Shown: positions 1 through 37,108 of the stretch, piece after piece
Position numbering within the stretch: position 1 is the first letter of the stretch
How the letters are laid out: every line of letters starts with the position of its first letter
Origin: a virus
Lineage: Duplodnaviria; Caudoviricetes
Length of the DNA stretch: 37,108 nt
IMG/VR virus record: IMGVR_UViG_3300027688_000009
Coordinates: 1-37,108 of that record
Direction: 5' to 3' (one strand)
The notes under the pieces: model-generated
The model's input: only the letters and a program-made list of their open reading frames with translations
Told to the model about the DNA's origin: nothing
Database searches by the model: none
Translations under genes and position numbers: made by a program

Positions 1-130
1 CTTCAGAGCATCAGTGACACTTTGCAGTAAATCAGCATCAATTACACCGCCAGTACCAAATGCATCTTTGTAAGCCTCTGACTCAAGTTGCTTCAACTGC
101 TTGTCATTGAGCTTGAATTGCTTTAAGACA
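1..130. repeat. Terminal direct repeat, left copy (circular assembly overlap)
   Basis: 1-130 equals 36979-37108 except C at 4 versus A at 36982. Confidence 0.97.
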
Positions 131-1059
131 TTACCCTCTTGACCGGCCAGTGTCTTTTGCATATCTGTCAGCACTGAGATGCGTAACTCTTCGGGACGGC
201 GCGTCAGAGATGACATAAGTGTCGTTGCTGGTTTACCGCCTTGAGCATACAAACCACGCACGGCTGCGAGCAAGGTTGAATTCTCAGCCATGATCTCTCC
301 GCGTGAAATGCGGTCAATAAGTTCATCTGTGGTTAGTCCAGTGTCCCCCGCCAAACGCTGTAATTCAGTTTCAACTACCTTTGCACCACGTCCACCGGTA
401 AGCCTACGCGCAAAGTCCATGACGCTGTTAGTCAGCATACCGCCACCAGTAATGAGTGTCTTTACAGCTGGCGCAACAATAGCGCCTGTGGTAACGCCAC
501 CAGGCACTCTTGATACCCTATCGTAGACATCACCTTCACCAGATAGAAACCCTGCTGTGCCACCATATAAACCGCCAATGGCAGATGTTGCAGCTAATCC
601 CCTGATAACAGGTGCAAGTGACATTGCCGCCTGCGGTACGGTTGCTGGCGCAGCTGTACCACCACTAGCCAATGTCACAGCGGCAGTTGGAAGTATTCCA
701 CCCAAAGCCTCATATCCAAGTGATTCAAATGGACGTTCTTTTTGATATGCCTTTGTCTTTGATCTGATGTCAGCCAATGCCGATTCATAATTCTCCCCGG
801 TCATGGAGCGCAGATAAGCCTCTGCCTCATCAGCACCTGTGACTGTTGCACCTTGCGCCATTGATCTCAAACGCTGAGTTGGTGCCGGAGGTTGTACAAC
901 GACAGGTATTGGTGCGACTTGAGGCGCAGTTTGCTGAGTAGGCAATCCACCGGCAACTTGTTTCAAAGCCTCCAGTTTTTCCATTGATAGCTTTGAGAAG
1001 TCACCCTTTTGAATGGCCTCCAGTTCGCTATAACTAAATTGACTCAGGTCATCGCTCAT
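1..1059 (-). CDS. 5' half of a ~674-aa ejection/internal virion-type protein spanning the circular junction (continues 36978..36013)
   Basis: Not in the ORF track. ATG at 1059 overlaps the previous stop (ATGA) and reads MSDDLSQFSYSELEAIQKGDF... The frame joins the 36013..37074 ORF through the terminal repeat. It has Gly/Ala-rich hydrophobic stretches typical of injected proteins. Confidence 0.85.
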   Translation of the reverse strand, partial: MSDDLSQFSYSELEAIQKGDFSKLSMEKLEALKQVAGGLPTQQTAPQVAPIPVVVQPPAPTQRLRSMAQGATVTGADEAEAYLRSMTGENYESALADIRSKTKAYQKERPFESLGYEALGGILPTAAVTLASGGTAAPATVPQAAMSLAPVIRGLAATSAIGGLYGGTAGFLSGEGDVYDRVSRVPGGVTTGAIVAPAVKTLITGGGMLTNSVMDFARRLTGGRGAKVVETELQRLAGDTGLTTDELIDRISRGEIMAENSTLLAAVRGLYAQGGKPATTLMSSLTRRPEELRISVLTDMQKTLAGQEGNVLKQFKLNDKQLKQLESEAYKDAFGTGGVIDADLLQSVTDALK

Positions 1060-2876
1060 TTTGTTCCTCCAGCAGCTTTACGCTTATCAATTTCTATTTG
1101 TACCGCATTTTGGAATTGATTTGGAGCTTGTTGTCCATATGGTTGTACTTCATACATTGGAGCAATTGGTGCAAGATCAGGTATTGCCTTAACAGCAGTT
1201 TGCAAATATTGCTGATGGCCGGAAACCCTTGCTCTTGCTGAACGCTGTGCCGCCATAAGACCTTGCTGCAACTCTCCTGCTGTTAGGCTTTGATCTCCAC
1301 CAGCAGCGCGGCGCAGAATTGCTCGCTCACCTTCAGTTAAAGCACCTTGACCCTTCATTTGTTCTGCCGCTGCAAGTTCCTGCTGCGCTAATCCCTGAAC
1401 AACAATTGCTGTATTTCTAAGAATTTGATCTGCATTTTCTCCAGCAATATTTAATTGCTTTCCAATTCTTAGAAGAGTTGTTCTTTGATCTGCGGCTGGC
1501 CCAACAATAGCAGTGTCAAGTGCAGGCAATATTCTTTCAATATTTTGCAATGTGCTATTTGCTGATCGGGCAGTATCTGCTGATAATGTCAACTGTTTAA
1601 TGGCATTTTCATACGCAAGTTCAACGCCTTTCTTTTGCGCGTTTTGTGTCACTGTTAACTGAGTTGCGGAAGAACGGCGCAAAGCCTTGACGTTTTCCAA
1701 TGTGATTGGTGTATTTGTTGCCTTGAGCAATTGAATCTCGTTTGGCAAAGCCTCTGGCTTATCCAACTGGCGCAAATTATCAAGCGTAATTGGCATATTC
1801 AATGCCTTCAAATACTTAATCTTCTCTGGATCAGCCTCTGGCTTTTCAAGCAGGCGCAGATTCTCCAGCGTAGGTTTCATTCCAAGTTCAGCCAACAGCT
1901 TGGCTTTCTCTGTTGGCTGAGTCAGTTTCAGCATCTCAGGAATACCCTTGTCTGCCGGCAATGCAGCCAACATAGCGCGTTGCATTGGTGACAATACTGA
2001 TGCGCCACCAGTTGCAGTGCCATCAGACGGCATCGGCTGGCCGATCATTGCAGCACGTTCAACGGTTGGACCAACTTGCATACCTGGCACTGACAAAGCC
2101 TGCTGTGGCGTGATCTCAGTACCAGCGGTAGGCTGACCCACCAAGAAGTTCTGATATGCCAGTTGCTGCGCCTGAGCGCGCTTGTACTCATCCAGCTTCT
2201 GCCTAGTCAACAGCTGCTGAATAGCACCCTGCTGCGCCTGCTGATAACCGGCTGTGCCAGCACCGTATGCCTCACCCAATGCCTCACCTAAAGAGATTGG
2301 CGTGGTTCTTACACCGCTTGATTTAAGCAGCGACATAGCGGCCTGCATCATGGCCTGATTCTGCATAGCCTTTTGCTGCTTAGAAGTCAGGTAGTCTTCC
2401 ATGCCATCACCTCCACCGCCAAACAACAGGCCGCCGAGGTTATCCATAAAGCTAGTGTTTGTTTGTGTATCTGCCATTTGGGGTCTCACAAAAGGGTTAA
2501 TTTCAATTGGTGATTTTGCAATGCGTTCATCAAGCGCTTGTATTCTTCTATCGCGGTCACTCACAAAAGGGTTAATTTGAATTGGAAAATTTTCAATGCG
2601 CTGTTCAATTGCTTGTCTTGTTTTATCGCTGTTACTGACGTTGGGTTCAATATCCAATACAACTCCACCTCCAAAGGTTTGCGGTGTAAATTCTGCTTGA
2701 TTGATTGGTAGTGGCATTAAAGGCTCTGGAGGAAAAAGCAAAGGTGAATAATTACGAGGATTAATTTGCGCACCCTGACCAAGCCAAGGATAAATATCTC
2801 CGGACATGTATTCGCCATACATGTCAGATGGCCTAACACCAGGATACCAGTACTCTTCTTGCACACTTCTTGCCAT
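1056..2876 (-). CDS. Ejection/internal virion-type protein, 606 aa
   Basis: Q/A/G-rich helical composition and position downstream of the gp10-like tail gene. There is a possible ancestral start at 2477 (MADTQ...). Confidence 0.7.
   Translation of the reverse strand: MARSVQEEYWYPGVRPSDMYGEYMSGDIYPWLGQGAQINPRNYSPLLFPPEPLMPLPINQAEFTPQTFGGGVVLDIEPNVSNSDKTRQAIEQRIENFPIQINPFVSDRDRRIQALDERIAKSPIEINPFVRPQMADTQTNTSFMDNLGGLLFGGGGDGMEDYLTSKQQKAMQNQAMMQAAMSLLKSSGVRTTPISLGEALGEAYGAGTAGYQQAQQGAIQQLLTRQKLDEYKRAQAQQLAYQNFLVGQPTAGTEITPQQALSVPGMQVGPTVERAAMIGQPMPSDGTATGGASVLSPMQRAMLAALPADKGIPEMLKLTQPTEKAKLLAELGMKPTLENLRLLEKPEADPEKIKYLKALNMPITLDNLRQLDKPEALPNEIQLLKATNTPITLENVKALRRSSATQLTVTQNAQKKGVELAYENAIKQLTLSADTARSANSTLQNIERILPALDTAIVGPAADQRTTLLRIGKQLNIAGENADQILRNTAIVVQGLAQQELAAAEQMKGQGALTEGERAILRRAAGGDQSLTAGELQQGLMAAQRSARARVSGHQQYLQTAVKAIPDLAPIAPMYEVQPYGQQAPNQFQNAVQIEIDKRKAAGGTK
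1670..1918 (-). repeat. Three ~28-aa (84-bp) tandem coding repeats
   Basis: PTEKAKLLAELGMKPTLENLRLLEKP / EADPEKIKYLKALNMPITLDNLRQLDKP / EALPNEIQLLKATNTPITLENVKALRRS; boundaries approximate. Confidence 0.85.
2485..2634 (-). repeat. Two 75-bp (25-aa) tandem coding repeats
   Basis: CTCACAAAAGGGTTAATTT(C/G)AATTGG at 2485 and 2560; protein RIENFPIQINPFV / RIAKSPIEINPFV. Confidence 0.85.
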
Positions 2877-2884
2877 TTTTCACC

Positions 2885-3250
2885 TCATCCAAGTAAGCCG
2901 GTCACACCGTACATTTTCATCAACTGCTCGTAGGTCAGATTGCTACCACCTGGCAGCTGCGGCATCACCATACCAGCAGACTTCTCTTTTCCCATCTCTA
3001 GTAGAGACAGTGCAGCACCAACATTCATGCCTGGATTTGCAGCAGGCATCTGTCCGAATGATGCTGGTGGATTGATACCTGTACCCGCATCAGTCATAAA
3101 TTGGTTTTTTGGCATTGCCAAGTCACCCATACCAAGGTTTAGACTTGGTTGAGTGCTAGACATCATTTGAGCATTGAACCCCTCATCAATCATCGGCTTA
3201 CGCAAGCCACCGGCAGGATTCTTTTGTTGAAAATAGTCGAAGTAGTTCAT
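2885..3250 (-). CDS. Hypothetical Met/Gly/Pro-rich protein in the ejection module, 121 aa
   Basis: Coupled to the upstream gene by an ATGA overlap; ends in ...GVTGLLG. Confidence 0.75.
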   Translation of the reverse strand: MNYFDYFQQKNPAGGLRKPMIDEGFNAQMMSSTQPSLNLGMGDLAMPKNQFMTDAGTGINPPASFGQMPAANPGMNVGAALSLLEMGKEKSAGMVMPQLPGGSNLTYEQLMKMYGVTGLLG

Positions 3251-3981
3251 CCGAATGCTCCTAACAAACCACCGGCAGCTGCTGCATATGGATTACCACC
3301 GCTAAGTTGAAATCCAGTCAATGCACCGCCCAAGGCACCAGCACCGACATTGCGCGAGGTAGGTTGAGTCATTGTCTGACCAAGGTTTGCTGGCTGCGCT
3401 GAAATAGCCGCCTGAGTGATACCAAGACGCTGCAACTCAAGATTTCTAGCCGCATCAAGTCGCTGCTGCGCCAGTGACTGTCGGCCTAAGCCTAAGTTCA
3501 TGGCGGTCTGATAACCCTGCTGATTTATGGCGCGTGCAGCCTGAGCGCGTGCAGCTGATTGATCGTACCCAGAAGAGCGCAACTGAGCAGCTGTCCTAGC
3601 CGCAGTCTTCAGCGCAGCCTCATTGGTGAGTGCTGACTGCACGCCTTGGCGTGAGCCGCCAAAGGCTTTTGCGGCAGTGGCCTGCTGTGAATCTCTTAAA
3701 GCTGCCATCTGACGCGCCTCTTCAATATCCCTCAGCGATGTCTGCACAACATCTTGCTCATAAGGATTCTGAAACGCCATGATGTCTTCGGCACCAAAGG
3801 GCTTCATGCTGGCTTCGTAGGCTGCTTTTTCAGCAGACTGATACATAGGATCGAAACCAGCAAACTCCTGTAAGCCAAGATTGCCAGCTGCTGTTTCAGC
3901 TTTACCTACTTGCTGTAAGTACTTGGCCTTGATATCAGGATCAATTTCTGTTGTACTCTTTTGTGAACCGCCTTTAGACAT
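3247..3981 (-). CDS. Pilot/ejection-type protein, 244 aa
   Basis: MSKGGSQ..TT N-terminus, AFGGSR motif, Q/A-rich helix and Gly-rich hydrophobic C-terminus, as seen in podovirus DNA-transfer proteins. Confidence 0.7.
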   Translation of the reverse strand: MSKGGSQKSTTEIDPDIKAKYLQQVGKAETAAGNLGLQEFAGFDPMYQSAEKAAYEASMKPFGAEDIMAFQNPYEQDVVQTSLRDIEEARQMAALRDSQQATAAKAFGGSRQGVQSALTNEAALKTAARTAAQLRSSGYDQSAARAQAARAINQQGYQTAMNLGLGRQSLAQQRLDAARNLELQRLGITQAAISAQPANLGQTMTQPTSRNVGAGALGGALTGFQLSGGNPYAAAAGGLLGAFG

Positions 3982-3991
3982 ACATTACCCC

Positions 3992-4963
3992 TTAAACCGT
4001 TTGACCATTCTCACGAATGAATTGTGTATCAGTGCCAAGCACATTAAACACCTTCATCCAGAATTTTTCCACTGGCTTGAAAAGCCAGCCATGTTTATTC
4101 TGACCGTAGTGCCACTTCCCATAGGACACTAGCGGATCAGCAAATGTTTTTGCCACCATGAATTTGAACAGCTTTGACTCACGCATCAGCGGAACAAATA
4201 CTTCGGCCAGCTTGTAGTAACCGCGCTTGTTTTGCTCGGTAATCTTCTCATCGCGGTATCGGCGCACCACGGTGTCCATAGTGCCGTCACCATATCTGGC
4301 CTCCAGCATGATGAAGCAGCAACCAGCACCTGAACCACCTGAACCGCCGCTGCCGCCTGCACTCATACCGCCAACAGATGCATTACCAGCAACACCGGTT
4401 GATCCTGATGTTGTGGCTCCAGAGCCGACACCTATTCCAGTTCCAGATGAACCGCCACCGCCGCCATCACCACCGCGGCCACCACCGCCAGCATTCATGC
4501 CGCCTTCGCCAGAGCCTGAGTTGGATGCAGATTGACCTGACGGTCCAGTTGCAGTCATTCCCATGCCTGACATACCGCTGGCGGCAGTACCGCCAAAGCC
4601 AACACCAGTACCTGGTGCGCCAGGCGTACTGCCAATTCCAATGCCCAGCCCATTTGGGCCAAGCAATGCCTGCAATACTTGTATAGCAATTGGCGGTTGC
4701 GACAGAAATGCCATTACTGCCTTACCAATAGACTCACCAGTAGTTCCAAGGCTTTGTGCATTTGCTTCGCCTTGCGCCGCCTGTGCCGCAAATGCAGCAT
4801 CACTCATTGAGCCAGTACCACTGCCAGCAGGTAAATTTGATAATCTTGGATCAATAGCGAGTAAGTTAGCAGGCTGCTCAATAACATCCTGTTTCATTGC
4901 TTGTATAGTGGCAGCCGGATTAGAAATATCCAGTAAGCCATTCGGTAATTGTTTATATGCCAT
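3992..4963 (-). CDS. Gly/Ser-rich virion-associated protein with C-terminal CFI-box-CTERM-like domain, 323 aa
   Basis: Long G/S/T linker followed by GCCFIMLEARYG...VVRRYRD...RGYYKLA..FVP. Confidence 0.65.
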   Translation of the reverse strand: MAYKQLPNGLLDISNPAATIQAMKQDVIEQPANLLAIDPRLSNLPAGSGTGSMSDAAFAAQAAQGEANAQSLGTTGESIGKAVMAFLSQPPIAIQVLQALLGPNGLGIGIGSTPGAPGTGVGFGGTAASGMSGMGMTATGPSGQSASNSGSGEGGMNAGGGGRGGDGGGGGSSGTGIGVGSGATTSGSTGVAGNASVGGMSAGGSGGSGGSGAGCCFIMLEARYGDGTMDTVVRRYRDEKITEQNKRGYYKLAEVFVPLMRESKLFKFMVAKTFADPLVSYGKWHYGQNKHGWLFKPVEKFWMKVFNVLGTDTQFIRENGQTV

Positions 4964-5332
4964 CTACAAGTCCTTGCACAAGATGAACCACTTCGGTTCG
5001 TATCCTTCACCTTTCAAGAATGTTCTCTCCCAGCCTTTACGGCCAGCGAGAGACACTCGGCTGCAACCTATCTCCTTCCCCCATGATTCGATAATAGGTC
5101 GCATCAATCGGAGTTCATCTAGGTCGCCGCCAGCAAGGAAGTAGTGCAAGTCCTTTAACTGCGGGTAGACAATGATCTCGGTAACCACCACTGAATTCTT
5201 GCTAGGCCAGAGTTGAAACTGTCCCCGCCTGATCCCTTCAGCAATGTCCTCAACTTTATGAGTGCCGCCAGAGTATTCTAAGGCTGCGGCCACATGATGG
5301 CGCAGTCTCTCAAACTCTGCCTCTTCGCTCAA
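4964..5332 (-). CDS. Putative GNAT-like fold virion assembly protein (positional analogue of T7 gp13), 122 aa
   Basis: Lies between the tail protein and ejection genes; motif GC..V.L.GRKGW.R. Confidence 0.55.
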   Translation of the reverse strand: MSEEAEFERLRHHVAAALEYSGGTHKVEDIAEGIRRGQFQLWPSKNSVVVTEIIVYPQLKDLHYFLAGGDLDELRLMRPIIESWGKEIGCSRVSLAGRKGWERTFLKGEGYEPKWFILCKDL

Positions 5333-6810
5333 CGCTTACCTGCCGCCACCGCATCAATCCGGTTGACACCAACCCGCCAATCTTGCAGCACGGCACCGGT
5401 ATATATGATCTTCACCTGACGGCCAGAGAACCGGACATCAGTCGGAATTGCTGCCGAGTACGGCCCATGGGTGTACTCAGTGTCCATCGGATAAAAGCGC
5501 GTCTTGAACGAAATCTGCACCTCGCCAAGCGTTTGCTCATCTGGAATAACTTGGCGCACAGACATGATGTTGTCACCGTTGCCAATCTCAAATGGGCCAG
5601 ACTCAGCGTAGACAATGCCACCGTCATAGGCATAGCCAACTTCATGCTCGTAGATATAGCCTGATGCGTCCACCATAGTTGGATTGGTGAACACGCCTCG
5701 GTCAGTTCCAGCCGTGCGTCCCATCACGCCAATATTCCATGTAGATTCACGATAGTTGAAAACTACATAGCTGTCATTCTCATTGCTGGCGCTGGATGGG
5801 TAGAACCACCAGACCTCACCATACTTGCTGTTATGGACAGCGTAAACCTTGCTGGCCTGGTTGTAGTTCAGATTCTGGAAAACGTAGTCAGAGACATCGC
5901 AAGGCATAGGCTTGACGTAACCATCAAATGTCCAAAATCCTGATTGACTCATCCACATAGCGGCAGAATCAATGGCGGCCACAGCCTGACTTGATATCAC
6001 GCCACAGCCTGATCCGGCACGCTCAAAGGCATAGACATAGGGTAGGCCGACATAAGTCGCCGTGTGGACATCGACATCAGTAAACAGCAAATTGATGCCC
6101 CTGACGCGCTTTCCACACTTCAGTGAGCCACTGCTGTTAATCTCAAAGTCACCGGCCTGATTAAGAGCTGATGCTGTCCAGGTTGTGTTGTCTTCCTGAT
6201 CTGACCACTTCACCAAGCGGCCATTGCTGGAGGCACCAAGCGCAAACAGGAATCGCTCGGCAGTAGAGAGCAGGGCAGCGCATCCAGTTGGGGCGTTGGT
6301 AATCACAGCGGCCAGCGTAGGCGTTGTGAATCCCAGCTGCCACTCATACAGCTTGCCGTCAGTATCTGAGCAGGCCACCAGATACTCACCCCATGTATCC
6401 AGACTCCAAGTAGTGGCTGGCGCAATTGCACCGGTATCAGGACGTGCAACGCCATAGGCAAACGATCCATAAGTGTTGTATCCATAGCCTGTACCGCTGA
6501 CGGCACTGGCGCGTCCTGCGGTGAATCCGGTAGGTGTAATGTCTTTCAGTACCGCGTTTTCATCCATGATGTACAGCTTGGAATGCGTACCCATGGCAAT
6601 GTATCGGCCACCAGAATTTGATCTCCAAGTCAAAATTCCACGGCATGATCCGGTCATTGCTGTCTCTGACTTCTTGCGCCAGCCGCCAATAGGACGTAAG
6701 GTGTTTTCGTACCAGCGCACAAGGTTTGCGTCAAACCAGCGCCCCATAGACTGATACTCAGTGCCGTTGCGGTATACGCCTGGTGGAATTTTTAAGGGTA
6801 TGAGTGCCAT
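5329..6810 (-). CDS. Tail hub/nozzle protein (P22 gp10 / tail tubular B-like), 493 aa
   Basis: Beta-rich aromatic sequence with VKWSDQED and VWWFYPS motifs; size and position fit. Confidence 0.75.
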   Translation of the reverse strand: MALIPLKIPPGVYRNGTEYQSMGRWFDANLVRWYENTLRPIGGWRKKSETAMTGSCRGILTWRSNSGGRYIAMGTHSKLYIMDENAVLKDITPTGFTAGRASAVSGTGYGYNTYGSFAYGVARPDTGAIAPATTWSLDTWGEYLVACSDTDGKLYEWQLGFTTPTLAAVITNAPTGCAALLSTAERFLFALGASSNGRLVKWSDQEDNTTWTASALNQAGDFEINSSGSLKCGKRVRGINLLFTDVDVHTATYVGLPYVYAFERAGSGCGVISSQAVAAIDSAAMWMSQSGFWTFDGYVKPMPCDVSDYVFQNLNYNQASKVYAVHNSKYGEVWWFYPSSASNENDSYVVFNYRESTWNIGVMGRTAGTDRGVFTNPTMVDASGYIYEHEVGYAYDGGIVYAESGPFEIGNGDNIMSVRQVIPDEQTLGEVQISFKTRFYPMDTEYTHGPYSAAIPTDVRFSGRQVKIIYTGAVLQDWRVGVNRIDAVAAGKR

Positions 6811-6817
6811 GGCTTGA

Positions 6818-7483
6818 TTATGCGGTTTCTGTTGACAGATTTGACACGAATGTGAGAGTGGCGATCACTGACGGCACTACTGGCCTAGTCGGTGAACTGC
6901 TGGCCGCGTAGTGTTCAATCTGCACGCCAACATCTGTTGGCCGCCACATGATCTCCACATAGTCATTGGCCGCCAGACTTACAAAGAAGTTCAGTGTGGC
7001 AACAATGTGGAATGGGTCGCCAGGGGATTTCCTTGCCGCGAAGCCAAATCTGCTGTTTGACTTGTCAATGTTTGTTCCGTTCTTGCGAAACCACACATCC
7101 ACATCTTGAGGTGCATTGGTGCTATTGGTCAGCTGAATGCTGAATTGAATGTTATAGATGCCAGCCTGCGCTACATTTAGCCTTGACGAGTTAGACAAGG
7201 TCACGCCATTACTAAGGTCAGTGGTGTCAAATGTGACGGCATAGGCCGTTGTGGTGTTGGCCGCAACCTGATCTGTGCCATCCTGAAACGCGCCATAGGG
7301 GCTGTTGATCCACTTGCCACCACGCGGCCCGAATAGCGCAGCAAACAGCGCCGTCAGGCTGCTGAAGTACCGATTAAGCGCACCGAATGACTGAGACTGA
7401 AACCTCTCATCGTATGACGCACCAGGCGAGCCAATGTTCGGTGGCGCTGGTGTCGTGATCTGCTGATAGAGGTTTGTTGCCAT
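6818..7483 (-). CDS. Tail-associated protein with C1q/TNF-like beta-sandwich C-terminus, 221 aa
   Basis: AGIYNIQFSIQL...W.RKNG...LAANDYVEIMW pattern after a short N-terminal helix. Confidence 0.6.
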   Translation of the reverse strand: MATNLYQQITTPAPPNIGSPGASYDERFQSQSFGALNRYFSSLTALFAALFGPRGGKWINSPYGAFQDGTDQVAANTTTAYAVTFDTTDLSNGVTLSNSSRLNVAQAGIYNIQFSIQLTNSTNAPQDVDVWFRKNGTNIDKSNSRFGFAARKSPGDPFHIVATLNFFVSLAANDYVEIMWRPTDVGVQIEHYAASSSPTRPVVPSVIATLTFVSNLSTETA

Positions 7484-7486
7484 GGA

Positions 7487-7954
7487 TTAAGCCACCAAGC
7501 CGTTCAAGTAGGTAGTCTTACCGGCAACCTTGGTGGCGGTGAGTGACTGTGCCTTAAGGTTTGATGGTGAATATGAGCAATGCACCCACCCCGCATTTGG
7601 ATCACCGCCTGGGATATAAAATTCCAAGATCAATTGCGTGTACTTGAGATTACTTTCAATCCACGCTGCCAACTCAGGATTTGGTACGCCATCAATCTCA
7701 AAATCGCAGGCTTGACCCTTGCAATGGTCTGAAGTGGCCGATCCACCCGCCGCCTGGTTCAAAGCACTACATCTGAACCCAGATGAAATCTTCACTGGCT
7801 TGCCAAAGTGATCACGCACTGGCTGTAGGATGTTCTCGCAAAGCAAACGCAATGACTCTATTTGTTCTTGATTTGGCGTATTGTCAATGTCCATGCGTAT
7901 AGCAGTCTCAGACTTGGTTAGTTCATTCAAGGTGAAGTTCTTGGATAAGTTCAT
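7487..7954 (-). CDS. Endolysin, peptidase M15A family, 155 aa
   Basis: LS.NFTL.E, ISSGFR, SDHCKGQACD (Zn ligands H, D) and WVH motifs. Confidence 0.9.
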   Translation of the reverse strand: MNLSKNFTLNELTKSETAIRMDIDNTPNQEQIESLRLLCENILQPVRDHFGKPVKISSGFRCSALNQAAGGSATSDHCKGQACDFEIDGVPNPELAAWIESNLKYTQLILEFYIPGGDPNAGWVHCSYSPSNLKAQSLTATKVAGKTTYLNGLVA

Positions 7955-8424
7955 TTTGCAGTCCTCATGGTTTCGTAGGTTTCAATGCAGGCGTTGAGTT
8001 TTCGGATGGCGGCATCTCCTTCGGCGGCGATGGCGACAAGATCATCAGCAGTCTTTCGGTCAAGTTCGGCTGATGCTGTTCCGCTGTGATATCCACCGGC
8101 AGTGGCGGTATCTGTGGCGGCTGATACGGCGCACTCGGCGGCTTTGACAGGAATGAACAGCTTGCGTTCACCACTAGCAATATCAGCACGCAGCTTTGTC
8201 TCTTTAACCTTTGCAACATTATTCGCCTTTCGTAATGTGTCACCGTAACTCTGCGCCATCGCTGCCATAGCCTTCTCAGTCTCCCTGGCCTTGGCGTTCA
8301 ATGCGGCAATCTCAACTTGCTGGCGCACATTCTCATCATGCTTGCCCTTGGAGTATCCACCGGCAGCGGCAGATAACATCGCCAATACAAAGCCGAGGAT
8401 CACCCAAGGGTTGAAGATACTCAT
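7951..8424 (-). CDS. Inner-membrane spanin (Rz-like), 157 aa
   Basis: N-terminal TM helix, coiled coil and C-terminal LNACI..Y; adjacent to the endolysin. Confidence 0.85.
   Translation of the reverse strand: MSIFNPWVILGFVLAMLSAAAGGYSKGKHDENVRQQVEIAALNAKARETEKAMAAMAQSYGDTLRKANNVAKVKETKLRADIASGERKLFIPVKAAECAVSAATDTATAGGYHSGTASAELDRKTADDLVAIAAEGDAAIRKLNACIETYETMRTAK
7965..8219 (-). CDS. Outer-membrane spanin lipoprotein (Rz1-like) embedded in Rz, 84 aa
   Basis: Alternative frame fully inside Rz. MLQRLKRQ basic n-region, hydrophobic h-region, lipobox-like NASC (Cys21), Pro-rich mature part. Confidence 0.8.
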   Translation of the reverse strand: MLQRLKRQSCVLILLVVNASCSFLSKPPSAPYQPPQIPPLPVDITAEQHQPNLTERLLMILSPSPPKEMPPSENSTPALKPTKP

Positions 8425-8747
8425 CCTTCAGCCTTGCCTCGGATATACGCCTGTGCCGCCATAAAAGCCACCACAATCGTACCCATGGCGGCGCAGTAGG
8501 TAGTCGCCAGACCGTTCAAAGCGTTGACCTTCTCCAGCGTCACAAGTTCGGATGCCATGTACGCAATGATGAAAGGAGGCGCAACCAAAGCAGCCCACGC
8601 CATAACGCGCTGCTGATCTTGCATTTTGTCCAAATTGTCGATCATTAAAATTCGCTCAGACCGAGCCAGTTCAGAGTCAGTGACAACGCCGTCACCGTCT
8701 GAATCAAATTGGTTGTAAGTCGAATTCTTTTCAAGCTGCTTAGTCAT
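8421..8747 (-). CDS. Holin-like 2-TM protein with N-terminal EF-hand-like loop, 108 aa
   Basis: Two hydrophobic segments; DSDGDGVVTDSE at residues 15-26; lysis cassette position. Confidence 0.6.
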   Translation of the reverse strand: MTKQLEKNSTYNQFDSDGDGVVTDSELARSERILMIDNLDKMQDQQRVMAWAALVAPPFIIAYMASELVTLEKVNALNGLATTYCAAMGTIVVAFMAAQAYIRGKAEG

Positions 8748-8917
8748 TTGTTTTTCCTTTCCTTTTGCTCAATCTCACGGCGTAATTTTTCCATTTTTTC
8801 CAGCTGCTGTCTCACCTCTTGTTTTTGCTCTAAGGTGTCCAGCAGCATAAATGCCAATAGTGGCAGCATCAAGGCAACGAGAACCACCGAAACGATCCAG
8901 CCTACTGCTCCCATCAT
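8744..8917 (-). CDS. Small single-TM coiled-coil protein, 57 aa
   Basis: ATG at 8917 overlaps the upstream stop (ATGA), which is preferred over the 9037 start; MMGAVGWIVSVVLVALMLPLLAF plus a charged tail. Confidence 0.7.
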   Translation of the reverse strand: MMGAVGWIVSVVLVALMLPLLAFMLLDTLEQKQEVRQQLEKMEKLRREIEQKERKNK

Positions 8918-9621
8918 GTGATCCTCTGTTTCGTCAGGACGAAAAGCAGGCTCCACAGGTATAGGATAAGAATAAGGGTCAGGACGCTTACTCCCAGTTT
9001 TAACCGTTGACTTGCCTCTCTTTGCTGACGTTGCCATAGCATCCTCTTAGCCTTGGACTCCTGCGCCAGCCTTGCGGCCTCCTGCTCTGCACCAACAATC
9101 TCACGCATCTCCATGACCTTGGAGTACAGCGCACCTAGTTCTTTAGGGGCGTTCCAGGTCATCGCCATCCTTATGTCATTGACCATGACTTGCATCTGGT
9201 CAGCCGCCCTCACGCGCTTGATGGCCGCTTCAAACAGGTTAGCGTTAGGATCGTAGACTGTTCTGGACTTCTCCTCACTTTCGCGGATATGGTCAGCCAG
9301 CTGCTGCTGAAGATGGAAAAACTGAATGAGCTGATCTACAACGTCATTCAGTATTTCCTCTTCGTCTACCTCAACAAACTTCTCTCTCTTCTTCTTCGCT
9401 GCTACCTGGCTTGCTTGTTGCTGTTGCGGCTTTGGCTTGCCACCAAAGAATTGCAATAACTGCTTCCAAAACCCATATGCCTCTTTGCCAATTGCAATAG
9501 CCTCTTCACCTGTTTTCTTTATTTCAACAAACTGAGTTTTGCACTCACGGTACAAATCGCACCCTGCCTGAATCTGCTTACAGATACCAGCGGCCAATAA
9601 GCACAAGGATATGGGGTCCAC
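8914..9621 (-). CDS. Helical protein with C-terminal TM anchor, lysis region, 235 aa
   Basis: MDPISL amphipathic N-terminus, coiled coil and hydrophobic C-terminal helix. Confidence 0.75.
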   Translation of the reverse strand: MDPISLCLLAAGICKQIQAGCDLYRECKTQFVEIKKTGEEAIAIGKEAYGFWKQLLQFFGGKPKPQQQQASQVAAKKKREKFVEVDEEEILNDVVDQLIQFFHLQQQLADHIRESEEKSRTVYDPNANLFEAAIKRVRAADQMQVMVNDIRMAMTWNAPKELGALYSKVMEMREIVGAEQEAARLAQESKAKRMLWQRQQREASQRLKLGVSVLTLILILYLWSLLFVLTKQRIT

Positions 9622-9627
9622 ATTGCT

Positions 9628-9819
9628 TTACATTCCCAGCAGCTTCGTAAACATTTGAGCAGCAAAGCCAGGGCCGAGCAACACTGCGCCGATCACGACG
9701 TAGAGCAGATACTCTATGCGCGTCATGCGCTGCTTTCCAGCCTCTAGTTTCTCTTCGATATTCTTGTAACGTTCATCGCAAGATGCTTGGTGCGCGTAGA
9801 AGTCTGTCTCTAAACTCAT
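9628..9819 (-). CDS. XhlA-like small membrane protein (holin candidate), 63 aa
   Basis: H...C.ERY..I coiled coil followed by one TM helix. Confidence 0.6.
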   Translation of the reverse strand: MSLETDFYAHQASCDERYKNIEEKLEAGKQRMTRIEYLLYVVIGAVLLGPGFAAQMFTKLLGM

Positions 9820-9965
9820 GCTACTGGCTCAGTTGGTGTTACTACTACGACTTCTGCAAGTGCTTGTGCAGCTACTGCCGCATCATGCACTGCTTGTTCT
9901 TCAGCGGTGTACTCAACTTGAGTGACTACGCCTGTTTCTACGTTTACTACGATTCTGTGTGTCAT
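9816..9965 (-). CDS. Small acidic protein, possible fibre assembly chaperone, 49 aa
   Basis: Below the track cutoff. Reads MTHRIVVNVETGVVTQVEYTAEEQ..., fills the gap exactly, and its stop overlaps the next ATG. Confidence 0.7.
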   Translation of the reverse strand: MTHRIVVNVETGVVTQVEYTAEEQAVHDAAVAAQALAEVVVVTPTEPVA

Positions 9966-9966
9966 G

Positions 9967-10236
9967 TCATGCCTTTGGATACTTAGCCTTTACCGCAAGA
10001 CAAGCGGCAATGTACGCATCAATCTGCGCTTGGTCGCCTTTGACTACACCATCAAGGTAGTCAGTCATTGGAGGATATTCAGCCGCACGTTTGGATTTAT
10101 ATGCGTCAGGGTCAACCCAAGCATTGACAGCATCCATGTCAATCTCGACTTGATTGCCTTGGGCATCTCTTGCGCCATCACCGTCATCAACTGTGACGGT
10201 TTGAGGATAAAGAGCATATATTGCATCGTGATTCAT
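9967..10236 (-). CDS. Tail fibre assembly/chaperone-like protein, 89 aa
   Basis: AI.ALYP...YKSKRAAEYP...YLD...VKAKYPK pattern directly after the fibre genes. Confidence 0.6.
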   Translation of the reverse strand: MNHDAIYALYPQTVTVDDGDGARDAQGNQVEIDMDAVNAWVDPDAYKSKRAAEYPPMTDYLDGVVKGDQAQIDAYIAACLAVKAKYPKA

Positions 10237-10769
10237 GCTGCTATCTCCATGACTGTGATTGTTGATATTGTTCGAGCGTTATTAGTGTTATCTGTATCGC
10301 TTGATGTTCTATTTACATAACCTGTACTGGTATTTACTCGCATTTGACATTTATATGTTGTAGATGAAGTTGTGGCTGGGCTGTCTAAAAAAACAATTGT
10401 TGCTTGTTGCGTAACATCACTAACACTAGAATATAAACCTGCACTTGCTTGTGTTCTAGAACTAGCAGCGTCGCCAACTGCAATAGCAGTAGACCCTCTA
10501 ACAAGTCTATGATGGGTTACAGTTGCAGCCGGAGTTCCTTGAGCAGATATATACGCCATAATCAAAATCTTGTTAGATGCAGATGATGGTGTAATGGAAA
10601 CAGATAAACTAGTAATGTCAGTAAAACTAGTGCTTGCAGTTGAAAACGTATCGGTTTTGTTTGCGGTTACAACTTGCAACACTTTACCCGCAGACGCTTG
10701 CACCGCAGACGATGACCCTGCGACTACTGGGTAAGTGATACCCGCTGAACCATCAATAATTGTTGTCAT
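10233..10769 (-). CDS. Tail fibre/adhesin module, 178 aa
   Basis: GKVLQVV...SITPSSASNKILI...FLDSPATTS.TTYK...STITVMEIAA; Ser/Thr-rich; start at the ATGA overlap at 10769. Confidence 0.7.
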   Translation of the reverse strand: MTTIIDGSAGITYPVVAGSSSAVQASAGKVLQVVTANKTDTFSTASTSFTDITSLSVSITPSSASNKILIMAYISAQGTPAATVTHHRLVRGSTAIAVGDAASSRTQASAGLYSSVSDVTQQATIVFLDSPATTSSTTYKCQMRVNTSTGYVNRTSSDTDNTNNARTISTITVMEIAA

Positions 10770-11392
10770 GCCCATGTCCCCACGTTAGTCGCTGCGCCAG
10801 ATGCGGAAAGCGGATTGATTCGGATGTAGCTGCCAGCGGCTGTTGAGTAAGCCCCACCAGGTGCGGCTGATAGCGTGTACTGAGGAATGAATGTGCCGCC
10901 AGCATTTATTGATACTGTGCCTTTAATTACATGTGAGTTAAACGTAGCGGCAGAAGTTAAAGCATTAATAGATGTTGTTGCTGTTGTTGTATTTGAAACA
11001 AAACCAAACGAAGTTGTTGTATTTTGTCCGGGTATTGTTCCACCGTTAGCCACCACAAGACCAGTATATCCAATGTTATTTATTGTTGCAGTACCACCAA
11101 ATCCAAGTTGAAAACTATGCGATGTAGTTCCCGCTGATTTGCTAAAAATAGCAAAAATTTCAAACTCATACACAGTGCTTGCAGACAACGTACAGCCAAC
11201 ATTAAATATGCTTTGTGCTGTGGCTACGTTAGACCCTACAACAGCAGAATCAAGCCTGTAATACTGCTGAGTCGGAACAATGCCTCGCTGTGTGCCGATA
11301 GGTGTAGCCGCAAAGATGGGGCTTGTATATTCAATCTGCCCTGCGGCGGCAGGACTTGATAGCGTGTCAGAAGTTAAAACAAGTATTGACAT
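10766..11392 (-). CDS. Tail fibre/adhesin module, 208 aa
   Basis: Ser/Thr/Gly-rich beta-type sequence within the serial fibre cluster. Confidence 0.6.
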   Translation of the reverse strand: MSILVLTSDTLSSPAAAGQIEYTSPIFAATPIGTQRGIVPTQQYYRLDSAVVGSNVATAQSIFNVGCTLSASTVYEFEIFAIFSKSAGTTSHSFQLGFGGTATINNIGYTGLVVANGGTIPGQNTTTSFGFVSNTTTATTSINALTSAATFNSHVIKGTVSINAGGTFIPQYTLSAAPGGAYSTAAGSYIRINPLSASGAATNVGTWA

Positions 11393-11394
11393 GA

Positions 11395-11967
11395 TTATCC
11401 TTCGTACATGATATTTATATTACCAAAGTCAAAGGTATTTACACCCCCGACAGTAGTGATGCGAATCATATTTAATGTGCCAGCTAAAGTTTTTTCGCAA
11501 GCTGAAAAAGTGCCAGTATCATTTGCTTGCTCTGCCAATATACTTGAACCAACCCAAATATTAGAGCCAAAGGAACAAATAGTCGCAAGAATTGTTACTT
11601 TATTAGTGGCAATAGAAACTCTGTTTAAAAGAAATCCATTTGCAGCTGCTGTTTCGCCTCCTCTATTATTTGACCCGCCAAGATACCCACTCGTTTCTGG
11701 TACGCCACCTACACCATATTGAATAATCAAAGGCGAAACGCCATTTGTACTTACACTGGTAAACATCACTGTAATGCGCTTAATCCAACTTGGCAGACTT
11801 GTGAAGTCAATTGAAACGCCTGATGTAGACGCAACAGCAGTACCCAAGATATTGACAGAACTAGTCGCAGTGGCTGCAAGCAAAGTCAGCGTGTTTGTAC
11901 CCGCAACAGCAGGGGCAGCAAGTGTTACCGCCCCGCTGGTGTCTCCCGAAATAACGACTGATGACAT
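11395..11967 (-). CDS. Tail fibre/adhesin module, 190 aa
   Basis: MSSVVISGDTSGAVTL.APAVAG..TLTL N-terminus; IDFT.LPSW.KRITV...TFD.G.INIMYE C-terminal domain. Confidence 0.7.
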   Translation of the reverse strand: MSSVVISGDTSGAVTLAAPAVAGTNTLTLLAATATSSVNILGTAVASTSGVSIDFTSLPSWIKRITVMFTSVSTNGVSPLIIQYGVGGVPETSGYLGGSNNRGGETAAANGFLLNRVSIATNKVTILATICSFGSNIWVGSSILAEQANDTGTFSACEKTLAGTLNMIRITTVGGVNTFDFGNINIMYEG

Positions 11968-11976
11968 ATATTTCCT

Positions 11977-12480
11977 TTACAGAACAACCCAGCGAGCGCC
12001 GGAGGGGACAGTGACAGTGATGCCGCTGTTGATGGTGATAGGCCCAACAGAGTGCGCGTTGTTTGATGCTGTGATGCTGTAGTTACCAGTAACCACTTTT
12101 GTGTTTTCATAGAAAACAGTGTCTGATCCTGCACCAGTTGCACCACCGCCAACAGATGCCCAAGCAGTACCGTTGTAGCCTTCAAATTTTGTCAGTGAGG
12201 TGTTGAAACGAAATTGAGCAGTGGCTGGTGAGCCTGGTCGCTGCGCCGTAGTGCCTGACGCAACCTTAATAAAGTCAGTGGCTGTGACATTCAATGTGCC
12301 AGCAACCGTCAATGTCTTACCAGCGCCAACATTTAAGCCAACTGAAGTACCTGTACCGGCGGCGGCAAATAATGCATCGACCAAATCTAGGTCGGTGTTT
12401 ACCTTTGTTCCCCAAGTATCTGTTGAGGCTCCTACTTCTGGCTTTGTCAGCAATAGGTTTGTTGTGGTGGTATCTGCCAT
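11977..12480 (-). CDS. Proximal tail fibre/anchor protein, 167 aa
   Basis: L.KPEVG....TWG.K.N anchor motif, GTTAQRP...RFNT....FEGY.G..W module and GPITI.SG.TVTVPSG.RWVVL end. Confidence 0.7.
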
Positions 12481-12493
12481 TCTTAAATCCCCT

Positions 12494-13012
12494 TTAGGCG
12501 GCTTCTTGCCAAGTTACTGAATTGTCTGCTAAATCTGTCCAAGATTCTGACGTGTCAGAAACTGGTGTCCATGTCTCAATGCTGACAGGAACTGCGCCCC
12601 AGCCATAACCAATTATTGTTCCAACAGAGCCAATAGACTCAACGCCAGTTATCGCAACCTCTATGACAGTTGTAACAGTACCAACACCCTCAAATCCATC
12701 AACTCCAGTAATTGCTTGGAACGATATAACCTCTGCGCTCATAGTGCCGACAGCACCGGTTGCAGCATTGCCAGTGATGATTGGCGAAACCAATACTGAG
12801 TTGACAGCGCCAGTGGCTGCATTGCCGGTGATGGCAACAGATACGTTTAATCCGACTGTGCCTACATTGCCTGTGGCTATCGTTCCATCTTCTTGAATGG
12901 ATATATTGGTGAGCAGCGTACCAATGGCACCAGTAGCCTGGTTACCGCTGATGACGACATTGCCTATGCCGTAAACACCCTTACCGTAATAACCGGAGCC
13001 ATATGCAGCCAT
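12494..13012 (-). CDS. Virion structural protein with ITG..ATG.VG repeats, 172 aa
   Basis: Repeated (I/V)(S/T)GN.ATGA(I/V)G units, a YG.GYYG N-terminus and W-spaced C-terminus; GAGGAG RBS. Confidence 0.7.
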
Positions 13013-13027
13013 GCCGCTGCTCCTCGG

Positions 13028-13483
13028 TTAAGCCAACCGGATCAGGCCGGTGCTTGCGTCATTGACAGGCATCGTCAAGGTGAACGTGCCTGCGGTGACG
13101 GTCTGGCTGCCAAAGGTATGCACGCTAACCGCCTTGTTTGACTGAGTCGAGTTATAGATCAAGACCGCGTCAAAGGCCGTAGAAAGGGTCACAGCAGAGT
13201 AAGTGATGCTGGCGCTAGGGGTCACAAAGGCTGTAGTGCCGCTGGTGCTTGGCGCGGTGCCAAAGGTTACCGTCACGCCGCCTGCGGTGTAGCCAGTGCC
13301 GGACACCTCGTTGGTGGCGCTGTAGGCCGTTGTAGCCGCGCTAACAGTGGCAGAGGCCAAGTACAAGGCAGCCTTAAACGTGTCGGCGGCAGTAGATGCG
13401 CGAATAACGCCAGTGCCGAAATTATGATGGCCGACAAGCAGCTCACCCTTGAAACTGGTACACATAGCTTGAGTATTAGCGAT
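13028..13483 (-). CDS. Virion structural protein, 151 aa if started at ATC 13483 (145 aa from ATG 13465)
   Basis: DTFKAALY...TTAYS..NEVSGTGYTAGG..AVLIYN..FG pattern; AAGGAG lies 7 nt upstream of the in-frame ATC. Confidence 0.75.
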   Translation of the reverse strand: MANTQAMCTSFKGELLVGHHNFGTGVIRASTAADTFKAALYLASATVSAATTAYSATNEVSGTGYTAGGVTVTFGTAPSTSGTTAFVTPSASITYSAVTLSTAFDAVLIYNSTQSNKAVSVHTFGSQTVTAGTFTLTMPVNDASTGLIRLA

Positions 13484-13494
13484 GATAATTCTCC

Positions 13495-13683
13495 TTAAAT
13501 TTGTTGGGTAACGCCATCAGCAAACACACTGCGCTTGAGCGCCATGTGGACAGATCGGTGAACCATTTCACCATCTAGCCAGTACTCTACCCAGCTTGTT
13601 GTCTCGGTGTCGTTGTCCAATGAGCCTTCACGCTTCTCCAGCAATGAATCGTCCATCTCGCCTTTGGTGGTGGTGACTATCAT
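13495..13683 (-). CDS. Hypothetical protein, 62 aa
   Basis: ATGA-coupled to the adaptor gene; motif WVEYWLDGE.VHRS.H. Confidence 0.75.
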   Translation of the reverse strand: MIVTTTKGEMDDSLLEKREGSLDNDTETTSWVEYWLDGEMVHRSVHMALKRSVFADGVTQQI

Positions 13684-14309
13684 CCGAATGTCCTTGCACG
13701 CGCCAACAGAGCGCCGCCACTGGTTGATCCACGGTCATCAGCAACTTGCAACTGCTCTAAGCCAGCAGCATATAACGATGACCATACAGAGATTCTCGCA
13801 TCATCCTGCAAGTAAGGCGCAGCTTGTAATAGCGAGCCGTACAGGTAAACGTCCGGTGCCTGAGTCAGCAGAAAGTTGGTTGCAACAGTCGATGACAACT
13901 TGGTCAACTTGGCGTAGTAGACCAACTCAGCGGTGTACTCGCCATCAGGTATCGGCAGCAGCCGGAATTGATTGCCCACCACCGTGAAATACAGCGGTTT
14001 ACCGCTGGACAGGTAGGTGGTATTCGACAGCTGATCCATTGCCTCAATTGTCTGGAATGACAATGATGTCACCGGATTGGTATCTAGCTTGATGGACTTG
14101 GTTTCCAAGAAGTCATCAGGCACCGTGCCGTACTCGGCGGCAGCTGCAAATGTTGCGTTGGCACGCACGATCATCTGTCTGGTGCGTAGTTGGCGCTCCA
14201 TCTGCGCCTCGGCCAGACTGATGAAGTCAGCAATAGCCGAAGTCAAATCAGTCCGGTTGAGCCAATCAGCCAGTGATGCTTTGAGTTCGGTGTAGGTGGT
14301 CAATGCCAT
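13680..14309 (-). CDS. Head-tail adaptor (tail tubular A / P22 gp4-like role), 209 aa
   Basis: Y.ELK...ADWLNR.DL...I..FI.LAE...P.VYLYGSL..A..YL pattern; follows the capsid gene. Confidence 0.7.
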   Translation of the reverse strand: MALTTYTELKASLADWLNRTDLTSAIADFISLAEAQMERQLRTRQMIVRANATFAAAAEYGTVPDDFLETKSIKLDTNPVTSLSFQTIEAMDQLSNTTYLSSGKPLYFTVVGNQFRLLPIPDGEYTAELVYYAKLTKLSSTVATNFLLTQAPDVYLYGSLLQAAPYLQDDARISVWSSLYAAGLEQLQVADDRGSTSGGALLARARTFG

Positions 14310-14962
14310 TAGACGGCCTCTTTTTCAAGCTGTTCCCGCATAACCCAAGTGTGTTCATGCCGGAATTCAAATGTGCCAATGTGTCCGATTTCTTTCGAGA
14401 CATCATGGTCAATATACACCTTGAAACCTAATTCCTGAGCCTTCTTGCAAAAGAAGACATCCTCGCCCATGTAGCCGCGAGTGTCGTACTGCCAGGGCAT
14501 ATCGAACCATGGCTCAGACATTCCTTGAAACACTTCGCGCTTGATCAGCATCACGCCAGTACCAACTGAGCCGATCTCTTCTAAGCCGGTGGATTCAGGC
14601 ATGGTGTAGACCGGCTTGCGCTTTCCATTCTCATCATAGTTCTGCGCCGTTGGACCTGTGGGCATCCTGCGTCTGGCGCAGTTGGTCGCCACGATATCCA
14701 CGTCATGCGCCATCAATCGCTGGATCATGTCCTGCGGGAATGTCATGTCGGAGTCGATGAACAGTATGTGGCTGCAACCCTCGCGCATCGCGTCAAGGCA
14801 CAGGTCAGCACGCTGATTCTGGATGAGCGTACCTTGCAATATCTTGAGGCTGACGGCATCAGTCGTGTTCAGCGTGTGGTACGCCACCATATTGACCATG
14901 CAGTAGGTGTAGTTGGTGTGTACTTGATCCCGCGCTGGCGTGCAGACTGCAATGTATTTCAT
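14309..14962 (-). CDS. GT-A fold (family 2-like) glycosyltransferase, 217 aa
   Basis: HILFIDSDM (DxD), GTGVMLIKREVF, GEDVFFC and GHIG motifs. Confidence 0.8.
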   Translation of the reverse strand: MKYIAVCTPARDQVHTNYTYCMVNMVAYHTLNTTDAVSLKILQGTLIQNQRADLCLDAMREGCSHILFIDSDMTFPQDMIQRLMAHDVDIVATNCARRRMPTGPTAQNYDENGKRKPVYTMPESTGLEEIGSVGTGVMLIKREVFQGMSEPWFDMPWQYDTRGYMGEDVFFCKKAQELGFKVYIDHDVSKEIGHIGTFEFRHEHTWVMREQLEKEAV

Positions 14963-15273
14963 ACCTGTCCTGGCCTCACTCTAAAAAACCTGTTATCGGG
15001 ATCGTTCAACCATTTTTTCATGTAAACCGGATCATCCAACTTACCCTCGGCCTTCAGCTGAAAGTAGATCGTTTCAGGAATGCTCGCAATGTGATGCCAT
15101 TCGCTCTTCCAGTTCGCCCTGTTATCAGTAGCAGCAAAGTCGCGCTTGTTGGCCTCGATGACAGCAGTCAAGTCCTGCGTTGTCTGAATCGTTGCCTCAT
15201 CAGTGTCATCGTTATAGTGCCAGGTGCGGGTGATCCCCTTCTCGGGGCTTGCATCAAAAAATCGTTTTTCCAT
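14959..15273 (-). CDS. Hypothetical protein following the major capsid gene, 104 aa
   Basis: HIASIP...KKWLNDPDNR.FR motif; ATGA coupling to the next gene. Confidence 0.8.
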   Translation of the reverse strand: MEKRFFDASPEKGITRTWHYNDDTDEATIQTTQDLTAVIEANKRDFAATDNRANWKSEWHHIASIPETIYFQLKAEGKLDDPVYMKKWLNDPDNRFFRVRPGQV

Positions 15274-15279
15274 GTAAGT

Positions 15280-15301
15280 AGGGGAGGATTTCTCCTCCCC
15301 T
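15280..15301 (-). terminator. GC-rich hairpin after the major capsid gene (weak terminator or processing/stability element)
   Basis: AGGGGAGGA-GAAA-TCCTCCCCT on the minus strand: 9-bp stem with GNRA loop but no U-tract in the sense direction. Confidence 0.6.
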
Positions 15302-15317
15302 TTTTCCTCTTAGTTGA

Positions 15318-16280
15318 TTAAGAAGTTGACAAGTCAGCGCACAGGCCGTGAGCGTTTTCAGCCGTAACTTTATGGCCGAATTCGATCAACAACATACGCT
15401 TCTCAGCGTCACCAGTTTTCGCCAATTCGATTTGCTGGTAAGGACGCAAGACAGTCATCTTTGCGTACTCAGGATCGATGACCCAACCATCACGCTCGCG
15501 CTGGAAGCGGTTAGCGATAACGGCCACGTTGCCAAAGTCGCTGACGTAGATGTCAACTGCACCGATCAACACGGCAGGCTTTTCGCCACCGTTGATGTTG
15601 AAACGTGAAGATGCAATGCCAGAGAAAGCGGACACTTTCTGCTTGTTGACAGGACCAACCATCAGGATTTTTGGTGTACCGCCAGCAGACCATACTTTTT
15701 GAATCACATTCTTCAGAATGGTTTCAGTGAAAGTACGCACGTTGCCGTCACTACGCGCATTGTTTGGCAATGTGCTGTAGCTTGGGTCAGCGCCGTTGGT
15801 TTGCTTGTCGGTGTTTGTCTTAACAAACGCGCCCAAAGAGGCAGTAGCGCGAGCAGTAGTAGTGTTACCAGCAGCAGCCACAGCACCATTCAAGAATGTG
15901 AATTCTTGGTCGCGCTTGAGTTCAGAGCCGCGCTTGGCGATCTGGTATGCCAGTTCAGAACGGCGGCCAGCCTTGTTAACCACTTCTTCAGTGTTTGACA
16001 AGACAATGGTTTTGCGTGCGATCTGAGCGTAGTTGGTCAAACGAACAGTCGCAACGACTGCATCGAATGTGCCAACGTCATCACCTTCCAACTGAGCATT
16101 GGCGGCTGCATCTGCCAATGTGTCGGTCTGCCACTCAAACAAAGTATTGCTGACGGTTTCGCGGCCAATGTTGGATTGGTACGGTGTTTCTTCGGGAGCG
16201 ATGTTGGTGATGACATTGCTCAAGTCTTCACGAATACCCTTTGCAGAGTAGGTGGTGAACGTGTTACTTACGATAGACAT
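15318..16280 (-). CDS. Major capsid protein (DUF5309/SU10-like), 320 aa
   Basis: REDLS..I..I.P.ETP, EWQTD.L, EG.D, N..QI..K and ELKRD.E motifs; follows the scaffold gene. Confidence 0.85.
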   Translation of the reverse strand: MSIVSNTFTTYSAKGIREDLSNVITNIAPEETPYQSNIGRETVSNTLFEWQTDTLADAAANAQLEGDDVGTFDAVVATVRLTNYAQIARKTIVLSNTEEVVNKAGRRSELAYQIAKRGSELKRDQEFTFLNGAVAAAGNTTTARATASLGAFVKTNTDKQTNGADPSYSTLPNNARSDGNVRTFTETILKNVIQKVWSAGGTPKILMVGPVNKQKVSAFSGIASSRFNINGGEKPAVLIGAVDIYVSDFGNVAVIANRFQRERDGWVIDPEYAKMTVLRPYQQIELAKTGDAEKRMLLIEFGHKVTAENAHGLCADLSTS

Positions 16281-16290
16281 GGTGAATTCC

Positions 16291-17283
16291 TTATTTCAAG
16301 AGTTTGTAGATTGCATCAGCCGCGTCATCAACACGGCCAGTTTTCGCAAGACGCTGTTGTGCTCGCAATGCCTCAGTATTGTTAGAAACTCTTCCCGCTG
16401 CACCAGGCTTTGCGGGTCTTGGCCCATTGTTCGTCACCGGCTTGATCTGTCCACGCTTGGACACCATCTGGTCATACAGCGCCGCTTTTCGCAGCAGTAC
16501 AACCGCCCTGTGATCGAGCACATTCTTCAATTCATCAGGTGAGAATCCAGCCTTCTGGCCGAATTGAACGAGCATGGCTTTTTCAGCCGCAGCCTTCTTG
16601 GAGTCTTTCCACTCGGGAATAGCCGCCACCAAAGCCTCTTGCTCATGCTGCAACACCATCTGGTGCTGCTGCATCTGTTCCTGTTGCGACAACTGAGACA
16701 GGCGCTGCTTTTCGCTTTGAATAGCCGCACTCTTCTCTTGGTTTTCTCGCATCAACTCGCGCTGCCGTACCCATTCGATGGGGTCTTCTTGGTAAAGACG
16801 TTCCCAATCAATGTTCGGCTGCGTTGCCTGCTGAACCTGAGCCTCTAAAGCTCCTAACAAATGAGCGTATTGCTCGCGCTCGGCGCGAACCGCCTGCAAC
16901 TCTGCCTCTGCGTGCTTTCGCACTTCGGCAATTTGCTGCGTTTTTCGCGTGTAATCCTGAGTCCTTGAATATCCTTTTTGGAGTTCCTCCAGCGACACCT
17001 CGACTTCTTTACCGTCAACCTTGACGGTGAAGACTTGTGGCTGTTCTTCCTCTTCAGAATTCCCATCTTCTTCGGATTGTTCGGGATCAGTTTCATCGCT
17101 AGATGCGTCTGCATCATCCAGCAACTCATCAACTCCCGCCGCGCCCTCATCGGGCAACTGCGCCTCGCTGTTCTCCTCTTGTCCCTCATCGGGGAGCATC
17201 CCAGCAAGTGCATTGGCCGCTTCGGCCATGTTCATCGGACCTTGTACAACACTCGCCGCTGGCGTTGGTGCTACTGTTTGCAT
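16291..17283 (-). CDS. Capsid scaffolding protein, 330 aa
   Basis: Acidic N-terminus, VKVDG.EVEV.L.EL..GY....DYTRKTQ motif, coiled coil and basic C-terminus. Confidence 0.85.
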   Translation of the reverse strand: MQTVAPTPAASVVQGPMNMAEAANALAGMLPDEGQEENSEAQLPDEGAAGVDELLDDADASSDETDPEQSEEDGNSEEEEQPQVFTVKVDGKEVEVSLEELQKGYSRTQDYTRKTQQIAEVRKHAEAELQAVRAEREQYAHLLGALEAQVQQATQPNIDWERLYQEDPIEWVRQRELMRENQEKSAAIQSEKQRLSQLSQQEQMQQHQMVLQHEQEALVAAIPEWKDSKKAAAEKAMLVQFGQKAGFSPDELKNVLDHRAVVLLRKAALYDQMVSKRGQIKPVTNNGPRPAKPGAAGRVSNNTEALRAQQRLAKTGRVDDAADAIYKLLK

Positions 17284-17299
17284 TAGTTTATTTCCTTAA

Positions 17300-17560
17300 T
17301 TAAACAAGATTTTTTTGCGCTCGCTCAATGGCGCGCTGCGCCACCTTGCCGTTGTCGATCATTTTGGTAAGTTCGTTCTTGAAATTCTCAATGGCACGCA
17401 ACTGCGCCCAGCAAATCTCACGCTTGTTAGCCTCTTCCGGCTTGCTGCTCTCAAACTCCCAAAGCAAATCGCCACGCATCTTCTCCATGGCCGCTGCAAA
17501 TACCTCGTCCTGCATGAACTGCTCGGACTTCCGGCCTTTTCGCACTTGTTCTTCGTTCAT
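17300..17560 (-). CDS. Hypothetical protein between portal and scaffold, 86 aa
   Basis: Compact helical ORF in operon register. Confidence 0.8.
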   Translation of the reverse strand: MNEEQVRKGRKSEQFMQDEVFAAAMEKMRGDLLWEFESSKPEEANKREICWAQLRAIENFKNELTKMIDNGKVAQRAIERAQKNLV

Positions 17561-19744
17561 TTAAACCATTCCATTAAGGTTGATGGGTGGAGGCACATTC
17601 GCCGCTGTCTGCACAGCCTGTTGGATGATTGCAGACTCTTGCGCCATAGCCTCCCGATCCATAGACTGCCGCGCTTCGATTTCGGCAGTGCTAATTTGTG
17701 TCTGGTACTTTAACTCTAATTCGTACTTCTTGAGCATTAAGTCCTGCGCCATTTGATCTCTACGGTAATCGTCATCGCGGATCATCTGCTCGCGCTTCAA
17801 CTCCAACTCAGCAGCCTTCTTCTGGATGTCGGCTTGGATTGACTGAGCCTGTACCTGAGCCAGCACCTCCTCTGGCGTTGGCTTTGGCGCATCGGCCTGC
17901 GGCATCTGGTAGTCTGCTGGCAGCGTCTGAATGTAGCTGGACGCATCCTTAAAGCCGGACAACTCAATAATCTTTTGGAGACTGCGGATGTACATGGCCG
18001 GTGTCACCACCGGATTGCTCAGACCAAACTGCTGCATGATCTGCTCTTGCTTGCCGGCAATCATGGTCAGTGCTTGGATGCGCTCATTGGTGTCGCCATT
18101 GCCCAGGCCGATATTGACCGTCACGTCCATGCTGGAATTCCAGACTCGCGGGTCAATCTCCACCCACTCATTACGCAAGCGCACCATGCGCGGCTTGTCT
18201 TGATGTGTGGTCATTAGGTACAAGATGCCCTTAAACAGTTTCTTCATGCCCTCGGCCAGTATGCGTGCCTGCAACTCAATACGGCCTTGGCTGGCGCTGA
18301 TGGTGGCCGCCACAGCTGCCTTGGTGCTTGACTGCAATGCGTCAGCGTCCAATCCCATCGCGGCCTTGCTCATGCCGGTGCGGTCTTCGCGCATCTGATC
18401 CATGTAGTCCAGCATGGGGAATGCGGCCTGGCCGACAAATGGGGTAGAGAACGGCTGCACCATGCCAGGCGCACGCATCCGGATAATGGCACCAGTTTCG
18501 TTGTTCAATACGTCATCAATGTTGACCTGACCTTCCACCACGGCGGTGCGCGGATGGATTGACTGCGCCAGCGAGTCCAAGGTATTTCGTAACACTTCGG
18601 ACTTGATTTCCTGAATGTCGTGCGTCAAATCAAACACCGACATGGCCTCAAGCGGTGAGGTATGTGGCTCTGGATCACATGGGAAATCAACAAAGGGAAT
18701 ATAGCTGGCTGGCAAGTTCCGCACCACGGTGTAGCCCGAACCCATGCAGCAGACCTTACGCAACTCGGCGATGCCGTCACCGTCAAAGTCCACGCGGATA
18801 TAGGACTCAACGTACAAAACGCGGCGTTGACCAGGATTCAAACTGTCGCCGGAACCCATGGTGGTGGACAGCGGCTGGCGCGCCAAGTACTCATCATTGC
18901 TGTCTAGATCGGTGCTGGATATATTCTCTTCAATCTCATCCAGCTCGTAGCCCATCTGAAGCAGATCGTCCACGGTCGCCATCTGTCTGTGGGCGATGAT
19001 GCCTGCATCCTCAAACGATCTGGCTCTGCGATCAAGTATCAATTCTTCGGGCGGCACAGCCATGATGCGGATACGGCCATCCTTTGTCGTGCGCTTGATC
19101 TGCACGTCATGCAGCATCGGTTGCGGCATCTGCATCATTTGGCCGGTCATCGGATCAATCTGCGGCTGCATCATGTCCATCGGCACTGATGGATCAGGGT
19201 AGCTGACCACAATCTTGACCTCGGAACCCTCGGACATCAGCAGCTGCACGGTCTGGTCATCGAGGCCAGAATAATCATCAATCTTGACCTCTTGAACCTC
19301 ATCCCAATAGTACTTTGCAATACCACACTTACGCACCAGCGAGTCCTTGAACAGCGCGTAGGTGGTCATGAAACCGTTGTTGTCGTTGCTGAATATGTAG
19401 TTGGCGTAGTCGGTCGCCTGCTGCGCGCCTGCGACATCTTCCGGCCCGCGAGGCACATACTCCACAACATTCTCGGTGCTGAAGAAAACGCGCATCAGGC
19501 TTGGCAGCATGGCGCTCACCGTGTCGCGCACCTCCATTGCCACCACTTGGCTGCGGCCATCTTCCTCATTACCAAAGGGATCGCCACGGTAGTACTCTGT
19601 TCCCTTGGCGCGGATAGGCGATACATCGGCATCGATGTAGCTGACGGCATCTTCCAACTCACCGGCCACAATGCCCTGCAACTCGGTGTCATCCATCGGG
19701 TTGACGGCGGCAATGTCGGTGCTGATGTTCATATCGTTGATCAT
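17561..19744 (-). CDS. Portal protein (P22-like, long C-terminal helical barrel), 727 aa
   Basis: YY.G, V...V.DTV...LPSLMRVF, P.GPEDV..A.QAT.Y.NY motifs; Q-rich coiled C-terminus; position. Confidence 0.88.
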   Translation of the reverse strand: MINDMNISTDIAAVNPMDDTELQGIVAGELEDAVSYIDADVSPIRAKGTEYYRGDPFGNEEDGRSQVVAMEVRDTVSAMLPSLMRVFFSTENVVEYVPRGPEDVAGAQQATDYANYIFSNDNNGFMTTYALFKDSLVRKCGIAKYYWDEVQEVKIDDYSGLDDQTVQLLMSEGSEVKIVVSYPDPSVPMDMMQPQIDPMTGQMMQMPQPMLHDVQIKRTTKDGRIRIMAVPPEELILDRRARSFEDAGIIAHRQMATVDDLLQMGYELDEIEENISSTDLDSNDEYLARQPLSTTMGSGDSLNPGQRRVLYVESYIRVDFDGDGIAELRKVCCMGSGYTVVRNLPASYIPFVDFPCDPEPHTSPLEAMSVFDLTHDIQEIKSEVLRNTLDSLAQSIHPRTAVVEGQVNIDDVLNNETGAIIRMRAPGMVQPFSTPFVGQAAFPMLDYMDQMREDRTGMSKAAMGLDADALQSSTKAAVAATISASQGRIELQARILAEGMKKLFKGILYLMTTHQDKPRMVRLRNEWVEIDPRVWNSSMDVTVNIGLGNGDTNERIQALTMIAGKQEQIMQQFGLSNPVVTPAMYIRSLQKIIELSGFKDASSYIQTLPADYQMPQADAPKPTPEEVLAQVQAQSIQADIQKKAAELELKREQMIRDDDYRRDQMAQDLMLKKYELELKYQTQISTAEIEARQSMDREAMAQESAIIQQAVQTAANVPPPINLNGMV

Positions 19745-20031
19745 TTCTTGTTCCTTCGGGATATGGCCTTGGCCTTGGCCTTCGCCTGTTCTTTTGAGTC
19801 AGCCCCCCACGCCTTGAGGGACAACGCTAATCGGGTTGGCTCGCCGTTCTTTTCCATCGGGCCAGGCATATTGCCCATTCTCGCAAGGAATGACGCTCTG
19901 CGCGGGTTGTCACCAGACTTCACCGGCGCTTTCAGATTCATACCCTCGGCCTTTGCGCTGGCGCGTCCCTTGGCATTTAAGCCGCCACTCGGACTCTTTC
20001 CCTCTTTACGCTGCCACGCTGGTGTCTTCAT
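19741..20031 (-). CDS. Small basic protein (DUF6321-like), 96 aa
   Basis: AWQRKEGK.P.GGLNAKGRAS...RRASF.ARM motif. Confidence 0.7.
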   Translation of the reverse strand: MKTPAWQRKEGKSPSGGLNAKGRASAKAEGMNLKAPVKSGDNPRRASFLARMGNMPGPMEKNGEPTRLALSLKAWGADSKEQAKAKAKAISRRNKK

Positions 20032-20543
20032 TTAATACCCCAAAAATATAAATCTCTAGGAGACTGATTTTCGCTAAATTCATGCTGTGAAAACCTCTTG
20101 ACCAACAAACCAAAGTGTCCGGCCTCTAGATTCATGTAATAGTCATTTGTGAAAGGTGCATCAGCCGGTGACGTTCTCGTTGTCCCATGCTCCTGCCTGC
20201 CCGTAGTCGCGCAGGAAAATATAACCAAACCGCCAACCTTGACCAAGTCAACCATCTTGGAGAATGTCTTGCGCCAGTGTCGGTCATGCTCAAAGCACTC
20301 GCACGATATCGCAACATCAAAATAACCGTCAGCATATGGCAACTCATGCCCTGCACAAACAATGTCAACGCCCTTACCCTCGCCCAAGTCGCAGCCTACA
20401 TACTCCTCAGAATTGACAAAGAAGTCACGCACGCTGCCGTTAATATTCAGTGAGCCAACTTCCAAAACTCGCCCACCCAAAAAAAACTCAGGGAAATACG
20501 CTTTCACGCCACCGACAAAGTCAAGTTGGGATTGATGACTCAC
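20028..20543 (-). CDS. Class I SAM-dependent methyltransferase, 171 aa
   Basis: VLEVGS..ING, YVG.D..G.GVD and FD..IS.ECFEHD motifs; GTG at 20543 overlaps the upstream stop. Confidence 0.85.
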   Translation of the reverse strand: MSHQSQLDFVGGVKAYFPEFFLGGRVLEVGSLNINGSVRDFFVNSEEYVGCDLGEGKGVDIVCAGHELPYADGYFDVAISCECFEHDRHWRKTFSKMVDLVKVGGLVIFSCATTGRQEHGTTRTSPADAPFTNDYYMNLEAGHFGLLVKRFSQHEFSENQSPRDLYFWGIK

Positions 20544-21235
20544 TTGAACCACGCTTCGGCATAGTGCGGCCTGTTCTGTAGCAACCACGGTATGGCCGCC
20601 TTGGTCAGTGCGTCACCGTTCATGCCCACAGTCTGGCTGCCAATGTGATGCACATAAGACCGGCTCAAGTAGTGGTGAAAGCCAGCTGCGCGCAAATCCT
20701 CGCAGTGAACGTCATCGGAGTACCAGTTCAGCGGTGGAAACTTAAAGCAGTCCCAAGCATCACGCCCAATCCAGCCAAATATCGGAGACAGCACCTCCAT
20801 CGGAACAATTGCGTACTCATATGGGTACTTAAAGTAATGCAGTTCCTGATTAAATGGATTACTGCGAATATTCTGCACTGCTCTAGCCGCATCGCACCGC
20901 GCTGAAACCCAGCCCACAGGCTCACCGGTTTCCTCTTTCAGCTGCGCTACATCCTCCGTCAGCAGCTGGTAACTCATTGGTGTCAGCACAATATCATCAT
21001 TGGCGCAGATCACTGACTCAAACCCATCAGCAAAGGCACGGTCAATGATGTCGTTGTAATCATCACCGAAATTGTGCGCTGCACCAAAGACCTTCAGGTC
21101 AGCGTCAAAGCCGCCAATAATGGACTCTGGACCGCGCAAATAGACAGGCACTTCGGGACAGTACTCGGCGATGCTGGTGAGCATCACCCGCAAACCTTTG
21201 CCGTGTACTGTCGAGATGCATATCGGGGAGATCAC
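20540..21235 (-). CDS. GT-A fold glycosyltransferase-like protein, 231 aa
   Basis: ICANDDIV (NDD), WYSDD and YVHHIGSQT motifs. Confidence 0.75.
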   Translation of the reverse strand: MISPICISTVHGKGLRVMLTSIAEYCPEVPVYLRGPESIIGGFDADLKVFGAAHNFGDDYNDIIDRAFADGFESVICANDDIVLTPMSYQLLTEDVAQLKEETGEPVGWVSARCDAARAVQNIRSNPFNQELHYFKYPYEYAIVPMEVLSPIFGWIGRDAWDCFKFPPLNWYSDDVHCEDLRAAGFHHYLSRSYVHHIGSQTVGMNGDALTKAAIPWLLQNRPHYAEAWFK

Positions 21236-21652
21236 TTAAAACTGCCGGTTGTAGTTCAACATTAAGTATGGATTTGATGGATTATTTGCCTCGCGCCGGT
21301 TTAACTGGACACCAAAATTACCTTGTGATGTTGGCAACATTGCATCAAGTGAATTCACGTTGAATTGCTTACCGCCTGGAATGCTTGGTAAGTATGAACC
21401 ACCGCCAGACATTCCAAGAATCAAAGCCTGTTCAGGCGTTAACTGCATTCTCGTTCCAATTCTTCCACCACCAGCAAATCCAGATAAGCCAGGGACAGAT
21501 TCAATTTGCGCATTGACATCTATAGGCATTGATTGATTGCCATATGCCTGCTGCATCAATTGCTGCGCCTCCATCTGCCGCTGCATCATTTCGCGTTGCT
21601 TGGCGGTTTTGTCGCCTTGGCTTGTAAAAAAATCAAGTAGTCCTTGGTCCAT
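21236..21652 (-). CDS. Hypothetical protein starting MDQGLLDFF, 138 aa
   Basis: Fills the gap exactly; appears more AT-rich than its neighbours; Q-rich N-terminus and beta-strand-like C-terminus ending YNRQF. Confidence 0.7.
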   Translation of the reverse strand: MDQGLLDFFTSQGDKTAKQREMMQRQMEAQQLMQQAYGNQSMPIDVNAQIESVPGLSGFAGGGRIGTRMQLTPEQALILGMSGGGSYLPSIPGGKQFNVNSLDAMLPTSQGNFGVQLNRREANNPSNPYLMLNYNRQF

Positions 21653-21654
21653 GA

Positions 21655-21822
21655 TTAACCCTTTGATTTCGGCTTCTTCTTCGCGGTCTTGGCTGCCAGT
21701 TTGAAGTCAGCCGCAGACGGCGCTGCCTTGGAGCCAACCTTGTTCATCTTCTCGCCGCTGCCTTCGGCGATGCGTTTTTGCTTCGCGTTGATGTTGGCGT
21801 ACAAACCAGGTTTAGTCGCCAT
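21655..21822 (-). CDS. Small Lys-rich protein, 55 aa
   Basis: Below the track cutoff; MATKPGLYANINAKQKRIAEGSGEKM...AAKTAKKKPKSKG; GGAG upstream. Confidence 0.8.
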   Translation of the reverse strand: MATKPGLYANINAKQKRIAEGSGEKMNKVGSKAAPSAADFKLAAKTAKKKPKSKG

Positions 21823-22294
21823 TCTTGACTCCAATCTTGATCGTTAACAGTGACTCAGGCATTTCATCCTCGCCCTCGTCATCCACCACCCAAGCCGAGC
21901 AAGTACGGCTGGACGCGCACTTGAAGTCGAATATCTCGCAGTAACCCAAGTCACCAGCATCAATCACCGCCCATGGGTCGCCCTCATCGCCAATACCGTT
22001 AGCAATGCACTCAAGCATAGAGTCATCCTGGTTAAACGCCGCGCAGTTACCGCAGCGGCTCATCTTGGCATCCTCCTCGGACACCTCCCACTCAGCCGCC
22101 ATCTCCATCCAATACTGCTTATTAGGCAGCTTCGGATTCTCCGGTCCGTAGTTCGCAGAATCAATTGCCTTAGCGCGATTCTTCAAATTCAGCGTGATGT
22201 CTTGCGTTGCCATCGGGCAACTCTCTTCGCCGCCGCCCTCGTAGCCTTCGTCTTGATCCATGGCCTGATCCATGGTGCGCTTGAGCGTAGCCAT
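21812..22294 (-). CDS. Acidic Cys-motif protein, possible metal/Fe-S binding, 160 aa
   Basis: CGNC..F...GYC..FDFKC...RTC.AW motif. Confidence 0.7.
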   Translation of the reverse strand: MATLKRTMDQAMDQDEGYEGGGEESCPMATQDITLNLKNRAKAIDSANYGPENPKLPNKQYWMEMAAEWEVSEEDAKMSRCGNCAAFNQDDSMLECIANGIGDEGDPWAVIDAGDLGYCEIFDFKCASSRTCSAWVVDDEGEDEMPESLLTIKIGVKNGD

Positions 22295-22488
22295 TAACGC
22301 ATCCCCTTGGTCTTCATGTTCTTCGCTGTACGCGCACCGCGCATAGGCATCTTGGCTTCGGACATCGCAATAGCCACGGCCTGCTTAGGACTCTTGACTA
22401 CTTTGCCGCCCTTGCCAGAGTGCAATGTGCCAGCCTTGTACTCGCCCATCACCTTGCCAACTTTCTTCGCCGCCTTTGTCATCTTCAT
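22294..22488 (-). CDS. Small basic protein (DUF6496-like), 64 aa
   Basis: KV.KVM.EYK.GTLHSG....V...KQA.AIA.SEA motif. Confidence 0.75.
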   Translation of the reverse strand: MKMTKAAKKVGKVMGEYKAGTLHSGKGGKVVKSPKQAVAIAMSEAKMPMRGARTAKNMKTKGMR

Positions 22489-22516
22489 AATTTTCCCCTT
22501 TAAACAATTACGTCAA

Positions 22517-23989
22517 TTATGCAACCCTTGACAGGTTTCTTTTCAACGGCTGTCCCCACTTGGTGCTGGCCTTAGACCCCATCATGCCGATTACAGCGTC
22601 ACTCGCAAACGTCAAACAAAACGCATCAGCCTTGTCAGGTGAGGCTAAACCCCGCTTCTTGATCTCATCCTTACTCTCGATCTGAATCTTCCCATTGCTC
22701 GTAAACATATAACGCACAGTCGCCAACTCAGCCACCAGCAACTCATCCTTTGGCAGCCGACAGTCCCGCTGCTCCAGCCACGCCTTGGCCTTGTACCAAA
22801 GCTCGGCCTTCAGATTCCTGTAAGTCCCGCCCATGGCCGGACTCTCGCTGACATTAATCCCGCGCGCCGGTAAACCCAACTCTTTGAGCCGATCCACCAC
22901 GCCAGCGCCAAGTCCAATACTGTCAACCAGTATCTCCTCCGGCCTGTCGCTTGGCGGCAACGCCTCAAACTCAGCCACCACCGCGCCGGTAAGCTGCATC
23001 AAGTCCAGATTCTTCCATGTCTTAATCGGCTCAGTCACCGCGTTACCCCGCCGCTTGCACAGTGCCGAGCGATCAGAGCCGAACCTTGCAACATCCAAGC
23101 CCCAGACCAGCGGCGCATAAGGCGATGCCACTACGTCCCGATTCATCGCCAAGTCCAGCAACTCCATCGGTATCACCGTGTCCTCATCACTCCTCGGAAA
23201 CTCACCCAGCACGCGAATCCGGTAAGCGTTACTCTCCTCGCCGTACCGCGACTTCATCTCCTCAATGTAAGCCTCACTCACCCGGGGCGACTCGGTGCAG
23301 GACACCTTCATCGTCACCCAATCCCCCGCCAACCGGTTATGCGTGTCAAAGAAGAATCCGCTACTCCTCACTGGGTTTCCCAGTAGCAACGTCACAGCGT
23401 TATGCCCCGACATCGAGCCAGACGCGGCCTCAAACACCTTCTCCGGAATACCAGATGCCTCATCCCCCACCAGCATCACATGGTCACTGTGAACCCCCTG
23501 CAACGCCTCGGGCTGCTCGGCCCTACTAGTCCTGGCTGAGATAAACGCCTCCTCGTTGGCATCCTTGACCTCAATCCGGTCCTGCTTCACCTCCAGCTGG
23601 TCATGCAGCATCGGCGGCAGCACCTTCACCCACCGCTTAACCTCCGCAAACAATGCGTCATAAAGCTGGCTGCTCGTTGGTGCCGTCACCACAATCTTCA
23701 CCGGAAACCTCAGAAACAAGTACCAGATCATCGCCCAACTCGCGCCAGTACTCTTCCCAACACCGTGTCCACTCCTCACGCTAATTCTTCTATTGCCCGC
23801 CGCAATGTGGTTCAAGAATTCCACTTGCCACGGGTCAGGCTCAGTGTTCAGCACCTCTCTGACGAATAGGACAGGATTATTCTTGTAGAGTTTGACGAAT
23901 TCGACAAATGGGTTATTCGTCACCAAATCATCAGAATTTTTTTTCGGGACGCGCTTCTTTGTCGCAGTGGGGGTAGGGGGTAGGGTCAT
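22517..23989 (-). CDS. terL: Terminase large subunit, 490 aa (start uncertain)
   Basis: Walker A SGHGVGKS, Walker B LVGDEA, LGNP coupling motif, nuclease GLDVARFGSD and SPD.ADA motifs. Confidence 0.95.
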   Translation of the reverse strand: MTLPPTPTATKKRVPKKNSDDLVTNNPFVEFVKLYKNNPVLFVREVLNTEPDPWQVEFLNHIAAGNRRISVRSGHGVGKSTGASWAMIWYLFLRFPVKIVVTAPTSSQLYDALFAEVKRWVKVLPPMLHDQLEVKQDRIEVKDANEEAFISARTSRAEQPEALQGVHSDHVMLVGDEASGIPEKVFEAASGSMSGHNAVTLLLGNPVRSSGFFFDTHNRLAGDWVTMKVSCTESPRVSEAYIEEMKSRYGEESNAYRIRVLGEFPRSDEDTVIPMELLDLAMNRDVVASPYAPLVWGLDVARFGSDRSALCKRRGNAVTEPIKTWKNLDLMQLTGAVVAEFEALPPSDRPEEILVDSIGLGAGVVDRLKELGLPARGINVSESPAMGGTYRNLKAELWYKAKAWLEQRDCRLPKDELLVAELATVRYMFTSNGKIQIESKDEIKKRGLASPDKADAFCLTFASDAVIGMMGSKASTKWGQPLKRNLSRVA

Positions 23990-24155
23990 GTGGTTATGTC
24001 GGTTGCGGATTTCGGTAGGTGTTCGGTTGCATCATCAGCTGCCCCCGCCAAAATCCAGCGATGGGGGGGTCGCCGCCGCCAGCGGCCAGCGGCACGCTCC
24101 GGCACCAGCATCGGCTACTTTACCGCTGAAAGTTATCCACAATCCACTATTCATG

Positions 24156-24168
24156 CAAGTCATTGATC
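24156..24168 (-). promoter_or_regulatory. IHF-like binding site
   Basis: Minus strand GATCAATGACTTG versus consensus WATCAANNNNTTR (one mismatch, at W); AT-rich 5' flank. Confidence 0.5.
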
Positions 24169-24201
24169 TATATGCTTTCTTACAGAATGCTGACATATTC
24201 C

Positions 24202-24229
24202 ATTTAACACGATGTCCATTATGTTAAGT
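24202..24229 (+). other. dif-like Xer recombination site
   Basis: ATTTAACACGA-TGTCCA-TTATGTTAAGT in an 11-6-11 layout; the right arm matches the E. coli XerD arm TTATGTTAAAT at 10/11. Confidence 0.65.
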
Positions 24230-24310
24230 CAATTGTGGATAACTGACCAGTATTTGCTCAACAAACAGGCAGAGTTGCGTTATCCACAGGGCAATGTGAT
24301 CAATCACGGC

Positions 24311-24742
24311 TCAATCCTGCTTCTCGCCTGTGGATAAGTCATCGACAACCTCGACATGGCGCAGCGCGGCCATGCGTAGGTCTTGGATGTTGATGTTGAT
24401 TGAGGCTGCTTTTTGTAAGCCGTAAGTCTTCTGATCCCATCGTTCGGCCAGCCACTGCCTCGTTCGGATGCGCTGGACATCGCGCTGCGGGTTGCTGTCG
24501 GCCATGCTGTCAGCAATGTCCAGAGTCTCCACCGCGAGTTTATCGGCGGCTTTCGCGCGCGCACGCGCAATTATAGAGGGATCGGTATCCTCGATCCATT
24601 GCTCAAGCGCCCTGCGCCCGATGCCCATTTCGTAGCAAATCTGAGTCTGCGACTTGCCTGCTTCAAACATGGACACGATCAGGTCATCGGGCAAATCCTC
24701 AAGCAGTGCCATGTCCTCTCTGAATTTCGGTCTTCCTGCCAC
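24311..24742 (-). CDS. terS: Terminase small subunit, 143 aa
   Basis: MAGRP start, HTH-like segment and AR...AD.LA.ETLDIAD...RI.TRQWLA..W pattern; AAGGAGG RBS; upstream of terL. Confidence 0.8.
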   Translation of the reverse strand: MAGRPKFREDMALLEDLPDDLIVSMFEAGKSQTQICYEMGIGRRALEQWIEDTDPSIIARARAKAADKLAVETLDIADSMADSNPQRDVQRIRTRQWLAERWDQKTYGLQKAASININIQDLRMAALRHVEVVDDLSTGEKQD

Positions 24743-24799
24743 GCTCAGACCCTCCTTAGAGCCGTTTTAATCCGCTGGACGATATCCAGTACCCATTGT

Positions 24800-25483
24800 T
24801 TAATTTGCTGCATTCTTCATTCTCCCTGCTAGTTTCGTGTCGAATTTCTTTTCCATGACTTCATTGTCATCGAATTTCAAGTCGTTTTCAAAGTCATCAA
24901 ATCCTGTTGCCCCTCCGAGCTTGAAGTCTGGCGCTGTTTTGAAACTGGTTACTGTGGCCGTTGGGAATAGTGCTTTGATCTTGATGACTTGCTGCATACG
25001 TTCATCGGCCATCAGCGCCTCGATCTCTTCCATAGCCCAGATGTTCTGATTGCTGATGTCTTGACGCTCCCGCTGTATTGCCACGGCCTCGTTGACAGTT
25101 CTGACAATCACCATGATCTGGCCGTTTTGCATTTGCCACTCAATCCTCGGGATGTTGTCGCTGGCTGGCGTTATGCCTTGATCTGTTGCCCACTGATCCA
25201 GCACGCCATACGCCCTGATCATTCCCGCCAGGCTTGAATCGAATTTCGCGTGATCCTTTGCCGTGACTGCTTGCTGCAATCTGGCGTTCTGAATCCAGAA
25301 TTTCTCTCTCAGCTCACTGTCTACTAAAGTAATCAGTCTATTTTCTCCCCATTTCCTGTCGCTGACTGCTTTGGCAGCCTCCAACTCCACCAGTTTTGAT
25401 TGAACGTAAATCGTCCAAGGGTCTGCTTGTGGACTTGGACTCGTTGCTAATGGATGCTGTCTGCTTTTTGCTTTTGTTGCCAT
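24800..25483 (-). CDS. Hypothetical protein between primase-helicase and terS, 227 aa
   Basis: Long ORF with AAGGAA RBS; no motif recognised. Confidence 0.8.
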   Translation of the reverse strand: MATKAKSRQHPLATSPSPQADPWTIYVQSKLVELEAAKAVSDRKWGENRLITLVDSELREKFWIQNARLQQAVTAKDHAKFDSSLAGMIRAYGVLDQWATDQGITPASDNIPRIEWQMQNGQIMVIVRTVNEAVAIQRERQDISNQNIWAMEEIEALMADERMQQVIKIKALFPTATVTSFKTAPDFKLGGATGFDDFENDLKFDDNEVMEKKFDTKLAGRMKNAAN

Positions 25484-25512
25484 GATCTTTCCTTGGTTTC
25501 AAGTGGTGCATG

Positions 25513-25624
25513 GGTTACATATCATCGAGTCTTATAGACTCTCGATTTGTAACTGTAACCATGCAGGATTCAATCGGTAACATATGTATGCTGTTTGTAA
25601 CCTGTAACCTGTATACATGTACAG
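25513..25624. repeat. Iteron-like (T)GTAAC(C) array around a hairpin; putative phage replication origin
   Basis: GGTTACA 25513, TGTAAC 25548, TGTAACC 25554, GGTAAC 25576, TGTAACC 25596 and 25603; GAGTC-TTATA-GACTC inverted repeat at 25527-25541; directly downstream of the primase-helicase. Confidence 0.65.
25609..25624. promoter_or_regulatory. LexA (SOS) box-like palindrome
   Basis: CTGTATACATGTACAG fits CTGT-N8-ACAG with an alternating AT-rich spacer. Confidence 0.55.
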
Positions 25625-25626
25625 CA

Positions 25627-27669
25627 TCAATACTCTTCTTTGTCTTCTGTTTTAAATTGCAGCCAAACGAATCCATCGCTGATACCGCCCTGTCCTGAGT
25701 CCAACAACTGCATCTTTGCGCGGTGCCAAGCTGTCTTAAACGTGTTCTTATCCTCCTCCACGCAGCCCATTTTTGACCACAATTCCTCTCTCCACTGCTC
25801 CAACCTGACCACAGTGCGTTGTGAACCTTCGATGTATTTCAGTACACCGCTGCTTTTAACGACAGTCTCTAGAGTTGTCATGACCATGCGCTGGTTTTTA
25901 CCCTTTCCGCTGTTGCCTCTGACTGCCTTTGCTGACTCATTGAAGTCGCTGGCCTGCACCGCCAAGCTGGTTACAGGATCGCCTATTTGCAGTGATCCAG
26001 CTGGCGGCTTGAGTTCCACGCTGACCATCTCAAAGCCGTAGCGGGTGCCGTCCTCACCGTCCTTTTGCTTGGCGGTTCTGATGATGCCTTTCATAGAGTC
26101 CTCAAAGCGGATCAACTCCAATTCGGTGTCCACGGCTCCTAAGAGCGCTGAGCTACCCCGCATCCCTTTGGCTGAGTCCTTGCCGCTGTGATGCAAAATC
26201 ATGAGCGCAGCGTCCTGCACGATCTTCTGAATATGCCCACAGGTGACCACAAACTGCATCATGTCTGAGGCTGAGTTCTCATCCCCGCCGCCAAAGGCTC
26301 TGGCTAAGGTGTCGATGATGATCAGCTTGAAGTCGATGCCGGTGTCTATGACCAAATGCTCCACGGCCAGCATCAGCGCGTTGAAGTCCTCCACGCTCGA
26401 TCTAAGGTTGAGCTGGTGCCTAATGACGTAGATCGGTGCGCCGTCCTCTGTCTGGTGATGCTGCTTACACGCCTTGATCCTTGCGCCGACTCCCCCGAAC
26501 CCCTCCCCCGCGATGTATAAAACGGAGCCTGGCTCTGTCACCTCATTGCCCATCCATGTCCTACCTGTCGCTATAGCCTCGGCAATGTCCAGCGCGATAA
26601 ACGACTTGAACGAGCCTGGCGGCCCGTAGAGCGCCGTGAACGCACCCACCGGCAGCATCTTGTCTATGAGCCACCTCACCGGCTCATCTTGTATTGAGTC
26701 CCAATGCTCGATGTTGATCTGCTTTGGCGGCTTGGCTTGTTCCTTTGGTGCTGGTGGCTCTGACTCAAATTCCTTTGCAATGTCCTGCGGTGATGGTGTT
26801 GCGTCCGGCACTGCATTTGTAATCGGATTCAACCTTTCGGGCATCGTTACTTGATCCGCACTAGTGATGATTGACGCTGCCTTGACCAGCGCCACCAGCT
26901 TGTCTTTGCTACCGCCTTCCGCGAGGAATTCATAGGCATCATCTCCTTGGCCTTGCAGGCCGAGATCAACTACCTTGACCGACTTAGCGATGGGCAGTAT
27001 GGCGGCTGCCGCCTTATGCGCGTACTGCCAGCCTGGCGTGTCGTTGTCCGGCAGGATGATGACCTGAGCGCCAGCAAAGTACTCGGTGATGGCCTCCGGC
27101 CAGCTGCCGGCACCAGCGTGCGCCGTGGTCGCAATCATGCCTATGCTTGTGATGGCATCCGCTGCCTTCTCGCCTTCGACCAAAAATATGTTCCTGCCTG
27201 CCGTCTTCGCGTCCAGCAGTGCGGGTAGGTTGTAGGGGACGATGCGCGCATCAGCGAGGCTTGAGTGCCTACGGCCATCAGCGTCAACCTTGTACAGCCT
27301 GTACGTTTTCCCTGTCTCGCCAATCTTGAACCGCTGCTTGACAAATACCGTTGTCCTGTCCTCATCTTGGTATTGCCACTCCTGCTCAAAGACGTTGCGC
27401 GGTATCGGTTTGATGTTGGCGAGTGGGTCTGGCCGTTCCATGAGTTCGGGAAGTAAGTGCAGTTCCCTGATGGTCTGGAACACGTCCTCCTGACTGCACC
27501 CACCGTGACAGTGGAACAGCGGCACGCCTTGCTCATTGATGTCTATGCTGAGACTTGGATTCTTGTCGCCGTTACCCTTACCGTGACCAGGTACAGGGCA
27601 GCTGGCTACCCACTGACCGTTTGCTTTTTTTGCGTTGCCCAGCTGCTTGGCTATTTGTTCTGCTTGCAT
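25627..27669 (-). CDS. Primase-helicase (Zn finger + TOPRIM + RepA/AAA_25-type helicase), 680 aa
   Basis: CPVPGH...CHGGC, VEGEK.AD, PDND..G, GPPGSFKS, IIIDTL and HHSGK...RGSS motifs; start MQAEQ at 27669 preferred. Confidence 0.9.
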   Translation of the reverse strand: MQAEQIAKQLGNAKKANGQWVASCPVPGHGKGNGDKNPSLSIDINEQGVPLFHCHGGCSQEDVFQTIRELHLLPELMERPDPLANIKPIPRNVFEQEWQYQDEDRTTVFVKQRFKIGETGKTYRLYKVDADGRRHSSLADARIVPYNLPALLDAKTAGRNIFLVEGEKAADAITSIGMIATTAHAGAGSWPEAITEYFAGAQVIILPDNDTPGWQYAHKAAAAILPIAKSVKVVDLGLQGQGDDAYEFLAEGGSKDKLVALVKAASIITSADQVTMPERLNPITNAVPDATPSPQDIAKEFESEPPAPKEQAKPPKQINIEHWDSIQDEPVRWLIDKMLPVGAFTALYGPPGSFKSFIALDIAEAIATGRTWMGNEVTEPGSVLYIAGEGFGGVGARIKACKQHHQTEDGAPIYVIRHQLNLRSSVEDFNALMLAVEHLVIDTGIDFKLIIIDTLARAFGGGDENSASDMMQFVVTCGHIQKIVQDAALMILHHSGKDSAKGMRGSSALLGAVDTELELIRFEDSMKGIIRTAKQKDGEDGTRYGFEMVSVELKPPAGSLQIGDPVTSLAVQASDFNESAKAVRGNSGKGKNQRMVMTTLETVVKSSGVLKYIEGSQRTVVRLEQWREELWSKMGCVEEDKNTFKTAWHRAKMQLLDSGQGGISDGFVWLQFKTEDKEEY

Positions 27670-28898
27670 ATTGCCTCTACTTGTTCTATGCGTTGCCCAA
27701 TCCATGCCATGACTGGCACTGCCATGCTGTTGCCCAATGCTTTGTAGCGTGGACCATCAGGTGTTGGCTTGCCCTTGCTAATGATGTCGGTGTAGTTATC
27801 GCTAAATCCCTGCAATCTCTCGCATTCAACAGGGGTGAGTCTGCGAACTGCCATTGCTTGCTGAATTACTACTGCTTCATTGCCTTGTGTAGGACGATGG
27901 GCATCTTGCGTAAGAGCGCCAACGCCATGATCCTCACGAATTTGACGACCCGGAGACATTAAGTTCATTGACCATGCCACCGCCATCGGATTCTTGGCTT
28001 GCAGGGTTTGCGTCATGTCCACATCTGTTTGCGGGTTTGACACCTGGCCGCTGAATGCGATGGGTTGCATAACCATGGGACTGTTGCCACCACCAGTGCC
28101 AGCAAAGGCTTGCAAAGTATTGGAAATGCCGTCATACAAACGCACACCATCTCTACGACTACTTTCAAACCCAATTGCTTGCGCTGGGACAAACATCGGA
28201 CAACCAGCATTGATGTGCTGATTCTCAAGACTTTGTTTTGTGCCAAAGGTTGTGTCTAATGTGCCGCTTATGTCGGCGGCCCAGCTACGGCTTGAAGCGC
28301 CTGCTCCAACGCTGGCGGCAACACCTTGCCCCTTTTCTCTGCTCGGCGCAGGATGCCCTGACAGGCTGTGGCGCTCAAAAAGAACCGCTGCGGCAAGTCG
28401 CCAATCTCCAAGGTATCCGACAACGAACACACGGCGGCGGCGCTGTGCCACTCCGAAATACTGAGCGTCAAGCACCCTGTATGCGAACCCATACCCGCAT
28501 TCTGCCAACCCTCCAAGGAAGCTGCCAAAGTCCCGTCCTCCATTGGAGGACAGAACGCCGGGGACGTTCTCCCAGACCAACCAGTTGGGGCGATATTGTT
28601 TAGCAATGGCAAGATAGGTAAGCATGAGGTTGCCACGCGGGTCATCCAATCCCTTTCTGAGTCCTGCGACTGAGAATGATTGACAGGGAGTTCCTCCGAC
28701 AAGAAGATCGACATTTGATTCAATTGACCACTCCTTAAATTTCGTCATGTCGCCAAGGTTTGGCGTTTGTGGGTAATGGTGCGCCAGCACCTGAGATGGG
28801 AACTTCTCAATCTCCGAATACGCTACTGCCTCCCATCCAAGGGGATGCCATGCTACTGTTGCCGCCTCAATACCACTGCAAAGTGAGAGATATTTCAT
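27651..28898 (-). CDS. DNA (cytosine-5)-methyltransferase, 415 aa
   Basis: LSLCSGI, GGTPCQSFS, ENVPG, QRRRR, RRLTP.ECERLQGF and GNSM motifs. Confidence 0.95.
   Translation of the reverse strand: MKYLSLCSGIEAATVAWHPLGWEAVAYSEIEKFPSQVLAHHYPQTPNLGDMTKFKEWSIESNVDLLVGGTPCQSFSVAGLRKGLDDPRGNLMLTYLAIAKQYRPNWLVWENVPGVLSSNGGRDFGSFLGGLAECGYGFAYRVLDAQYFGVAQRRRRVFVVGYLGDWRLAAAVLFERHSLSGHPAPSREKGQGVAASVGAGASSRSWAADISGTLDTTFGTKQSLENQHINAGCPMFVPAQAIGFESSRRDGVRLYDGISNTLQAFAGTGGGNSPMVMQPIAFSGQVSNPQTDVDMTQTLQAKNPMAVAWSMNLMSPGRQIREDHGVGALTQDAHRPTQGNEAVVIQQAMAVRRLTPVECERLQGFSDNYTDIISKGKPTPDGPRYKALGNSMAVPVMAWIGQRIEQVEAICKQNK
28268..28723 (-). CDS. Nested alternative-frame protein within the C5 methyltransferase gene, 151 aa
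   Basis: TTG start with AAGGAG (28731-28736) 7 nt upstream; ends LSDTLE...FFLS..AC.GILRRAEKRGK.LP..L..AL. Confidence 0.65.
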   Translation of the reverse strand: MNQMSIFLSEELPVNHSQSQDSERDWMTRVATSCLPILPLLNNIAPTGWSGRTSPAFCPPMEDGTLAASLEGWQNAGMGSHTGCLTLSISEWHSAAAVCSLSDTLEIGDLPQRFFLSATACQGILRRAEKRGKVLPPALEQALQAVAGPPT

Positions 28899-28916
28899 GT
28901 TGTATTTTTTTAGAGG

Positions 28917-28945
28917 AAAAAAAACCGCTGGTGCTACCCAGCGGT
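28917..28945 (-). terminator. Rho-independent terminator after the SSB-like gene
   Basis: ACCGCTGG-GTAGCA-CCAGCGGT running into a T tract on the minus strand. Confidence 0.8.
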
Positions 28946-28961
28946 GCTTAAAGCCGATCAG

Positions 28962-29591
28962 TTAGAACATCTCGTCATCAGCCACTGCTGCGGCCATCGC
29001 AGTCTTCACCGGCGCTGGTGGTGCAACTGGCGCAGCAGCCAGTGCAGCCACAACAGCATCGGCTTTCAATGCTTTACTCGCCACCTCTACAGGCATATGT
29101 ATGATGGTCTCAGCGTCAGCAGACATACCCAATGGCCGGTCAATCCAACTCACGATATTGAAGTTCGGTATGCGAGTTGTGCCTTTGCCGATCTTCTCCA
29201 GCTTGCTACCGGTGTACTCCAGCACTGGCAACTTACCAGCATTGGCGGCCTGCTGCGCCGCGCAGTCCATGTACAGCTTCTCCAGCCCCATGTTCGGGCC
29301 TACGCCAGAGGATGACCACTCGCACAGCCCGAGCAGTTTGTTATAAAAGTGAATAATAAATCCCCTTTTATGGTCCGGCGTGGGTTGCGGTCCTTTCTTG
29401 CCGAGGCTTACATCGGCCTGCCAATCGCGTACACCAACACCGAGTTGCAGCCAGCCGGTTTGGACCGTGTTAATGTCGAAGACAACCTTGCCGAGTTGGA
29501 TTTCCTCGCCTTGGTTGTTTGTCCAAGCGTTGGCTTGGGGAGAGAAGCGGATGTAGTTTCCATTACCGCCACCAGAGGATAAATTTAGCAT
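28962..29591 (-). CDS. Putative ssDNA-binding protein, 209 aa
   Basis: Aromatic beta-rich core, Ala/Pro linker and acidic-hydrophobic tail DDEMF; lies between nuclease and primase; start MLNL at 29591. Confidence 0.55.
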   Translation of the reverse strand: MLNLSSGGGNGNYIRFSPQANAWTNNQGEEIQLGKVVFDINTVQTGWLQLGVGVRDWQADVSLGKKGPQPTPDHKRGFIIHFYNKLLGLCEWSSSGVGPNMGLEKLYMDCAAQQAANAGKLPVLEYTGSKLEKIGKGTTRIPNFNIVSWIDRPLGMSADAETIIHMPVEVASKALKADAVVAALAAAPVAPPAPVKTAMAAAVADDEMF

Positions 29592-29626
29592 TTTGCGTTT
29601 CGCTTTCAAAAGTTACAGGGATTGCA

Positions 29627-30739
29627 TTATTGACTGAGGCTGCGATCTCTCGCAAGCGTCAGTCCACTTGATACCTTGACGGTGAGTTCGTCCAAGATAA
29701 CTCGGTTTTCCTTTGGTAGCAGTTTCTCTGCTGCCGCAGGAGTAATAAGGGTTGTTTCAAATATGTCGCTGTTAGACAAACCTATCGCTGTCAGTTTTTC
29801 TCTGGCCGCGTTGCCATCAATCCACTTGCGCGTTGGGCGCTTCGGTGCCAACTGCCAGCCTGGTACTACCATGCCGTCCTTCTCCATGGCGCTCAGTGCG
29901 TGTTCCTGCACCGCTGCTATGAATTTCTCTACCAGCGGCGCTTTGTCCAGAATTGCGCTGATCTGTGCTGGTGTCAGCGCCAGCATGACTTCCTTTATCT
30001 CTTCCTTGTTCAGCGCGGTGATGTCAGTGTTGGCCGCCACGACATCAAACTGCTGTTGCTGTGCCGGACAGATTGTTTTCGCATCGCACCATTGACAGGC
30101 CGACACTGACGGTCTAAATGATGGCGCGTCACTGATGGCATCATCAACAGCAGGCATCAGAATATTCTCTTCCCACTCGCCGAGTTTATCTGCGGTCATT
30201 GTGTGGATGCGCTTTTCACCATGGTGCGGCTGGATGATCTGGAATTCAACTTCATCAATGTCAAGCCGCAGCGTTGCGATTGCAGCCAGCGCGTAGATTT
30301 TCAGCTGCTCAGTGTCAGCGTCCACCCAGCCTTTGCCGGTCTTCAAGTCTGCAATGATTAATTTCTTTTGGCTGATTGAGTGGCCGACAACGTCAGCTGT
30401 GCCGCCGAGCTTAAAAATGGGAGTATTGAACAGCATCACCGGCACCTCAACCTTGACGCTGCCGAGTTGGTCTTGAATCGCCCATATGGCCTTCATGTGT
30501 TCCAGCGCGTACAGGCAGTTGTCCTCGGTCATTATGATGTTCTCCACCGTCTGGCCGACAAACTGCATCGGGTCCGAGCCAAGCTGAAAGCAAGTCTCGG
30601 CCAGCGCATGGATGGCGGTGCCAATGTTTGCAGCCTCACCTGATGGGCGCTGCGGTACTTGAGCGCAGAGCTTTGCGGATGCAGGGCAGGCGATCCAGCG
30701 CGATGCGGATGACGGTCTGAGCCTTAATTGCTTTGCCAT
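29627..30739 (-). CDS. PD-(D/E)xK exonuclease (DUF2800/Cas4-like), 370 aa
   Basis: PSSASRW..CP.S, GTAIH, GTAD, DLKTG, QL.IYA and CQWC...CP motifs. Confidence 0.85.
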   Translation of the reverse strand: MAKQLRLRPSSASRWIACPASAKLCAQVPQRPSGEAANIGTAIHALAETCFQLGSDPMQFVGQTVENIIMTEDNCLYALEHMKAIWAIQDQLGSVKVEVPVMLFNTPIFKLGGTADVVGHSISQKKLIIADLKTGKGWVDADTEQLKIYALAAIATLRLDIDEVEFQIIQPHHGEKRIHTMTADKLGEWEENILMPAVDDAISDAPSFRPSVSACQWCDAKTICPAQQQQFDVVAANTDITALNKEEIKEVMLALTPAQISAILDKAPLVEKFIAAVQEHALSAMEKDGMVVPGWQLAPKRPTRKWIDGNAAREKLTAIGLSNSDIFETTLITPAAAEKLLPKENRVILDELTVKVSSGLTLARDRSLSQ

Positions 30740-30945
30740 GAGTCTCTTTCAATGTGATGTTCGTTAAGGATGAGTTGGTACGCCAGCTGGCGCACCTCAG
30801 TGCTCGCGGCGTGTCCCAAGTCCTCGGGATCGAGCAGGCGTTTCAGGAATACGACTTTGTCCTGATTGGCTTTGCGCTGCTTCTCCAGCATCTCGGCCAA
30901 CCAGACTATGTGCTGGCGCATGATCTGTCGTTCCTTGTCAGCCAT
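30724..30945 (-). CDS. Hypothetical protein, 73 aa
   Basis: Overlap-coupled ORF; FLKRLLDPEDLGHA motif. Confidence 0.75.
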   Translation of the reverse strand: MADKERQIMRQHIVWLAEMLEKQRKANQDKVVFLKRLLDPEDLGHAASTEVRQLAYQLILNEHHIERDSWQSN

Positions 30946-31408
30946 TGCGGATACCCCACGCTGCTATCAGCGTTGCCTCTGCTCTGCCGTCATCTTTGAC
31001 GCGCTTGAAGTATTCCGACATGGCGGGGAATAACTCGATGGCGCGCTGTCTGGATGCATCCTTACCGGCAGCCTTACCCATGGCCTTCGTCCAAGTGGCT
31101 GGTGCCACATAGGTGACCGGAATGTTTAGCGCGGCCAGCACGCCTTCGACTACGCCAAGACTTCGGCCGAAGCCAAACATGGCCGTTACGCCTTGACCCG
31201 GGCGTGCTGCCGGACGTTCTACTATGGCCTGATCCGGTCTGAGGTTGCCAATGATCTCGGCCAGCAGCTGCGGTGAGACTTGCCGCTTGGTCTTCTTGTT
31301 AATGTCTACGGTCAGCGTTGGCATATCGTGTACCGAGAGCAACTGTCCGTCTACCAGCACCGCTATTGCGCCGTTCAAGCCGCAGTCAATACCCAAGGTG
31401 CGCTTCAT
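30938..31408 (-). CDS. RuvC-like Holliday junction resolvase, 156 aa
   Basis: LGID.G..GA, IVE, F.FG...G, P..W.K and DGRAEA motifs; ATG at 31408 overlaps the HTH gene stop. Confidence 0.85.
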   Translation of the reverse strand: MKRTLGIDCGLNGAIAVLVDGQLLSVHDMPTLTVDINKKTKRQVSPQLLAEIIGNLRPDQAIVERPAARPGQGVTAMFGFGRSLGVVEGVLAALNIPVTYVAPATWTKAMGKAAGKDASRQRAIELFPAMSEYFKRVKDDGRAEATLIAAWGIRNG

Positions 31409-31641
31409 TTGACGGCCTCTTCCATGGCCTTGTTTAGCACCTGTAGCCGCGCTGAGATGAGCGCGTCTGCGGCCTGCTCCAAGCGAATGACGGTGGAGTA
31501 AAGTGGTTCGGTCTGCCCATTGATCCAGCGCGAGAGCTGCGCTTGGTCGATCTCTGCGACACGGCACAGATCGGACATCCGGTATCCGGCTGATTCAATC
31601 TTAAACTTGATGTCCTGAATGGCTTGCTGTGAGACTTTCAT
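31405..31641 (-). CDS. XRE/Cro-like HTH regulator, 78 aa
   Basis: MSDLCRVAEIDQAQLSRWING.TEP HTH; first gene of the leftward operon; no peptidase domain. Confidence 0.8.
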   Translation of the reverse strand: MKVSQQAIQDIKFKIESAGYRMSDLCRVAEIDQAQLSRWINGQTEPLYSTVIRLEQAADALISARLQVLNKAMEEAVK

Positions 31642-31648
31642 GTGTATG

Positions 31649-31678
31649 ATGTTAACCATGTTTTGTGGAAAGCGTCAA
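31649..31678 (-). promoter_or_regulatory. Leftward sigma70-like promoter
   Basis: TTGACG-18 nt-TAACAT; the predicted +1 falls at about the ATG at 31641. Confidence 0.55.
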
Positions 31679-31687
31679 GTGTAAAGC

Positions 31688-31718
31688 AAAAAAAGGGGAT
31701 CAGCGCAAACCGATCCCC
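31688..31718 (-). terminator. Rho-independent terminator inside the divergent control region
   Basis: GGGGATC-GGTTTGCGCT-GATCCCC followed by T7 on the minus strand. Confidence 0.8.
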
Positions 31719-31752
31719 ATAAAGGCAACTGCTGGAAGCATGAACCAGCAAG
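31688..31752 (-). ncRNA. Candidate ~65-nt double-hairpin small RNA
   Basis: TACAAT -10 at 31757-31762, hairpin TGCTGG-N9-CCAGCA, linker GTTGCCTTTAT, then the terminator; no ORF. Confidence 0.4.
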
Positions 31753-31795
31753 GGACATTGTAGATGATGGAATACTTGACTAAGTTGTATGTGAT

Positions 31796-31823
31796 TTGAC
31801 AAGTTCAGCAAATGTGATATTAT
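31796..31823 (+). promoter_or_regulatory. Rightward sigma70-like early promoter
   Basis: TTGACA-16 nt-TATTAT with an extended -10 TG; AAGGA RBS and ATG 31859 follow. Confidence 0.7.
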
Positions 31824-31858
31824 CAATTCCTCAATAACGCAACTCCAAGGAAAACGAA

Positions 31859-32239
31859 ATGAACGCAACTTACCAAGCATATGCAGTATCTGACCTTTAC
31901 GAAGCCGGTCTCGCTTGTGACGGTCACCCTTTCATCGCTGAAAAATACTATGTCCTGATTGAGAACGCAACTGGTCGCCGCTTTCGTCACGAAAAGACTT
32001 TTCCTGGCGTAAAAGTTGAGGAGTGCGAAGAAACTGGCGAAGTTTGTTTTGCTGATATTCGTGAGACTGCCAAGACAATCGTTGAAGATTTGGCCGCCAA
32101 AGTTAATGCAACCTTGGCATCAGGTAAAGCCTTGACAGCATCATGCTGGTTTGAAGTCGATCCAGCTTACGGCTCTGACGCTTACATCAATCAAGGTACA
32201 GAGTCAAAGCGCTTTTTTGAAGAGAGAGCCGCAGCCTAA
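31859..32239 (+). CDS. Hypothetical early protein, acidic, 126 aa
   Basis: First gene after the promoter; W.EVDPAYGS.AY motif. Confidence 0.8.
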   Translation: MNATYQAYAVSDLYEAGLACDGHPFIAEKYYVLIENATGRRFRHEKTFPGVKVEECEETGEVCFADIRETAKTIVEDLAAKVNATLASGKALTASCWFEVDPAYGSDAYINQGTESKRFFEERAAA

Positions 32240-32280
32240 TCAACCCAAGGGGGCATCGTCCCCCATCTTTAAGGAGTCCC

Positions 32281-32421
32281 ATGAACCACACACAACACGC
32301 CCTGACCGCCGACAGCCACCGCAGGCTTGGCAAACGCGCAGAGGCTGCGCTGGACTACTTACTGTGCCTTGTCATCGGCACCGGCTTGGCCGCACTGCTC
32401 GTAGCATGGTGGTCATCATGA
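32281..32421 (+). CDS. Small single-TM protein, 46 aa
   Basis: Below the track cutoff; TAAGGAG RBS; MNHTQ...DYLLCLVIGTGLAALLVAWWSS. Confidence 0.75.
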   Translation: MNHTQHALTADSHRRLGKRAEAALDYLLCLVIGTGLAALLVAWWSS

Positions 32422-32441
32422 ATAATCAACAGGAGAAATCA

Positions 32442-32711
32442 GTGTCTGAAACAATGCAAATCGAAATTGACCGCGCAGTAAACAAGTTCACGCCACCCAT
32501 GGAAGTCGGCGGTGGATTCTTAAGCCGCGCTGACTTTGCAAAGCTGGCGCGCCAGGCTGTGACTGACGGCACGTTCATTGGCTGGACTCACGCGGAGAAC
32601 ATGACCCGCGAGCGTATGCAGCGCAAGATTGACGCTGCTGAACAGGAACTAACCATCCTGCGAGATCGCGTGAAAGAAGTGGAGATGGAACTACTGGCGG
32701 CTCAGAAGTGA
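32442..32711 (+). CDS. Hypothetical coiled-coil protein, 89 aa
   Basis: AGGAG RBS before GTG 32442 (alternative start ATG 32418). Confidence 0.7.
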   Translation: MSETMQIEIDRAVNKFTPPMEVGGGFLSRADFAKLARQAVTDGTFIGWTHAENMTRERMQRKIDAAEQELTILRDRVKEVEMELLAAQK

Positions 32712-32863
32712 AAATCATATGGTTGGCGTTGGCGGTGCTGGCGCTGTTGTACTTTGACTCGGAGGATTTCTATGGAAACGATGATGAATTTCGTGCTGAT
32801 CGGTTTGCTCGCCATTGCACTGACGGTGATCGTGCTTGCGTGCATAGTCAAGTTCCTGCTTGA
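32708..32863 (+). CDS. Possible small signal-anchor peptide, 51 aa
   Basis: GTGA overlap with the previous stop; MKIIWLALAVLALLYF then an acidic tail; overlaps the next ORF. Confidence 0.4.
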   Translation: MKIIWLALAVLALLYFDSEDFYGNDDEFRADRFARHCTDGDRACVHSQVPA

Positions 32864-32882
32864 TGAGACAGAGGTGAAGTGA
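32772..32882 (+). CDS. Small single-TM peptide, 36 aa
   Basis: GGAGG RBS; METMMNFVLIGLLAIALTVIVLACIVKFLLDETEVK; stop overlaps the next ATG. Confidence 0.65.
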   Translation: METMMNFVLIGLLAIALTVIVLACIVKFLLDETEVK

Positions 32883-33100
32883 TGAAAGGTGGTTCCCGCC
32901 CCAACTCAGGACGCAAACTGCCTGACATCAATGGCCGCAGAGCCATGCTGCTGCTCTCCGAGGGTATGACAAAGAAAGAGATAGCCGAGCGTTTCAGCGT
33001 GCCGTATAAATCCATGCTGACTTTCTTTCGGAAGATGGGTGCCAAGCAGCCACGCGGTGAATATGCCTGGTCGGGTAAATATAAGAAAGGTGAAGCATGA
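32882..33100 (+). CDS. Small HTH DNA-binding protein, 72 aa
   Basis: GGSRPNSGRK basic arm followed by GMTKKEIAERFSVPY HTH-like segment. Confidence 0.65.
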   Translation: MKGGSRPNSGRKLPDINGRRAMLLLSEGMTKKEIAERFSVPYKSMLTFFRKMGAKQPRGEYAWSGKYKKGEA

Positions 33101-33453
33101 CACAAGATGAAATGATTGAGTTGGCTAAACAAGCTGGTTTCAAAATGGAGAACTCAGCCGCAATTCAAGCCGCAGAAATTTTTGCCAAACTGATAGCCGC
33201 TAAAGTTTTAGCACAGCGCACATGGGTAGGGCTGGCTGATGAAGATTGGAAAGAAATTGAAGATATGCCCGACACCTTTGATCAAGGAGTTGCGTGGGCG
33301 CAAGCTAAACTCAAGCAAAAGAACGGCTACGCCAAGGAGCGCACATGGGTTGGGCTGACAGATGATGAGATAAGCGCGTTATCTAAAGGTCACATTGTCA
33401 GAAGCACTTATGCCAGAGCCATTGAAGCCAAATTAAAGGAGCGCAACACTTGA
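33097..33453 (+). CDS. Modular hypothetical protein with two WVGL(T/A)D repeats, 118 aa
   Basis: RTWVGLADED...AKLKQKN and RTWVGLTDDE...AKLKERN. Confidence 0.8.
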   Translation: MTQDEMIELAKQAGFKMENSAAIQAAEIFAKLIAAKVLAQRTWVGLADEDWKEIEDMPDTFDQGVAWAQAKLKQKNGYAKERTWVGLTDDEISALSKGHIVRSTYARAIEAKLKERNT

Positions 33454-33818
33454 TTTCAGCAAGGCTCCCGCGAGTCATTGACATCCTTCAGCGCACCGGC
33501 TGCACAGTGCCAGAGTTAGCGGCCAAGGTGTACTGCACCGAGAGGTCAGCGCAGCAGATGATTAAGCGGCTGCGGCTGGCTGGCACCGTACACATACAGG
33601 AATGGCGCAGATCAGGCCGCATCCTGGTCGCCGTGTACAGGTACGGTATCGGCACTGATGCAGTCAGACCGCCACCGCTGACACCCATGGAGCGCCTACG
33701 CCGCCACAGAGCGCGTGAGACATTGGACGATAAGGCTTTCCGCTTGGCGCGTGAAAGAGGTAAGAGATTAAAGCCACGCCGCGATCCGCTGGTGGCTGCA
33801 CTTTTTGGGGATAAGTGA
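33450..33818 (+). CDS. Winged-HTH-like basic protein, 122 aa
   Basis: TVPELAAKV...RSAQ..IK.L...G.VHI..W pattern; RDPLVAALFG C-terminus; TTG start overlapping the previous stop. Confidence 0.7.
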   Translation: MISARLPRVIDILQRTGCTVPELAAKVYCTERSAQQMIKRLRLAGTVHIQEWRRSGRILVAVYRYGIGTDAVRPPPLTPMERLRRHRARETLDDKAFRLARERGKRLKPRRDPLVAALFGDK

Positions 33819-33994
33819 TGAAGATAACTTTAGATGTTCAATTGATAGCTGACTACGGTATCAATATTGATGTGCAGCCAGATGACGGCATCACCAACTT
33901 ATCAGCGCCAGAGCAAGAGGCGATTATCAATGAAGCAATCCGCGCTCTTGAGCATTACATTATTATGATCACTGATCCCCAAGAAGACGCTTGA
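33818..33994 (+). CDS. Small acidic protein converging on the last late gene, 58 aa
   Basis: Below the track cutoff; TGATG coupling; MKITLDVQLIADYGINIDVQPDDGITNLSAPEQEAIINEAIRALEHYIIMITDPQEDA. Confidence 0.7.
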   Translation: MKITLDVQLIADYGINIDVQPDDGITNLSAPEQEAIINEAIRALEHYIIMITDPQEDA

Positions 33995-35516
33995 GTCTTG
34001 CTATCTCTTTGTCATCCATAAACATGGAGATACCTTTGCCGGAACTGGACAACACACCGCGAGTTAATTGGTTTGGGTCTGCGTATGTTCTACCAGCGGG
34101 AATGTCGCCAGGGAATTGATAATTGACAAACAAATCTTCTAGACTTGCTCTTTTTATATCTGAGCCAGGCTTGTTCATTTGCGTTGGCAAAATTTGGTTG
34201 TATAAGGGCTGCATAAATTCGCTGATTGGCGCGCCCCTAGTGTTGCCTAAGAACACGCCAGGAATGTCATATCCATATGCGCCATGAGTACCGCGTGAAA
34301 TTCCCAAATTTGGTAATGCCTCAAAGATTGAGTCACCCATCAAAAATGGTTGTTTGTACATTACATTGGGATCAAGCATTGCGTTTTGCAGATCGGGATA
34401 ATTAAATCCCAGACCCTTCTCTACACCCACATTGCTCATCTTGTCCACAAATACTTTACGCAATTCTCCTGCACTACCAACAGGCAAACCTTCTCCGGTC
34501 AGTAATTGCAAACGCGATGCTGGATCATTTAATCCAACAAAATCTTTGTATTTACCAGGCTTTTTCTTAATAGTCATTGCCCGCATCTGATCTGATATTT
34601 GATCCAGAAATTTGGGACTTGGGTTTGTCGCATCAATCAACGATAAAAGCCCAAGCGTTGGCCCAGTTGAGAAGTTCTCGCCACCTGGTGGCATTGTGTG
34701 TGGAGCCATAAACACGCGCCCAGTACCGCCCCTCTTTAGGTTTTCTTCTATGGCCTGCAAAGCTCGATTATTTTGCGACATAGCCTGCGCTTGACCGGAG
34801 GCATAGCCAATATTGCGTTTAATATTGTTTTCATCCATCATGTACATCAACCCGCCTGGCGTGACAAACGAATTGTTTCCAAGTGGTATGTCGCTGACAT
34901 TAGTGACTTCGACATTGCGACTTAGTTGATCAGTTGGGTATGTAAAAATGCTGCCGCCACGCATTTGTTCGTAATCAACTTTTTGTCTCGGAACAATGCC
35001 AGGCAATTGCCGAGTTTGATATCTTGTACCAACTATCGGATTTGGTTTTGTTTTCGTGACAGGTATGTACACATTACTTTGAGTACCCTGCGACAAATCA
35101 CCAAGCAGACCAGCGCCAAGTCCACCCTTTGCCATGGTGCGATTAACCATTGGCGTGATGGCGCGTTCAGCGGCCATGCCAGTGCGTTCAGCTTGCGAGG
35201 CATAGGCTGCTCTAGGGATTGATGCCAGCGCCGCCACCTCGGGCAATATTGGCGGCAGCTTGCTTGCATCCAGCAGACCGCCAAGGCTTTGCATCATCTG
35301 TGGCGCAACTTGGCCGCGAGGCTTATAGGTGTACTCCTGCATAAACCGGCTGGCCTCTTCCTCGGCAATACGGTTAGCCTCTCGCGTGCCTAGCTTGCCG
35401 CTGGTGGCTCCCTTGTACACGCCGTAAGGCATACCAAGCAAACCGGCCAGCGCACCGCTGCCAAGGGTTGCAGCAGTCTCTCCAGCGCCGGTTAGATAGT
35501 CTAGGTAGGTTGCCAT
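33969..35516 (-). CDS. Last late-operon protein: ejection-type N-terminus plus unrecognised globular C-terminal domain, 515 aa
   Basis: First ~145 aa are Gly/Ala/Leu-rich with several GLL motifs; the remainder is more AT-rich and globular-looking. Confidence 0.8.
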   Translation of the reverse strand: MATYLDYLTGAGETAATLGSGALAGLLGMPYGVYKGATSGKLGTREANRIAEEEASRFMQEYTYKPRGQVAPQMMQSLGGLLDASKLPPILPEVAALASIPRAAYASQAERTGMAAERAITPMVNRTMAKGGLGAGLLGDLSQGTQSNVYIPVTKTKPNPIVGTRYQTRQLPGIVPRQKVDYEQMRGGSIFTYPTDQLSRNVEVTNVSDIPLGNNSFVTPGGLMYMMDENNIKRNIGYASGQAQAMSQNNRALQAIEENLKRGGTGRVFMAPHTMPPGGENFSTGPTLGLLSLIDATNPSPKFLDQISDQMRAMTIKKKPGKYKDFVGLNDPASRLQLLTGEGLPVGSAGELRKVFVDKMSNVGVEKGLGFNYPDLQNAMLDPNVMYKQPFLMGDSIFEALPNLGISRGTHGAYGYDIPGVFLGNTRGAPISEFMQPLYNQILPTQMNKPGSDIKRASLEDLFVNYQFPGDIPAGRTYADPNQLTRGVLSSSGKGISMFMDDKEIARLKRLLGDQ

Positions 35517-35524
35517 GATTATTC

Positions 35525-36010
35525 CTAGTAGTAAGTACCGCTGAAAGGCATTCCTAACCGCTGTTCTCGTTGTTGAATGCTTCTTTCCAGTTCCTCAATC
35601 CTTCTTCGATAATCATTTGCTTTCCCCATATTTGGGTACTTGAACTCTTCTGGACGTGGCATCTCACGCCGTTGACCAAATGTATTTTCACTTGGCAGAT
35701 TTTGGAATTCTTGAGGAAGAGTAAAACGATTTATTCTTAGTTTGTCTGCTGTCGGCTCGGTTAAATCCCGATCAGAAAATGTCATTTTCCCACGCATGAT
35801 TTGCAGCAATGCAGCAGGCTCATTGTTGTTGTATGTCAACATCTCTGGATGATTTTTTTCCAACCAAGAAAACAATTGATATTTGTCCATCATGCCCATT
35901 GGTGTATTGGGTTGATTTGATCCAGCCAATAAACCACTTGATGGTTCATTTGGTGAAAGTAATCCTTGTCCAAAATATGGTGAATTGTTTACATTAGGGA
36001 AATCTGCCAT
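35525..36010 (-). CDS. AT-rich hypothetical protein with GLL motifs, 161 aa
   Basis: In operon register; flanked by 13-bp direct repeats. Confidence 0.75.
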   Translation of the reverse strand: MADFPNVNNSPYFGQGLLSPNEPSSGLLAGSNQPNTPMGMMDKYQLFSWLEKNHPEMLTYNNNEPAALLQIMRGKMTFSDRDLTEPTADKLRINRFTLPQEFQNLPSENTFGQRREMPRPEEFKYPNMGKANDYRRRIEELERSIQQREQRLGMPFSGTYY

Positions 36011-36012
36011 GA

Positions 36013-37108
36013 TTATTGTCCTTGCTGGAATGCGCCTGGTATTCTGCCTGCCGTGATGCCGGTCAAACTGTAAGGCACAGTCTTACCAGCAAAGCGTGAG
36101 AAGTCGTTCAATTTCTTTTGCAGCACTGCCATGGCGCTTTCATCAACCAATGCACGGCGTACAAGATTAGGGTCTTCAGATACAAGTATCTTCGCCACTT
36201 GATCACGCTGTGACTCTGTCATGTTCTTGTTCTGCTGTGCAGCAACTTTCTTGACGATATTGACAGCTGATGAAATCATTGTCACTGGATTAGCTGTCAT
36301 CACATTGGCGATTTCTTCAGCAGAGATATTCATTCCAGTGCGAGCCGCCTGCAACAATGTTGGTGCAGTTGTAGAGCCGCCAAGAATGTAATTCTTTGAA
36401 GCCTGAGACTGAGCCGCAGTATTAATGCGTTGCAATATGCCAGCCAACTCGTCACCAGGATAAATAGTTCGCAAGATCAAACCTTCTTTGGAGTTCTCGT
36501 TAGCAAGGTTTGCCATCATTGATGTGCGCGTTCCTGTTGTCATGCGATTACGAATGGCATCCATAGTTCCTGCGCGGAATGCCGACAAGGCACCAGGCTT
36601 TTGCGATAACTCATCAACAAGTATTGAAACCTCATCAGCGGTCTTACCAAACACCTTGCGGCCATCATCAAATGCATCTTTTGCAGAACGTCTTACAGCA
36701 GCCTGCAAACGCGCATCAGCGAGTTTTTTAGATGACGTGTCTATTGCATCACGCAATGCTTGTTCAACCTCTTTAAGAGCGCCTCCGACACCACCCCTAC
36801 CGCGATTAAATGCCTCATCTACTGATGTCTGAATGCCACGGCGAATGACTTCAGCATCCTCTAGGTTTGGCGTGCGGTTAAAACTGATATCACCATTTTT
36901 GTCAAATGAGAAGAATGGTTTCTTGCCTGTCTGTGCAACATAAATGTCGTTGATGTCTTTTACTGCTGACGGTGAACGCTTAAGAGCATCAGTGACACTT
37001 TGCAGTAAATCAGCATCAATTACACCGCCAGTACCAAATGCATCTTTGTAAGCCTCTGACTCAAGTTGCTTCAACTGCTTGTCATTGAGCTTGAATTGCT
37101 TTAAGACA
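36013..37108 (-). CDS. 3' half of the ~674-aa junction-spanning ejection-type protein
   Basis: The frame continues from 1..1059 through the terminal repeat; helical, with GGSTTA motif near the C-terminus. Confidence 0.85.
   Translation of the reverse strand, partial: VLKQFKLNDKQLKQLESEAYKDAFGTGGVIDADLLQSVTDALKRSPSAVKDINDIYVAQTGKKPFFSFDKNGDISFNRTPNLEDAEVIRRGIQTSVDEAFNRGRGGVGGALKEVEQALRDAIDTSSKKLADARLQAAVRRSAKDAFDDGRKVFGKTADEVSILVDELSQKPGALSAFRAGTMDAIRNRMTTGTRTSMMANLANENSKEGLILRTIYPGDELAGILQRINTAAQSQASKNYILGGSTTAPTLLQAARTGMNISAEEIANVMTANPVTMISSAVNIVKKVAAQQNKNMTESQRDQVAKILVSEDPNLVRRALVDESAMAVLQKKLNDFSRFAGKTVPYSLTGITAGRIPGAFQQGQ
36979..37108. repeat. Terminal direct repeat, right copy
   Basis: Matches 1-130 with one mismatch. 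Confidence 0.97.

Follow-up and report, generated by a model that had tools for sequence, protein, structure and literature searches.

A host-type DnaA, IHF and XerCD element between the terminase genes of a podophage and its possible role in joining genome ends

The window, that is, the whole stretch of 37,108 nucleotides analysed here, is a complete 37-kb freshwater podophage without an integrase. Comparison with its relatives supports the view that the gap between terS and terL is a single conserved cis element in which sites of the host DnaA, IHF and XerCD type are brought together. We lean, with somewhat more belief than doubt, to the reading that this gap is likely a short direct terminal repeat, so that injected DNA would have dif at either end and host XerCD could recombine the two copies to give circles or concatemers.

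Architecture and conservation of the element

The large terminase subunit is encoded at 22517..23989 (minus strand; phrog_2, phrog_5902), where the true start may be up to about 70 nt further in, and the Sf6-like small subunit at 24311..24742 (minus strand; phrog_1482, PF20901). All motifs that the first-pass annotation had listed at this boundary, i.e. octamers, a DnaA box, an IHF site, a dif-like site and three more DnaA boxes, were found again in that order. The motif scan gave four perfect DnaA boxes: A (24133..24141, plus strand), B (24234..24242, minus strand, 4 bp from the XerD arm), C (24280..24288, plus strand) and D (24329..24337, minus strand, within the last terS codons). The genome has no other perfect box, against an expectation of 0.25 in all, and the chance of finding four within 205 bp is about 1e-10. 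Box D is spelled by the terS codons L-S-T with all three third positions fixed (mean column identity 0.99). The dif-like XerCD site (24202..24229, plus strand) lies outside coding sequence and consists of an 11-bp XerC-type arm, the spacer TGTCCA and an 11-bp XerD-type arm; 33 bp from its XerC-side arm is an IHF-type site (24156..24168, minus strand) with one mismatch to WATCAANNNNTTR, at W. Alone the IHF match is weak, with 35 one-mismatch sites genome-wide, yet 34 of 37 relatives share its core. The GC content is 33% over 24161-24240.

Towards terL, an inverted repeat of a C-run and a G-run (24041-24069, in an element at 24029..24069, minus strand) has arms that are 0.98 conserved, and a conserved A-tract (23935..23946, minus strand) lies just before or in the terL start, with a mean column identity of 0.92 over 37 dereplicated sequences. 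Folded in three phages, the C-run/G-run hairpin was no more stable than shuffles, and the element is therefore treated as a sequence signal. A scan for sigma-70 promoters and terminators found none, and an Rfam search gave a single chance match only (E=0.34).

The first-pass annotation had suggested comparing the terS-terL interval between related phages, and the comparison largely bears out its expectation: 34-36 of 37 dereplicated relatives retain the DnaA boxes, the IHF core and dif, and 35 the XerD core. Identity is 0.92 in the dif arms compared with 0.38-0.66 in the linkers, and 0.86 in the dif spacer, which is thus also well kept among close relatives. Spacing was determined over 35 of the 37 (L079 has no XerD core and L081 was left out). 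In 32 of these 35 it is 46-47 nt from the start of the IHF core to dif, and the distance from box D to dif is 116-118 in 31, 127 in three and 107 in one. Box A is present within one mismatch in 33, in either orientation (plus at -69 in 20, minus at -65 to -112 in 13), and absent in two. Boxes shift among relatives in steps of about 11 bp. Of the features of oriC, datA and DARS, clustered high-affinity DnaA boxes together with an IHF site are present; a fixed box orientation around the IHF site is not.

That host signals for DnaA, IHF and XerCD are condensed into one cis element, as the first-pass annotation had proposed, is supported by this conservation, by the fixed spacing and by the host-matched arms described below, all at the level of sequence. 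Its further claim of a KOPS/FtsK component is the weakest part. The octamers are two copies of GGGTAGGG that point to dif, at 23971 and 23978 with a one-base overlap, within a G-run (a C-run on the coding strand; 23969..23985, plus strand, by motif scan) at the terL start. They fall outside the predicted terminal repeat, and KOPS-type octamers are not enriched genome-wide (four in 37 kb). One octamer copy stands beside the phage dif in 27 of 37 close relatives, where shuffles give 3.3 and the relatives share ancestry, but the tandem pair is kept in 5/37 only. KOPS point to dif in 3/28 distant TerL-linked loci; the C-run in which the window has its octamers is present in most such phages, usually without KOPS. 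In the likely host, GGGNAGGG is polarised towards dif in 400 kb of the genome G014 (46:7 and 4:40 on the two sides), and of the 86 copies that point towards dif, 71 are GGGCAGGG and three are GGGTAGGG. A KOPS role of the octamers is doubtful.

The phage had also been described as lacking integrase, recombinase, DNA polymerase and Par genes. Indeed, a six-frame search of the window found no tyrosine integrase, serine resolvase or ParA, and there was no DNA polymerase among the 50 ORFs scanned. The statement has to be amended, since the ORF profile scan revealed a primase-helicase (25627..27705, minus strand) and an exonuclease, while 30938..31567 (minus strand; phrog_1770, phrog_159) encodes a Holliday junction resolvase of the RuvC-like type. 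The genome further has an HTH_3 regulator with a divergent early unit, a 227-aa ORF before terS and a 215-aa ORF at 28962, for neither of which an assignment was obtained. An activator of the XafT type, with which we take DUF3653 to be linked, was not found in the phage.

The dif arms, the spacer and the likely host

With a matrix of 14 dif sites of the Limnohabitans genus the dif-like 28-mer scores 26.5 bits; the next best site in the genome reaches 4.8 and the host sites themselves 33-39. Compared with these 14 sites, 10-11 of 11 positions are identical in the XerD arm and 6-8 of 11 in the XerC arm. Genomes of the Limnohabitans-bin genus have one dif site each, with ACGA/ACAA in the inner left arm (92 of 101 genomes matched). 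These arms point to a Limnohabitans-like host within the Comamonadaceae. Polynucleobacter was rejected as host because its own dif differs; the dif of Rhodoferax is given in Table 1 of PMC2731167. The left arm had at one stage looked odd in the manner of cer and psi, an idea that was dropped since it is a Comamonadaceae XerC arm. A second dif in the genome G055 was considered as a related prophage, which it is not.

The arms track the host while the spacers drift from the host spacer. The window spacer matches the host dif in the first three bases, on the XerC side, and differs from it on the XerD side, and sister phages with host-identical arms have spacers that start with CGG. Among 29 sites linked to TerL (see below), none has the common chromosomal spacer. 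TGTATA is found in 0/29 of these, whereas 14/50 of the remaining viral sites have it (p=0.0014); a Limnohabitans-type scan gave it once among 85 distinct matches; a spacer starting with TGT occurs in 0/29 TerL-linked generic sites compared with 16/50 others. That the window spacer keeps the first three host bases, as integration of the VGJ type would need, counts against the end-joining reading. No cultured phage with a match to the window's own dif site was found.

Predicted genome ends and their possible joining by host XerCD

The closest phage with annotated ends is Sinorhizobium phage phiM5 (GenBank MF074189), whose TerL and portal are 55% and 44.5% identical to those of the window. Its annotated terminal repeat of 357 bp starts inside terS, covers the 3' part of terS, contains an IHF-like word and extends 12 nt beyond a GGGGGCAGC word also present in the window, ending just past the shared C-run/G-run element; an A-tract similar to that of the window follows. 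Neither dif nor a DnaA box was found in this repeat, in which it differs from the window. TerL and the layout of the end region of the window are phiM5-like, as expected for a phage with a short direct terminal repeat. By analogy, the window repeat is predicted to end near 24029 on the terL side and within terS on the far side, a prediction based on one relative, phiM5, and on a window known from assembled contigs. In line with this, contig ends cluster at the gap (17/43 upstream, 2/37 downstream); this clustering could also reflect sequence common to co-occurring phages together with the selection of loci with a whole terL. Identical unitigs peak at about 1.5 times their flanks at 24199-24364 (X1) and 24117-24298 (X2). 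These peaks were left uncounted, because they fit a repeat but also shared sequence.

In cultured phages, dif lies inside annotated terminal repeats of 459 bp (Gotham) and 519 bp (Hena1), and RpT1 has two dif copies, one at nt 82-109. These rV5-like and T7-like phages resemble the window in having host-type arms and a non-host spacer in or at the genome end repeat, which for the window is a predicted one; they differ in that dif is not between terS and terL, and no DnaA box or IHF core was found in the Gotham repeat. The rV5-like phages DrSchubert and MaxBurger likewise have dif in their repeat.

With such a repeat, the incoming linear DNA would carry a copy of dif at each end and host XerCD would join the ends into a circle; joining between molecules would give a head-to-tail concatemer. 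A spacer unlike that of the host would direct pairing to the second phage copy instead of the chromosomal dif, and synapsis may be helped by IHF bending and DnaA coating the ends. The sealed junction may also load the host replisome, as the phage encodes a primase-helicase and lacks a polymerase of its own. FtsK would be dispensable if XerC makes the first exchange and replication or the phage RuvC-like resolvase completes the reaction; for a Limnohabitans-like host it is an assumption that Xer can recombine linear DNA when FtsK takes no part. Of the three uses that had been proposed for the element, coupling of replication and concatemer resolution to the packaging site comes closest, although the evidence favours end-joining over concatemer resolution.

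A dif site before terL is not confined to the relatives of this phage. Viral contigs were scanned with a generic dif pattern, and 80 loci were sampled along with 80 reversed-pattern loci as control; the real pattern occurs in about 1800 stretches (an estimate), the reversed one in 107. Dif-like sites lie 134-856 nt upstream of the TerL start in 28/80 loci compared with 1/80 in the control (p=8e-9). The 28 loci span at least four TerL profile groups and both orientations, and include near-duplicates (20 distinct spacers among the 29 TerL-linked sites); the sole exception among the 29 is L220, with dif downstream of terL. A C- or G-run is found within 200 nt of dif in 23/28 TerL-linked loci and 0/80 controls, and an IHF core within 60 nt in 11/28, compared with 1/80 controls and 0/20 host sites. 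DnaA boxes stand beside only 4/28 TerL-linked dif sites, so their role would be clade-specific; tandem box arrays with an 11-bp period are present in the related loci L242, L225 and L261. The TerL family does not require a dif site: three Manatee Spring phages (TerL 54-67%) have none in the upstream 1.5 kb, and none was found in five MAG loci (TerL 44-72%) or, by the pattern used, in Rhodoferax phage P26218, Venkman, OspP_OH and HTVC010P, and there is none in L080.

More tentatively, and in our judgement possible rather than probable, end-joining by host XerCD could be a widespread and unrecognised route of circularisation and concatemer formation in tailed phages that have short terminal repeats. 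Several hundred IMG/VR stretches (about 600, extrapolated from 28/80) with unrelated terminase families would then have acquired, by convergence, a host-tuned dif with a private spacer in their end repeats; in the freshwater clade, phased IHF and DnaA sites would turn the sealed ends into a host-run origin, and the arms would be a barcode of the host, here Limnohabitans. Full-text literature searches, covering the main texts of papers outside subscription, gave no description of a terL-adjacent dif or of such end-joining.

Phage P1 offers a precedent, in which the recombinase site loxP inside the terminal redundancy allows Cre to seal the incoming linear genome without RecA. Common to both is a tyrosine-recombinase site within the redundancy at the genome ends, predicted in our case. 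P1, however, has its own recombinase and headful redundancy; the phage described here has no recombinase of this kind but a mimic of the host dif and a predicted short exact repeat. IMEX, comprising the CTX, VGJ and TLC phages and a gonococcal island, are likewise integrase-less and present a dif-like site to host XerCD (PMC5357621 and PMC2731167), and, like that of VGJ attP, the phage spacer departs from the host one on the XerD side. In contrast, IMEX are integrating filamentous phages and islands, here we have a tailed podophage with no integrated copy found, and the spacers of sister phages depart on the XerC side too. The plasmid sites cer and psi have a non-chromosomal spacer, self-by-self recombination and accessory sites beside the core (as summarised in PMC5357621). 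The phage shares the spacer type and accessory-type sites, but these are of IHF and DnaA type instead of PepA with ArgR/ArcA sites on about 180 bp, and the predicted substrate is two linear genome ends instead of a supercoiled dimer. Finally, the iss region in the left terminal repeat of T5 has conserved, ordered DnaA boxes and a proposed role as injection stop (bioRxiv 10.1101/866236). The resemblance lies in ordered conserved boxes in a terminal repeat (predicted for our phage) and in a putative function; the T5 repeat measures about 10 kb, and the T5 paper makes no mention of Xer.

Other possible roles of the element and implications

Two alternatives place the element later in the infection cycle or on a circular form. 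IHF, DnaA and XerCD could build a start complex for terminase, or an Xer Holliday junction between two concatemer junctions could help to duplicate the repeat. Such a packaging role would agree with the fixed place beside terL, the packaging-type C-run and A-tract, the IHF-like word in the phiM5 repeat even without dif and the phage's own junction resolvase, and IHF is known to assist at lambda cos. We nevertheless hold it to be unlikely: a structural role alone would require neither an exact 11-6-11 layout nor arms that follow those of the host, present in either orientation, and rV5-like phages carry dif in their repeats with no gene annotated nearby. On a circular form, the site could resolve dimers like cer, psi or pdif, with DnaA boxes and IHF as a host-run origin of a plasmid-like or carrier state. 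A non-host spacer with IHF beside the core would fit a plasmid-type resolution site; the boxes, the IHF site and the 33%-GC stretch would fit a small origin, as would the tandem box arrays in L242, L225 and L261, and the phage has no integrase. A resolution site could be anywhere on the circle, yet 28/29 TerL-linked sites are just upstream of terL. There is also no ParA, no iterons were found beyond the DnaA boxes, the cumulative GC skew does not turn at 24 kb and the orientation of box A varies among relatives, which makes this reading a rather improbable one as well.

Integration at the host dif, with the element as attP of an IMEX among tailed phages, would correspond to the dif-integrated prophage that the first-pass annotation had considered. 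The arms match the Limnohabitans-type dif, the site at the end of an island in G055 has a spacer identical to that of the window, and the phage combines the HTH_3 regulator and divergent early unit with the lack of an own integrase; moreover, the three XerC-side spacer bases shared with the host are enough for VGJ-type integration according to PMC5357621. Spacers, however, drift while arms track the host: those of sister phages with host-identical arms start with CGG, and a TGT start is seen in 0/29 TerL-linked generic sites but 16/50 others. No close relative integrated at dif was found in samples of 127 genomes of the Limnohabitans genus or 401 of the family (one genome per species), and the close TerL relatives in GTDB are short MAG contigs only, without host flanks. 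Integration thus seems very improbable. The same low credence goes to a decoy that would titrate DnaA, IHF and XerCD at high copy number and thereby stall host replication and division. Four perfect DnaA boxes per genome would suit a sink, and the terminal repeat of T5 likewise has box clusters (bioRxiv 10.1101/866236), but a sink needs neither a fixed site before terL, which the decoy proposal leaves unexplained, nor a fixed IHF-dif spacing or helical phasing, and most TerL-linked sites are without boxes. Titration may be a side effect of the element.

To our knowledge, it is settled for a few models only how phages with short terminal repeats have their ends protected and joined once the DNA has been injected. 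If the joining of ends by host XerCD is true, mobile DNA would exploit XerCD in a third way, besides the resolution of plasmid dimers and the integration of IMEX, and lytic phages would depend on xerC, xerD, ihf and dnaA as host factors. In assembled phage contigs a dif-like site would then show where the genome ends lie, and for the abundant uncultured podophages of freshwater and the sea the dif arms would help in host assignment.

Organization and conservation of the terS-terL gap

The window comprises 37,108 bases, one IMG/VR virus record with a completeness rating of 100%. Its two ends share 130 bases with 99% identity and thus mark it as the assembly of a circle, cut open at an arbitrary point; its DNA is also contained in freshwater metagenome runs. 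A scan of 50 ORFs revealed a podophage whose capsid, portal and adaptor are SU10-like. Its terS (24311-24742) and terL (22517-23989) both lie on the minus strand, and it also encodes a primase-helicase, a DUF2800 exonuclease, a RuvC-like resolvase, a methylase and an HTH_3 regulator. Six-frame searches of the window detected no tyrosine integrase, serine resolvase, ParA or DUF3653, in line with the first-pass annotation, which had recognised no integrase, recombinase, DNA polymerase or Par genes. A 227-aa ORF (24800-25483, minus strand) sits between primase-helicase and terS; it matched nothing in PHROG, Pfam or Atlas and is a candidate to act together with the terS-terL element.

The DnaA-, IHF-, dif- and KOPS-like motifs that the same annotation had placed at the terS/terL boundary are all there. 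Four perfect DnaA boxes (A-D) lie in the gap and none elsewhere in the genome (0.25 expected), and the dif-like 28-mer at 24202-24229, with the spacer TGTCCA, is the only site in the window with a full XerD core. With one mismatch, the IHF-like site is unremarkable taken alone; two overlapping GGGTAGGG octamers lie within a G-run at the terL start.

A TerL scan confirmed 596 relatives, of which the best 80, with 81-100% identity, were retained. Thirteen with less than 380 nt upstream of TerL were skipped, and the others gave, together with the window, 57 distinct segments that were dereplicated at 95% to 37; L080, with none of the motifs, was excluded before this count. Conservation in relatives held for the XerD core (35/37), the IHF core (34/37) and at least two DnaA boxes, perfect or of the TTGTCCACA variant (36/37), but not for the tandem KOPS octamers: one was found in 27 segments and two in only 5. 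A C-run/G-run element is present in 36 of the 37. Column conservation is 0.38-0.66 in the linkers, 0.92 in the XerD arm and 0.99 in box D, although the latter lies within codons whose third positions are free to vary. Several columns near 1.0 also mark a short word at 24010-24022, between the C-run/G-run element and terL, that may be a terminase or processing signal.

Spacing was compared in 35 rows. The IHF core starts 46-47 nt ahead of dif in 32 of them, box D follows the dif start by 116-118 nt in 31, by 127 in 3 and by 107 in 1, and the reversed box A is found at -65, -77, -88/-89 or -112 relative to dif. The boxes shift in steps of about one helical turn, which suggests a phased protein-DNA complex, although the number of independent indels behind this pattern is small. 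A sister clade (TerL about 80%) has dif flipped relative to terS-terL, still within the same gap, and a dif site was also found next to a TerL of 30% identity.

Predicted genome ends and the likely host

Among cultured phages with annotated ends, Sinorhizobium phage phiM5 is the closest (TerL 55%, portal 44.5%). Its GenBank record gives 357-bp direct terminal repeats that start inside a terS and end 12 nt past a C-run/G-run element, followed by an A-tract and terL. This element closes on the same nine letters as that of the window; dif is absent from phiM5. By homology, the repeat of the window would end near 24029 and extend into terS; so placed, it would span dif, the four DnaA boxes and the IHF-like site and leave the KOPS-like octamers outside. 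In phage C72C1 (TerL 46%) this gap contains IHF-like and dif-like elements together with C-run/G-run elements. Furthermore, dif lies within the terminal repeats annotated for two rV5-like phages, Gotham (host-type arms, non-host spacer) and Hena1, and close to the beginning of two T7-like Ralstonia phage records. The contig ends of relatives are concentrated between 200 nt inside terL and 500 nt upstream (17/43, versus 2/37 downstream), which is compatible with real genome ends; assembly causes are possible too.

A perfect DnaA box also precedes terL in the pelagiphages HTVC106P and HTVC010P (L630:667-675). In HTVC106P (L633:1491-1535) an imperfect palindrome around a 6-bp centre, possibly a SAR11-type dif, comes after the box. 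T4-like cyanophages (H51-H55), 17 Rheinheimera phage records and Listeria P70-like phages gave weak dif-like matches in non-coding DNA that may be due to chance (E-values 1-4 where shown).

According to Table 1 of PMC2731167, dif of Rhodoferax ferrireducens shares an unusual inner left arm and the right arm with the window site. Of 101 genomes in the genus to which a Limnohabitans-labelled bin belongs, 92 matched a loose dif pattern, almost always at a single site and mostly with the spacer TGTATA, which is not that of the window. On a matrix from 14 host arms of this genus the window dif scores 26.5 bits and the runner-up in the genome 4.8, so the host is likely a Limnohabitans-like comamonad, the genus being identified via the bin label. 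Polynucleobacter was rejected as host because its dif site (49/61 genomes matched) differs from the window's.

dif-like sites upstream of terL in other viruses

A terminase-blind scan of viral contigs with a generic dif pattern, which covered 5 of 64 parts, gave an estimate of about 1800 stretches, compared with 107 in the whole collection for the reversed pattern. TerL was the longest ORF on one side in 29 of 80 flanked dif loci, and 28 of these sites, near-duplicates among them, precede the TerL start by 134-856 nt. The 29 sites point one way in 19 cases and the other in 10, and their TerLs span the profile groups phrog_5902, 2472, 38, 979 and 2. At control loci, scored slightly differently (two longest ORFs, first 300 aa, E 1e-12), TerL was near in 3/80 and the site upstream in 1/80. 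The sole downstream case lies between terL and portal (L220:2001-2022).

The common chromosomal spacer occurs at none of the 29 TerL-linked sites versus 14 of 50 other viral sites, many of the latter beside inovirus genes. An IHF core within 60 nt of dif was present at 11/28 TerL-linked, 11/50 other viral, 1/80 control and 0/20 host sites, and DnaA boxes within 200 nt at only 4/28 TerL-linked sites. Judged from these sequences, dif before terL is the common core and IHF a frequent partner, whereas DnaA boxes are a trait of the window's clade. Three Manatee Spring phages, five MAG loci and several cultured podophages, Rhodoferax phage P26218 among them, showed no dif near terL by the pattern used; thus, the site is optional.

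The freshwater relatives L242 (about 2001), L218, L225 and L261 carry oriC-like tandem arrays of 3-5 same-strand DnaA boxes, spaced by about 11 bp, that flank dif on one side or both. In four other loci (L229, L236, L262, L222) dif-like sites directly adjoin phage replication-initiator genes (phrog_270); these loci may share the end-repeat layout but have terL farther away. Enterobacterial-type dif next to several DnaA boxes was found in L147, L182 and L271, two of them on viral contigs of 155-262 kb.

Possible function of the element

A recombination site needs a partner, and a lone dif on a circle could sit anywhere. Just inside the repeat, dif would be present in two copies per injected genome, in direct orientation and with identical spacers. 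Tyrosine recombination between direct copies yields a circle and between molecules a concatemer (PMC5357621). With their sites phased to the core, IHF and DnaA would bend the genome ends and coat them. DnaA might also open the sealed junction for host polymerase; the cumulative skew makes no turn, and the orientation of box A varies among relatives. A role of FtsK is doubtful. In the likely host KOPS are polarised, but nearly all of them read GGGCAGGG; among 28 distant TerL-linked loci only 3 have KOPS that point to dif, whereas the C-run is common. An XerC-first exchange, finished by replication or the phage RuvC-like enzyme, would be the simpler guess. Less probable alternatives to such end joining are a late packaging role and a plasmid-like resolution site.

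The first-pass annotation had also considered a dif-integrated prophage. Searches of 127 genus and 401 family genomes found no close relative in integrated form, and close TerL relatives in GTDB are just short contigs in bins. A private spacer would stop the phage site from completing recombination with the chromosome; however, the window spacer retains the three XerC-side bases required by VGJ-type integration, and an island in G055, a Limnohabitans-genus genome, terminates in a site with this very spacer. The island (G055:C2, about 107000-116100; L397, L400) encodes a P4-like integrase and a DUF927 protein, and its end adjoins the chromosomal fbp/pepN genes. Its proteins have no homology to the window phage, and it is possibly a satellite or IMEX-like island.

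Full-text literature searches retrieved no report of dif at terS-terL or in terminal repeats; the DnaA boxes of the T5 repeat are described without mention of Xer (bioRxiv 10.1101/866236). New here are the terS-terL placement rule, which spans terminase families and was set against a control, the pairing of host-tracking arms with private spacers, and the phasing of the sites. The terS-terL dif element would be a form of Xer hijacking.
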